64,000 bases of DNA. It comes from Tetramitus jugosus. Its lineage: Eukaryota; Protista; Heterolobosea. Shown in pieces: positions 1-64,000 of the stretch. The translations under genes and the position numbers were made by a program. The DNA lies in NCBI GenBank assembly GCA_937625935.1, contig OW569359.1, forward strand, positions 1 through 64,000, read 5' to 3'. How positions within the stretch are numbered: position 1 is the stretch's first letter; each line of letters starts with the position of its first letter. The notes beneath the pieces are model-generated. The model was not told the origin of the DNA. It did no database searches and saw only the letters and a program-made list of their open reading frames with translations.

Positions 1-866
1 CCAAACCCAAACCCAAACCCAAACCCAAACCCAAACCCAAACCCAAACCCAAACCCAAACCCAAACCCAAACCCACCCAACCCAAACCCAAACCCAAACC
101 CAAACCCAAACCCAAACCCAAACCCAAACCCAAACCCAAACCCAAACCCAAACCCAAACCCAAACCCAAACCCAAACCCAAACCCAAACCCAAACCCAAA
201 CCCAAACCCAAACCCAAACCCAAACCCAAACCCAAACCCAAACCCAAACCCAAACCCAAACCCAAACCCAAACCCAAACCCAAACCCAAACCCAAACCCA
301 AACCCAAACCCAAACCCAAACCCAAACCCAAACCCAAACCCAAACCCAAACCCAAACCCAAACCCAAACCCAAACCCAAACCCAAACCCAAACCCAAACC
401 CAAACCCAAACCCAAACCCAAACCCAAACCCAAACCCAAACCCAAACCCAAACCCAAACCCAAACCCAAACCCAAACCCAAACCCAAACCCAAACCCAAA
501 CCCAAACCCAAACCCAAACCCAAACCCAAACCCAAACCCAAACCCAAACCCAAACCCAAACCCAAACCCAAACCCAAACCCAAACCCAAACCCAAACCCA
601 AACCCAAACCCAAACCCAAACCCAAACCCAAACCCAAACCCAAACCCAAACCCAAACCCAAACCCAAACCCAAACCCAAACCCAAACCCAAACCCAAACC
701 CAAACCCAAACCCAAACCCAAACCCAAACCCAAACCCAAACCCAAACCCAAACCCAAACCCAAACCCAAACCCAAACCCAAACCCAAACCCAAACCCAAA
801 CCCAAACCCAAACCCAAACCCAAACCCAAACCCAAACCCAAACCCAAACCCAAACCCAAACCCAAA
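1..866. repeat. Telomeric array (CCCAAA)n = (TTTGGG)n, ~144 units
   Basis: Near-perfect hexamer array from base 1, C-rich strand 5'-terminal as expected for a left chromosome end; two short variant units near 72-80. Confidence 0.98.
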
Positions 867-1722
867 TTTACTTTCTTTTCAAAAATCTAAAATTTCATCC
901 AAATTCAAAATAGAATCGATAAATCATCTAAAATCTGATAAAACAAGATAAATAGAAGTTAAAATCACTCAGTCCATTTCTACCCCCATCTTTTGACATT
1001 CCCTCCTGAGGTTTTGTTGAAAACAAAAATCTTCTCATCACAAGCTCAACAGCTGGAAAGATTAGAAGCAATTAAGTGAGTCGATACACGATTTATGAGT
1101 AATCATTTCTTTTTCACTTCAGTTATGACGGGTTGGGTTTGGGTATTCAACTCTGCACTCAACAAAATACAAAATTGGGATTCTCATTCTATCAGAGTTA
1201 ATATCTCTCAGAAAAACCATATTTCCCAGCATTTTCAGTCTATTACCTTGGTAAAACTGAATTGTCATTCAGAAAACGCTAGTACTCTGTATTTCTGATG
1301 GATTGCGTCTGGCGTTTCTTCTCTAAACACGATTCAAATTGGAAACTTCACTATTTAACTGTCTTACAGAATTTCATATCGAAAAGTCTCGGAACAGATA
1401 AAATATCTGATTCTACCGTGATTGTTTGATAAAAACTGTCGATTCTATTCAGAGAAACGCAAAATCAAGTCAGTCAAAATTTCAGAAAAAATAAGTCATA
1501 AGACATCAAGTCAAAAAGTATAGTTAGTAAGAAATCATGTTAAAAATGATCAAATAATCTTCCAATACTCTGATCCAAAACAAAGAAATCATGTCTCATT
1601 CATACGTCTTACCCCCAGTACAGAGTCAAAGTCGTCTAAAATCTGTTGCCGTTTTAACACTGTTGCCGATAAAAATCTGTTAAATACAGCACAGATATAT
1701 CGGCTCTACGAGCCGATAAAGC

Positions 1723-2340
1723 TCAAATCGAGTTGAAAACCACCGTAATCTCTTCATCTAAGCTAGCTGAACCTCCCAGAGCAATAAAAAATCTCAAAAA
1801 AAAATTACCATATAAGGAAATCGTTTCCTTAGGTTGGGGAATCCTGGATGTATCCCCAACTCCAACCCCAACCCCCACCTCGTCATTTTCATCACCAGTA
1901 TGGCATATAAAGTCATATATAGTTGAATTGCAACTAAATTTAATCAGGTCAGTTTGATGAATATCACAAACACATCTAGATTTATTGACCGGTCTATTTA
2001 ATGATGTTAGTTGGAATTTGACGAAAAAGAAAAATGTTGCTACATTCCTTGCAATACTACAACCCTCAGTTGGACACTCTTTGGCCCCAATGCATCTTGC
2101 CTGTCTCTTTGTCCAAACTTTTCCCAACCAAACAAATTTGGAATCAGTATACTTGCCTAAGCTAAACTGAATTGCATCATACAATGGCCTTGATTGTAGC
2201 TGAATCTCTTCTGGCAATCTGACTCTCTTGTAGACCTTAAAACTGATATAGATGTTGTGAATGCTTTCGACAATTACATGACTGTTGATGTTGTTGAGTA
2301 GAGGTCTAATGTTGTTGTACTTTCCCCTCGTTCGTTTCAT
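1723..2340 (-). pseudogene. GCM/WRKY-superfamily-like Zn-binding domain ORF, probable transposon-derived remnant
   Basis: W..R..CIGAKEC...C...RP...C..H...L....C pattern after removing a 54-nt intron-like insert (1994-2047, with CTAAC branch and AG end but a GA donor); C-terminus degenerate. Confidence 0.4.
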
Positions 2341-2393
2341 GTCTTTTTGTTTTTCTTTTTTTTGGGTTGACTGAAGCTTTTGGTTGACTGTGC

Positions 2394-2468
2394 TGTAGCG
2401 TCTAAATCATTTAGACGATTGGCAGTCTAAATATATATTTAGACATCTTCCCCGTCTAAATCTCCGCT
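2394..2468 (+). repeat. Left terminal inverted repeat of the transposon
   Basis: tgtagcgtctaaatcatttagacgattggcagtctaaat...gtctaaatctccgct; reverse complement of 4059-4132 with few mismatches. Confidence 0.92.
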
Positions 2469-2521
2469 GCAGAAATTGGTTGAAGCGGAACTCAACCACA
2501 ACAAAAACAAAAAGCATGTGT

Positions 2522-3995
2522 TTATTGTGGATAAACAATCATCAACTCACTCACATCGAAGCACCCAACATCACCAATCGAATATTTGTCAGCATAGACA
2601 TGGTCAGCAGAACAGAATGCAATGACTCTCCATACAACTCTTATTCTCCAAAATCCAACGTTCTAATGTGCCACAAGCAGCATATCTACGTAAGCATCCA
2701 AACTGTATTCCTCAATTCAAAGTAGATGATGTAGTGGTAGTCCGTGTTCCAAGCAACTATCGAAGTAGCACATCTTACCTGTGGGGGAGAAAAGCTAAAA
2801 TTGTAGCAGAATTAACTGATGCTAATGGGCAAAGTCTGTACAAGTACAAACTGGAATGGCAAGCAACTGGTGGTATCAAATCAATTGTATACACCCTCTT
2901 CACTCTATCCTCAACAGATAATTCATTTGGATTCAGACAGTAGCATATTGACCAAGCTTCTAGTGGTTTCATACCAATGGTACTGTGCACAGCATTAAGA
3001 TATGAATTGACTACAGATTCCACATGACATTTCCATCTGGTTGTTTGATGCAATCTCATTTGTTGGAGCAACGATTTCTTCAAAGTTTGATTCAATCTCT
3101 CAACAAGACCTTGAACCCAAGGAGAATATGCTGGTCCTTCCTTCTTCTTGACTCCATACTTCTGGCACACTTGTAATACAGATGCTGCAATAAATTCACC
3201 ATCATTATCAGATCTCAAATTGATTTCATATTTACAGATACCATCTGTACCAACTTCTGGAAGATTCAATTCATTCTTAAATAAGTTCTCTAGAAACTTC
3301 ACTACTGTCTCTGCCTTCTTGTTCTTAATTGAAACTACCCATGCATACTTTGTCAAGTGATCCACGACCACCAAGAGACCAATCTCTTGTCCATCTTTCT
3401 GAAGAAATGAAAGATCAATGTACAAGTGTTGAGCTGCATGATCTGGAACAACGTAACGAAATGGAGGAGCTGGAACTCGATTGATTGTTCTTCCACTTTG
3501 TGCACAATGGAGACACGAATTAACAACTTCACTTACTTTACGTTGTACACCACCTGCCATCAGAATGAAGCTGGAATGCAGTGCTTGTTGTGTTCTTTTC
3601 TGTCCAACATGCGATCCACCGGAACACACATGGGCTTCTTTGATTGCTGCTACTTCTTCATGATCTCTTGGGATCCAGTACCATTCTACTCCATCAGCAA
3701 CTTTACCAGCATACATAGTTTCAGCATTAAACTTTTCTGCTAACGATTCTACTGCTTTCTCTTGTTCAGTTAATGTATGTGACATACGAAACTCATCTGT
3801 CCATTTATTTACAGCATAATACAATCTTCCAGTCTCTGCAACATATTTGAATCTAGATGGTGCGTTGAGTTTACCATTTTCATAGTACTCTCTTGCTTCA
3901 TTGATTGTTTTTACAGTTGGTGGTTTCTTGTTCTTCCGTCCTTTAGTACCACCTTTACGATTATTAATTGGAACTTCTGTTTCAGTCTCTGACAT
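2522..3995 (-). pseudogene. DDE integrase/transposase (H2C2 Zn finger + rve core + SH3-like C-terminal domain), disrupted by an internal inversion (2620-2887) and one frameshift
   Basis: HVCSGGSH...CLHC Zn motif; YIDL / SDND-x35-ERLN triad; the C-terminal FKVDDVVVVRVP...YKYKLEW segment is encoded on the opposite strand; an in-frame tail ends at TAA 2522-2524. Confidence 0.85.
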
Positions 3996-4058
3996 TGTTT
4001 GGATTGTGGTGTAACGATCATGAGTTCTGTAACGACCCTGAAGTTTTGAAACTTTACA

Positions 4059-4132
4059 AGCGGAGATTTAGACAAGGAAGTTTCTAAATCGACATTTAGA
4101 CGGCTATCGTCTAAATACATTTAGACGCTACA
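4059..4132 (-). repeat. Right terminal inverted repeat of the transposon
   Basis: agcggagatttagac...atttagacgctaca. Confidence 0.92.
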
Positions 4133-4482
4133 TGTGCTGCGCAAAAAATTTATGTCCAAGGAATGACATGAAAATTCTATGTTCAAGTTTTTACAGGAAC
4201 CAGTTTGTTCTTTTATGTCAAACACCACGCACCCCCCATGTTAAGACAAACCATCTCCGTCAAAATAGAAGCATCAAAATTTAAACAAATTGATCTCCGT
4301 TTAAACTAGTGCACATACTCACATTCTTCAAACAAACATAAAAAAGGTAAGTGGAGAAATGGAACAAATGAAGCAAAAGGAGATTGACATGAAATGGGCG
4401 ATGTTACCTTCCTCAAATCAATCTTACCATAAAAAATATGACACATGACACGAGTAAAACACATAAAACAAAAAAACGTGAA

Positions 4483-6521
4483 ATGAAACAACAGATTATA
4501 TTGTCTGTCTTTGTACTGTTGTTCGTCTTGTTGGTTGAAAAGTTGGAAATGGTCTCCTGCAGACTATGCATCAGAACCAAAGAGAAACTGAAAATGGCTC
4601 CTGAATCTACTTCTCTCCGTGTGGCTGGCGATCTGCAACAAAACAGTTTGCTTCGAGACCCTTTCAGCAAAAATTTTACTCGGCCTGACTTACTCGTCGT
4701 TTTTAACCTTGTTTTGGGTTCTTCGATTGTTCGGTTTGCGACCGACAGGCGAACAACTGAGGAGATTGTTGACTTTCTTCGTTACTCAATTGACTTTCCA
4801 AAAGAACGTTTGTACCTTACATCTTCTGACTCAATTTTGAGAGTGGATTTGGTTCGAACAGGCATTAATGACTACTACATGTTTCTTCTGAGAGATGTGG
4901 ATGATGGAAAAGACACAGTCAAGTTTTGGTGCCATAAAATCTCAGAGGGACATATATCTGAAGAGGGGAGTAAAGATCTTAATATGAATGATAGAGTAGC
5001 TCTCCAGGCTCCACAAATGGGATTAAGATCATCAGAATCCATCTCCCAGTACATCCAGATCGTGAGGTGTGATGAAGGTACTCCTTGTACAACCAATCGT
5101 CTAAATGTGATCAATCTGGCGTGGAACATTACTACTGAACTTGGCCAGAACTTGAAGGTATCTCCAGTGCCCCAGAAGGTTTCGATCTTATCGTATTGGA
5201 CCTGTTTGCCCCCCACGACAACCATACCAACAACGAAACAAATGAGGCCATTCTTTTTACACGTCCACCTGATTCCGCCTATTGTTTGATCATAGTGTAC
5301 GACTTGAATACAAGGAGACTGAATGAGAAGTCTACACTATGTTCCAACAGGTTATCTCAGTTCAGTAGTCATCTGCTGAGTGAAAGTTACAAGTCTATGG
5401 TCAGTATGGGTAATGATAGTTACTTTGCGATTCATTCATCTGTAATAATGGTGGAGTTGAGTGCTGATCCAGAGTACAATAACCTTGCACTGAACAAAAG
5501 TGTTCCGACAAGAGAGACAGTTCTCCACTCCTTTTTGGATCCATTTTCAGAGCACCTGAGAGATAAAGTGTCTTCAGCACTCGTCTATGAGGAAACAAAG
5601 GACAAAGCTTGTTTATTTATACAGTCTCGATCAGACAGGTTGTGGTTACTTAATATTACAGTCGACAGTACTTCTTCTGCTATTCAGAATACTTCTTTTG
5701 GAAAAGAGATAGTGATCGAACCCATTTTTACAAACAATAATTATCAAATGCCGAAGATTGTTCATGAGCCTTTCAGTTTCAAGGGAGAGCCTCGATTGAT
5801 CTATGTGATGTTTCATGCCTCACCTTCGGAATATGTTGAGACCAATGGTATTGTTGCTCTATACACCTTCGATCTTGACCAAGGGTCAGTATCACCCAAG
5901 AGGAGTTTTTTGTTCACGAATATCAGGGCAGCATCCCTCATCTCTCGATTTGTTATACTTTGTAGCGCACGATCGAAAAGAAATACTTACCATTTCAAAA
6001 AGAATTGACTCTGGTGGTGCCATTTGGAAAACAAAGATCGAGGATGCAACAACCAGCGAAGGCACACCAATCAAGCACAACCGACAGGAAACATTGACAT
6101 CTTTTTATTGCTTTCAGGACAAACAATTCGCATTTTTTCTGTCAAGGTAAACAGTTCGGAAACGTTTTGGCTCGCCCGGATCAATGTCGACACAGGTGAT
6201 ATCGAGAGCATGATCGACACCGAACTATCAAAACATCGTGAATTGGCAGTTTTTCCATTTAAAAAAAAATTGTATGTTGTTGGCACACCTCAATACTGTG
6301 CACCTGAAATATTAGCTGGTCAAAATTGTTACACCACCAGTTGTGAGATAGATCAACAAAAACTCAAAAGGTGGTGCAAAAAGTCAGGTTATCACAATTC
6401 TTCTGCTATTCTGAGATACGTAGAACTAATGATTGAGTGCTGGAAAGGACATCCAATGGATCGACCAGAGTTCGTTGACATCCATGAAGTTCTTCAAGGT
6501 ATGTTACGCGACCTCAACTAG
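4483..6521 (+). pseudogene. Receptor protein-kinase pseudogene (signal peptide + ectodomain fused to a kinase C-lobe fragment)
   Basis: Signal peptide MKQQIILSVFVLLFVLLV; frame changes near 5196, 5940 and 6140; GTPQYCAPE (subdomain VIII) and LMIECWKGHPMDRPEF (XI) present, but no TM or subdomains I-VII. Confidence 0.7.
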
Positions 6522-7162
6522 TCAACGTTCTTCCCTAGATAATAAATCAAATTCTATAAGATTTTTTCAACTGGTTTGGTGGATTTAAATTCTTCTCAAC
6601 GTTACTACAACGAATATTTCTTCTGATTCACTCTGACCGTAGTATGATTTTGGGTTTGCTATCGTTGATTATGGGTTCCCAAGGCACACTTCTCCCCAAG
6701 TTTGATTATGATAAGATCTGGACTGTCAAACAAGGTCCGATTGCTTAAAGAGTTTGTGAATTCCTACCAAATGACAAAGGGCTTGATCTGTGACTTTGTA
6801 ACCATACATGGAGAGTGCGCGAATGCCAGTCAAATGACAAAATCACTTCAATGCCTCAGCTTTCTTACATCAAGAGAACCAGAATCATGTATATATAGCC
6901 TCTCAAGCAGAACTTGAATGAATACTGAGAGCATGGATGAAAACTTCTGGTTGATGGCAAAAGTCGAACTCATTTCTCAATCACCCAATTAATAGGATCG
7001 TTATTCGTCGTTCGTTTCGTGATGATCTCCAGAAGAAGGTTCGAATTTTTTAGCGGGATGGTAGCATTTTAATTTGAAAACAATTTCTATCCAATACTAT
7101 TGATCCATACAAGCAAGAAATCTGTCTTTTTCTGGGTCTCACGAGGTTTTATTAACAAGTTC

Positions 7163-10100
7163 TTATGCACCTTCCATGTTCATATTTGTGATAGGAGTCT
7201 TGAAGTCGAGTGCGTCTGGCAGTCCAACTCTGTAAGCAATGTTGTTGTAAGAAACAGCCTGTACATAGAGAGTTGAATAGGAGCTTGATGTATAGGCCCT
7301 GGCAGCGGTACTGACAATATATCTACCTGTACTTGTGTAAATTCTGAGGTTGGTCCAAGATTTGATATTTCCAGAACCGGCAATGAAAGTGAATTTGACA
7401 CTTGGGACAGAGTCTGAGGAAGCATAAAGAGTACCATCACTTGCAATAGTGATATATTTTTGAGTTGCCAAACTCCACAAGTTAAAGTATGAGGATGAAT
7501 AAGTGAGCTTTGTACCGAAGCTACCACAATTGGTAACCTGGAACAAGTTTCCACGGTTATTTGATGGGTTAAAATCGACATCAGTCAACTTAATGGTTGA
7601 AGATGTGTCCTGAACGAACCAATTGTTGGTGCTCTGAGAGATACCAATAATTTGACCACAGTACAATAGAATCTCATTTGTCTCCGTGAAAATCTTGGAA
7701 GGAGTTGATGTATCAACCAAATCACAACTTTGAGATTGAATGGTCTCGACAATTGTGTTCAACTGATTCCAATCAACAGCCAAAGACAAACTTGCATCGT
7801 ATGACAAATCACCAATCAAATCTCTTGCAGACTTGTTGCTCAAGAATGGACCAACACCAATGGACATGATTCTCCAGTATCCAAGAGCATGTCCTGGCTT
7901 TCTACCGTTGATTCTGAGCGATTCTGTGAGCACATCACCACATGGATTACATTTTAGTGGATTTCCTGAGCTGCAGTCTGAACAAGTTCTTGAAGGGTAG
8001 CGAGAACTCTGGCACTTTTCAGCGTTTCCAATATGAGCAGCACTATTACATGCCGAACAACTACAAGGAACATTAGGTTCACCATCAAAGATAGTAATAA
8101 TCATCTTTGGAATTTCAGGTCCTCTCCCTTTCAACAAGATATCCTCAGCTCTCAGTACGGCACTTCTGATGTTCGTGAGGCCTCTTGGCCAATACAAAGA
8201 ATCTATCGCATTATTCACTTGGGTCCTAGAGTTTGATAAGGCCAAATGAGTTGAGACACCACCATTGAATAAAACAATTCCGACTTGAACTTGAGTGTCA
8301 GAACTACCAATATCAAGTGGAGCTACAATATCTCTCACAAATCTGGCCATAGATTGGAAGTTACTGGAACCAACCGAACCAGAACCATCGAGAACAAAAA
8401 CAATGTCAAGTGGTTTCACACAAGTACACTTCTGGAATCTCACGTCAATAATAGCGTATCCCTTTTGGGCATCATCTTGAGCAGATTTAAATTCATATCT
8501 GAAACGTTGTGTTTGACATTCAACTGAAGTTTGACTGAATCTCCAAGTGCCGGATGAGGGATTGGTTGGTTGTGTGTTTCCACAGAAACCAGAACCTGGA
8601 GTACAATCCGCAGAGTTAGTGTAGAACTTGGTGAAGACAAGAGTTCCTCCCAAAGGATCATTGTCATTCAACATAATTTGAGCATCAGTCAAAGAGAAGA
8701 AAGTACCTTCCTTATGATCGACAACGATACTTCTACCAACAGCATTCAGACCTTGAGTAGTAATCACAATATTTACATTCTTTTCGACATAATCTGAATC
8801 AAGGTCAGTAGATCGAACAACAACTTGACAAGTTCCTGATGAGAAGGTGAATGGACGAGTGAAAACAAGTTGTTTGGCAGAGTTAAAGGTAAGAGAGATA
8901 CCATTGGAAACAGGAGTAGATCCTGTCTGACAATTCCAACTTCTAACTGTAAATGTAAGTGCATCACCATCTGGGTCATGGGCATTTGTGACAGATTGAT
9001 AGTCAAGTGAATCAGAATTGGAATCTCTTCTTGCTAACAGGTTCCATGTGTAATCCTTAGAAATAGGAAGTTGACTTGACACTCTAACAGTTAGAGTAGC
9101 AGAACCAGAAGCACCTACTCCATCTTTTCCAACAAAAGGAACAGTATGAGTAACACGTGTGCCAGTTGGAGCCTTGAAAGTAAATGTGCTTCCATCACGA
9201 GTGAGTTGAGATGGAAGAGGATTAGGAGTGGAAATAGTGATTGGATCATTGTTTCCATCATTGCACTGAACAGTAATGCTCTTCGTCTCTCCCTTTGTTA
9301 ACACGAGTTCAGCATCCTGACACACTGGTGCATCGTTTGTGAATTGGATTGTGGCAGTTGCTTTTTCAGAGTTCACAAGACCATCATTGTAAACAAACTC
9401 AACAGTTTGTGGAGAGGTTGAGTATTCTGAAGCAATTGTGATATCAACATCGAACTGAGTACCAGCCTTCTTTTGACCACCTGATACGACTGTCAACGTG
9501 AGAGGGTCTGAATCACCATCGGTAGCAGTAGCGATCATCAATGAATTATCTCCATTCAAAGTGTATCTGCTTACACCGTAGAATCTCTTCAATGAAATAT
9601 TCTTGTCAGAAGCAATCGGAGGAGCATTGGTGAAGGTGAGTTGAATGAGACCAGTTGAAACAGCTTTTCCATCAGTTACATAGTATTTGACATTCAATTT
9701 ACCTGCTGCCTTACTCGTCAAACCAGGTGTCACGGTAATAACTCCTGCGTCGTCGATTGTTACAGAGTCTCCATTGTTTTTGCCATCGAAGTTGTCCAAG
9801 ACAGATAAATTATCCTTGTCCAATAAATCAACATCAGTTGCGTCGGCCTTTGCTGTGTAAGTGAGTGATGAAACATTTTTCCAATGGTATTCACCTGTGT
9901 AAGCCTGGGCAACAGGAGCATTATTATAAACTTCAATTGAACCCACAACAACAATATCTTCAATTCCATCAGTCAGGGTATAAGTTAATTTCTCCTTTCC
10001 CAAAGCACTCGTTGGATTGTACACGATTTTAGATGTACCTGTCGGCGAGGTTACTCTATTACTCGTGATAGTGCCCAAACTTGATGTGATCGACTTGACA

Positions 10101-13100
10101 GTGATAGAGTCACCATCAGTAGAAGCATTGGCAACGTTCCATTGAACATTTAGGTCTCTCCAATGAACTTTCTCATCTAGCACAATTGGTAGTGGCGCCT
10201 CGTTAGTGATAGAAATAGTGGCGGTTTGTTGAGCGAGAGAGGCACCATCGGAAACCTTGAATGTGAAACTAAAGCTTCCACCAATTAGGGATGCAGGAGG
10301 TACACCTGTAATCTTGGCGTTGTTGCCTTCAATTGTGATAGAAGATACAGCATTGGATGGAGAAACAGAACCAATGGAGTAAAGAGTGATTGTGTCTTCA
10401 TTTGGGTCTGAAGCACCTTGGACAAGATCGAAGAGCCTTCCATTCTTATAAGAGCTCCAATGGAAGCTGTCTGAGCGAGCAACAGGCAGTGGTGGGTCAT
10501 TTGTGACAACAACATCGGCCAATTGAGTGAACTGGCTCACTCCATCAGTAATAGTAAAAGTGAATTGAATATCACCAGATCCTACGTATCTTAGTCCATT
10601 AACAGCATCAGCCAACACATAAACAACCTTTCCAGTGCTTGTATTAGGAGTGGCTGTTCCCGTTCCCTTTGACCTAACAGCAGAAACCAAAGAGATGCTA
10701 TCCCCATTTGGATCAGAAGCAGGAGAAACGACATCCAATCCTCCATATGCACTATCAGTCAGAATTCTCCAATGGCGTTGCAATGTCTGTCTTTTGATTG
10801 TTGGTGGTGTGTTTGTCATTGTTACTGTTGCAGTAATAACAGAATCAGTAGTTCCATCAGTGTAGCCAAACGCAAAAACGTCAGCACCCATAGTGTTTGG
10901 CACTGGAATGTATGTCACATTACTATCACTGATTTTGTTGACTTGACCTGCTGGGTTTGGTGTTGCTTGCTTAGTGGTCAATTGCAAAGCCGTTGCAGAA
11001 GTAATTCCCGCTATCAAATCCAAACTGACGCCACTCTGGATATCGTTCCAGTGATATTGGAAGTATTTTTCACTCTCTGACACAGAGGTATACAAAACAG
11101 TAATATCAAGTGTACTTGTTGTGGTTTCGAGTCCATCACTAACAACATAGACAAACTTGTCAGTTCCAATCTGACCATCCTTTGGCAGATAGAAAATCTT
11201 GTTATTCTTGACTTCTGCAGTACCGTTATTCTTTGCATTTTGGGCGTCAGTAACAGACACAACACTGAGATATGGCGAATCTTCAGCATCAGCATCTGAA
11301 GCCTTGGAAAGCACATCAACATCCATTCCTGTCTTAATGTATTGTGGACTCAACTCGAATGCAATCGCGGCGGCAACAGGAGGATTGTTTTCAACGTTGA
11401 CAGTCACAGAAGCAGTGGCAGATGAAACACTATCAGACAATGTATATGTGAATACTCCCTTTCCTTTGCTCCATGAAGTAGTGTTAGAGAATCTCAATGT
11501 TGATGGATATCCAGAAACAGTGTTCACAACAACCTTGCCATTTCCATTCGTAGGTTGCGTAGCTGTCAAAGTTAGAGTATCTCCATCTGCATCATTCACA
11601 GAGGAGTATGGAGAAAATTCAGTGTAACCAGCATCTCTGAGTGTTCTCCAGTGAATAGATCTTGAAAGATCAGAGGCAGAAGGCTTATTTGCATTAGTGA
11701 CAGTTACTGATACAGTTGCAGGTTGAACTGATTGCTCAATATCCTTGATGAAATAGGTGAAAGTGGCAGTTCCCAATTTTGGTGTAGCAGGCACTGTGAA
11801 CTTCATCAATCCTCTCACATTGTCCTCAACGACTGCAGATCCAATTGTGGATGGATTTGCTGCAGTAGAGGAAGAGATTGTGAATGGATCATTGTTGGCA
11901 TCATTGTCATTTGAGAAGACATTGAATGAGGCGCTTCCAGTTCTCCAATGGAGGGAGTAGATGTCATTAACAGCCACAGGTTTTGCGTTGGTGATTGTGA
12001 TAGTAACAGTACCCTCAGTCCACTTATTCCAATCAGAGGCAACATACTTGAAGGTAGCAGAATCAACGATAGTCTGACTTGGGATGTAGCGTATTCCGGT
12101 TCTACCATTAGGGAGAGTAATAATACTTGCAGAACCACTGGTTGGAGTGGTGAAAGATTTAACATAGAGTGGGTCTTGCTCTGAATCGCTGTCATTGGCT
12201 AGAACATCAATAATGACACCATCAGTTGATCTCCAATGAACTGTACCAGAATCAGCGACAACCTTTGGAGCTGAATTTGTGATCGTAATTGTAACAGTAG
12301 CTGGAGAGACACTGGTATCGACTTCATCTGTTACGAAGTAGGTGAATGAATCAGTTCCAACAACACCATCAATTGGAACATACAAGAATTTGTTACCACT
12401 CAAAGTGACGGATCCCTTGGTTGGGTCAGTGAATGAAAGTACTCTAAGGACATCACCGTCATCATCGACATCATTATCCAATGGGCTAATGACAACAGAT
12501 CGATTCCAAAAAGTGGTGGCAGAATCTGCAACAGCAACTGGAATGGAATTCTTAATATCAACTTGAACCTTAGCAGTTGCACTCAATCCGAGATCATCAG
12601 AAACAGTGTACTCGAATCCGACTGATCCAATAGTAGAAGAAGCTTGGAAAACAACCTTCTTCTTATCACCTGAAATGGTAATGGTAGCAGCACCGGCAGG
12701 GGAAGAAGCAGAAACAGCGGTAATAGTCATAGGATCATTGTTTGGCTCCACATCATTATCCAAAACGCTGATTGTAACAGACTTCTTCTTGGTGACAGTA
12801 GAAACGTCATCCTTTGGAATTGGTGCTTCGTTGAAAACAGTGACAGAAACAGAGCCAACGTCAGTCAAACTCTTTGAAGCAGTCATCACGACATCTCTCA
12901 CAGTGTAGTCGAAAGTGTCAACACCAACAAATCCAGTTGGTGGAGTGTATCTCAAAACCTTGGCAGAGACCTTGGTGACCTTGCCTCCCTTGGTAGTTGT
13001 GATCGTACCATCAAGTGCAAGTTCCAAGTCGTCACCATTAGGATCATCATCATTGGAAATGACATCGATATCAGCATTGTTGTTTCTGCTGCACTCTGCA

Positions 13101-14473
13101 ACATCATCCTTGGCAATAGGTGCATCATTTTGAATCTTAAAATAGATGAAACCAGTTGATTCATCATAAGAGTCAGTCACTCTGAATTGAATGAAATCAT
13201 CTCTGTCATTACCCTTGTCTGGAGTATACAGGAAGTCATAGTAGTAAGTCTTGACATCGAACCAAGTTTCACCAGCGTACAATACTTGTGTTGTTCCAGA
13301 ACTTTCAATCAAACGAATAGTACCGTACTTTGGTTGTTGAATGATGGAAGCAGTCACTACATCCAACTTATCAATATCATCAAAAGTGAGACTACCTCTG
13401 TTTTCCTCACGATTCTTCTTGAATGTAAGAGTTTGATTCAATGCAGTAGGAGCAGTATTATAGACTTCAATAGTGGCAAAGGAAGTACCGGTTAATGGCT
13501 CAAAATCACTGATTTGGTACTCAATGCTGTCATAGTATGGTTCAGTGGTTGGAGCAGCCATGTAGGTTACCATAGTAGCGTCATCATTCAACATGGTAAC
13601 ACCTCTGGAGAAACCAATATAGGTAATGTTGATTGTATCGCCATTGACATCATAATCATTGGCCAATAAATCTAAAGTATGAACAAGATTCTTTCTCAAT
13701 CGGAAAGTATCGACTTGAGCAACAGGAGCATCGTTTTTCAAGGTAAAAGTCAGAGTTCCGTTACAAGTCTCATTTCTATCAGTTACAAAGTACACGAGTG
13801 ACTCAGTGAGACTGAATCCGTGTGCAGGTGTATAGTAAATGGTCTTGTTATCGAAATGAGCAGATCCACTGACAGAAGGCTGAGTAACATCCAACAAGAA
13901 CAACTCGTCATTGTCCACATCAGACACTTGCTTTCCGTTTTGTTCAATGGAGAATACATTGTAGGAATTGTCTTGAGAATTTCTTGACACTTCGAACTCA
14001 AAATCAGCACATTCTGGAGCACGATTCAACACTGTTACATTGACATAACCCTGGGATGAGAGTTTATCGTTGGTGACAGTGTATTCGAATGCATCAATAC
14101 CAGCATACTCACCATTGCCCTTGTAGGTCAATGATGTCTGATCAGTATTGATGGTAACTTGGCCAAAAGTAGGCTGGGTAACCTTGGAAATCTTGAGTGC
14201 GGATCCTTTTGGATCCCTATCATTGCTCAATGGATAGACCATGAGAGAATCAGGTTTGTAAACAGTGACGAAATCTGGTCTAGTAATGGGTGGTTGATAA
14301 CCAACACCAGTTCCTACCAGAATGACTGTTGCTACCGTTGCAGCTATCACTACACTTGTGACAACAACCCCTACGATTGTTTGACCAAGTGTTCCAAGCT
14401 TGAGCAGGGAAACGTTGGCGGCATTCATGCCAACAGTTTGCTGAGTGGACGAAATAATAACGTTATCGTCCAT
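7163..14473 (-). CDS. Giant type II membrane adhesin-like protein: N-terminal TM anchor, ~18-19 bacterial Ig/cadherin-like (Big_9-type) repeats, VWA domain, C-terminal possible beta-trefoil
   Basis: Uninterrupted 2436-aa ORF; hydrophobic IVGVVVTSVVIAATVATVILVG; repeated NxAPxAxDD / NDxDxDGD / YxP / DxFxYxVxD units; DIVFVLDGSGS MIDAS motif. Confidence 0.88.
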   Translation of the reverse strand: MDDNVIISSTQQTVGMNAANVSLLKLGTLGQTIVGVVVTSVVIAATVATVILVGTGVGYQPPITRPDFVTVYKPDSLMVYPLSNDRDPKGSALKISKVTQPTFGQVTINTDQTSLTYKGNGEYAGIDAFEYTVTNDKLSSQGYVNVTVLNRAPECADFEFEVSRNSQDNSYNVFSIEQNGKQVSDVDNDELFLLDVTQPSVSGSAHFDNKTIYYTPAHGFSLTESLVYFVTDRNETCNGTLTFTLKNDAPVAQVDTFRLRKNLVHTLDLLANDYDVNGDTINITYIGFSRGVTMLNDDATMVTYMAAPTTEPYYDSIEYQISDFEPLTGTSFATIEVYNTAPTALNQTLTFKKNREENRGSLTFDDIDKLDVVTASIIQQPKYGTIRLIESSGTTQVLYAGETWFDVKTYYYDFLYTPDKGNDRDDFIQFRVTDSYDESTGFIYFKIQNDAPIAKDDVAECSRNNNADIDVISNDDDPNGDDLELALDGTITTTKGGKVTKVSAKVLRYTPPTGFVGVDTFDYTVRDVVMTASKSLTDVGSVSVTVFNEAPIPKDDVSTVTKKKSVTISVLDNDVEPNNDPMTITAVSASSPAGAATITISGDKKKVVFQASSTIGSVGFEYTVSDDLGLSATAKVQVDIKNSIPVAVADSATTFWNRSVVISPLDNDVDDDGDVLRVLSFTDPTKGSVTLSGNKFLYVPIDGVVGTDSFTYFVTDEVDTSVSPATVTITITNSAPKVVADSGTVHWRSTDGVIIDVLANDSDSEQDPLYVKSFTTPTSGSASIITLPNGRTGIRYIPSQTIVDSATFKYVASDWNKWTEGTVTITITNAKPVAVNDIYSLHWRTGSASFNVFSNDNDANNDPFTISSSTAANPSTIGSAVVEDNVRGLMKFTVPATPKLGTATFTYFIKDIEQSVQPATVSVTVTNANKPSASDLSRSIHWRTLRDAGYTEFSPYSSVNDADGDTLTLTATQPTNGNGKVVVNTVSGYPSTLRFSNTTSWSKGKGVFTYTLSDSVSSATASVTVNVENNPPVAAAIAFELSPQYIKTGMDVDVLSKASDADAEDSPYLSVVSVTDAQNAKNNGTAEVKNNKIFYLPKDGQIGTDKFVYVVSDGLETTTSTLDITVLYTSVSESEKYFQYHWNDIQSGVSLDLIAGITSATALQLTTKQATPNPAGQVNKISDSNVTYIPVPNTMGADVFAFGYTDGTTDSVITATVTMTNTPPTIKRQTLQRHWRILTDSAYGGLDVVSPASDPNGDSISLVSAVRSKGTGTATPNTSTGKVVYVLADAVNGLRYVGSGDIQFTFTITDGVSQFTQLADVVVTNDPPLPVARSDSFHWSSYKNGRLFDLVQGASDPNEDTITLYSIGSVSPSNAVSSITIEGNNAKITGVPPASLIGGSFSFTFKVSDGASLAQQTATISITNEAPLPIVLDEKVHWRDLNVQWNVANASTDGDSITVKSITSSLGTITSNRVTSPTGTSKIVYNPTSALGKEKLTYTLTDGIEDIVVVGSIEVYNNAPVAQAYTGEYHWKNVSSLTYTAKADATDVDLLDKDNLSVLDNFDGKNNGDSVTIDDAGVITVTPGLTSKAAGKLNVKYYVTDGKAVSTGLIQLTFTNAPPIASDKNISLKRFYGVSRYTLNGDNSLMIATATDGDSDPLTLTVVSGGQKKAGTQFDVDITIASEYSTSPQTVEFVYNDGLVNSEKATATIQFTNDAPVCQDAELVLTKGETKSITVQCNDGNNDPITISTPNPLPSQLTRDGSTFTFKAPTGTRVTHTVPFVGKDGVGASGSATLTVRVSSQLPISKDYTWNLLARRDSNSDSLDYQSVTNAHDPDGDALTFTVRSWNCQTGSTPVSNGISLTFNSAKQLVFTRPFTFSSGTCQVVVRSTDLDSDYVEKNVNIVITTQGLNAVGRSIVVDHKEGTFFSLTDAQIMLNDNDPLGGTLVFTKFYTNSADCTPGSGFCGNTQPTNPSSGTWRFSQTSVECQTQRFRYEFKSAQDDAQKGYAIIDVRFQKCTCVKPLDIVFVLDGSGSVGSSNFQSMARFVRDIVAPLDIGSSDTQVQVGIVLFNGGVSTHLALSNSRTQVNNAIDSLYWPRGLTNIRSAVLRAEDILLKGRGPEIPKMIITIFDGEPNVPCSCSACNSAAHIGNAEKCQSSRYPSRTCSDCSSGNPLKCNPCGDVLTESLRINGRKPGHALGYWRIMSIGVGPFLSNKSARDLIGDLSYDASLSLAVDWNQLNTIVETIQSQSCDLVDTSTPSKIFTETNEILLYCGQIIGISQSTNNWFVQDTSSTIKLTDVDFNPSNNRGNLFQVTNCGSFGTKLTYSSSYFNLWSLATQKYITIASDGTLYASSDSVPSVKFTFIAGSGNIKSWTNLRIYTSTGRYIVSTAARAYTSSSYSTLYVQAVSYNNIAYRVGLPDALDFKTPITNMNMEGA

Positions 14474-15189
14474 CTTTGAGAACTAAAAAGATTAGTATTA
14501 TTACAAGAAGTGTTCAGTATGTGTAAATATATGTGATTATGGTTTTGGAGTGTTAGAACCATTGGTTGAAAAATGAAGAAATAGTTTTGGCATGTGACAC
14601 ACGATGCCGAGGTCAACTGCCAACCAGAAGTTTCGATTCCGAGGGGATACATACGAAATGAACGAAACATTGCTTTTTTTGGTTGATTTGATGTCTCATT
14701 GGATGATGGCTGATGCTTGTCGCATCCGATTGTCCGCTAATATCTTGCTATCGAATGCAATCGCAAATGCGAGATATACATGACTTGATTCAGCAACCTA
14801 CAAGTTGAACCACCACATCAAATAGAAGTGTGATACAACCAAATTTGAATAGGATGGAACACCCAATAAAGACTGACGGGCACGAAAGTCGATTAACAAC
14901 ACATTGATTACATTTGGGGAAAAAATATATCGAGCAACACACTCTTGCTCTTCTCTTACGAAACTTTTCTGTGTTAAAATTCGGAGCGCGTTTGTTAGTA
15001 GATCACGGATGAGCAAGCACGAGGTCAATACGAAGTTTGAGTTTAAAAACAATCCCTAAGAAGATCTCCGACAGAATATAAGAGTTGTTGAGCTGCTCTC
15101 AAAATGGGCTCTCGCCTTTTTGATAAAATCATCGTCTCCTCCGCTATTAGACCAATCGAGTATGTTCACTATCTGTTAAATAAATCAAT

Positions 15190-15973
15190 ATCTTCTCTGT
15201 GATTGATGATTGATTCTCACATCCATTCATTTTGAGTGTGAATGCCCTTCGGATGAGGAAATGCGTTGTCTGATTTGAATACAATAACTCATGTCAAGTA
15301 AGTGTGTATGTGGAAATGCATTGACCGTAATTTGATTGCAATAGCTGATATTGAGCGTGTGTAAACTAGTCAAATACTGTCTCGACTTTGGCTGTTTCAA
15401 TTGAGCGCGGTGAAATTGCTTCTCATGAGAAATTAGCGCAATTGCTAGAGCGAACTGACATCAAAGAATGACTGAGTTCTTTCGAACATGAACTTTGGGA
15501 CAAAAGAGGTAGTAAACCTTTTTCCTGAGCCCTACTATTCCCAACTTTGGCTCAATAATCTTGAAGTGTTGATGATTACTTGGAAAAATATGATTCTGAT
15601 CCTCGTGACTCTTATCAAAGAAGCAAAAGCAGGTGGATTTTAAAAACTCTGCAATTACCAGTAAAACTGTCACAGGAGCAATTGTCAATACAGTGCAGTG
15701 CTTGGCCACTTTGCATACATGCCTTTTGGAAATCGATAATAATGAGTGTATGAATCGCAGTCAAGTATGACAAAGATCTGTGATTTGAGTGCAATAACTC
15801 ATATCGAGAGTCTCGATATGCCAGATTAGGAAATGTTCTGTCTGTAATTTGATTGCAATTCCAGTCAAATGAGAAATGCATGATCGGTCGATAACCCATT
15901 TTAAGTTTGTGAATGCCTTCCAAGTATGGAAGTGCTCACCACCACTGATGAATTTTTGCCCCCAAGTTAGCAT
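15190..15973 (-). pseudogene. Degenerate leucine-rich-repeat gene (22-aa xIHTLDMSYCxQITDxAFxHL-type repeats)
   Basis: Fragments in several frames: YLTSLHTLNISYCNQITVNAFPH, LDMSYCIQI-DNAFPHPKGIHT, IETLDMSYCTQITD, CNQITDRTFPNL, SYLTAIHTL. Confidence 0.75.
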
Positions 15974-16403
15974 TAAACAGTGTTCCTTTTGCTAACCGAA
16001 ACCAATCCAATCTCAGAGTCATTCAAAGAACTCATCTGTTTTCTCCTCTTGTTGGACCATGATTGCACTCACTTGTATCTTCTTATCTTGACCCCATAGT
16101 CAGAAAATTCAATGATCGTTCCTAGCAAAGTGAAGAACATATTTCACACCGAGGTGCGTCATCCTATCTATTTTATTTTCGCCTGCGTTCAAGCAAGGAG
16201 AAATAATCTGCAACGGAACTACCAATTTCGCGGTTCTACAATACTGGTCGACCAGCGAGGAGAAAAATAAACTCCAAAAGAGTTGTAGGTCATATCCCTA
16301 GTCGACAGTTGACATGAGGTAGCCCTGGGCCCAGGTGACTCACTGGCTTCATAACTCCTCTGCACAACTTCCCAGCACAAGGACAACATCACACAACCAA
16401 AGA

Positions 16404-18020
16404 ATGCTGAAAACACGTTGCACGAGAAGAAACTTGTTCCGTTTGTTCATTCTCATTGTTGTCTTCCTAAACTTCACCGCCCTTTATCGATACTTGCTGC
16501 CTTATCGTGATACTTTCCAATCAAAAAGGCCACTCCCCCTTCCACTTGAGAGCATATGGCCCATGTTGAGGAACGAAACTAAGCAGTACAGCACATGTAA
16601 GTTCATTGTCCCATCTCACCCATTAAAGGTCAAGCGATTGAATGACACATACAGTGGGTCATGCTCACCCAAGCATACATGGTTCGATCCTGATTCTCAA
16701 ACCATTCGAATGAAATGTTTGAACGAATCACACATACCCTTCCTATTTAATCACAAGGGGAGTTATCATCCTGATTCGAGTGATGGGCTGTGGAAATTGT
16801 TCCCTGAAGTTTCAGGCAAAACATATTCGGTTGAAGGGATGGGAATGATCCATACCGCGTGTGTAGATGTTGATAAGGAGAGAAGTTATCATAACTTTTT
16901 CGTTCAAGCTGTCAGGGATGAAGCGTTGGCAACAGAGAGGAAGAACTCGAGGGACAAATACACGACAGTGTTTGGTATAGAAGAGAATGAACTTGTCCCT
17001 CCGCTTGATATTCGAGTGATTGTATTGGATTGTGTCTCGAGAGATTTCTTTCATCGACACTTTGTCCACACAAGAGAGTATTTGAAAGAGTTGAATCAGA
17101 CAGAGGGAATCAATGTGATAGAGTTTGAGCAGTACCAAGTGTTGGCTCTCAACACCCTTCCGAACATGTATCAATTTGCAACGGCAAAGACTCTGAATGA
17201 GATTAATTCAACAAGTAAAGTTGAGTCAATTGTATCGAAACGACTGGGAGATAGACTCAACAGTGGATCAATGACTATCCCCTTACTGTGGGATTACTTA
17301 CATTCCATGGGTTATATTTCATCTGTAGGAGAAGATGTGGGAAGAGAATCGAGAGCTGCGACACAAATTTATGGTTATCGAAGACCAAAACCCACTTATC
17401 ATGTGGATCCAATTTTCCCTGCAACATTTCAATATGCTTATAATACTTTGAAGAACAAATTCATTTACAATTCACAAAAGTGTCCATGTGTTGGTGACAA
17501 GTTTATCAGCGAATTGCCGTTTCAGTTCTCAAGATCATTCATTGAAAAGTATCATGATATTCCAAAGTTTTTAATGACTGTTCACAACGAAGCACACGAT
17601 GCGGTTGGCAATCACGCATATATGCTGGATCCGGAAGTTAAGAATCACCTCAAATGGCTGCATGAATCAGATAGAATGAGAAATACAGCAATATTGCTTG
17701 TGGCTGATCATGGTATGCATTATGGCCCTCTTTTTCATATCAACAAAACGAGAGCTCAATATGAGCATGATCGTCCCTTTGCAGCATTCATACTTCCAAA
17801 GCGAATCACGAGTGAGCGACTAAAACAGAATGCAAAGGAAATGGTGAATATACGAGATTTTCACATGACTATCAGGGACCTAGCTTCCTTTCCAAGAAGA
17901 AGTACAGAAGGCGCAACTTCTTCAATAGCAAGATCTCTATTGTTTGAATCAATCAACAACAGAACTTGTGAAGAGATGAATGTAGGACATGAATACCGAT
18001 CATCATGCGGGAAGAACTGA
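16404..18020 (+). CDS. DUF229-like type II membrane protein, alkaline-phosphatase/sulfatase superfamily
   Basis: ATG 16404; N-terminal TM FILIVVFLNFTALY; VLDCVSR, NTLPN, EAHD, ADHG motifs. Confidence 0.85.
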   Translation: MLKTRCTRRNLFRLFILIVVFLNFTALYRYLLPYRDTFQSKRPLPLPLESIWPMLRNETKQYSTCKFIVPSHPLKVKRLNDTYSGSCSPKHTWFDPDSQTIRMKCLNESHIPFLFNHKGSYHPDSSDGLWKLFPEVSGKTYSVEGMGMIHTACVDVDKERSYHNFFVQAVRDEALATERKNSRDKYTTVFGIEENELVPPLDIRVIVLDCVSRDFFHRHFVHTREYLKELNQTEGINVIEFEQYQVLALNTLPNMYQFATAKTLNEINSTSKVESIVSKRLGDRLNSGSMTIPLLWDYLHSMGYISSVGEDVGRESRAATQIYGYRRPKPTYHVDPIFPATFQYAYNTLKNKFIYNSQKCPCVGDKFISELPFQFSRSFIEKYHDIPKFLMTVHNEAHDAVGNHAYMLDPEVKNHLKWLHESDRMRNTAILLVADHGMHYGPLFHINKTRAQYEHDRPFAAFILPKRITSERLKQNAKEMVNIRDFHMTIRDLASFPRRSTEGATSSIARSLLFESINNRTCEEMNVGHEYRSSCGKN

Positions 18021-18199
18021 GAGTTACAATCCTTATTGAATGAGGTGAGCGTCCTCATTCACTCCTTTTAATTATGCGTTGTTACATGACATGTACTCAT
18101 TGTCGGGGTTACTGCCTTGTATTACTACATGTTGTTGAGCTATTTTAGTTTTTGGTTGGAGATTACAGCTTGGTCTTCAAACCTCAGGAGGTTTAGGTT

Positions 18200-19370
18200 T
18201 TGACAATCAAAACGCGTTGCACGAGAAGAAACTTGTTCCGTTTGTTCATTCTCATTGTTGTCTTCCTAAACTTCACCGCCTTTTATCGATACTGGGAGCC
18301 TGATAGTGATGCTTTGTACTTCCTGTCAAAACACAAACTTCCACTCTGGAGAATATGGTCAATGTTGAGAAATGAAGCTCAGCAGTATAACACATGTAAG
18401 TTCATTGTCCCAAGTCATCCACTAATGATCAAGCGATTGAATGACACATATAGTGGGTCATGCTCACCCAAACATACATGGTTCGATCCTGAACCATTCG
18501 AATGAAATGTTTGAACGAATCACACATACCCTTCCTATTTAATCACAAGGGGAGTTATCATCCTGATTCGAGTGATAGGAGATGGAAATTGTTTCCCAGG
18601 GAGGAAGCTTCTGACAAAGATTATTCGGTTGAAGGGATGGGAATGATCCATACCGCGTGTGTAGATGTTGATAAGGAGAGAAGTTATCATAACTTTTTCG
18701 TTCAAGCTGTCAGGGATGAAGCGTTGGCAACAGAGAGAAAAAAACACGAGAGACAAATACACGACAGTGTTTGGTACAAAAGAGAATGAATTGGGCACTC
18801 CACTTGACCTTCGAGTGATTGTATTGGATTGTGTCTCGAGAGATTTCTTTCATCGACACTTTGTCCACACAAGAGAGTATTTGAAAGAGTTGAATCAGAC
18901 AGAGGGAATCAATGTGATAGAGTTTGAGCAGTACCAAGTGTTGGCTCTCAACACCCTTCCGAACATGTATCAATTTGCAACGGCAAAGACTCTGGATGAA
19001 ATTAAGTCGACAAGTAAAGTTGAGTCAATTGTAGAGGAGAGACTGGGGAATCGACTCGACGGTGGATCAATGACTATCCCCTTACTGTGGGATTACTTAC
19101 ATTCCATGGGTTATATTTCATCTGTAGGAGAAGATGTGGGAAGAAAATCGAGAGCTGCGACACAAATTTATGGTTATCGAAGACCAAAACCCACTTATCA
19201 TGTGGATCCAATTTTCCCTGCAACATTTCAATATGTTTATGATACTTTGAAGAACTCTTTCATTTACAATTCACAAAAGTGTCCATGTGTTGGTGACAAG
19301 TTTGTCAGTGATTTGGCGTTTCAGTTCTCAAGATCATTCATTGAAAAGTATCATGATATTCCAAAGTTTT
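18200..19370 (+). pseudogene. Tandem, frameshifted and 3'-truncated duplicate of the DUF229-like gene
   Basis: Long near-identical stretches to 16410-17570; no ATG at the equivalent start; deletion near 18491, +1 in an A-run near 18740; homology ends at ~19370. Confidence 0.9.
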
Positions 19371-19625
19371 TCATACTCTCGCTGAGGTTAGGGCTTCTTT
19401 TTCGAAATGAAGCTAAACTACTCTCTTTATCAAAGATTAACAAAATTGGTTGCCGATATCTCCTAAACTCTCTGATACACATTGTTGAGTATGGTCTTCT
19501 TCCATGACTTATCGCGAGACTATTGATGAGGTTTTCGAGAAACGTAGATTACGTACGACAAATCCTATTGTCTGATTACTGAGTAGAGACTACAGTACGT
19601 TTGTTGCCTGTAAAGCTCTTCATAT

Positions 19626-20192
19626 TCATGCCTTTCCATCATCAGTAATAATACCATTATCGTCTTCTTCTTTGATTGTTTCATCAACTGAAGCAGTGGA
19701 AGTGAGAATTCCCTTCATACTGTCGCCGTCAAGCTCTTCTTCTCCTACTTTTACTTCTTCCAAATTAATATCTGACCGTCTGGGCAAGTCCATCATATGA
19801 TACCGTATCTTGAGTGGTACTTTAGATGACAATGGACTGTTGCTTGTCCATCGTTCCCTGTTTGTAACATCGGCCAATTGACTGAGGCGTTTTTCAACCG
19901 CACTCTTTCCCTTCTTGCTCTTGGAGTGCTTCACAGCCCATTCAAACTGTAAAACTTGTTGCTTTGTTTGGAAACCATGCACCGTGAGAGCCACCATCCA
20001 TGGACCACATCCCTTCTTTCCCGTCGTATATTTCGCACCGCCCTTTATTTCTCCGTTGTGTTGGCGCAATCGTCGGACTAAATTATTGGTGGTTCCGACG
20101 TAGGACAGATTGTTGGTGGTGGAGCGAAGAACATAGCATAGGAATTGCTGTGTTGAACAAGTTCCAATCTTTCCCATTGTCAATTTGATCAT
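19626..20192 (-). CDS. SLX1: SLX1-like GIY-YIG endonuclease lacking the C-terminal Zn/RING domain
   Basis: CYVL...YVGTTNNLVRRLRQHNGEIKGGAKYT...PW...VHGF...LQFEWA. Confidence 0.8.
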   Translation of the reverse strand: MIKLTMGKIGTCSTQQFLCYVLRSTTNNLSYVGTTNNLVRRLRQHNGEIKGGAKYTTGKKGCGPWMVALTVHGFQTKQQVLQFEWAVKHSKSKKGKSAVEKRLSQLADVTNRERWTSNSPLSSKVPLKIRYHMMDLPRRSDINLEEVKVGEEELDGDSMKGILTSTASVDETIKEEDDNGIITDDGKA

Positions 20193-20403
20193 GCGCGAGT
20201 TGTTGTTTTCGAGACTTTTTACTGATGTTCAACGAAATTGTCGGGTTTTGTGAAATTTTCCCGTTCAGTCGCAGGCACAGCCACAACTACAACAGGTACA
20301 CTACTAGAACTGTACCGTGGATAACCAAGGACAATGCAACGGAGAACATCACATGGAGATTCCTTGCAGTGTATGGTACAAGATAAGATGCTGATGGCGA
20401 TTG

Positions 20404-21624
20404 TCACCAATCTCCATCCCTCACTGTATTTTTGTTATGGTACAAAGACTTCACCTGAGATGAAGAGAGTTGAATGGATGTGTCCTCCTGTTGTGGCCAA
20501 GCATACTTTTGTTTGTCAACCTGTTTCACAGATTTGACTTGATTCAACACATTGGACTGGTCAATGCTGCTCTGAGGGGATTCATTGTAAATATCGAACC
20601 ATGGATACCCATATGAAGAATAGGTTTGAGCTGTGATGGGTGTAGGAGGAGCCTTCTTACCCGTAATTTGCTCATACATTTCACTGTTGACTATTCTGAC
20701 GTAGACTCTTGCGAAGCAGGTTCTATCCCAGAATTGCAAACCATGTTCATCCTCACTAATCTCTTGCTTCATACTACCACCGGCAGACAGAGACATTTCC
20801 TTTGCAGGTTTGCTATCTCGACTTCGACTTTGTTTTTTCTTTGTCTGCTGTAGTTCTTGAGAATAAGGGAAAGACGCAGCAGATGATGATGACGATGAAG
20901 CACTCGTCAGACATGGCGCATTACAGTTTTCCAGGTATCCGCCATCGAGTTCGCACTCTTCATCTGTATCCATGGCACCGCCATAGAAACAACCGCTGGC
21001 AAATGCTGAGGGTGGAGCTCCTCCCTTGCCATTTCTTCCTCGAGTTGTATACACACGTACTGGATACTTTCGCACTCGTTCGTCCTCCTTACTATCGAAA
21101 ACAATCATTTGAATACCTCCAAATTTCTCCTCGCCTGTCACCTGCGCTTCCACACTATACCCTGATCCCAACGGCATTGCAACAAATTGTTTAATGGTTC
21201 CTTTGCCACCTGCATTGATACCATCGAGCCACGGTTGTCTCGGAATGGTAACGTAATCGTTTTCTTCCAATTGATTGGTCCATGGTTTACCATTGATTGC
21301 ATTCACTTTTCCAACTGCAATCTTGATGGCCTTTGGTCTATCAGTAGGGCACTGAAACTGCATCCACATTGCTTCTCTCTGATGCATCGGAAAGAATATG
21401 CCACCTGTTTTTTTCCAATCCTCTGGGACCTTGTCCAGATAATCATCTACTTTGCAAATGGGGAAATGTCCGAGTGAAGGAGGAAGTGGATAGACCTTGT
21501 CATCGTCTGGTATTCTCAATGTACGATGAAAGAGAATAGAGCATGAGTTTTGAGCGTTTCCAGGTTCAAAAATCTTGAGGTAGTCTCCTTCTGCGGTTAC
21601 CGAGAGTGATCTGTCAACTTTCAT
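20404..21624 (-). CDS. Conserved hypothetical protein (FHRTLRIPDD...QREAMW...QPWLDG...QFVAMPLG.GY.VE.Q family)
   Basis: 406-aa ORF with motif blocks I recall from an uncharacterised fungal/bacterial family. Confidence 0.8.
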   Translation of the reverse strand: MKVDRSLSVTAEGDYLKIFEPGNAQNSCSILFHRTLRIPDDDKVYPLPPSLGHFPICKVDDYLDKVPEDWKKTGGIFFPMHQREAMWMQFQCPTDRPKAIKIAVGKVNAINGKPWTNQLEENDYVTIPRQPWLDGINAGGKGTIKQFVAMPLGSGYSVEAQVTGEEKFGGIQMIVFDSKEDERVRKYPVRVYTTRGRNGKGGAPPSAFASGCFYGGAMDTDEECELDGGYLENCNAPCLTSASSSSSSAASFPYSQELQQTKKKQSRSRDSKPAKEMSLSAGGSMKQEISEDEHGLQFWDRTCFARVYVRIVNSEMYEQITGKKAPPTPITAQTYSSYGYPWFDIYNESPQSSIDQSNVLNQVKSVKQVDKQKYAWPQQEDTSIQLSSSQVKSLYHNKNTVRDGDW

Positions 21625-21822
21625 GATGTTGTACTATGGTGCAGTTGCTTTGGTTTTTTTGTTCTGATCTGTCCTGAAAAATAATTTGTTCCCTTTTATT
21701 TGTTCTTCGCCAGATCTCAAAAATCTGCACAGATTCTGTTCTTCCTTGGAACACGAAACATGCACGAAATCTGTGGATCGATCTTGGTGTTGGTTGAATG
21801 AATCGGAGAAACAAAGTCTAAA

Positions 21823-23376
21823 TTACTTTCTTAGCTGGGCACACTCTGCTTTGTGTCTCGGCCAGTCATCTCTCTGGCAATTGACACTGCAATAAAACAC
21901 GTGCTTGCATGCTGTGCATCTCTTGAGTGGAACAGTGCCGGATTGTTGTTTCTGGCAATTTCTGCATAGAGGAGTTGACAAGCGAGATAAATCGACTGCA
22001 GTGCCACTCTTCTTTCTTAGTTCAATCTTTTCCTTGACCAGTGCCTTTGATCCATCAGGTGAGCACAAAAACATGGAACTGTCCGACAGGTGATCTAAAT
22101 ACTTCTTCACGAGATACTTGTTCTCTTCCTCGGACTGTTCACCTTTTTGATACAACTCCTTGACAGGCTTCATCAAATTAGAAATTCGATCCGATAATTC
22201 TTCGTCTAATTCGCTGTCGTTGGACTGTTGCACCTCAATCTGCAAACGAAGATAGAATGGATCATTGTTCCAATCGACAGTCTCATTCAGAGCCGCTCTA
22301 AAGTAGCACGTGTTCAACAAAAAGTGACCTTGAGGTAATAAGTCGGCAGCCATCTTGTATGTTCGAGCCGAAGTTGAATATTGTTTCTGTTCTCTGTAAT
22401 TTCTAGCTAATAACCAGTGAAAGAATCCAATACTAGGAGCATCTACTATCGCACTTCTCAAAGCAACATACTCCCGTGCCAAACTCGGCGATTTGCCATC
22501 ATTGTCCCTTCGAGCAAATAAATGTTTCAACACGGAGATGCAAGCCGTATAGTAAGCAGCACCATCCAACCACTCACTCAAATCAGGAATCCAAAAACTT
22601 TGTCCACCGATTGAAACATTCACCAATTTTTCTTGATCCACCTTGCTATAGTGAAGCGATTCTTGTTCACTGAGCTTCTTCTTCTTTTTTGATTTCGTTT
22701 CGCCATCATTACTACCCAACATTAATAGCAAATGATACAACGTATGGAACTTGATGCTTTGATCACCACTCGATGATGCCGTCACCTGCTTCATCAGCTC
22801 TAATGCATGATCCAACTCCATTGCATTCTTTCTCTTGTAAATTCTGATTACAGTATCCGCTAAAATCTTTTGATCACTATTCGCATTGCTACTATTGTTC
22901 ATTGCCTGAACCGATTCCAAGTGCATTTCAATATTCAAGCGACCAAACAACAACTTTGTCAAATGATTGACCACTTGAAGTTGTTGAATCGATATATGAC
23001 ACACAGCACTACTCTTATCATCACCATCATTACCATCAACTGACTTGCATTCCACAGTCAACCCTGTTTCTTCTTCTGTTTCCTTCTTCATTTGATCCAT
23101 GACTCGATCAAAATCTTTCATGACATCACCTACTTTGGATAAGAAATCTGCCATGGATGTGCTAAACTCATTTTGTTTCTGCTTCTGATACAATTCAACC
23201 AATTGTGACAATGGAAACTCTGGTAGTGACACTAGGCCGAATGACACCAAGAGATGACATGTTTGGAACAAGTGAATAGTCTTGTGTGTTCTTTGATAAT
23301 GATCAAAACTTGTGAGAAACAAATTGTACAATTGTTGATTGTACAGGATGACTGTCGTCCAATGGATCTGATTCAT
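21823..23376 (-). CDS. MYND zinc-finger protein with helical-repeat region
   Basis: C-terminal CRNC...CTACKHVFYCSVNCQRDDWPRHKAEC. Confidence 0.88.
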   Translation of the reverse strand: MNQIHWTTVILYNQQLYNLFLTSFDHYQRTHKTIHLFQTCHLLVSFGLVSLPEFPLSQLVELYQKQKQNEFSTSMADFLSKVGDVMKDFDRVMDQMKKETEEETGLTVECKSVDGNDGDDKSSAVCHISIQQLQVVNHLTKLLFGRLNIEMHLESVQAMNNSSNANSDQKILADTVIRIYKRKNAMELDHALELMKQVTASSSGDQSIKFHTLYHLLLMLGSNDGETKSKKKKKLSEQESLHYSKVDQEKLVNVSIGGQSFWIPDLSEWLDGAAYYTACISVLKHLFARRDNDGKSPSLAREYVALRSAIVDAPSIGFFHWLLARNYREQKQYSTSARTYKMAADLLPQGHFLLNTCYFRAALNETVDWNNDPFYLRLQIEVQQSNDSELDEELSDRISNLMKPVKELYQKGEQSEEENKYLVKKYLDHLSDSSMFLCSPDGSKALVKEKIELRKKSGTAVDLSRLSTPLCRNCQKQQSGTVPLKRCTACKHVFYCSVNCQRDDWPRHKAECAQLRK

Positions 23377-23518
23377 AATGCTGTTCTTGTTTTCCTCTTA
23401 CTTGAGTTTTGATCCGTCTTGACAGGATTCTCCGAAAAAGTAAGTCCGGACAAGAAGGAAAAAATTTCACACCATCAGACCGGAATCGGATAAAAAAACT
23501 TGAGAAAAACAACAAAAC

Positions 23519-23764
23519 ATGTTTGGAGGAAAGAAGTGGGATCCAGTAGTGAATGAACATGCCAATCACAAGGGCAGAGTGAAACCTTCCAATCCTAAAT
23601 ACCTATTCATGGCACTGCTCATCTTCCCATTTGTCACCATTGGTCTACCCAAATTCTACACTCACATGCAATACAGAAGAGAACATCAAGATCAACAACA
23701 GCAACCACCACAACCACCACCACAACAAAACGAAGAAGAAGAAGAGGAACGACAACAACAATAG
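23519..23764 (+). CDS. Small single-TM protein, unknown function
   Basis: ATG after an A-rich leader; one hydrophobic segment YLFMALLIFPFVTIGL; Q/E tail. Confidence 0.5.
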   Translation: MFGGKKWDPVVNEHANHKGRVKPSNPKYLFMALLIFPFVTIGLPKFYTHMQYRREHQDQQQQPPQPPPQQNEEEEEERQQQ

Positions 23765-23875
23765 TAACAATACGCGAACAACAAAAACGAACAATAGCTA
23801 TTTTTTTTTTGGAGAAATTTTTTTGGTTTGTGATCACAAACAGTCTGCCCTTGCATGAACTAGCAAACTTGTCTT

Positions 23876-24829
23876 TCAAGGCCTTCTAGCAAACGGCTCA
23901 ATATCATTATAACAAGTATTAAACATCTTGTCCACCACTTGTTTTGCATCCCTGTTTTGACATGCTCTAGCAGCTCGAATCGATAGAGCAGCTCTTCTCT
24001 GAACACACTTTTGAAATCCGCCTACAATGGTCGAATCAACCGTCGTTCTTCTCCTCTCTGTTCCATAGTTGCACTCTCCACTCAGTGCAGAGGCACGAAT
24101 CTCTGCACATGCCAACTGTTCACAACTGTTCCAACTCACAATGGCTCTACAGTCGTCATATGCGTGAATCAACTCGTGCAACAACACATTTTCATCTCGG
24201 CCATATTTTTGCATGACATCTTCACACAGGATCACACCAGGTTTCTCTGTCAAGTGATCATATTGAGCATTACTCATTTGTGCTACATTGTTTCTATTCG
24301 TTGTCGTCATTGTTGTTGTTGTCGTCATTGTTGTTGAATCAGCATCATCGTTCGTCAATGGTGGTGGCTCTTCAATGACATTCTTGTGATTTTTTTTCAG
24401 TTGTTCAAAATGGTTGTCGTCAAATGATCCGAGCACATAGGCAGCAGAGATGCGAGGCGGATCATTTTCATTCTCTAGACATGGCGTACACCGAAAGAAT
24501 GGCTTCTTGAGCACGCATCCAATCCGTTCCATTTCACTCAACACAAAAAACACTTTTTCATCCTTGATTTGCTTCTTTAGGAAATCAATGCAATTTTTGT
24601 GAGCTTCATACGCGAGTTCGCTCTTGTCTTGAACTACTACTGGTGGTGATACTACTGCTGGTGATGGTGATGGTGATGATGTAACATTGCTTGTCGTGTT
24701 GCGGCTGCTAGTGTGATAATTGGTATTGATGGGTTTAGTGGTGGTGGTAGGAGTATTATTGTAGGATGAATAGTCTCCTCTTTTGACTTCTGGATAGGAC
24801 GATGATGTATTGTGGTTATTGGATGACAT
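23876..24829 (-). CDS. ATP23: Mitochondrial inner-membrane metalloprotease ATP23 (peptidase M76)
   Basis: HELIHAYDDCRA..W..CEQLACAEIRASALSGEC; CVQRRAALSI; CYNDIEPF. Confidence 0.93.
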   Translation of the reverse strand: MSSNNHNTSSSYPEVKRGDYSSYNNTPTTTTKPINTNYHTSSRNTTSNVTSSPSPSPAVVSPPVVVQDKSELAYEAHKNCIDFLKKQIKDEKVFFVLSEMERIGCVLKKPFFRCTPCLENENDPPRISAAYVLGSFDDNHFEQLKKNHKNVIEEPPPLTNDDADSTTMTTTTTMTTTNRNNVAQMSNAQYDHLTEKPGVILCEDVMQKYGRDENVLLHELIHAYDDCRAIVSWNSCEQLACAEIRASALSGECNYGTERRRTTVDSTIVGGFQKCVQRRAALSIRAARACQNRDAKQVVDKMFNTCYNDIEPFARRP

Positions 24830-25038
24830 GTTCAACTTGGAATGATTTCTTTCTTTCTCGAAATAATTTCACCGATTGAACTCTCATGGACGGACCTGAA
24901 CTTCAACAACAACAATTCTACGCTTCAACATAAATTTCACACCACCCAATAGCACCAATCCACCCAGCACAGCAACATCAGCTCACAACCATTATAGCTA
25001 TCAACAAATCACAAAACAACAACAACAACGAAAAAAAA

Positions 25039-25827
25039 ATGAATCCACCCAATCGATGCGTCATACACAACCACAAATCCAAACGTCTCACATACACTCA
25101 AGCCCTTCCCTTCTTTAAACAATTTCAAGACTACCTCTCCAATCAATTGGAACAAATGACTGATGAAGAAAAGTACGATGTTTCTTCACTTCTTCAAAAA
25201 TCAGACTTGTTCTATGAAGGTGTCGATAAGAGAGATAATTTGACTGGTTATGAACAATTGGAAGGTCAAATCTCTATTGTTCAAGCAATGACTCAAAGTA
25301 TTGAAACATGTGCCTCGTTTGAACAACAACAGAATCAACAGAATGGATCATCAACAACAACAACAACGATAACTCATCATAAAACAATGACATTGAAAGA
25401 GGATGATGATAGTGATGATGATGAAGAAGAGAGTGATAGTGAAGAGAGTGAAGAAGAAGAAGAAGTGAAAGTGGAGAAAAAGAATGTGAAATCGAAAAAA
25501 GTGGAAAGTGATGATGATGAGAGCTCTAGTGAAGAAGAAGAAGATGATGATGATGAAATGATTGCTGAGAGTGATGATGAAGTAAAGGAAGAAGAGAGTG
25601 ATAGTGATATGGAGGGAAGTGATGATGATGATAGCAGTAGCTCGGAAGATGAAGAATCGAGCAAGAAAAATAAAAAGACGACGAACAGCAAAAAAGTTGT
25701 TGCCGCGGCAAAGAAAGCTACAAAGAAAGCTACCAAGAAGGACACAAAGAAATCATCTTCAAAAATAACTAAACCATCAAAGATGAAGAAATCATCCAAG
25801 AGCAGCAAGACCAATAAAAAACGATAA
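25039..25827 (+). CDS. Acidic/lysine-rich low-complexity, probably nuclear or nucleolar protein
   Basis: 262-aa ORF: globular N-terminus, D/E/S tract, K-rich tail. Confidence 0.75.
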   Translation: MNPPNRCVIHNHKSKRLTYTQALPFFKQFQDYLSNQLEQMTDEEKYDVSSLLQKSDLFYEGVDKRDNLTGYEQLEGQISIVQAMTQSIETCASFEQQQNQQNGSSTTTTTITHHKTMTLKEDDDSDDDEEESDSEESEEEEEVKVEKKNVKSKKVESDDDESSSEEEEDDDDEMIAESDDEVKEEESDSDMEGSDDDDSSSSEDEESSKKNKKTTNSKKVVAAAKKATKKATKKDTKKSSSKITKPSKMKKSSKSSKTNKKR

Positions 25828-25899
25828 ATGATTGTTGTTGTATTGAATTGATTGTTTTTGTAAAGTTGTTTTACTTTAATTACAATGTTGTGAAGTTAG

Positions 25900-27894
25900 T
25901 TAGACAGTCGGAGTCGCAGGAGTTGGAGTTCGAGGTGTAGGAGACATCATTAGACCTTCCAATCTTCTTGGAAGTGGCATTTTTCGTGTTATTCTGAGAC
26001 CTTCGTTGTCAGACACTGGTGATCGTTCATAATGGGTGATATCGGAGAATGGAAGGTGCTGAGACTTTCTTCTCTTCTGGGATAGGTACTTGTTCATTCC
26101 TCTGTATATCAAAAAGGCAAAGAATGATGTAATGGTCAATAGGGCCATGATGAGTGCAGTGGTGGCCATGCGCGACATCTTTTGATACTCTTCGAGGTTC
26201 ATTAGTATTTGATGTTGTGAGTTCTGTGGCACTCTAGTTGAAGAGCCAAAGGTAACCCATGAAGTGAGACCGCCTCTACCATGAACCCTATCGCCGTAAG
26301 TTGAGAATGGATTTGCATACTCATCATTCAACTCAACCATCTGTAGACTTAAACCTGTCCACACAGTTGACAGTGTGTGAAGTAGTGGGAAATACACTCG
26401 AGTTTCACTCCTTGTTTCATCTCCTGACAATGTTAAGGAATCTCTCAAGTTGACGGTAGCGACCATTCCATGTCCATCAGAATTCGCAGCATACTTTTGT
26501 ATATTCTTTAGAGCTGTTGTAAGTTCCTTTGCCTTCTTGGTCAATTCTCTGCTGGATATACCTCGTAATCCTCTTTGTTTCGATAGATGATGGAGTGCCA
26601 TGGCTGTAGATGCTGTCATTTCGATGAGGATACTATTGGCACCTCGGGATGAAGTAATTCCGGAGAAGATTCTCTCGATTCCATCTTCGTCTACTTGACT
26701 TTCCGCACTCTTGTACGCATTGCGAAGTACCCACTTGATTGCCTTGACATTTCGATCCTTCTTATCATCTGCATCACTCAACACCTTCCATACCTGGCAA
26801 TTGACATTCATGATTTGAACATTGATGGAGTCATCTTCGGACGATGTATCAGCTGTTCCGGTCATGTACGCTCCTTCCACTTCGTTATACATGTTTGAAA
26901 TGAAGAGTTCACAATGTTTCATCATATCCTTCCATCTCACATCCTTTGTCCATGAATAGAGCAGTCTTGCCGCAGAAAAAAAGGCAATATTGTGCTCCGT
27001 CGATCTGTAATATAATCGACTTGACTCATCATCTCCTTTAAATCCTGCACTGTATCCTCCTAACACTCCGGAAGCAACCTTCAAATTATTCTCAATGAAA
27101 TTACCAATTTCAAGAGCTCCCTTCAAGTATTTGTAATTCTGCTGAGGATTGATAGAATAGTATCTACAAAGAGCAATCATCACGAATGCTAAATCGCCAG
27201 TCAAAGTATCTGGTCGGACAGCTGTTACAACCGTGTCCTTGGAACGTATAATGGCATAAGATGATCTCAACCGACCGAAATCTCGAGTTCTCTTCTCCAG
27301 TTGATTCCCTGCCACATTTCTTGTTCCAGAATTGATGTTGAGATCATCGCTGTTGAGTAACAAAAGAATCGAATCGAGTATACTCTGAGAAGAATCAAGT
27401 TGACCTCTCTGAATCAAGTACAGCGCAGTCATACTCGCGTCATAGATATCTGACCTCAGTCCAATACTCACTCCAAGGTAAGAATTTTGATGAACGTTGC
27501 TGATTCCAGTAGGAACATAATCCCAACCAGATCGATACGATTGAGGTAAATGTATGGATCCAGTCTTTGCAACGAACATGATGGGAGAGGTCCCCTGAGT
27601 CCTTTCATTGGCTTGTTGGTTCACGAGAAGCGAAGGATTCAATTGATCTTGGACAAAGGTGTCAAGGCATTGTAATACTCGAAGTGTATCACTCTTTTCA
27701 GTACTCTGACATCCGATGCGCTTGAACATGAGAGATTGCAACTGGATAGAGGAAGAACTCGGTAAATATTGAGACAGTAGATTTTGAGGCAGTGCTCCTT
27801 GTTGTCCTTGACACACAACAGCCGCGGAGAATGCAGCACAGATCCAACAAATGGACAAGATCAACATCTTGATCACAACAATGGTACTTGTCAT
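25900..27894 (-). CDS. Type I membrane protein with six-hairpin-glycosidase-like ectodomain
   Basis: Signal peptide; YDASMTALYL, TGDLAFVMIAL, STEHN, CQVW, EMTA motifs; C-terminal TM ALIMALLTITSFFAFLIY followed by basic residues. Confidence 0.7.
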   Translation of the reverse strand: MTSTIVVIKMLILSICWICAAFSAAVVCQGQQGALPQNLLSQYLPSSSSIQLQSLMFKRIGCQSTEKSDTLRVLQCLDTFVQDQLNPSLLVNQQANERTQGTSPIMFVAKTGSIHLPQSYRSGWDYVPTGISNVHQNSYLGVSIGLRSDIYDASMTALYLIQRGQLDSSQSILDSILLLLNSDDLNINSGTRNVAGNQLEKRTRDFGRLRSSYAIIRSKDTVVTAVRPDTLTGDLAFVMIALCRYYSINPQQNYKYLKGALEIGNFIENNLKVASGVLGGYSAGFKGDDESSRLYYRSTEHNIAFFSAARLLYSWTKDVRWKDMMKHCELFISNMYNEVEGAYMTGTADTSSEDDSINVQIMNVNCQVWKVLSDADDKKDRNVKAIKWVLRNAYKSAESQVDEDGIERIFSGITSSRGANSILIEMTASTAMALHHLSKQRGLRGISSRELTKKAKELTTALKNIQKYAANSDGHGMVATVNLRDSLTLSGDETRSETRVYFPLLHTLSTVWTGLSLQMVELNDEYANPFSTYGDRVHGRGGLTSWVTFGSSTRVPQNSQHQILMNLEEYQKMSRMATTALIMALLTITSFFAFLIYRGMNKYLSQKRRKSQHLPFSDITHYERSPVSDNEGLRITRKMPLPRRLEGLMMSPTPRTPTPATPTV

Positions 27895-28092
27895 TGTTAG
27901 TTAGTCAACCGATCGATTTTTCTGTTCTGAGATAAGTGAAACTGTTTTTATGTGAAGCTCCCACCCAAAGAAATATTGTTGATCAAGAAAAATCGGATCC
28001 GAAGAGTCGTTGTATTTTTTGAATCTTTTATGGATGTTGCGCAAAGATTCTGCCTGCTGTCTTGACATTGAAAGGGAGGAGATACACTTTGC

Positions 28093-29458
<1,366 letters not shown>

Positions 29459-29585
29459 CTAAACCAAAAAAGGATGTTTGTTTGTTTGTTTCTTGTGGTT
29501 GTTTGTTTGTGGAACAATGTTGGTGTTCTGTTGCAGTCTTTTTTCGTTTGTTTTTTTTTGTCACACAATGTCAGAATGTCGCGTG

Positions 29586-29651
29586 TCAGACAAAAGGGAA
29601 ATCCTTGTCGGAGTAATGAGGCCAGAGTGCAATGCTCAAAGTGATCATCAT
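29586..29651 (-). ncRNA. Candidate box C/D snoRNA
   Basis: ATGATGA (box C) ... CCGA (D') ... CTGA (box D) in 66 nt of GC-richer intergenic sequence; terminal stem weak. Confidence 0.3.
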
Positions 29652-30147
29652 CGCTCATGTGGAGGCATTATCAACTAACGCTCTGAGCTAAAGCCATGAA
29701 GTAACCTATCCTCGATCAAGCCCACAAGAAAAAAATTGTTGTTGTTGTTTTATGTTTGGAATACATTGAATTGGCAAAGAAAATCACAAAAATCACAAAA
29801 AGAGACAAGAACTTGCTACAACGAACTTCAGAAATACAAAGAACCACAACCTTACGCGGCAACATCCATGTAACTCCACTGCTTAAGTGTTGATGGAAAA
29901 GTGCGACGAAGGGAGTCAAAACAGTTCAACTTCATTTTATTGTTGGGTGACTCTTCTCAGATGAGTCACCCAATAATGAGCTTCCGCAGTATTCGCAGTT
30001 CAGCTTGTTCAAAACAAGTGTGTGGTTTTGGAGTCAAACTCCTGACATCCACCACATCAACACAATTAACAGAATGATCGACCTGAAAATGGGATTGGAT
30101 TCGAAGTCTTTGTATCCAAGTTTTCAACAATGACACCTTGTAATAAT

Positions 30148-31441
30148 TTATTCTTCATTGGTGTTGCAAATGATTGCAACATCGCAAAAGTGTTTGTGTA
30201 GTGATGTATGATACAATTTGAGTGACATCTCGTTGTTCAAGCTAACAGAATAGATACGTTCTTCAGCTTGAGACGAAGCCAAATAGAGAAAGAAAAAGAA
30301 ATGAATTCCGTCAACAACCACAGATTCCTTTGGTTGAAAAATGGAAGCAAAGTTCACTTCCATTTGAATACGAGAGTTGAACACATTCCAGTGCAATGTC
30401 AAGCAATCCAGGATATAAAATAAGATCTCTTTTGTTGAATCGCTCTCTCTCAATACCATAATCTTCGGTTGGGAACCTTTGATGACGACCGTTGTATTCA
30501 TGTCATTGGGTGCCGTTCCAGTTGCTGTCACTCTCTGCCAACCTTTTCTTTGCTTGCTGAGATCAAAAAACCACATATCATCAATTATTGCACCACATGC
30601 GCCTCGTCCACCATACATTAGCAACTTTTGCTGACTCGCCAAGTGAACCAAGGTTGGATTGACTCGTCCAATGGGCTTAACAACAGAATTCAATTTAAGC
30701 CAGGACTTGGATCGAATATCAAAGCGATAGAGAGTATTGAAATATTTGTTGTCTGCTTCATCGAATCCACCAAACACCACTAAACAAGGTCCTCCACCCT
30801 CATTGCTCGCATCAGAATCATCATCAGCCAAGTCAACGAAACCCTCCATACCAGAAATTTCGGGCTCTCCCAACCGTTCCATAGATGCGCAATACTCTAA
30901 ACCTGGGTGGTCACCTCCACATTTACCTCGAAGTGCATCAGCGCCATCAATCGGTTCAAGAGAGTGCCACTCATTGTCCTTCGAAGGATCAAACTCGAGA
31001 ACGCCCTGAACTGAAGAATTGTATATGTTTGCATAGATTCCAAACATGCCTTCAGATCCTCCAAACCAATACGCTCTTCCATCGCCACCAGATACAATAG
31101 CGTGTGATCCTCTTTTGACATATCAATAAAGGACAAAGTGAGCTCGGAGCCAATACGTAGTGCACTCATCATGAATGCTCTCATAGTAGGATACAGAGTT
31201 CTGAATTGTTTACTTACTTTCCAATTGCGGCAAATTGTTCCATATCAAAATCTGCCACTTTAGACCATACTTTGTTCTCCATGTCTAACTTATGGAGCCT
31301 TCCAAGCCCTTTCAGAGCATCCGAGAAGAACCAAGAGCTTCCACATTGGTAACTATGAGATGGTGCTGAAGGATACTTGTCCTGACTTGGAGTCATTGTA
31401 TCCCAGTTCTCAAAATCCTTGGAACGATCCACCACCTTCAT
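30148..31441 (-). CDS. Kelch-repeat beta-propeller protein, probably with short introns near 31100-31216
   Basis: YWFGG, VVFGGFD, LMYGGRG...DMWFFD kelch motifs; GTAAGT donor near 31216; exact exon structure unresolved. Confidence 0.7.
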
Positions 31442-31741
31442 TTTATGTGATTACTGTGTTACTGTGATCTCGCTGTCCTTTTTTGGATCTTTTATGTTTT
31501 GTCGTTTTACGCAGAGAATGATCTAGTTCTAAGTATTACATTTCTTTTCGAAGGACGGTCCTTCAAAATTTCGATGCAGCCAAGAAAGGAACAGAAAAGA
31601 TTGTGAACTTCTGATTCACGAGCAAAGTATGCCCTTGTCCTGTTCGTTCAGAATATCACATCTGTAAGAATTGCTACAAATTATTTACTCTTCAATTAGG
31701 AACTTCTCTGACATGGAGAACGTTAGCTTCGGAATCAATGG

Positions 31742-32572
31742 TCAAATCTGAGAGTCCCTGATCCAAGTTCGTACTTCATGTGTATAGCAATAGAGACGTA
31801 CACTGGTTCGCGTCGGTAGTTGTTTTTTATCAACAGCAGGGTGCCTCAACAGACAAGCCCATAATTCGTCCCTCCTTCTTGTAACCTTGAAACATCGATA
31901 ATTATCTTGAGTGGGATCAGCCCATCTCTTATCAATCATTAACTTCACAACGGGAATGTTCGATTCAATACAAGCTTCTTCCATAAGTACTTGTAAATTC
32001 AATCTGTTGCTAATTGATGTATCCTCCATGATCGAATCAAGAATACGCTCCACAAAAGAAGCATTTCCCTCAACCACTCTTAATTGTGTTAAAAGTTGTG
32101 TAGGTTGACTTGATTCTCTAAGCATGTGTTTCACAATGACTGAGACTTTTTCAATGATACTAGCTCTCTTGTAACCCAACCTTGTCTTCTTGTCAAAATA
32201 GTACATGATCGGTACAAGGTACCCGACCGCAATCTTGTTATTCAAGCTTGGATAGAGATTCAATATCCAAACTATAGAAGAGAGTATTTCTAATGTGACA
32301 TGAGTAGACTTAATCTTCTCCAAGATGTACTCTGCATGGCAATCAAGGAGATGGTAGTTATCAATAATCTTGTAAAATTGGGTTGAGACTTGTCTCATCG
32401 AACAGAGTGATTCTGGAACCAAGTATGAGAGGATATGGGAGCAGACATCTGTATTTTCATACAAACGAGCAAAACAATCCAGTAATACCAACTGTTGTTG
32501 CGATATTTGACTCGATTGATGAGCTATGTTGCTATGGAAGTTCTTTCTTCTGGATTTATGCGATCTGGTCAT
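31742..32572 (-). CDS. F-box protein with C-terminal ankyrin-like repeat
   Basis: DVCSHILSYLVPESLCSMRQVSTQFYKII F-box-like; ACIESNIPVVKLMI...ADPT ankyrin-like. Confidence 0.65.
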   Translation of the reverse strand: MTRSHKSRRKNFHSNIAHQSSQISQQQLVLLDCFARLYENTDVCSHILSYLVPESLCSMRQVSTQFYKIIDNYHLLDCHAEYILEKIKSTHVTLEILSSIVWILNLYPSLNNKIAVGYLVPIMYYFDKKTRLGYKRASIIEKVSVIVKHMLRESSQPTQLLTQLRVVEGNASFVERILDSIMEDTSISNRLNLQVLMEEACIESNIPVVKLMIDKRWADPTQDNYRCFKVTRRRDELWACLLRHPAVDKKQLPTRTSVRLYCYTHEVRTWIRDSQI

Positions 32573-32801
32573 GTTGTGGTGGGTAATGTTGTTTCGTGTT
32601 GTTGATCGAAAAATGTGTCACGGTTGCTGGTTCTTTTTGAAGGTGCTTCTTGACGGTGTTTCAATCTGGACGTTGACATTATTTAGACAACAAGAACAGC
32701 AATGAATTCGTAAGTCTATCAATCCATCGCTGTGTGTTGAGATGAACCAAGTTCAATCGAATAAAGGAGTTCTTGTTTGATCAAAGAAGTCAACCGTTTA
32801 T

Positions 32802-34013
32802 TTAGAGAGATCTAATAGTGTTGCTCTTTTGAACAGCTCTGGCAAGACCAACACGCTTGTTGGTTGCGTCAAAGACAGTGGAGAAGGTGCTGATGAAAGA
32901 ATCACCCAAAATCCACAACTTTCCGAGCTGAGGTGGCAAAGCCAAAGGCATGAATGCAGCAATACATTCAGATTGACCAAATGAGGAAACCTTGATGACA
33001 TAGTCATGAGGGTGCAACTCGTACTTGATATTGTTAATGGTAAAGTAGACAATTGGCAAGGAGTCAATGTTGGAGCAATCAGGCTTGACTCTAGCGGCAA
33101 ACATGATTGGTTGAACATCTTCAGCTGGACCAGCAATCAAAGATGTACCAGTATCGACAGCAGCTCTGCAACCATAAGGGCTGCATCCACCAGTGGATTG
33201 ACCACCAACACCGAGGTCAGTCATGTTAACAGTCCAGTAAGTCTCCCAGACAACTGGATGCCAGTTCAATGGAGCAGTCAAGTACTTTGTGTCATAACCA
33301 CCGAGCAACATGGCACTGTCGGAGGAACCGTCATCCTTGGACAAGTAGAATTGGAACATGCCGGCATCGACAACCTTGTTGGCAATCATATTGTCAAACA
33401 TTGGGGTCACACCGTCAACAGAAATGCTGGCAAAAGCCATACCAACAATACCGTCCATCTTGGCAAACAAAAAGGACAATCCTTGTTCACTGGTGACTTC
33501 AGCAAAGCCTTGGTTTGGAACAGCAATATCACCACAAGTCAATGTATCAATGCTCAAGAAACCTTCAATACCACCACTGCCATATTGAATCTTCAATGAT
33601 CTGCCATCAGCCTTGTAAGTAGAACTCTTGTCAGAGGCATACTTGTTGTGCAAGAGGCAAGCAATAGCGTGACACTTGGAGCTAGGGACCCAGACATTGG
33701 ATGAACCAGTGTCGAACACAACCTTGAAGCTTTGAGCTGGAGTTCCGAGGGAGATGAAACCATAGTATTGAGTATCAGAAAAGTCCTTCAATGGGATGAC
33801 TGGAACGGCATTGGCACCCTTTCCAATCAAGTATGGTCTGTTGAGCTTGAGGCCACCTTCTTGTTGAGCTTGCTTTGCGAATTGCAACCAAGCCAACTTT
33901 TCAGCATCAGTCTTCTTTAGTTCTCTGATGGGAACAGTCTTGTAGGCACATGACACGGTGAGTGCCAATGTGGCCAACAAGACGAACACAACGAATAATG
34001 TGCTTTGTCTCAT
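32802..34013 (-). CDS. CTSD: Cathepsin D-like aspartic protease (peptidase A1)
   Basis: Signal peptide from ATG 34013; VVFDTGSSNVWVPS and AVDTGTSLI catalytic motifs; WILGD. Confidence 0.95.
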   Translation of the reverse strand: MRQSTLFVVFVLLATLALTVSCAYKTVPIRELKKTDAEKLAWLQFAKQAQQEGGLKLNRPYLIGKGANAVPVIPLKDFSDTQYYGFISLGTPAQSFKVVFDTGSSNVWVPSSKCHAIACLLHNKYASDKSSTYKADGRSLKIQYGSGGIEGFLSIDTLTCGDIAVPNQGFAEVTSEQGLSFLFAKMDGIVGMAFASISVDGVTPMFDNMIANKVVDAGMFQFYLSKDDGSSDSAMLLGGYDTKYLTAPLNWHPVVWETYWTVNMTDLGVGGQSTGGCSPYGCRAAVDTGTSLIAGPAEDVQPIMFAARVKPDCSNIDSLPIVYFTINNIKYELHPHDYVIKVSSFGQSECIAAFMPLALPPQLGKLWILGDSFISTFSTVFDATNKRVGLARAVQKSNTIRSL

Positions 34014-34970
34014 TGTTGATATACAGAATAAGTAAGTAGTTGTTTTGCTTTTTTTCTCAGAGTGAGAAGAGAAGCGGCTGCTGTGATTTTTTGATGAAGA
34101 GATGGGATCACAAATTCCCAACCAACGAAACGCGATATCAATTTCCCCGATCAGTGAAAGTTTCCTTCCAACTCATGTTAGTTTACAACGGGTCACGTGA
34201 GGAATTGCGAAGAGAAAGAGACATGAATAACTGGACATTGATCCTTTGATCTGAACATTTTGTGTTTATTATGGACTGAAAAAACGTGTTTGAGACAAAA
34301 CGAGGAAACAATTCGTTGATTTCTCTCTTGGGCTGCGACATGCAATAGGATAACATACCGAATCGCTTGGTGAACTCAAAGTTTCCACTATGTGGCGTGT
34401 TTAGCATGACACGTAACGCATGTGAAAATAATTAAATTCATTGGCGTTCGGTGTGGGTTTTGGTTATTCTGTTTGCCCGCCTATTTTGATTGATGCTGGT
34501 TACAAATGTGAAGTTGACTTCAACGATCAGAATCGGACCAAATTTGGACTAGCACGCAGTCCCATAGGGAAATTCTCGGGAATTACTCAAGTGAACAGGA
34601 CTTTTTTCATGCATGGTTGTTCCTTTGGAATACAACCTGTTTTGTTATCGAGTTGTTTGCTTGGTCATCTGCCTGCTTGGTTGTTTTTACAGTTAAAAAT
34701 CTCCTCCTTCCTCGAATCTGATCTTGTCGTTGGATTGCCACCTCACACAGCTGAAATGTCGGAGTACAGCAGAGACACAAGGCACCAACTTTCGCTGCTG
34801 GACACCACACAATCCCCCAGAAACTTCTTCATCTTCGTCATCATCAAAAATCTCCAACAACACCAGAAGCTCTCTTGTGAGGAAAAATTGAACGACACCC
34901 ACACATTCCATTCCACAACGACAACCAACAACAAAAAAATTATCAACACAAAGATCATCGTCACAACAAC

Positions 34971-36518
34971 ATGTTCATCAACAAATTTTGCAGAAATGCC
35001 ACCAGAGTAACCCTCTCCTCATCTCAACAAAGAGTTGCCCTCATGGGTCAACAACAAAAACGTTTCTTGAACTTGCACGAATATCAAGCTCATCAACTCT
35101 TGGCCAAGCACGGTATCAACACACCAAAGGGTAAGGCTGTTACTACTCCTGAGGCAGCTGCTCAAGCTATGAAGGAATTGGGTTTGACTGATGCTTTTGT
35201 TAAGGCTCAAGTTTTGGCTGGAGGACGTGGAAGAGGAACATTCAAGAATGGTTTCCAAGGAGGTGTTCACAAGGTGAGCAGGTATGTTGTTTTTTTGACA
35301 TTATCAATTATTTTTTTGTGTGCAAAGTGAGTGAGCGTGTATGTTTGTGTAGGCAGGTGGTCATTGATCACTACTGGTTTGGTGGTGTGCAAGTGATCTT
35401 GATCTCACAACTACAAGTGCGCTTCATTTGATCTTTTTTTCTCATTGGCACACACCCATTTTTCAAAGTGAATGTTTAGCTTACACATGTTTGACGAAAA
35501 ACCAACCATTTTTTTTGAATGCATGTCCTATCACCATCATCACCACAGTGCTGAAGAAGCAAAACAATTGGCTGAAAAGATGCTTGGTCAAATCTTGGTC
35601 ACCATTCAATCCGGTGCTCAAGGCAAACCAGTCAACACTGTCTTTGTTCAACAAAAGGTTACCGCTGCACATGAAATGTACTTTGCTATTTTGCTCGATA
35701 GACAATCTGGTGGTCCAGTCTTGATTGGAAGCAGCAGAGGAGGTATGGCTATTGAAGATGTAGCAAGAGAAGACCCAAGTGCCATCACAAAGATCCCAAT
35801 CGATATCACAAAGGGTATTTCAAGACAAGATGCTGAACGTATGGCACGTGATATGGCATTCACACCAAAGGCTCAAGCACTCGCAGCCGATCAAATCACA
35901 AAGTTGTACGATTTGTTCTTGAAGAGTGATGCAACCATGGTTGAAGTTAATCCAATGATTGAGACTACTGATGCTGTTGTGCTCTGTGCTGATTGCAAGC
36001 TTGGTATTGATGACAATGCCGAGTTTAGACAAAAGGAAATTTTCAGCTATAGAGATTTGTCACAAGAAGATGAGAGAGAAGTTCAGGCAAGCAAGTTTGA
36101 TTTGAACTATGTTGGTTTGGATGGTAATATTGGATGTATTGTGAACGGTGCTGGTTTGGCTATGGCTACCATGGATATTATCAAGTTTTATGGTGGAGAA
36201 CCTGCAAACTTTTTGGATGTCGGTGGTGGTGCCAACAAGCAACAAATTGTTGAAGCTTTGAAGATTTTGAACTCTGATAAGCAAGTGAAAGCTATATTAG
36301 TCAACATTTTCGGTGGTATCATGAGATGTGACTTGATTGCTGAAGGTTTGATTAGCGCAATACAAGAGTTGGGAAGCTTGAGAGCCCCTATTGTCGTCAG
36401 ACTCCAAGGAACAAACGTTGAACTTGCAAAGAAGATTTTGGCTGAGAGTGGTATCAGTTTGATCCCAGCTGAAGATTTGGATGACGCAGCTTCAAAGGCT
36501 GTTAAATTGATTCATTAG
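34971..36518 (+). CDS. sucC: Mitochondrial succinyl-CoA ligase beta subunit, two exons (34971-35281 and 35549-36518)
   Basis: Presequence then [21 protein letters not shown]; intron 35282-35548 GTATGT...ACAG; [33 protein letters not shown]. Confidence 0.96.
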
Positions 36519-36934
36519 ATTGCTAGTTTTGTCTCGCAACAAAGACAACAACAAACAACAACTCGAGAGAGAAATCTCGTTCCTCCAATATGATGGCTCT
36601 CTCTGTGCGAACAGAAACACACACAACATTTATAATTGTACGGACAAATTAACAACAACAACAATAACAACAACAAGACGATCAAACAACAATGGTGAAC
36701 AACGACGAATATGATTATATACATAGAATATGATAAACATGGCATTTGCTGCAAATAGCAACCAATATCCAACAATTAAGGAAAAAGGATGGAAGGAGAG
36801 ATATTAAAATTGAGAAATAGGCTACAAAATCAATTCGCTCTGTTGCATGTTTTCTTTTGCATTTCGATCGGAGAATACGTCCACACAAAAAACTGTCTTG
36901 TTTCAGCAAACAACTCACAACACTATCTCAAATC

Positions 36935-37174
36935 ATGATGTTCTTTGGTTTATTGAGATATCTATTGTCCATCTTGTTCAGAAGTTCCAGTGAATACAGA
37001 ATTCCACCAGGAACTAATGTTTTGGTCATTGAAGTCTCAAAGCACTACATTCGATACTTTAAGCTCAAGAAGCCTGTTGTGGATCCACCGAGACGATCCA
37101 TTGGTTGGAGAAGGAGGAGGAAAACATTGGCAATCACTGACGGACAAGCCACAAAAACAGCAATCACCAATTAG
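36935..37174 (+). CDS. Possible small hypothetical protein
   Basis: ATG-initiated 79-aa ORF with hydrophobic N-terminus; no recognisable motif. Confidence 0.25.
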   Translation: MMFFGLLRYLLSILFRSSSEYRIPPGTNVLVIEVSKHYIRYFKLKKPVVDPPRRSIGWRRRRKTLAITDGQATKTAITN

Positions 37175-37330
37175 AGAATTCTCTGATAGGAACTCGCTGT
37201 TCGTTGGCGGGAAAAAGATGACGCCCCAACATTTACGGTAGTTGGTTGGATTGAAGCGTGGATGATTTCGAGAGAGATTTGAGCTTCAACAACCAATCGA
37301 AAGTGATCGATCGCGCATACAGCACACATC

Positions 37331-39229
37331 ATGTCTAACACAAGGACTTACCCTCGCTTTTCAAGATGCGTTGTGCTTCAACCATCAAAGTTTTCCTCTG
37401 TGCGCAGCTCGTCTTCTGGAGCACCTAATAAAACTCTTGTGCCAGAGTACGTGTACGGTTATTCAGGAAAGGGAACAAAAGGCAACATTATTCACATGAA
37501 CTCTGAAGGTCACTTGGTTTATCCCTCTGCTGCCTGTGGTATTGTTTGGGACTGTGATCATAATACTCAGGTCGTGTTTAACCAGCATGATGACGATGTC
37601 GTTTGTGTTGGCTTGCATCCAGACAGAGTTCTCGCAGCAACAGGTCAAGTTGGAAAGGATGACATGATTAATGTCTGGGATACAAGAACTGGTGAGTTAG
37701 TTTCTCGATTGGACACCAGAGTCCATTTTCAAGCAGGAGGTGTTTTAGCACTCTGTTTTTCAAATGATGGAACAAAGATTGCTGCAGTTGGTGGGAATCC
37801 ACTGGATTCCATCTTATTGATTTACAACTGGCAGGATGGATCACTATTGGGCAAGACAAAGTGTCATAGCGAAGCCATTTATTTCTTGACCTTCACACCA
37901 AATGATGGTCAAGTGGTTATGTGTGGCAAAGATGTGATTAAGTTCTTTACCATGGAGGCTCGAGGAGTCACTGTCAGGCAAGGTGTTTTCTATCCAAGAG
38001 GAACTACCCAAACATTGTACAGTTGTACGTTCGATAAGAGTGGTAATGTACTCTGCGGTACAAAGGATGGTAGCATTTACATCTTCAGTGGCAACAAGCT
38101 TACTCAAAAGCATACCGCACATCAAGGAGCATTGTATTCTATTTATTCTTTACCTTCTGGTGAGGGATTCGTTACAGCTGGTAATGATGGGTGTTTGAAG
38201 CTGTGGGTTTACACAGGAGCAACGACAGAGGGTGTATCCGAATTTCAATTAGCAAAAGAGATGAATCTGGGCTCATCTATTCGTTCTGTTTGTCCTGATA
38301 TGAGGGACGACGGTGCATTCTATGCCATGAAATTTAATGGAGATATGGTAAGGGTAGATGTAAATACAAACAACACGGCTGTCATTGCAAAGTCTCACAC
38401 TGGAGCAAATGCTGAGGTATGGGGCTTGTGTGATATTCCTGGAACTTCTCTTTTCGCAACTGGAGGAGACGACTCTCGAGTTATTATTTGGAATAGATCT
38501 ACTCGTACATTTGTGTTGGATTTACGTGTGCCTAAAGGTAAGGTAAGAGGTCTAGCCAGCAATGGATCTGAGTTGGTCGCTGCAACATTCGAAGGCACTG
38601 TGTATGTTTATCAGTTGACCTCCTTGTTGGATAATGTTTCAACTCTGCCAATTAAGGAGCTCAAGGACGGGAGAGAAGAGATTGCAGCTGTTCAATTCTC
38701 GCCAGATGGAGAATATTTAGCCTGTGGATCTCATGACAATGTCATTTATATTCACAATACTCAGAACTATACCTTAGTTTCAAAGTTAACTGGTCACAGC
38801 TCTTTTGTGAAGCATATTGACTTCTCTGCCGATTCCCAATTTTTGCAAAGTGTTTGCGGTGCGTACGAACTCTTGTATTGGAGCTTAGAAAAGATGTCGC
38901 AAGTCAAATCAACTTCTGAGATGAGGGATGTTGAGTGGGCAACCCAGACCTGTACTCTTGGATGGACAGTAAAGGGTATCTGGCAGCCTGACATGGATGG
39001 AACTGATATCAACGCAATTGATGTCGACTTTCGTTCCAACATCATTGCCTCTGCAGATGACAAGGGATTGGTCCGCCTATTAAATTACCCAGCCGTTTCT
39101 GAGCCAGCTGGGTTTATTGCTGCGCGTGGCCATTGCAGTCATGTAACCAATGTCAAACTTGTAGACAATGCCAAGGTGGTTCTATCTACAGGAGGTTATG
39201 ATCTTACTATTTTCCAATGGAGGGTCTAA
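37331..39229 (+). CDS. EML: Echinoderm microtubule-associated protein-like (EML; HELP + WD40 TAPE domain)
   Basis: LVPEYVYGYSG HELP motif; WATQTCTLGWTVKGIW...DGTDIN; GHCSHVTNV. Confidence 0.93.
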   Translation: MSNTRTYPRFSRCVVLQPSKFSSVRSSSSGAPNKTLVPEYVYGYSGKGTKGNIIHMNSEGHLVYPSAACGIVWDCDHNTQVVFNQHDDDVVCVGLHPDRVLAATGQVGKDDMINVWDTRTGELVSRLDTRVHFQAGGVLALCFSNDGTKIAAVGGNPLDSILLIYNWQDGSLLGKTKCHSEAIYFLTFTPNDGQVVMCGKDVIKFFTMEARGVTVRQGVFYPRGTTQTLYSCTFDKSGNVLCGTKDGSIYIFSGNKLTQKHTAHQGALYSIYSLPSGEGFVTAGNDGCLKLWVYTGATTEGVSEFQLAKEMNLGSSIRSVCPDMRDDGAFYAMKFNGDMVRVDVNTNNTAVIAKSHTGANAEVWGLCDIPGTSLFATGGDDSRVIIWNRSTRTFVLDLRVPKGKVRGLASNGSELVAATFEGTVYVYQLTSLLDNVSTLPIKELKDGREEIAAVQFSPDGEYLACGSHDNVIYIHNTQNYTLVSKLTGHSSFVKHIDFSADSQFLQSVCGAYELLYWSLEKMSQVKSTSEMRDVEWATQTCTLGWTVKGIWQPDMDGTDINAIDVDFRSNIIASADDKGLVRLLNYPAVSEPAGFIAARGHCSHVTNVKLVDNAKVVLSTGGYDLTIFQWRV

Positions 39230-39379
39230 GGTGTCAATCACTAACACTATTCTGGGCGCAAAGTGAAGTGCGTGATAAAAAAAACAAGAGTCCGGCCGCA
39301 CATCACATAAAACCGGTTGGTTTGTTGTAAAAAAACATTTTGTAGTAATTCAACAACCTAAACAATACAGTCGCAAAAC

Positions 39380-41374
39380 ATGTTTCATCGAACGGGAGGT
39401 ACCAGCAGCTTGCACAGCGAATCATTTGTGATCAACGAACATCAATCACAAATTGGACAGAGTAATAATAATGGACTGTATGGGGGCGTAGATAATCGAT
39501 CTACGCCATTTACACAAAAAGAATTGGAGTTGGCAGCTCATTCAATTGGAGTGTCTCCTAGTGATTTTAGAGCGGTGGGTCCTGCTCGTCTCTTTCGCAG
39601 CGGATCCACACATCAACAAGATAGTTGGAACTACACTGGCTACCATGGTGTGGTAGCTGTTTTGGTCAAGCCCGGTGTCAATGCAGTGTTCCTCGTTCTG
39701 GTAGATACACCTACTGGTGTTGCCATACTTTCTCAACAATGTCACTCCGGTTTCGAATATCATGTTCTCTCTCAAACGATGCATGCGTTCGAGGGGGATG
39801 ATGCCGTCTACGGTTTACAATTCCCTGATAATTTTGACTCGTTGAGTTTTGCGAATACGGTGAAGGGGTTGATTCAAGCACTCCAGCAACAGAGATCGAT
39901 GATGAATCAAGGGTTTTTAAGCAGCACTCAACCTATCCAACAACAGATCGGTTCCCCTCCGCAAAGTTTTCTCTCATCCGCGGAATACATCAATCAACCC
40001 ATCACAAATACTCCGATGGTGAATTACTCCTCTCCTTCATACGGAACCACAAGTCCGCCACAGACATCCACTCAACCACAAGCAACCGCGCTATCACCAC
40101 CACCATCGTATCAGCAAAATGCACAAAGGTCAAGCTTGGAATTGGGAGAACCAAGAAGAAGAAACACTTTGACTTCCAAATTCCGTAACTTGTTCAGAAG
40201 AGATCAACATCAATACCCACAACAACAACAGACACCACCAACGACACAACCAACGGTATCTGGGCCATCACAATTCGTTCACTCGGCTCATGTCGGCCCA
40301 GCTTCGTTTGCTCCAGACTATCACAGACAACAGGCATTTTCTCCTTCAAACATTACAACAAGTACGGAGTCGGTTTTACCTCCAATGCCGCATAACATTC
40401 AACAACAGTTATTGCCTCCTTCGACTATGACTCATGTAGGTCCAATAGAGAGACAAGTTTCTCAAGCCATCATTGTCAATCGAGAAGCACCAGCTGACGT
40501 ACACTCGCCTCCTGTTGTGCGTCCTCCTGCTCCTACTATTCCGTCAAGCACTGCAACTACAGGTACATCCACTTGTAATCCACCACCACCACCACCTCCT
40601 ATGATGAACCAACAAAAGATTAAGATGCCACAGGTGGGAGACAATAGTAAGAAGACTTCAACAACGACAGACAAGAAGGCATCAGTTACAGAGACAGTAA
40701 GTTCAATGATGAAGGAAGAACCTATTCCAGGTTATGTTGATATGCAAGCAGACATATTGAAAGAGTTAATGAAGAGGAGAGAAAAGAAATCCAATACTGT
40801 TGAACCAAATGGATCTGTATCCAAGAAGAATGAGCAAGCACAGGAGAAACCCACAGCAGCATCACTTCCCAAGAAACAACAACCTGCTACAGTAGTCAAG
40901 CCAGTTGAGAGGGAGCTTCCTGAGTCGGTGAAGAGACAATCGATTCGAAAGAAAGCTCCTCCACCACCGCCTCCACGAAGTAGAAACTCAATTGTGACTG
41001 AAGAAGTTCAACAGCAAACAGCGTCCAAGTTACTACCTCCATTTGAAACTCCGTCTTCAGTACAAAGGAGTGAAGGTCCAGTGATCCAACAACCAATTAC
41101 TATCAAGACACAATTGCCAGTATTTCCACCCCAACTTACAGTGGAGTCAGTTGATTCCGACAAGGTATCAGGGGAAAAACACGTACCGATAGATCTATTG
41201 GCTGAGATCAGAAGACCCCATGCACTGAAGCATGTCACAGATCAAGAAAAAGCTAAAACTCCCACAGTCGAGGATGAGGGACATGATATGATGTCAGCAC
41301 TCAAGAACAAGATTACTGGCATCAGAATAGCTATGGGAGAGGATGACGAAGACTTTGACGACGACTTCAATTGA
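39380..41374 (+). CDS. WASP: WASP-family Arp2/3 activator (WH1-CRIB-polyPro-WH2-C-A)
   Basis: WH1 (WNYTG...HAFEGDDAVYGLQF); CRIB VSGPSQFVHSAHVG; poly-P; WH2 DLLAEIRRPHALKHV; C helix; acidic tail. Confidence 0.88.
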   Translation: MFHRTGGTSSLHSESFVINEHQSQIGQSNNNGLYGGVDNRSTPFTQKELELAAHSIGVSPSDFRAVGPARLFRSGSTHQQDSWNYTGYHGVVAVLVKPGVNAVFLVLVDTPTGVAILSQQCHSGFEYHVLSQTMHAFEGDDAVYGLQFPDNFDSLSFANTVKGLIQALQQQRSMMNQGFLSSTQPIQQQIGSPPQSFLSSAEYINQPITNTPMVNYSSPSYGTTSPPQTSTQPQATALSPPPSYQQNAQRSSLELGEPRRRNTLTSKFRNLFRRDQHQYPQQQQTPPTTQPTVSGPSQFVHSAHVGPASFAPDYHRQQAFSPSNITTSTESVLPPMPHNIQQQLLPPSTMTHVGPIERQVSQAIIVNREAPADVHSPPVVRPPAPTIPSSTATTGTSTCNPPPPPPPMMNQQKIKMPQVGDNSKKTSTTTDKKASVTETVSSMMKEEPIPGYVDMQADILKELMKRREKKSNTVEPNGSVSKKNEQAQEKPTAASLPKKQQPATVVKPVERELPESVKRQSIRKKAPPPPPPRSRNSIVTEEVQQQTASKLLPPFETPSSVQRSEGPVIQQPITIKTQLPVFPPQLTVESVDSDKVSGEKHVPIDLLAEIRRPHALKHVTDQEKAKTPTVEDEGHDMMSALKNKITGIRIAMGEDDEDFDDDFN

Positions 41375-41389
41375 AAATAAAGTTGTGGT

Positions 41390-44300
41390 TTAATTGTACA
41401 CATTTTCGAGCTTCCGAGACATGATATTGGCTTGTTGATACTGTTGATACTGCGGTGTAGAGCTATATCTCGTGAAAGTGTCACAAATATTCAACATTGT
41501 TTCGTTGAACAATGAGAGGAGAACTCGTTCAGCATCTTGAGCAGTGATCACCTCCCTCATCATTAGTTCGGTGAACCCTTTTTTGCACTTTGACGAGATG
41601 TTGACTTCATACTCTGCGGTACGCGAAATGAATAAGTCCAAAAGGATTTTGAGTTCGTGCTTCCTATGCGAATCTTCTGTGACAACGTTGTCAGACCTCA
41701 ATTTCTCTAATCGCTTCCACAAGAGCAAATTCTCAAGAGCAAACTCCTTCTTGCAGTAGCTATAAAATGCTGAATACCCAAAGTCATCTCTCAGCATCAT
41801 CAACAATTCCGTTTCCATTTGACTTGTTTTCGAATCCTCATTTTTCATTGATTGCTTCAGTTCCACATACTTCTTGCGTTGATCGCCATATTTGAATCGA
41901 TGTATGGCATGCACGAACAAGATGTATCCTCCAAAGGCTACAATACGAAGCGCGAAATAGCAAACATCAAATATGAACTCGATAATCTTTGCAGGCGAGT
42001 TGGGTTTGGCATGTGGGTCGAACCTGTCTCCTATACCAATCGAATATGATATCAACATTAAAATCATTGCTCCGGTCATAAATATAGACTCAGTTCTGAA
42101 TAGTAATGGATCATTTCTCGTAAAATGACTCATTAGAGCAGAAACTATTGGATGAGGAGGTTCATCTCCATTCTCAGGAATAATCTTCTTTCCGAGAGAC
42201 ATCTTGCGCAAGAGCATGACAACCATATCCCAAACAAAAGCACAAACAATCAATATTGCAATTGCATATGACATGGATGCAAATGACAAAGCATTGAATG
42301 TAGATGCAGTGTTTGCTTTCATGACAGTGGCTTCAATGATAGACAATACTACAAAGTAGGCACAACTCAGACAATAGATTGTTAGAGCAACACCAATATA
42401 GACTCGTTTTGATGCAAGTACCTTCAAAATGAGTAGCTTGGCACTATTTCTCTTCTCAATACCCATAATTGCATACAGATTTTTCATGAATATGTATCGC
42501 ATCATTTGCCAGAAGTAGATGAACATGGCTGTGAGAACAATCGGATTGACCAGTGTCATTATAACATATGCGATTGCGTTAATGCTATAGTACTTGTTCA
42601 CAGTAGGTGAACTGATCAAGAGAGAGTTTCTGATAATTCCGTTCAGGATGCTCTCAAGTGTTATTGACAGCAAGCCAAGATACGGTGAAAGGAATCGAGA
42701 ACGAATCGGCTGCTCTCCTCTCCATAAGAAAGATAGTATTATCAAGCAGATGCACGTCAGGGCAAATACCGAGTGAACCGCTATCCAAGTGATGTACAAT
42801 CCTTCAGAATACTTACTGGGATGCTTCGGATCATAGATCACCATTGCTGAAAAACTAGTCGTGTGAGTACAGTGACAGGTGATTGTGGAATCATCTTCGG
42901 AGAATAGTGAACATCCCACAGTTTGCCAGGTTTCATTACTGCGGTCATCCCAGTAGAAGCATGCCGTAGAATAATCTGTTGATTGTTGTTGATCATTGGA
43001 AGCGTTTCTCATCTTTTGCAATATGATTTCAATAGGTTCTTTCATGTTCTTTAGTGGTACCTTTTCCTCGTTAATAATCAATTTGAAACTAATGACGGAG
43101 GAGGTAATATTGGAGGAGCTATTTGACCAAGTATACGGATTCATTTCTCCAAAGCTAATGAATTCCATGGTGTAGACAGAAGAGTTGTTCAACTGGCTAG
43201 AAACACCTTGAGGAAGGAATACATTTGATTTTGAACTAGAGAATGTGGAATTTGCAAATCGATCCGCATAGTCAAGCTTCACAACAACATCGAAGGCTTC
43301 AGTACTGATTGTTGTTCCATTCTCAGATGCAATCAAATTGGATGCTATGATTCGCCTCAGTTTAGTGATTGGTCCCAAGGTACTCTCTGAACTATTCATA
43401 TGGATCTTATTACTCACATAAATGTTAGAAATAGAAGACGCAATCTTGTCCATGTTGGAGTTTGATAGGTCCAAATCCTGGGAGTTTTGTGATAGAATAG
43501 AGTCCATTATGACTTGGATCGATTGCAGAGCAGTATTGGCACTCTTTGATCTAAGAACACTAGGGTTTCTAGTCAGAGTTTCGATGATGGTCACCTTGGA
43601 TTCAATAGATCCTTTTGTAAGCGACTGAATCTGGCTGATTTCGTTGGAAATATCATCTGTTAGGAAGTCCAATACTTGCTCAACAATAGTAGAGATGCGA
43701 GCCGTTTGATTAGCAGATGTAGAATTACTGGCTCCTTGGTGAATAGCATCTGAGAGCAAATTCAGCAATAACTCCTTGTTAGCGCTGCCTGATGTTAGGT
43801 TCGATACCATTGAATCTAGATCAACTTGGGGGCTAATTGTAACTAGAACAGTTGTGTTAATATAAGACACTGTGCCTAAAAAGCTCTCAGATGCACAGAC
43901 GACACGTAGTCGATTGTCTTTAGTGTACCCATGAGGCAAAACCGTACTCAGATATGAGCTATCAGAATAGAGCTTCAGAGGAATCATATCCTGCAGTTCG
44001 TTCATGTAGTAGAATGAGAATCGAGAAGCATTGTGCGACTCGACACTGATAGTAAATTGTGTTTCAAGCTCTATTCCAGAAGAGGGATTGATTGTCATGT
44101 TATGCAACACAGGGGCTTGATCAGTAATCGTGGAAACATAAGCGAACGATATTTCGGTCGAGTTGAAATATCTTGTTCTCAAAGTTAATGTATAACGAGT
44201 GGAAGGATACAATTGTCCTCGATCGATGATCAGGGGATAAAGTTGTGGTCTCCAACCATTGGAAAGACTTCCACCTGTATCATCATTTCTGATGATCCAC

Positions 44301-47300
44301 TCGAACTCTATACCTTCCTTTACATTAACGGAGCCCTCTAATTTTAAAACCTTTTGAGCACTAATTAGTTTCGGAACTAGCGTTAAGATCGAAGTCACGA
44401 GTGTATTTTCCTTCTGTTTTGTGACCTCAATGACAGTAAAAGTCTTTGAGCTCATGTATGATGCAGATACTGATGGACGATATGTAAGAGAGACAGTATA
44501 GTTAGTGGGGATATTCTCCTGGAAGGTAACAACCTGTTGATTACTCGGAGCAAAATTAATGCACTTATCACATGACCAAGTGTAGATCCCTACAGTGTTG
44601 TTCAAACGAGGAGTGCTATAGGACCCATCCAATTGTAGAGGATAATTTTGAGGGATTCTCTTATCACCACCATAAATGAGAGCATTAGATGGTTGAGGGA
44701 CGACATTCACTGTCGCATTCTTTGAAAATATCATATTCTCGAACATGACATTGATAGGAAGGATTAGAGTTCCAAGATCATCAACTAATACCGAATAATA
44801 CATGTCTGTCGATAAAGCAGAGGATAAGAATGGCTTCCTTGTTCCAATTGCCCATTGCTTCATAACTGAAGCTACACAAGGAGAAACATTCTCAATAGAA
44901 ACTCGAAATCCAATCGTTCCCACGTCGTTGTACACTGTGAGTACCGAAGGACTGACCGATACAATATTCATATCCACAGTTGGATGACTTCTCTTAAATT
45001 GGTACGTGCTGTTAACGTTTGGAAATATGTTAATTGATACAGTCACTGTGTAGGTCATTGTAATATTCATGAAAGAAGAAGGTATAGACACTCTTTTGGA
45101 ATCCGGAGTGACAAATTGCTGAAAGTCAGGATTGCTAAATGTCCAAATAATCGTATAGTTGTCTGATGGATATCTGACTTCTGCTTGCACATCAAAGGAA
45201 TCGCAGAATGCGGGATTTAGATTTCCTTTGAGAGTGATCTGTGGTTTACACTCAAAATCCAAATTACTTAACCCAATTTCCATTGTTGTTTTCGCTAATA
45301 GTTCTACACTACCCCAGAACATTCCTGACTTGTACAGACCATTCAGATTAACTTCGTCACTCACAGTGTGCCACCACCCTCCTGCTCCAGAGTTTCCTAC
45401 TGTGAATAGAGATCCATTATGAATACTGAACTCATCACTCATGTCCATCGAAGAGAATCCACCGAGAACGAGAGATGAGTCCGATTCAATGTTGAAACGA
45501 TCGTAGACAGCTGTATAAGATCCCACATCATTCTCGATACTGACACGAAGATGTGTGCCAAGAGATGTTATGGATCTGATAGTGTCTAATCCAGCAAAGA
45601 ACTCTGCTTCCAAATTTCCAAATCCAGTAGTGTATTCGACCAATGTTCGATCAAAGGATGTAGATCCATCGATTCTTCTCTGAATAACAACTTGTCCATT
45701 TTCATCCATGTTACAATAAACAATGATTGGGGTGCATGCAGGGTTAATTCGATAGGTTCCGCTAGGAGCAGTCGACCAATATCGTTGAATACCAGCGCAA
45801 TCTCCAATTGAGAATAGCTTGTCAATACTAAAAAGATCGAACCACCTAAAGTTGGTCAAGCTACTATCAGAGGCTACAGGAGAATAAAGGATGCTAGCTC
45901 CCACAGTATTGCTTATGAGTCTGTCCACAGAAGCACAGTCCATCATATCTTGACCCCAATAATTATATTGAGCGTTGATCGTAACATTCAAGAAAGGTTT
46001 TAGCACGGATCCTTCTCCAACATTGAAAAACTTGTTTCTTTGGATTACTGAGTTGGATCGCACTGCTAATGCAGTCTGTGGGCCCTTCATAGCAAAGTTG
46101 ATGTAGAATGTATTATCAGTAAATCTTGTGTTGGGGCAACCATCTCTCAGCGTTATCAGGAAGGATTGTGTGGTATAATCTGTATAGAATACATTCCCTG
46201 ATATATCCATCAAAGAGCAATTGAATGAATAGGCATATAGAACGATATAGGACGTCTCGTATACAGTATTATTCATTATCTGAGTAATTCCGAATCCTTG
46301 GTTCGAAATTTTAAGTGCATGTGCTTGTGAACCTTTAGTCCTGTTGATAATATTGTTATTCACTGCGATTCTGTCTGATGGAATGGAAATGAAAACAGTC
46401 GAGCCACTTCGAATTGAATTATTCTCTACTATAACAAAATTATTCTTGACAGCCATGAAAGGGTTATTAATGAGGACACCACTTGCACTTGTGTCCATCG
46501 TATTATGAGTAATTGTAATCTCTGTAACTTGGATCTCACCAATACTAACCCCTACAAAACCAGTCATTGTATTGTACTGAATGATCACTGAAGGACAGCT
46601 TCCACTGACTACTGCTGCCCCATAATTTTGCGTAAAGTTTGAATAGCGGACGACTAATGGCTCAATACTATCAGAAGTAATGGCATGATTGAAACTTAGA
46701 GCAATTGTGGAGCGCCACACAGTTAATTTTCCCTCATTTCGTATGGCTGCTAGATCGCTATTTTTTGTTTTATCAGGATGCCTTCCAGCACTAATAATGC
46801 TGATATATGACAGGGCAAGGGAACTTCCACTATCAATGTAGAGTCCTCGATATCCAAGTGTCGTGTTTTTAGCTGTGAACACAATAGGATCAGCTTCTGT
46901 CCCTTCGAAGAGTGCAGTTGTTCCATTCGTGAGTGAGATTAAAGTCCCAGGATTCATCAAGAACGAACATCCCTTGGTTATATTCAATTGAAGGTTGTTC
47001 ACCGTAATACTTCTGGATACTGCATACTGAAAAGCAGATGTGAATTGAGTATTACTCGTGATATCAGCATCAAGTATCAGCAGAGGTTTGCGTGCAAGCG
47101 TATTGCTAAAGTAAAATCTGGCAACGTAGAGAGATTCTTGAGAAAGAGGAATGGGTTGCGATGACCAATAGGAGGTTCGTTTGTCGATGGAACCGGCAAC
47201 AAACAAATCACCATCCATTCCCAATGTCATTGAGACAGAAGGATAATTTCGAATCGGATACCCAAATCCCATGGCAGGCACAGCGAGAAGATTGGTGCTC

Positions 47301-48430
47301 CATCTCATCTGAACGACAAAAGCCTCAGCGGGAACGTCACCCAGAATAATCTTTCCTGTACCATCAGTCATATTTCCACCATGACCACCCAGTACAATCA
47401 AACAATCCGAGTCAGCCGGATGCACCATGATATCACTTGGATTGATATTGGTGGATGACAAGTTCATGTTTGCCACTAGATTCAAGCTCATTGTACTCAG
47501 CTTGAAAATTCGAACTTGTGAAGGACAGCGAGCAAGCACAATAATATTGCTTGGATCAGAATCAGCAATGACCTTTATACCCGTGCAAACCACATTTGAC
47601 TGTGATTCCAATATTCGAGCAGATTGAACAGATCCATCACTCGTTGATAATTTGGCAATGAACGAACTCGTTTCATTATAAGGTGAAGACAAGACTTGGG
47701 AACCAATCGTTATATTCGGTGGAATGCCTCCAGTCAAGAAGAGTGCATTGTCTTGCAGAGTAATCGACAAGAAATATCCACCGACATATGGATTACTGAA
47801 CGTCCATTGTTGTGCATCCAATAGCCACTTTAATTTTTTCACAATCATTGATTGTGAGTCTCTCGCAGCGACATAAATGCCATCATTAGGAACCAACAGG
47901 ATATCACTCACCGAACAGGATTGAGTCATTGAGATTACGTAGACGTACGGTGTGGTAAACTGAGGAGTCAATCGAGTCACAAAACACATGGTACCTTGAG
48001 ATCCAGCCACTATCAAATTTTCCCCATCTTGTTTCACAACGGAAATGACATCATTAGATAAAGAATTCACCAGAGAAATCAGTGGATACACCCAATTTCC
48101 ACTCTTGTCCATCCATGCCACAAAAGTGTCACTCGTGAGACCTGAGGTGTCTCGATTGAGCAATGTCGTGTTACCCAGTGTCAAATTCGAGCCATAATAG
48201 TAGCCTGCAACCACAATTTGTTCCTGATTGTTCATTGTGATGCTCTTGATGTAAGTGTTAGGCAGAGAACTCATTACCCAATCGAGTTGCAATGGTAGTA
48301 CAGGAGTAGTCGATGCAATTACATGTTGTTGTTCTTGTTGCAGTGACAATAGGAAAAGTAGACTCACAAGCAAAAATTGGAGGAGAAAAGGCAGGTTGTG
48401 AGTTGTTGATGCATGTGGTGAAAATTGCAT
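41390..48430 (-). CDS. Adhesion-GPCR/polycystin-like receptor: signal peptide, beta-propeller, beta-helix, fibrinogen C-terminal domain, REJ, GAIN/GPS, 7TM, RGS
   Basis: 2346-aa ORF; VIQRRIDGSTSFDR...YTTGFGNLEAEFFAGL; CFYWD...WQTVGC...CHCTHTTSF; seven hydrophobic segments; YCKKEFALENLLLW...EVNIS. Confidence 0.9.
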   Translation of the reverse strand: MQFSPHASTTHNLPFLLQFLLVSLLFLLSLQQEQQHVIASTTPVLPLQLDWVMSSLPNTYIKSITMNNQEQIVVAGYYYGSNLTLGNTTLLNRDTSGLTSDTFVAWMDKSGNWVYPLISLVNSLSNDVISVVKQDGENLIVAGSQGTMCFVTRLTPQFTTPYVYVISMTQSCSVSDILLVPNDGIYVAARDSQSMIVKKLKWLLDAQQWTFSNPYVGGYFLSITLQDNALFLTGGIPPNITIGSQVLSSPYNETSSFIAKLSTSDGSVQSARILESQSNVVCTGIKVIADSDPSNIIVLARCPSQVRIFKLSTMSLNLVANMNLSSTNINPSDIMVHPADSDCLIVLGGHGGNMTDGTGKIILGDVPAEAFVVQMRWSTNLLAVPAMGFGYPIRNYPSVSMTLGMDGDLFVAGSIDKRTSYWSSQPIPLSQESLYVARFYFSNTLARKPLLILDADITSNTQFTSAFQYAVSRSITVNNLQLNITKGCSFLMNPGTLISLTNGTTALFEGTEADPIVFTAKNTTLGYRGLYIDSGSSLALSYISIISAGRHPDKTKNSDLAAIRNEGKLTVWRSTIALSFNHAITSDSIEPLVVRYSNFTQNYGAAVVSGSCPSVIIQYNTMTGFVGVSIGEIQVTEITITHNTMDTSASGVLINNPFMAVKNNFVIVENNSIRSGSTVFISIPSDRIAVNNNIINRTKGSQAHALKISNQGFGITQIMNNTVYETSYIVLYAYSFNCSLMDISGNVFYTDYTTQSFLITLRDGCPNTRFTDNTFYINFAMKGPQTALAVRSNSVIQRNKFFNVGEGSVLKPFLNVTINAQYNYWGQDMMDCASVDRLISNTVGASILYSPVASDSSLTNFRWFDLFSIDKLFSIGDCAGIQRYWSTAPSGTYRINPACTPIIVYCNMDENGQVVIQRRIDGSTSFDRTLVEYTTGFGNLEAEFFAGLDTIRSITSLGTHLRVSIENDVGSYTAVYDRFNIESDSSLVLGGFSSMDMSDEFSIHNGSLFTVGNSGAGGWWHTVSDEVNLNGLYKSGMFWGSVELLAKTTMEIGLSNLDFECKPQITLKGNLNPAFCDSFDVQAEVRYPSDNYTIIWTFSNPDFQQFVTPDSKRVSIPSSFMNITMTYTVTVSINIFPNVNSTYQFKRSHPTVDMNIVSVSPSVLTVYNDVGTIGFRVSIENVSPCVASVMKQWAIGTRKPFLSSALSTDMYYSVLVDDLGTLILPINVMFENMIFSKNATVNVVPQPSNALIYGGDKRIPQNYPLQLDGSYSTPRLNNTVGIYTWSCDKCINFAPSNQQVVTFQENIPTNYTVSLTYRPSVSASYMSSKTFTVIEVTKQKENTLVTSILTLVPKLISAQKVLKLEGSVNVKEGIEFEWIIRNDDTGGSLSNGWRPQLYPLIIDRGQLYPSTRYTLTLRTRYFNSTEISFAYVSTITDQAPVLHNMTINPSSGIELETQFTISVESHNASRFSFYYMNELQDMIPLKLYSDSSYLSTVLPHGYTKDNRLRVVCASESFLGTVSYINTTVLVTISPQVDLDSMVSNLTSGSANKELLLNLLSDAIHQGASNSTSANQTARISTIVEQVLDFLTDDISNEISQIQSLTKGSIESKVTIIETLTRNPSVLRSKSANTALQSIQVIMDSILSQNSQDLDLSNSNMDKIASSISNIYVSNKIHMNSSESTLGPITKLRRIIASNLIASENGTTISTEAFDVVVKLDYADRFANSTFSSSKSNVFLPQGVSSQLNNSSVYTMEFISFGEMNPYTWSNSSSNITSSVISFKLIINEEKVPLKNMKEPIEIILQKMRNASNDQQQSTDYSTACFYWDDRSNETWQTVGCSLFSEDDSTITCHCTHTTSFSAMVIYDPKHPSKYSEGLYITWIAVHSVFALTCICLIILSFLWRGEQPIRSRFLSPYLGLLSITLESILNGIIRNSLLISSPTVNKYYSINAIAYVIMTLVNPIVLTAMFIYFWQMMRYIFMKNLYAIMGIEKRNSAKLLILKVLASKRVYIGVALTIYCLSCAYFVVLSIIEATVMKANTASTFNALSFASMSYAIAILIVCAFVWDMVVMLLRKMSLGKKIIPENGDEPPHPIVSALMSHFTRNDPLLFRTESIFMTGAMILMLISYSIGIGDRFDPHAKPNSPAKIIEFIFDVCYFALRIVAFGGYILFVHAIHRFKYGDQRKKYVELKQSMKNEDSKTSQMETELLMMLRDDFGYSAFYSYCKKEFALENLLLWKRLEKLRSDNVVTEDSHRKHELKILLDLFISRTAEYEVNISSKCKKGFTELMMREVITAQDAERVLLSLFNETMLNICDTFTRYSSTPQYQQYQQANIMSRKLENVYN

Positions 48431-48861
48431 GGGTAGTTAGTTGAGGCTGAGGATTGTTGGTTGGTTGGTAGTTGGTTGTTTTTCTCCTGAAAGAGATTCA
48501 AATCTTACACCTCGGTGTGTGAAGTGACTGCTTAAAGCAAACCACGCTTCCAAAAGTTCTGTAGGGAGGGGATGACAGAGCGTCAAACGTCGAGGTCAGG
48601 CAGCATTGTTTTTTTCCGAGAGCGACGGGACGTGTCGTGTTGAGACGTGCGACGGAAGGTCACAATTTCCAAACTGCAAGAACATACCTAGAATGTCGTT
48701 GGGTGACACGCGGATGCTTTCCTCTTCTTGACAGGAGTCGGTCATCTCCTAAAAATTCCAGTGGCTAGTTGGAAGTGTATTTATGGTCAGATTTTTCTTG
48801 AAGGATCATAAGAGCACCACGATAGAAATTTCGCATACAACGTCGGATTGCACGAACAAAA

Positions 48862-49068
48862 ATGTCAGATCAAGAACAATCACATCGAACACAAGAGAAG
48901 AACCTTCCAAAGGTATTACCTGTTCATGTCCATAGAGACGATCCGAGTCGCTTACCGCCCAATCTTGTACAATTGGAAGTGCACAAGGAGATTATTCCAG
49001 AAGAGAATGAAGAGGTGGCAAATAATGTGGAAGGTTTCGAGAAGGATCACTGGAAAGTCATCCACTGA
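48862..49068 (+). CDS. Possible small hydrophilic protein
   Basis: ATG in aaaaATG context; 68 aa; AATAAA just after the stop. Confidence 0.35.
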   Translation: MSDQEQSHRTQEKNLPKVLPVHVHRDDPSRLPPNLVQLEVHKEIIPEENEEVANNVEGFEKDHWKVIH

Positions 49069-49432
49069 CAACCGGCAAATAAAATAGATCACCCATCATC
49101 CCTCACTTGTTCGCGCCAATTTTCTCCTGCTGACTTTTACATCTCATCTTCCATGCTGATACAGCTCAATCAATTAATTCAATCTGCTCATGATGGATGG
49201 GCTACTAACCAAAATCCAATAATTAGTTCCATTCTAATATTGTCAACGAGAATATAGTTCAGTAAGTCATCATCGAAGACTTTTCTGTCACACATGGTTA
49301 TTTTTTCCACTGAGCTTGGCGCAATGTCATCTTGTAAATTGAGGGAAGCTCTTGGATAAAAGAAGAAGAATTTACAACAACAAGTCACACAATCACCTCA
49401 CACAAAAGAGAGCTCTTTTAATTTTGGTTTCT

Positions 49433-49612
49433 TCAACATTTACAGTCTGGACCACACTTGCAGTTGCTTCCACACTTGCAATTTGTCTTGGAGCAAGAAG
49501 CATCAACAGAGCTAGTGGTTGTTTCTTGTTGGTGTGGGACGTTATTGTTGCTCTTGGTACAGGCACAGTTTTCTCCGCAGTTGCAAACACCAGTATTTTG
49601 ACAGTCACACAT
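49433..49612 (-). CDS. Metallothionein (59 aa, 13 Cys)
   Basis: Manual translation MCDCQNTGVCNCGENCACTKSNNNVPHQQETTTSSVDASCSKTNCKCGSNCKCGPDCKC*; six CxC motifs, no aromatic residues. Confidence 0.9.
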   Translation of the reverse strand: MCDCQNTGVCNCGENCACTKSNNNVPHQQETTTSSVDASCSKTNCKCGSNCKCGPDCKC

Positions 49613-49690
49613 CTCTTTATTCTTTGTTATCTTGTTGTTTTTGTTGTTATTGGTTCAATGTTCAACGAACTTTTTTATTTTCTGCGACAT

Positions 49691-52600
49691 TTACAAATCA
49701 CCGTCGTTTTCTCCCGATAGCTCAAAGCTTGTCACGAGTTGAGAGATGATTTGAGCAAGGGTCTCGACTCGCTCAGCTCCAATTGAGCCTTGTCGGCGAT
49801 ACATTTCTACCAGGCTGACAATAAATTTCTTTTCTTGTTCCAAGCGTTCAATACGTTGCTTCTCGGTTTCTTCCAGTGTTTTAACAGTGATGCCTCGAGG
49901 AGTTCGAGGTGGTGCACCAGTGCGATGTTCTGAGCTTGTAGAATTACTGTTGTTCGTTAGCCTCAGAGAAGCACTTGTCAGTATTTGGGTGTGCAGGTCA
50001 TTCAGGATATTGTTAACATTTGCATGTTCTTTCAATAGTTTGTCCAGTAAACGGTTCAAATCCTTCTTGAAGTCAGTGTAGTTGCTCTTTGCACCCGATG
50101 ACAATTGTTGTTCAGTTTCTAATCGTTTCTTGACACGTGTATGCTGACTCTGTGCAAGTGCTAGCTGATGACCCATTTGTACAGTCTCAAATGTCTTATC
50201 CTCAAGTTGATGTTGAACTTGAGAGAGCTGATATGTCAAGTCTTCATTCTTCTGTGCAAAATCTTCCTTTTCCTTCTCTAGTGTTTGTATGGCTTGCTTC
50301 AGTGACTGAATATCGGAGCTTGATACGTGTGAATGTTGATCAATCTTTGCTTGTAATTCATCATTCTTCAGCGTTAGTGTCTGTATTGTTCGATTGTAAT
50401 CTTCAAGTTCATCATTTAGCTTCTCAACCATGGACATGGAATCATTGTTCATGTTTTCAAGAACCTCAATTCTTTGTTTCTGGTTGTGTATCTCCTCTTG
50501 ATTCACGATCAATTGTTGTTCGAGAGTGTGCCTCGTCGTGTCATGAGTTACAATCTGATTAAACAGATCCAATTCTAATTGATTCGCCTGCTCTTGAATA
50601 CTAGATAGTTGATTAGATTGTGATTCATTTTGTTCTGTGAGTAGCATGTTCAGCTCTTCTAGAGTTTCGTTGCTTTTCACGAGATTATCAATCTCAGAGC
50701 GTTGTTTTGTGACCTGTTCCAACAATTCATCTCTCATTGCTGTGACTTCACTCAACAATTGACTTTCTTTCTCTATCTTCTGAGCTAATGACGATAACTC
50801 TAACTGGGTAGAATCTTGCTGAGACTTTAGGGAGGTTATCTCTCTGTCCTTCTCGGCAATGTCATCGCTCAACTTCTGCATAAGGACTTCATGCTCGGTT
50901 TGACAAGCTGTCAGTTGGTGCTTCAGATCGGACAGGCGTGACTCCAGTTCAGATTTATCTAGGTCCGTAGATTCTGTCAGCGATTCATTCCAATGCCTGA
51001 GTTGTTCAATTTGTTGAATAGCGTCTTCCTTTTCTGCTTGCATTCGTTCATAGTTATTTTGCAGAGTTTCTTTTTCAATCAAAGATGATGAGATTTGATG
51101 TTCCAAGTTGTTGGACAGTTCGCCTATCTTGTCTCTCAAATCGGCTATCGTGGTGTTGAGTGCTTGTATTTCTGATGCACTTAACTCCTTCAATTGTTGA
51201 TATTCTTGAGTTAATGTCTCAAGTCTATTCGAAACTTCATCCTGGGATGACATAAGTTGATTGATCTTCAATTCAGCAGACTCAAAAAGACTCTTGAATT
51301 CATTCCGTTGATTTGTCAAATCATCTACCTGCTTGATGAGTTGCTGTACATTATTAGTGCTCTCTGAGTGTTGAGCATTCAAGGAGTTCAGATTGTTTTC
51401 AATGTTTGTCAACTCGTCCAATCTGTTTCTCAGTTGGACCATTTCTTGTTGATTTCCGGCTAATAGATCCACGAGGGCGCTTTCCTTTTCTTTGGAAGAT
51501 TCTAGAGTATCGGATAGCTCCTTATCATGATTCTGTTTCAGTAATTCCATTTCTTGTCTTATGTTGTCTTCCTTTTCTGCTTGCAGTCGTTCATAGTTAT
51601 TTTGCAGAGTTTCTTTTTCAATCAAAGATGATGAGATTTGATGTTCCAAGTTGTTGGACAGTGTGTCAATCTTGTTATTCAGATCGGATATGGTATTGTT
51701 GAGTGCTTGTATTTCTGATGCACTCAATTCCTTAAATTGTTGATCCTCTTCAGTTAAAGTCTCAAGTCTATTCGAAGTTTCGTCCAGCGATGAGACAAGT
51801 TGATTGATCTTCAATTCAGCAGACTCAAAAAGACTCTTGAATTCATTCCGTTGATTTGTCAAATCATCTACCTGCTTGATGAGTTGCTGTACATTATTAG
51901 TGCTCTCTGCATTCAAGGAGTTCAGATTGTTTTCAATGTTTGTCAACTCGTCCAATCTGTTTCTCAGTTTGATCACTTCTTGCTGATATTCTGCTAATTC
52001 ATCCATGAGAGTGCTTTCCTTTTGCTTGGAGGACTCTAGAATTTCAGATACCTCCTTATCATAAGTAGTCTTCACTAATTCCGTCTCCTGCTTTATGTTT
52101 TGCAAATCCTCCAAGTTCTCCTCTTTTTCCTTACGAAGCATCTCTATCTGTTCAGATAACGAGGAACATTGCTTATTGAGTTGTTCGTTCAAATTTTCAT
52201 TGTTGGATAACTCAGTTCGTAGTGATTCAATTCGTGCAGATTTTTCTTCATCCTCCGAAATTGCTGTGCCAATGTCTGATTTAAGTTGCTCCAAATGTGT
52301 ACTAAGAGTGCTATACTCTATCGATTTGGCTTCTAACTGATCTGCTTGTGTCCTGATCGTGTCTTGAAGAGAGACGATCTTCTTTGTCAAGATTTGCTCC
52401 TTGTTAGTGAATTGCAGAGTATGCTCCTGAGTTGAGTTCTTCAATTGAGATAATTCTGCAGACAAAGTATCGTACAATTGTTGGCTCGTACTGAGTTGGG
52501 CTGAAAGATTCATAATCTGAGTTTTGTAATCTTCGATAACAGTGTTTGTATCATCTGAAATCGTTTTGTGCTCATTCAACAAGACTTGAATTTGTTTCTC

Positions 52601-55600
52601 TAAGCTACTCCTTGTGTGTGATAAATGGTTGCGAACCTCATCTAATTCTAAGCTCAGAGATGATACCTTGTCTCTTTCAATTGATAGATCATCTTTGCAT
52701 TGATTCAATGCTTCCTCCATTGAATTCACTTTACTATTGTGCTCCGATTGAAGATTAAGAATCTGATTATCAACATTAAGCTTCATTTCATTCACAACAC
52801 GAGCATGTTCAGTCTCTAATTGCTCGATAGCTCTCTGGAGATCATCATTTTTCGCCTGTAGTAGAGCGTTATGTTCAGTTAGAGTTGAGCAGTTTTGTGT
52901 CGAGCTATCAAGATTCAATTCCAATTCGGTGCAGCTCTTTGTTAATTCATTGTAATCATTCTGGAGTTGTGTTAGGGAAGAGAGTGTTTCGCTAGATCCT
53001 TTTTCTAAAAGAATTTGTTGATTCTCGTTCGATTGTTTCAGCTCTTCGATCTGTTGACTTCCTTTCTCAAGAGCAATCTGTGCCTCAGTTAATTCTGAGA
53101 CTAGAGTTTTCACTCTCTCATCTAGCTCGGCACACTTGCCAGTTAAAGAAAGGTTGGTGGTCTCTACTAACTCTAACATTTCTATCTTTTTCTGAAGCTC
53201 CTGCACCTTATTTTCGTTTTTCTCACAGACTTCCTTGTGCTCTTCGGTAATTTGATTAATTTGTTCGATAAGCTGAGCAGTTTCATCTCGATTTTGTTTG
53301 AGTAGTTCTTCCAAAGATGATTTGGCCGATATTGTTTGGTTGAGTTCTTCTGTGGTCTCCTGCTTCTCTTTGAGCATTGCGCTTGTTTGAATGACAAGTT
53401 CCTTATTCAACGGTTCTAACATTGCCACTTGCTCACTCAATGCAACACATTCACTTTTCAGTTTTTCGTTGTCAAGTTTGGAATTGGTCAGAGCCAGAGT
53501 GGAGTCCTCAATTTTCTTTTCAAGATCCTCCAAGGTTTGTTGAAGTACCTTCTTTTCATTTTCGTGTTGAACGTTCAACTGTTCGACTTGTTCGCTGCTC
53601 TGTTCTAACATTTGCAACAAGGATTCTTTCTCTTCAATCATATTCTTGAGTTCATGATTTGACAACTCAAGCGACTTCAGCGCTTCCTCCTGTTCGGCAA
53701 TGGTAGAATTCAGATTCGAAATTTGACAGTCCTTTTCTGTCATCAAGTCTTCTGCAGTCTTTTTCTCCCGTGCATACTCGATAATTCGTTCTTCTGTGGA
53801 TGATAGCTGTTGCAATGCTAGATCAAGCTTCAATTGCAAAGCAGATAATTGAGATTCACAGTCATTCTTCACTTGCAAAATCTCTAATGCCTGCTTTTCC
53901 TCTAAATCTTTCAAATCTTTGATATGCCTCTTCTCGATGTCAATCTTATCCTGCGAAAGTTCAGAAGCTTGAGCTGTTTTTTTGGAGAACTCTTCAGTTA
54001 ATTGTGCTTGGTGAAGCGTTAAATCCTCGAACTGTAGATGAAGTGCTTGTTTCTCTTTGGTCAGTTTCGCCACTTGTTCTTCAAGCTCTTTCATTAAAGC
54101 AGAATCTTGCGTCTTTCCCTCCAAGAGAGAATAGTACCTAGTTTCAACCTGTTGCAAGGTTTCTACTTGACTAGACAGTGTATTGTTAGTCTGTACAAGT
54201 TTCTCTTCAATCTCTTTATGCTCGAGAGTCAGTTTTTGAATATTCTCGTTATTTGAATTAGTCACACTATCCATGATGTGTTTGTGCTGTTTCTCCTGCT
54301 CCTCAATCTGCTCCTTACATTGGTCCTGCGTGTTTTTCATCCTCAAATGCAACTCTGTGATTTCAGTTTCCTTGTTTGCCAGAGAGGTGTCGAGCTCAGC
54401 ACTTAATGATTTGTTCTCGGAAACCAACCTTTCAATCGTCGATACGACTTCCGTGTGTTGAGCAGCAGCGTTTTTCAATTCACTCTGAATTTGATTCCTT
54501 TGGCTTGTCAACAACGAAATTTTCTCCTCTGATGCAACGACCAAGCGTTCGGATTCTTCAGCTTTGGTCAACCATTCTGCTTTCTCTTGTTGACACTTGG
54601 AAAGATCTTCAGTCAACCTGTTTCTGATGCGCTCTAAATCTTGATTGGACTCGCGCTCTTTGAGTAACTCTCTATTTAGATCCGACACTTGTTGCTCATA
54701 TGATTCTTTCGCTTCGCTCACTTGAAGACGAAGAGTCTCGAATGACTGCTCAACTTCGGAGCTTATCAACTCCAGTGACTGGTATTGCTCCGTTTTTTCA
54801 GCTAACAATGATCGAGTGGTAGCTAGAGCATCGCGTTCACAAGATAGAGATTTGTTCAGCTCATTGTTGTTCGCTTCTAACTGTTCCACTTGAGCAGACA
54901 AACCATTGACTTTCTCTTCAAGCGCAGCAATCGATGACACTTGTTCAGCATTGCTTTGAGAGAGACTCATATTCAAATTTCCATGTTGTTCAATTTCTCG
55001 TTTGTTAGAGTCGATTATGTCATTCAACTGACGAACGTTTTCCTCCATGTTCAGAATGGTTGATTCTAGAACAGCCTTGTGAGCAAATAGCTCCTTCATT
55101 TGCTCCTTATCCTGCGCATTCACTTCCACAAGTTGTCGATATTCTTGTTCAATCTCACGCAACTCACATAATTCATGTTTCATTCGATCGATATCTATTG
55201 AAAATAACTTATTTTGCTCCTCCAACTTCTTGTATCTCAACAACGTTGAAATCGTCTCTATTTCGTGCCTAGTATTGATAATGGATTGGATTGTAACAAC
55301 GTGATGAGCGTCTGGGGAAGCTTCGATCGAGCACACCATTGAGTGCATGCTTTGAAGTCGCATTATCATAGTACCATACGACTGTACATCATTGAAATGT
55401 ATGGCACGCATGACAATAGTTGACAAGCGACTCAATTGGTGCAAGTGAGAGCGAAATACTGACTGTAACTGAATGGATCTTGTTTGCGCTTGAGAAGAGG
55501 ATAGGACAGTAGCTACTTGCCCCCTTTCTTCCTTGATTGTCTGAAATGCATTGATGGCAAGAGCAACAATATTGGTAGCCTCAAGGTATTTGCCACTAGC

Positions 55601-57211
55601 AGACGATGATACAGTATCATCATATGTTCCACTCTCGGGAAACAACTCTTCTTCTGGTAACGGTTCAGGCAATCGATAATAGTTCTGCACTGCCTTAAAC
55701 AACAAGTGAGCATCTTCGAGCGATATGACTTGAATAGTATCGATCCTCGGTGCCGTCTTGTACTGAAACAAAATCACCTGGATCCATTTTTGAATGAGAC
55801 TTGTTTTCGATGTCGTATCATACTCACCGTCCAACGGATGCATTGACATGTATGATGACGAACCAGTCGAGGACAACATGGCAGAAGTAGCCTCCTTCTC
55901 CCTTCTTCGTCTCTTCTCGTACAAAATAAACTTGAATCGCGACAACTCCTCCAACTGTACACCATGAAAGTGCAACTGTTCAATCTCTGACTGAAAATCC
56001 GAAACATACAAATCAGGAGACAGTTTCATCGAGTCATGATACGCCAAAATACGTATGGCTTCTCTCACATTGCCCCCAGACAACTCTTCTCTCACCAAAA
56101 ATCTCGTGTGCGCGTCCTGTGGATCAATCAACCGAATTTCACTTCGAATCTCATCACGTGAAACACTTCTCACTGCAGTCAAATAATCTGTCATCTTCTC
56201 AGGTTCATTCAACTGAATAAAATATTGTCGAAACAGAGAAGAAGATGTACTCGATGATCGACTACGACCATGATGATGATGATGATGACTCGATTCTCCA
56301 TTGTTAACCACTGGTCGTTGAGCCAACTTTGAAAAAAATAAACTTGTTCGACTTAATCTCTTATTGGTACTCCCATTATTACTACTACTACTATTATTAT
56401 TATTATTATTATTAGTATAATTGTCATGATCATGAATCATTGAAGCGAGAGGTGAATGTGATGAAAAGGAAGGTGAAGAAGATGATGGTGATACAACAGA
56501 GGGAGACAGTGCTCTACGCAATGAAAATCGACGTAATTTGTTTGAGCTCTTATTACTCTTACTATTATTATTATTATTATAAAGAGATGATGAAGAGTCA
56601 TCGATTGGAATATGGTGTTGATTGGATGATGATGATTGAGACAATGTATCTACATCATCATCATAATCATACGTATGTTCATCACTTGTATTATTGTTAT
56701 TGTTGCTATGAATGATCGATGATGATGATGATGATGAGAGTGGTGGAGGTTGATAGGATGAAATGGATGAGAGAGATTGAGTTCTACTCGGAGTTTTTGG
56801 ACTGCCGTTATTCACATGTTGGTTAGCTTGTTGTTGTTGTTGTTGTTGATTTTGAGGGGTGCTTGGTGGGGAAGAAGGACTCCATATAGGTTGTTGAGTG
56901 TTGCTGTCTGATCGTTTCCTGTTGTTCGAATAGGGTAGGGAAGGTGAAGCAGACGTAGAGCTACGCTGCCGTTGTTGTTGCTGCTTGTTGGCGAGACCAG
57001 ATGTTTTGAGCGAGAGATCACCATCGGGTCCTCCTCCAATCATCGTAGTGGCCATCGGAGAAAAATGATAATTATCCGATGTTGTGACAATGTGTTCCAT
57101 TGATTCTTCTTGCTCTCTTTTGAGTTCGGATAGAATGAGTGGAACAATGTCATTGGGAATTTGGACTGCATAGTCCTCGAGTTGAACATTGAGTTTGCCT
57201 ATTGTGACCAT
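49691..57211 (-). CDS. Giant coiled-coil protein with S/N/Q/H low-complexity N-terminus
   Basis: ~2500-aa ORF from ATG 57211; roughly 1800 aa of E/Q/K/L heptads. Confidence 0.88.
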   Translation of the reverse strand: MVTIGKLNVQLEDYAVQIPNDIVPLILSELKREQEESMEHIVTTSDNYHFSPMATTMIGGGPDGDLSLKTSGLANKQQQQRQRSSTSASPSLPYSNNRKRSDSNTQQPIWSPSSPPSTPQNQQQQQQQANQHVNNGSPKTPSRTQSLSSISSYQPPPLSSSSSSSIIHSNNNNNTSDEHTYDYDDDVDTLSQSSSSNQHHIPIDDSSSSLYNNNNNSKSNKSSNKLRRFSLRRALSPSVVSPSSSSPSFSSHSPLASMIHDHDNYTNNNNNNNSSSSNNGSTNKRLSRTSLFFSKLAQRPVVNNGESSHHHHHHGRSRSSSTSSSLFRQYFIQLNEPEKMTDYLTAVRSVSRDEIRSEIRLIDPQDAHTRFLVREELSGGNVREAIRILAYHDSMKLSPDLYVSDFQSEIEQLHFHGVQLEELSRFKFILYEKRRRREKEATSAMLSSTGSSSYMSMHPLDGEYDTTSKTSLIQKWIQVILFQYKTAPRIDTIQVISLEDAHLLFKAVQNYYRLPEPLPEEELFPESGTYDDTVSSSASGKYLEATNIVALAINAFQTIKEERGQVATVLSSSQAQTRSIQLQSVFRSHLHQLSRLSTIVMRAIHFNDVQSYGTMIMRLQSMHSMVCSIEASPDAHHVVTIQSIINTRHEIETISTLLRYKKLEEQNKLFSIDIDRMKHELCELREIEQEYRQLVEVNAQDKEQMKELFAHKAVLESTILNMEENVRQLNDIIDSNKREIEQHGNLNMSLSQSNAEQVSSIAALEEKVNGLSAQVEQLEANNNELNKSLSCERDALATTRSLLAEKTEQYQSLELISSEVEQSFETLRLQVSEAKESYEQQVSDLNRELLKERESNQDLERIRNRLTEDLSKCQQEKAEWLTKAEESERLVVASEEKISLLTSQRNQIQSELKNAAAQHTEVVSTIERLVSENKSLSAELDTSLANKETEITELHLRMKNTQDQCKEQIEEQEKQHKHIMDSVTNSNNENIQKLTLEHKEIEEKLVQTNNTLSSQVETLQQVETRYYSLLEGKTQDSALMKELEEQVAKLTKEKQALHLQFEDLTLHQAQLTEEFSKKTAQASELSQDKIDIEKRHIKDLKDLEEKQALEILQVKNDCESQLSALQLKLDLALQQLSSTEERIIEYAREKKTAEDLMTEKDCQISNLNSTIAEQEEALKSLELSNHELKNMIEEKESLLQMLEQSSEQVEQLNVQHENEKKVLQQTLEDLEKKIEDSTLALTNSKLDNEKLKSECVALSEQVAMLEPLNKELVIQTSAMLKEKQETTEELNQTISAKSSLEELLKQNRDETAQLIEQINQITEEHKEVCEKNENKVQELQKKIEMLELVETTNLSLTGKCAELDERVKTLVSELTEAQIALEKGSQQIEELKQSNENQQILLEKGSSETLSSLTQLQNDYNELTKSCTELELNLDSSTQNCSTLTEHNALLQAKNDDLQRAIEQLETEHARVVNEMKLNVDNQILNLQSEHNSKVNSMEEALNQCKDDLSIERDKVSSLSLELDEVRNHLSHTRSSLEKQIQVLLNEHKTISDDTNTVIEDYKTQIMNLSAQLSTSQQLYDTLSAELSQLKNSTQEHTLQFTNKEQILTKKIVSLQDTIRTQADQLEAKSIEYSTLSTHLEQLKSDIGTAISEDEEKSARIESLRTELSNNENLNEQLNKQCSSLSEQIEMLRKEKEENLEDLQNIKQETELVKTTYDKEVSEILESSKQKESTLMDELAEYQQEVIKLRNRLDELTNIENNLNSLNAESTNNVQQLIKQVDDLTNQRNEFKSLFESAELKINQLVSSLDETSNRLETLTEEDQQFKELSASEIQALNNTISDLNNKIDTLSNNLEHQISSSLIEKETLQNNYERLQAEKEDNIRQEMELLKQNHDKELSDTLESSKEKESALVDLLAGNQQEMVQLRNRLDELTNIENNLNSLNAQHSESTNNVQQLIKQVDDLTNQRNEFKSLFESAELKINQLMSSQDEVSNRLETLTQEYQQLKELSASEIQALNTTIADLRDKIGELSNNLEHQISSSLIEKETLQNNYERMQAEKEDAIQQIEQLRHWNESLTESTDLDKSELESRLSDLKHQLTACQTEHEVLMQKLSDDIAEKDREITSLKSQQDSTQLELSSLAQKIEKESQLLSEVTAMRDELLEQVTKQRSEIDNLVKSNETLEELNMLLTEQNESQSNQLSSIQEQANQLELDLFNQIVTHDTTRHTLEQQLIVNQEEIHNQKQRIEVLENMNNDSMSMVEKLNDELEDYNRTIQTLTLKNDELQAKIDQHSHVSSSDIQSLKQAIQTLEKEKEDFAQKNEDLTYQLSQVQHQLEDKTFETVQMGHQLALAQSQHTRVKKRLETEQQLSSGAKSNYTDFKKDLNRLLDKLLKEHANVNNILNDLHTQILTSASLRLTNNSNSTSSEHRTGAPPRTPRGITVKTLEETEKQRIERLEQEKKFIVSLVEMYRRQGSIGAERVETLAQIISQLVTSFELSGENDGDL
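51024..52100. repeat. In-frame tandem duplication (~534-543 nt unit) inside the coiled-coil gene
   Basis: RNRLDELTNIENNLNSLNA...IEKETLQNNYER.QAEKED present twice; offset 543 nt, or 534 beyond a 9-nt indel. Confidence 0.9.
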
Positions 57212-57406
57212 TTGTTGTGTTCGTTGTTGTGTGTTGTGATTTTGCTGCCTTGTGCTTTCAACTGTCAGCGGATTTTCGCAATTCAATCAGCGGGGAAGGG
57301 AGAAGGAGATCGGAAAAATAATGAGATATCTTGTACAAAGCGATAAACTATTTACAAGTGTTTATTTACAAATTCAAGAACTGTGAATAACCTGATTTTT
57401 GAATGG

Positions 57407-58402
57407 TTATTGACTCATTGGCCTGTTTCCGGTGAGATTGGAAGTTTTGGCGGCAGCGATATGAGGCAATGGCTCTGTGGCTTGCTTCTCAATGATGACG
57501 CCTTGTGTGAGTGGAGCAGTCGTGGCAGGCATTGGTTGAGTCATCATTGTCGGTTGTTGAACAAATGTGGTTGGCTGTTGGAATGTTTGAGTATTGAATG
57601 AGGTGGTGGTCCATGGAGCTGATGAGCTTGACATCATTATTGGTTGTTGTTGCTGCGAAGTGAAGCCCATTGTACTTGATTGTTGAAATGATTGCTGCAG
57701 TGGTTGTTGCAATGGCTGTTGAAATGATTGCTGCAGTGGTTGCTGCAATGGTTGCTGTCCAAAAGAAGAAGTTGTGGATGAGCTATATTCTGTTGGGAAT
57801 GAGGATGTAGTACTTGTTGTCGTAGTTGCCCCATGAGTCATTGGCAGAGTAGTTGAAGAGCAGCATTGTTCTTGAATTTGTGCGTCTCTGACAACTGTAA
57901 CCTGTGGTCTCTCATAAATGGTCTTGTTGATCACTTGTTCATGACGTTCAACAACTGGTTGATGATGAATTTCAGTAACAATTGGCTTCTCAATAATCTC
58001 CTTGGTCAGTTCACTGCGAAGATCAGTTGAAGGTGCCTTTCGAACGATATTCACGTCCTGATGCTCCTCCACTGTAACTCTGTGAAGACGATTCTGTTCT
58101 TCCAAGTCTCTTAACACTCGGTCTCTCTCTAGAGCAGCAGAGTCTCTTCCCTGTTCTTCAAAGAGCGATGGATCTTGCACAAACACTTCCTTTGTCGAGT
58201 GTTGAACCACTTTTTCAATTGGCCTCTCGTGAACCTCAATCAGATTCTGGATGTGAGTCTCGTGAATGTTTTGGTCCTCAACTCGTTGCAAATGTTCCAA
58301 CTTTTCAATTCTGTCCAGAACTGGTTGTTCCTGGATGATTCTTGTAGTTGTGGGAGTCAAGTTGGTTAGGTTGGGATTTTGGTTATAATTTGATTCGACC
58401 AT
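57407..58402 (-). CDS. Hydrophilic E/H/Q/V-rich protein with Q/T/P tail, unknown function
   Basis: ATG 58402; IIEKPIVTEIHHQPVVERHEQ-type units; 36-nt repeat at 57681-57751 encoding QQPLQQPLQQSF. Confidence 0.8.
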   Translation of the reverse strand: MVESNYNQNPNLTNLTPTTTRIIQEQPVLDRIEKLEHLQRVEDQNIHETHIQNLIEVHERPIEKVVQHSTKEVFVQDPSLFEEQGRDSAALERDRVLRDLEEQNRLHRVTVEEHQDVNIVRKAPSTDLRSELTKEIIEKPIVTEIHHQPVVERHEQVINKTIYERPQVTVVRDAQIQEQCCSSTTLPMTHGATTTTSTTSSFPTEYSSSTTSSFGQQPLQQPLQQSFQQPLQQPLQQSFQQSSTMGFTSQQQQPIMMSSSSAPWTTTSFNTQTFQQPTTFVQQPTMMTQPMPATTAPLTQGVIIEKQATEPLPHIAAAKTSNLTGNRPMSQ

Positions 58403-58763
58403 GGTTGTTGGTGTTTTGTTAGTTTGTATTATTTTGTGGGTCACATTGGCCAATTGATTGTATCACCCATGTTTTATGGGACATGTGCAGGATCGGCAAA
58501 ATTGATCGCACTATTTTGAAAGGTCAACCAAACATCTTTTTTTGAATAAGATTCCGATAGATCGTTTCCTTGTAACTGACCCGATCTGGTATACGTCATT
58601 GATTTGGATAAGCCTTGACCAGTTGAGCTATGCCATTTTACAGTGAACAGCAATGTTTTGGATAACATGCCTCAAAAGAAGAATGCCCTGGTGAATAAAT
58701 AATTTGGTCCTTGAGGTTGCAGGGAAACCGTTGCCGTCATGTCTTGAACTTACAGCCTGAGAA

Positions 58764-60197
58764 TCAATTTGAACGAGAGAAAAACTGTCCCAAAAACGTC
58801 CATATATGAACTATGAATTGATAAAAAGATGATGATCCACTGTCTACAACGTACCGAGGAACATCTTCCATCACAGTAATACTGTCATATGGTCTCGTTT
58901 GCAAATGCTTATCATGCGGTATCAAGGATAACAAGTTGTTGAGATCCCTGTTGGACCACTTCGAATTCACAGTAAACACAATGATTGCAGTGCTATGTGC
59001 CTCTATAATTTCGTTTGCATCTCTGTTATCCTGCTCATCTTGTATCGTACTACTTGTCATGGCTCGAATCGTATCAAATCCCAAGTGAAACAGCAGATGC
59101 AACAGATCACACATGTACTGCTCACTTGCTGTTGCCGTAAACAATGTTTCTGGAAGGTTCCACGCACAAACGAACTGAGACTCTTGTTTCTGACGATTGA
59201 ACAAAACGCGCAATCCCTTGAGAAACGAATGACTACAGATATCATTGCCATACTTTTCAACAAACACTTTTAACACATTCATTGCATCATTTCTCATGGA
59301 CAACAACTGAGCTGCACCATAATCTACAACACCAGATCTGCCACTATCCACAACATCACCACTACCACCTTGATCCATCGATTCTTGCTGATACAAAGCT
59401 TGTTTTTGCTGTTCATAGTCGTTCATGGCTCTCATCAACGTCCTTTCAAACAAAATGACTCGTTCCTTTTGAGTCTGAATATGATACTGTCTACGCGCCT
59501 GATTTTTCACATCTTCCATCTCCCTCAAAAACTCTCTCGTCGTCGTCGTCGTCACTTGTTCTTCTCCATTTTCACCACCTTGACACACAAACATTAATTG
59601 CCAAACACCAACAATTTCCAAACTACTTCCATTACTTCCATTACTACTACTACTACTCTGATCATTTTCATCATGACAAAAAGCTTTTGAATAATATCCT
59701 AGTTCTAAAAGCTTTTCGTACACTTGATTCACCAAAATTTCTTTTTCTGCTCTTCGTTTTTCTACTCCTCTGCTACTGTCATCATCATCATCACCATCAC
59801 CATCAATATTTTCATCTATATCCTCTTGATTCAAAATTAACACTCCATGCTTATTCGTCTTTTCAAAACAATTCAACAAAATTTCATGTAATCGATACTG
59901 TTTTTGCTTCTTCTTCTTCTTCTGTTGCTGTTGTAGTGCGTCGCTACTACTATTACTATTACTATTACTATGGAAACCACAATAGTAATCCAAACAAAGT
60001 TGATAAAAGAGTTGTAGACACTGTGTTTGATGTTGTTGGATCCATTGATCAATCATCACTTTATCATGTTGATGAGTAGTCATCAGGTGAGAATGAATAT
60101 GAAATCTTGAACGATGAATTTCAGTTTTATCGAGTAAGGATGATATTTGCCATGCTCTTGTCAAATCCTCTTGTTTGATGGTTGTTGTGGTTGACAT
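58764..60197 (-). CDS. Hypothetical protein with low-complexity inserts
   Basis: Long ORF with ATG 60197; globular-looking C-terminal block FLKGLRVLFNRQ...WNLPETLF. Confidence 0.75.
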   Translation of the reverse strand: MSTTTTIKQEDLTRAWQISSLLDKTEIHRSRFHIHSHLMTTHQHDKVMIDQWIQQHQTQCLQLFYQLCLDYYCGFHSNSNSNSSSDALQQQQKKKKKQKQYRLHEILLNCFEKTNKHGVLILNQEDIDENIDGDGDDDDDSSRGVEKRRAEKEILVNQVYEKLLELGYYSKAFCHDENDQSSSSSNGSNGSSLEIVGVWQLMFVCQGGENGEEQVTTTTTREFLREMEDVKNQARRQYHIQTQKERVILFERTLMRAMNDYEQQKQALYQQESMDQGGSGDVVDSGRSGVVDYGAAQLLSMRNDAMNVLKVFVEKYGNDICSHSFLKGLRVLFNRQKQESQFVCAWNLPETLFTATASEQYMCDLLHLLFHLGFDTIRAMTSSTIQDEQDNRDANEIIEAHSTAIIVFTVNSKWSNRDLNNLLSLIPHDKHLQTRPYDSITVMEDVPRYVVDSGSSSFYQFIVHIWTFLGQFFSRSN

Positions 60198-60631
60198 CTT
60201 TTTTTTCAGTGGCGATGTTGTCAAATTTCTTCAAGTGTCTTTTGATCGAAGAACTAGGTCAAACAGATGTAAAAGACGACTTCTTGGAACAATACTTGGG
60301 TCTTTTCTTTCTTGTTCAAGTCCCAACCTTCTTTATCCATGCCAGACTAGTGATGAGTCATATGTTGCTGGACTAAGAAAGTTGTGTTGATTGAGGCCAC
60401 AGGAAACAGTTTAAAGATCACTTTTCCAGTCCAGAGAATGTTATCCCACAAAATTAACAGATGTGGTTTGGAACTACCCCATTGCACTACTCTCTAATCT
60501 TTGGGCCGCATGAAGGTTGGTAGGAGAAAGCACGGCTCTAAATTTTGGCGATTGACTTGAGTTCTCGCATGAACAGAAGATAGATCAAAACAGTAAAACA
60601 AGGAATAGTGTGGATGGGACAATCATATGTT

Positions 60632-61108
60632 TTATAAACTTGAATAATCTGATCTCGATGACCTCAAACAACACATGTAACAACAACAACCTGCAGCACA
60701 GATCACCCAGAGCAATGTCGGAATGAAAAACAAGGAAATGTGTGTAATATATGACGTTCTATTGACAGTAGGTCTTCCCAGAGAGAACAATTTCTCTTCT
60801 GGTGAATAATAGCACTGGTACTTGATGTCCGTGATGAACAATGAGCCACACTCGATATCTTTGAATCGCTTGTCTACGGTGGTATCGTTGGACAATATGA
60901 ATGTAATGAGAGGATTCCTTGAGCTGTCATCATGGATGTTGCATTCAACAGGAATGGAGCCTCTGTTTATCATGGTTCTGCAGTGGGTGATGTGAGGCAA
61001 AGAATACACCAAGTAACCGATCCCGATGACCAGTGTTCCCACAGTGATGCATATGTAGCAAATCAACTGCAAGCATACGGATATTAGTTTACCATTGTTA
61101 TCACTCAT
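60632..61108 (-). CDS. Two-TM membrane protein with Cys-containing loop and Cys-rich juxtamembrane motif
   Basis: Hydrophobic N- and C-terminal segments; CAAGCCCYMCC. Confidence 0.7.
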   Translation of the reverse strand: MSDNNGKLISVCLQLICYICITVGTLVIGIGYLVYSLPHITHCRTMINRGSIPVECNIHDDSSRNPLITFILSNDTTVDKRFKDIECGSLFITDIKYQCYYSPEEKLFSLGRPTVNRTSYITHISLFFIPTLLWVICAAGCCCYMCCLRSSRSDYSSL

Positions 61109-62223
61109 TGTGTAAGGTGTTTTTTGAGTTGTATGGCTGGTTTGGTTCGCTCTCTTTGGGAAGGGAATTCCTGAAATAATACATCTCAGCCCAGTTGACC
61201 GAAAATTTATCCGGGATCAGGAGCAATCTGATCTACGATGCTCAATAATAAAGTTGGTTTTGTCAAGAGCGGGTGTTTCCGTACATGAAAGGACAATACA
61301 CCAGACATCTTGAGTTGGTACCTCCTCCTAACAAGAATTTACAATCATGTGATACAATTGTTGTTAATTTTATCGAAATTGAGTATCGAACGACTCACTT
61401 GGGATGACTTGTGGTGGTATGTTGTCCTAGACATCTATGTTGAAATGAAATGCGCTCCTTCTATGACAAATATTTTCTTCGATGTGTACCGATCTGAAGT
61501 GTTTACTGTAAATCATTACTAAGAGCGTCTCAATCCTCCGCAACATCAAGTGCCAAAGAACAACCTCCAACCAAAGGAAAGGTCCAGAGTTTCCACAAAC
61601 ACCGTTGAGTGAGGAAGCAAGAATTAGAAGAATTGTGAGAAGAATTCTTGCGGAAGAACGTGACAGAGAATCAACAAGGATAGTCAACTCATTCAAATTA
61701 CCGATGATGAAGAAGGTCCACCGATTGATCGTGCTACAATAATGAAGAAGTTCATACTGAAGTTTCCCGATTTTGAGGAAGTTGATAAACATCGCTTGCC
61801 AGATACATCCTTCATGGAGTATGAAACCAAAATCTTGTTAGCAAAGACACTATAGTTAAATAATGAAGCATTTCAAAAAGTTCAGAGTCGTAGGTTAGAA
61901 CTTCGAGGTGTTCAAGTATGCATTGTCCAGAGGATTTACGACTAGTAGAAGAGTGTGTTTTCCAACAGACGTCTTCCTCCACCAATGAGGTATCACAACT
62001 TAATAACTCAACCAACATCTATTAATATTGTGGGATTACATTCTCTGGACTTGGAAAAGAGATCGTTAAACGGTTTCCTGTGCCCTCAATCAACACCAAA
62101 TTCATCTGAGCACATTGATCTCTCATATTCCAACAGACATGGCACAGCTTTCTCATCAGGAAAGAGTTTGTATACGATGAACAATCAACCAATGTCCACT
62201 TTACTAAAGTGTTTTTTATCCAA

Positions 62224-63234
62224 CTAAACTTGAAGAGTGGATGGGTGCTTCGATCGGATGGACACTCTCTGACGACCAATAACGGAAATTGCAGGATAAT
62301 ACACGATATCTTGTGTTGGAATGTCTGATATGGTCATGAAATACTTGTTGTTCTTGAAGAGATACATCTTTGCTGTGTTTGAATTGCTCAAATTCTTCAA
62401 ATCGAATTTGATTGCAATCGAATCACCTGAACTGAACTTGAAACCTTCGCCATACAGAATTGATCTGTCATCGAGCTGAAAGGAGTGTTCTCTGTGAACA
62501 GAATGTTCGCCAATGTTATAACTAATGCCTTGACTGCTGGAACCAATAATCTTGTCAGGCCCTGCTTCAGTGAATGGATACGTGCTTCTCTCGATCCCAA
62601 CAAAAATTCGATAAAAATTGAAACTTCCATTGTCATGTTCATCCAGAATGTATTCCCAACCATGAATCACTCCCATCTCCAATTTTCTATTGGCTCTCAT
62701 TGTGCCCCACTTGCTCACTCTTTCATACGATATTGTCCTGTCATTGTTGTGCATCTTAATGTCAGTATCCGGTGTTCGCGCATTGGCATCCCATTTGATC
62801 AAATTTGAACGCACCAATTCACTCCACATGTTTGGTGGTGATGATGATGAGTCACCATCATCACTGGCATTAGACTGGTCTTGTTTGACTTGCAATTCTT
62901 GCTTGAATGACTCGAGGGCGTCCTTGTTGTTAAGTCCCAGATGATTGGCCATCATTTTCCATACATGTTCATCTGCTTCAGCACTCCACACCAAGAATTC
63001 ACCGTGCTTGCAACTCAATGAGATTGAATAGAGGTCTTTCCCGCTCAAGAAGGTTAAAATGAACATTTGCAGATCACAGGACAACAATTCATAAATATTT
63101 TGGGTCAATTGTTCCTCATCAGCTGCTGCATCATGCAGTGGTTCTTCTTGTTGTGGTATCTCAAGAGAATCAATATTTGGGTTGCTTGTTGTGGTTGAAC
63201 TTGTTGGTAGAGGGATGATGTCGCTGTTGTTCAT
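62224..63234 (-). CDS. F-box + SPRY/B30.2 domain protein
   Basis: LSCDLQMFILTFLSGKDLYSISLSCK F-box; IFVGI...GDSIAIKFDL...FKNNK...YYPAISV SPRY. Confidence 0.85.
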   Translation of the reverse strand: MNNSDIIPLPTSSTTTSNPNIDSLEIPQQEEPLHDAAADEEQLTQNIYELLSCDLQMFILTFLSGKDLYSISLSCKHGEFLVWSAEADEHVWKMMANHLGLNNKDALESFKQELQVKQDQSNASDDGDSSSSPPNMWSELVRSNLIKWDANARTPDTDIKMHNNDRTISYERVSKWGTMRANRKLEMGVIHGWEYILDEHDNGSFNFYRIFVGIERSTYPFTEAGPDKIIGSSSQGISYNIGEHSVHREHSFQLDDRSILYGEGFKFSSGDSIAIKFDLKNLSNSNTAKMYLFKNNKYFMTISDIPTQDIVYYPAISVIGRQRVSIRSKHPSTLQV

Positions 63235-63876
63235 ATTCTATGTTGCTTTCTTTTTTCAGGGAATGTACCACTGAAAACTCCAACAAGCAGAGTGGTAAAA
63301 TTTGTTCGAGATGTGGCTGAAAAATCCTTCAAACAGCACTATCATTGTGTCTTGTGCTGGCTTTTCTTCGCTATCAACCTGCTGGTTCATTGGAACATGA
63401 TTGTTATCATCAGAAGGAGACTCGGCTCCTAGTGTAGGGAGAGGAGCTTGGCGCCCTAGTATTTTGAACTCGTTAGAAGATCGATTAATATCCAAAATCG
63501 TTCCTGAGCCATGTTGGGAAAGCAACTGCTCCACCTTCATCCATCAAGCCATAAAACATGACACAGCTCGTCATCGTAATAAAGAGAAAACCAAAAGCAC
63601 AAGAAGAAAAAGGCCAAAACTCCTCCAAGATAACCAGCATGCGTCGTACCCAATGCAATTACCATCTGAGTACTCGTTGACCTGGCAGAACCTCACCCAA
63701 AGCAAACAACTCTGTAAATCGGAGAAACCCATTTTTGTTCCTCTGTGATAACGGTGACCTGCGGTAACGGTTGGAACTTTTTCACCATGTGCGCGGGTAT
63801 GAGCGGGATGACGTCGGAAAACAAAGCTCCAATAAAACCTTGGCCATTTTCCAAAACAACCATACTCAAAGCAACC

Positions 63877-64000
63877 ATGGCAGATACCACTACTGATCAG
63901 GCTCAACCAACAATTACCAACAAGGAAGAAATCCAAACCTTTATCGACAACCAAGAATCTGGTGGATATACTCTTCTTGATGTAAGAACTCCCCAGGAAG
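63877..64000 (+). CDS. Rhodanese-domain protein, 5' part (truncated by window end)
   Basis: Manual translation MADTTTDQAQPTITNKEEIQTFIDNQESGGYTLLDVRTPQE; LLDVRTPxE is the rhodanese N-terminal motif. Confidence 0.7.
   Translation, partial: MADTTTDQAQPTITNKEEIQTFIDNQESGGYTLLDVRTPQE

Follow-up and report, generated by a model that had tools for sequence, protein, structure and literature searches.

Introduction

DNA transposons of the Ginger2/Tdd type are single-ORF, cut-and-paste elements whose integrase-like transposase combines an H2C2 finger with a DDE (rve) core, and they have neither a reverse transcriptase nor LTRs. They are recognized by terminal inverted repeats (TIRs) of about 50–300 bp with TGTNR termini (PMC2836005). 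The target site duplication (TSD) is 4 bp in metazoan Ginger2, which prefers AT-rich RTATAY targets, and 5 bp in TDD-4 and TDD-5, while that of GingerRoot is 6 bp (PMC6839031). The listed Ginger2 families measure 2.8–6.7 kb, and the 2010 description of Ginger2 makes no mention of an SH3- or Tudor-like C-terminal domain.

Internally deleted copies of Ac/Ds, P, Tc1, and Mutator are generally accepted to stem from abortive gap repair (PMC3814204). The mosquito MITEs Gnome, Elf, and Goblin, derived from Ozma, are likewise internally deleted or rearranged derivatives produced by abortive gap repair, and the reversed internal segment of Goblin has been explained by template switches in the course of the repair (PMC3814204). 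The microhomologies in the mosquito case are 6–8 nt long (PMC3814204). In all these derivatives the ends are intact, the interior is lost or rearranged, and the breakpoints lie on short microhomology.

Deletion–inversion–deletion structures in human genomes are structural variants attributed to replication template switching of the FoSTeS/MMBIR type, in which an inverted segment lies between deletions and microhomology is present at both junctions. FoSTeS/MMBIR is also among the mechanisms named in the study of the mosquito elements (PMC3814204).

Here we describe an element near the left end of a 64,000-nt stretch of DNA (the whole stretch is called the window below), together with an intact sister copy on another contig. 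By its features, set against the published Ginger description (PMC2836005), the element appears to be Ginger2/Tdd-like. It shares with this group the single-ORF cut-and-paste organization, the H2C2 finger and DDE core, the lack of reverse transcriptase and LTRs, and TIRs tens of bp long with termini of the form TGTNR...CA: in both copies the TIRs are ~75 nt and read TGTAG...CTACA. The TSD is 5 bp in both copies (TGTGC and CAGAG), as in TDD-4 and TDD-5 and in contrast to the 6 bp of GingerRoot. The element differs from described Ginger2 families in its length of 2.3 kb, in its conserved SH3/Tudor-like C-terminal domain, and in its targets TGTGC and CAGAG, which are unlike RTATAY.

The window copy is defective, and very probably became so in one complex microhomology-mediated deletion–inversion–deletion, likely with two template switches. 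As in Ds, the P, Tc1, and Mutator derivatives, and the Ozma MITEs, its ends are intact and its interior is rearranged on short microhomology, and as in Goblin, an internal piece is reversed. Its microhomologies are 3 nt long, however, and it is a single copy rather than an amplified family. Compared with the human variants, the rearrangement is far smaller (0.2 kb inverted, with all pieces coming from within <1 kb of each other) and lies inside a transposon beside a telomere in a protist-like genome.

Results

Ends, Setting, and Coding Content of the Window Copy

The defective element occupies positions 2394–4132 of the window (1739 bp) and keeps both TIRs, which are 84% identical to each other over ~75 nt (blastn). 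A (CCCAAA)n telomeric repeat extends from the window start to ~866, and the element lies ~1.5 kb from the chromosome end. The features of the locus are collected in Table 1.

Table 1. Features of the defective element and their counterparts in the intact copy (L002 numbering).
Feature	Window position	Strand	Intact copy	Remarks
Left TSD, TGTGC	2389–2393	.		same 5 nt at 4133–4137
Left TIR, starts TGTAG	2394–2468	+		inverted repeats I2, I5, I8; identical to intact-copy TIR
Piece A	2394–2676		L002:448–736	same orientation
3′ end of transposase gene, non-inverted	2522–2676	-	L002:448–736 (colinear)	last ~50 codons and stop at 2522–2524
Junction 1, 3-nt microhomology CAA	2674–2676	.		window vs intact A/B boundary vs reverse-complemented intact C/D boundary
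Piece C	2677–2882		L002:1253–1458	reverse complement
Inverted segment, 206 nt	2677–2882	+		99% identical to intact copy in reverse orientation
Junction 2, microhomology ATC (2880–2882) in 8-nt near-match ATCNATTG	2880–2887	.		three-way comparison
Piece E	2883–4132		L002:1504–2760	same orientation
5′ part of transposase gene	2883–3995	-		ATG 3995–3993; 99% identical to intact residues 1–374
Right TIR, ends CTACA	4059–4132	-		identical to intact copy
Right TSD, TGTGC	4133–4137	.		5-bp direct duplication

The 5′ part of the transposase gene encodes the N-terminal region, an H2C2 zinc finger (~3495–3647), and the DDE/rve core (~2997–3440), all on the minus strand. Pfam searches with the window gene gave rve at 2.7e-09 and Integrase_H2C2 at 3e-04; when the transposase was examined for the two domains, rve (4e-10) scored above its cut-off, and Integrase_H2C2 (5.9e-4) and zf-H2C2 lay below theirs but at the expected position.

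The initial annotation, made from the window alone, had stated that the minus-strand integrase ceases to resemble an integrase after ...RVKRVYTI, and indeed the 406-aa ORF at 2775–3995 does so right after ...RVKRVYTID. The gene tail that it had assigned to this strand was also found, with ...AFCSADHVY...MIVYPQ at 2522–2632 and the stop where expected. The translations of 2522–2676 (-) match the intact C-terminus in two different frames, the reading frame being broken by a 2-nt deletion at 2629/2630. Because of an imperfect direct repeat of 26 nt (2517–2542 and 3996–4021), the peptide ELMIV(Y/T)PQ occurs in the 5′ leader of the gene as well as at its end.

An Intact Sister Copy

The genome to which the window belongs looks eukaryotic and amounts to 26.4 Mb in 56 contigs. 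Searching it at the DNA level revealed an intact copy of 2313 bp on contig C49, 99.6% identical to the window copy (G000:C49:326389–328701, which is L002:448–2760). Both copies carry the same TIR sequences, and each has a 5-bp TSD of its own; since the TSDs differ (TGTGC in the window, CAGAG on C49), the two are independent insertions of one element.

The C49 copy lies ~520 bp from a (TTTGGG)n contig end. That the two copies belong to one duplicated subtelomere is ruled out, the DNA between telomere and element showing no nucleotide homology between the two ends. At both chromosome ends this DNA contains cysteine-rich ORFs (window 1723–2340 (-) and L002:2749–3255 (-)) with only weak mutual similarity (tblastx E 1.9e-5), and a Pfam scan of the ORFs adjoining both copies gave no match. 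The ORF on C49 runs into the TIR of the element, whose insertion may have cut off the ORF end.

The C49 copy contains one unbroken minus-strand frame of 678 aa from the likely start, a Met that aligns with the starts of the paralogues, or of 722 aa from an upstream ATG. The frame encodes, in order, an N-terminal region, the H2C2 finger, the DDE core, a long helix, an SH3-like C-terminal domain, an acidic/proline-rich region, and a short tail; a basic KRRR stretch within the acidic/proline-rich part is a candidate nuclear-localization signal. Judging from this frame, the copy is apparently autonomous.

The upstream in-frame ATG sits inside the TIR (L002:2617–2748 (-)). In the window counterpart (3996–4120 (-)), a 7-nt deletion at ~3999 puts this ATG out of frame. 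The longer form is probably not translated, since the paralogues and the outside homologue P0002 begin near the internal Met. At the other end of the protein, the last ~75 aa (L002:583–810 (-), VFIKDTNG...MIVYPQ) are absent from all paralogues and outside homologues, and a Pfam scan of the last 76 aa gave no match.

Anatomy of the Rearrangement

The arrangement of the window copy was read from one assembly contig and compared with the intact copy by pairwise BLAST and alignment, and the junctions were examined by a three-way comparison. The interior of the window copy is a microhomology-mediated deletion–inversion–deletion. Between the colinear pieces A and E lies the reversed piece C, and two pieces of the gene are missing, L002:737–1252 (516 nt, piece B) and L002:1459–1503 (45 nt, piece D), together ~561 nt; these sizes move by a few nt with the assignment of the microhomology. 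As a net change, a stretch of 767 nt of the gene was replaced by 206 nt from inside the same stretch, reversed. Joining A, the reverse complement of C, and E in silico reproduces both window junctions base for base.

The longer match at junction 2, ATCNATTG, contains one mismatch. Neither junction has inserted bases or long repeats. Microhomology of at least 3 nt at both junctions was infrequent among simulated random breakpoints within the element (P = 0.0037).

In the intact copy, the frame runs ...RVKRVYTIDLIRQRIEKKGHRA directly into QAAYLRK...GGIKSI on the same strand. The peptide QAAYLRK...GGIKS, encoded on the plus strand of the window (2674–2883), thus belongs to the same gene and in the intact copy has the orientation of that gene. 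The inverted segment codes for intact residues ~386–455, which comprise the last part of the linker helix and strands 1–3 of the SH3-like C-terminal domain. After GGIKSI, the intact protein continues for ~190 residues (the last two barrel strands, the acidic and proline-rich stretch, and the basic KRRR) before it ends with ...AFCSADHVY...MIVYPQ. The product of the window copy ends 13 residues before the flipped part and has neither the C-terminal domain nor the basic stretch; as judged from its sequence, this copy cannot encode a working transposase.

These data change the picture given by the initial annotation, in which the segment between CAAT (2620–2623) and ATTG (2884–2887) was taken for a precisely flippable piece of the gene. 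Its right breakpoint, at ~2880–2887, agrees with the comparison with the intact copy. Its left boundary at 2624 does not: window 2624–2673 is minus-strand coding, and colinearity with the intact copy extends as far as 2676. The peptide encoded there, CGTLERWILENKSCM, is the intact protein sequence found just upstream of ...VRVIAFCSADHVY. The boundary had probably been set at 2620–2623 by the break in frame from the 2-nt deletion; the same deletion, unrelated to any junction, accounts for what had been described as a residual 1-nt frameshift just after the first junction. The CAAT and ATTG tetramers are present but are not the breakpoint pair, the real junctions carrying CAA and ATC, and we consider them a chance match because there are 118 comparable 4-nt inverted pairs at a spacing of 200–320 nt within window 2500–3000 alone.

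Nor can flipping the segment restore the gene, since 561 nt next to it are lost, and a DNA search found neither piece B nor piece D anywhere else in the genome. The ~490-aa protein reconstructed by such a flip is therefore artificial: the natural product has 678 aa, GGIKSI and AFCSADHVY are separated in it by ~190 residues, and the flip product lacks these, with the last two barrel strands and the basic motif among them.

Apart from the rearrangement, the two copies differ by ~7 substitutions in ~1750 nt (~0.4% divergence) and by three small indels private to the window copy, namely the 2 nt at 2629/2630 and 4 nt and 7 nt in the untranslated ends. Two of the changes fall on conserved positions of the family and are derived in the window copy: G265, invariant in the family alignment (SDNGGEF), is replaced by Asp (SDNDGEF), and the Lys of the KYRS motif is Asn. 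The 2-nt deletion and the changes at conserved residues either came after the rearrangement or were already present.

Family Copies and the Ancestral Arrangement

A six-frame protein search detected ~15 further family loci in the genome, with 31–62% identity. Wherever a locus extends into the C-terminal region, core and C-terminal domain are colinear on one strand, and the only anti-oriented piece among all family matches is window 2623–2898. In eight paralogues of this genome and in three outside homologues from public assemblies (P0001–P0003), the segment lies in gene orientation; a word-based search for relatives returned, besides these, distant matches to Gypsy Pol. Of the sequence that follows the catalytic core, the block (V)RVP...WGRK...W..TGG is the best conserved, and it lies within the flipped segment. 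Scoring the orientation of the segment across the assembly, as had been proposed, thus gave no intact copy with the arrangement of the window copy.

On this comparison of sequences, the arrangement of the C49 copy is ancestral. The opposite polarity, with the window ancestral and C49 derived, is rejected, all paralogues and outside homologues being colinear like C49.

A third close copy (G000:C33:145834–146585, L003:1501–2252) is 90–97% identical, is truncated on the left at intact position 1162, and keeps the last 18 nt of the right TIR. Internally it lacks 116, 176, and 91 nt in three separate deletions. Two of the deletion junctions show overlaps of 2 nt and 1 nt, and the third shows none and has a single inserted base. 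Copies of this element thus usually end up with small internal losses.

Several paralogues with 31–51% identity are located near contig ends (C49:6450–7808, C49:311–316 kb, C42:3653–4153, and C12:55945–57297), and another is at C45:398904–399248 on a contig that ends at 400224. Many paralogues have such positions, a few kb to tens of kb away from a contig end, and the family appears to be concentrated in subtelomeres.

The C-Terminal Domain

The AlphaFold model of intact residues 350–520, built with a 10-row alignment, has a mean pLDDT of 75.7, with 82–91 across most of the barrel, and consists of a 32-residue helix followed by five strands that form the barrel. The inverted piece contributes the helix end and strands 1–3, while strands 4 and 5 are encoded in the deleted 516 nt.

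A Foldseek search of the PDB with this model gave no match at E <= 0.001, and the list returned consists entirely of SH3-like barrels (ribosomal L21e, Tudor, chromo, PWWP, and KOW). An exhaustive VIA search gave the same barrel classes at Z 5–6.7, among them the C-terminal domains of the MLV integrase (7jyz, Z 5.1), the PFV integrase (4bac residues 315–375, Z 5.1), and the RSV integrase (4fw1 residues 220–269, Z 5.0, rmsd 1.9 Å), which are tied with many other small barrels. Pfam scans found no C-terminal-domain family, with the flipped peptide alone giving one chance match (E 0.13). When alignment A3 was used for a profile search of the PDB, the catalytic core in its two full-length rows dominated the result, which is therefore uninformative for the C-terminal domain.

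The predicted domain thus resembles those of retroviral and retrotransposon integrases in following the catalytic core, in being joined to it by a long α-helix, and in forming a five-strand β-barrel, with Z 5.0–5.1 and rmsd 1.9–3.2 Å against the PFV, RSV, and MLV structures. In contrast to this, there is no sequence-level match to them, barrels of the Tudor, chromo, KOW, and PWWP classes reach equal or higher scores, and the fold class alone is common. The initial annotation had read an integrase-style C-terminal domain from the plus strand of 2624–2887. Plus-strand coding was confirmed within it, at 2674–2883, and the label is supported by the position and the modeled fold class but not by specific homology to integrases.

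In the intact copy the barrel is followed by a GPY tripeptide, which the paralogues do not conserve. In a protein-atlas feature search, the cluster nearest to the intact transposase comprises rve proteins of Preplasmiviricota (Polinton-like viruses), some of which have a Tudor-type domain; this cluster may offer a clue to where the C-terminal barrel came from.

Discussion

Overall, the suggestion of a microhomology-mediated inactivating inversion holds in substance, given the intact sister copy and the colinear paralogues, with the correction that the event was not a simple inversion. Parsimony favors a single event. The ancestor of the window copy would have had the C49-type arrangement, and most likely a DNA polymerase switched template twice in succession. 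Synthesis at the growing end would have reached ...CAA at L002:736, and the end would next have paired with the opposite strand, 722 nt further on, from which 206 nt were copied in the backward direction. It would then have re-annealed via ATC (plus ATTG) ~250 nt ahead on the original template, where synthesis continued. Such switching may have taken place during repair synthesis of the gap left by cut-and-paste excision (abortive gap repair) or at a stalled or broken replication fork, or in break-induced replication, near the telomere (FoSTeS/MMBIR type).

The same product, identical to that observed, would arise if the gene had been shattered and the 206-nt fragment religated backwards by NHEJ or MMEJ with loss of the 516-nt and 45-nt fragments, without any template switching. 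The lack of templated insertions at the junctions is in line with this, and the 3 nt observed are compatible with the 1–4 nt of microhomology typical of end joining (PMC3814204). However, three or four near-simultaneous breaks would be needed within <0.8 kb, and at least 3 nt at both junctions together with the 8-nt near-match at junction 2 exceed what blunt joining needs. We therefore regard breakage and rejoining as possible but rather unlikely.

The single event also has to be weighed against several independent steps, with the inversion first and the flanking deletions and the 2-nt deletion added later during decay. The window copy did gather other indels of 2, 4, and 7 nt, and the C33 copy carries three separate internal deletions, yet both large deletions abut the inversion breakpoints exactly, with no trace of the original inversion junctions, and with ~0.4% divergence it is hard to fit three events at these two points into the time available. 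A stepwise origin is accordingly improbable.

Chimeric-read artefacts are usually large fold-backs, not a 206-nt flip between two deletions. It is highly improbable that the element is intact in reality and that the assembler or a chimeric read created the inversion and deletions, even though the contig ends 1.5–2 kb away and repeat-rich DNA beside a telomere, as here, can suffer from poor coverage and polishing. Both junctions are clean, with microhomology, and the window copy has its own flanks, its own TSD, ~7 private substitutions, and its three private small indels.

Auto-integration by the element's own integrase is rejected, both TIRs and the TSD being in their normal places.

A programmed, reversible on/off inversion of the transposase gene shared by the whole family, raised earlier as an alternative, is favored by nothing except the bare fact of an inverted coding segment and is refuted by the sequence comparisons: the real junctions share just 3 nt, no inverted-repeat pair near the breakpoints in the intact copy was found to bracket the segment, no recombinase gene other than the broken integrase itself lies beside it, none of the ~15 other family loci is inverted, the losses are irreversible so that flipping back yields no functional gene, and the window copy has in addition a frameshift and changes at conserved residues.

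Taken together, our results identify the window copy as a case of ordinary transposon decay, not a genetic switch, and show that a coding segment may look "flippable" without being a switch. The decay is unusually clear because an intact sister copy survives, which allows both breakpoints of a small deletion–inversion–deletion to be read to the base. The annotation can be corrected accordingly: the element is complete at its ends and internally broken, and C49:326389–328701 is the one apparently autonomous copy of the family. With its TIRs unchanged, the window copy could in principle be moved in trans by the intact copy.

The rearrangement itself poses no new biological question, and the more interesting leads are the subtelomeric clustering of the family and the Tudor/SH3-like C-terminal domain. 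We consider it a speculative and rather doubtful possibility that the window copy is a fresh product of abortive gap repair in a currently active family, with an autonomous copy on C49 and a non-autonomous one in the window, which may home to chromosome ends via the Tudor/SH3-like domain. If this were true, the locus would be a rare natural snapshot of excision, repair, and target choice by an integrase-type DNA transposon.
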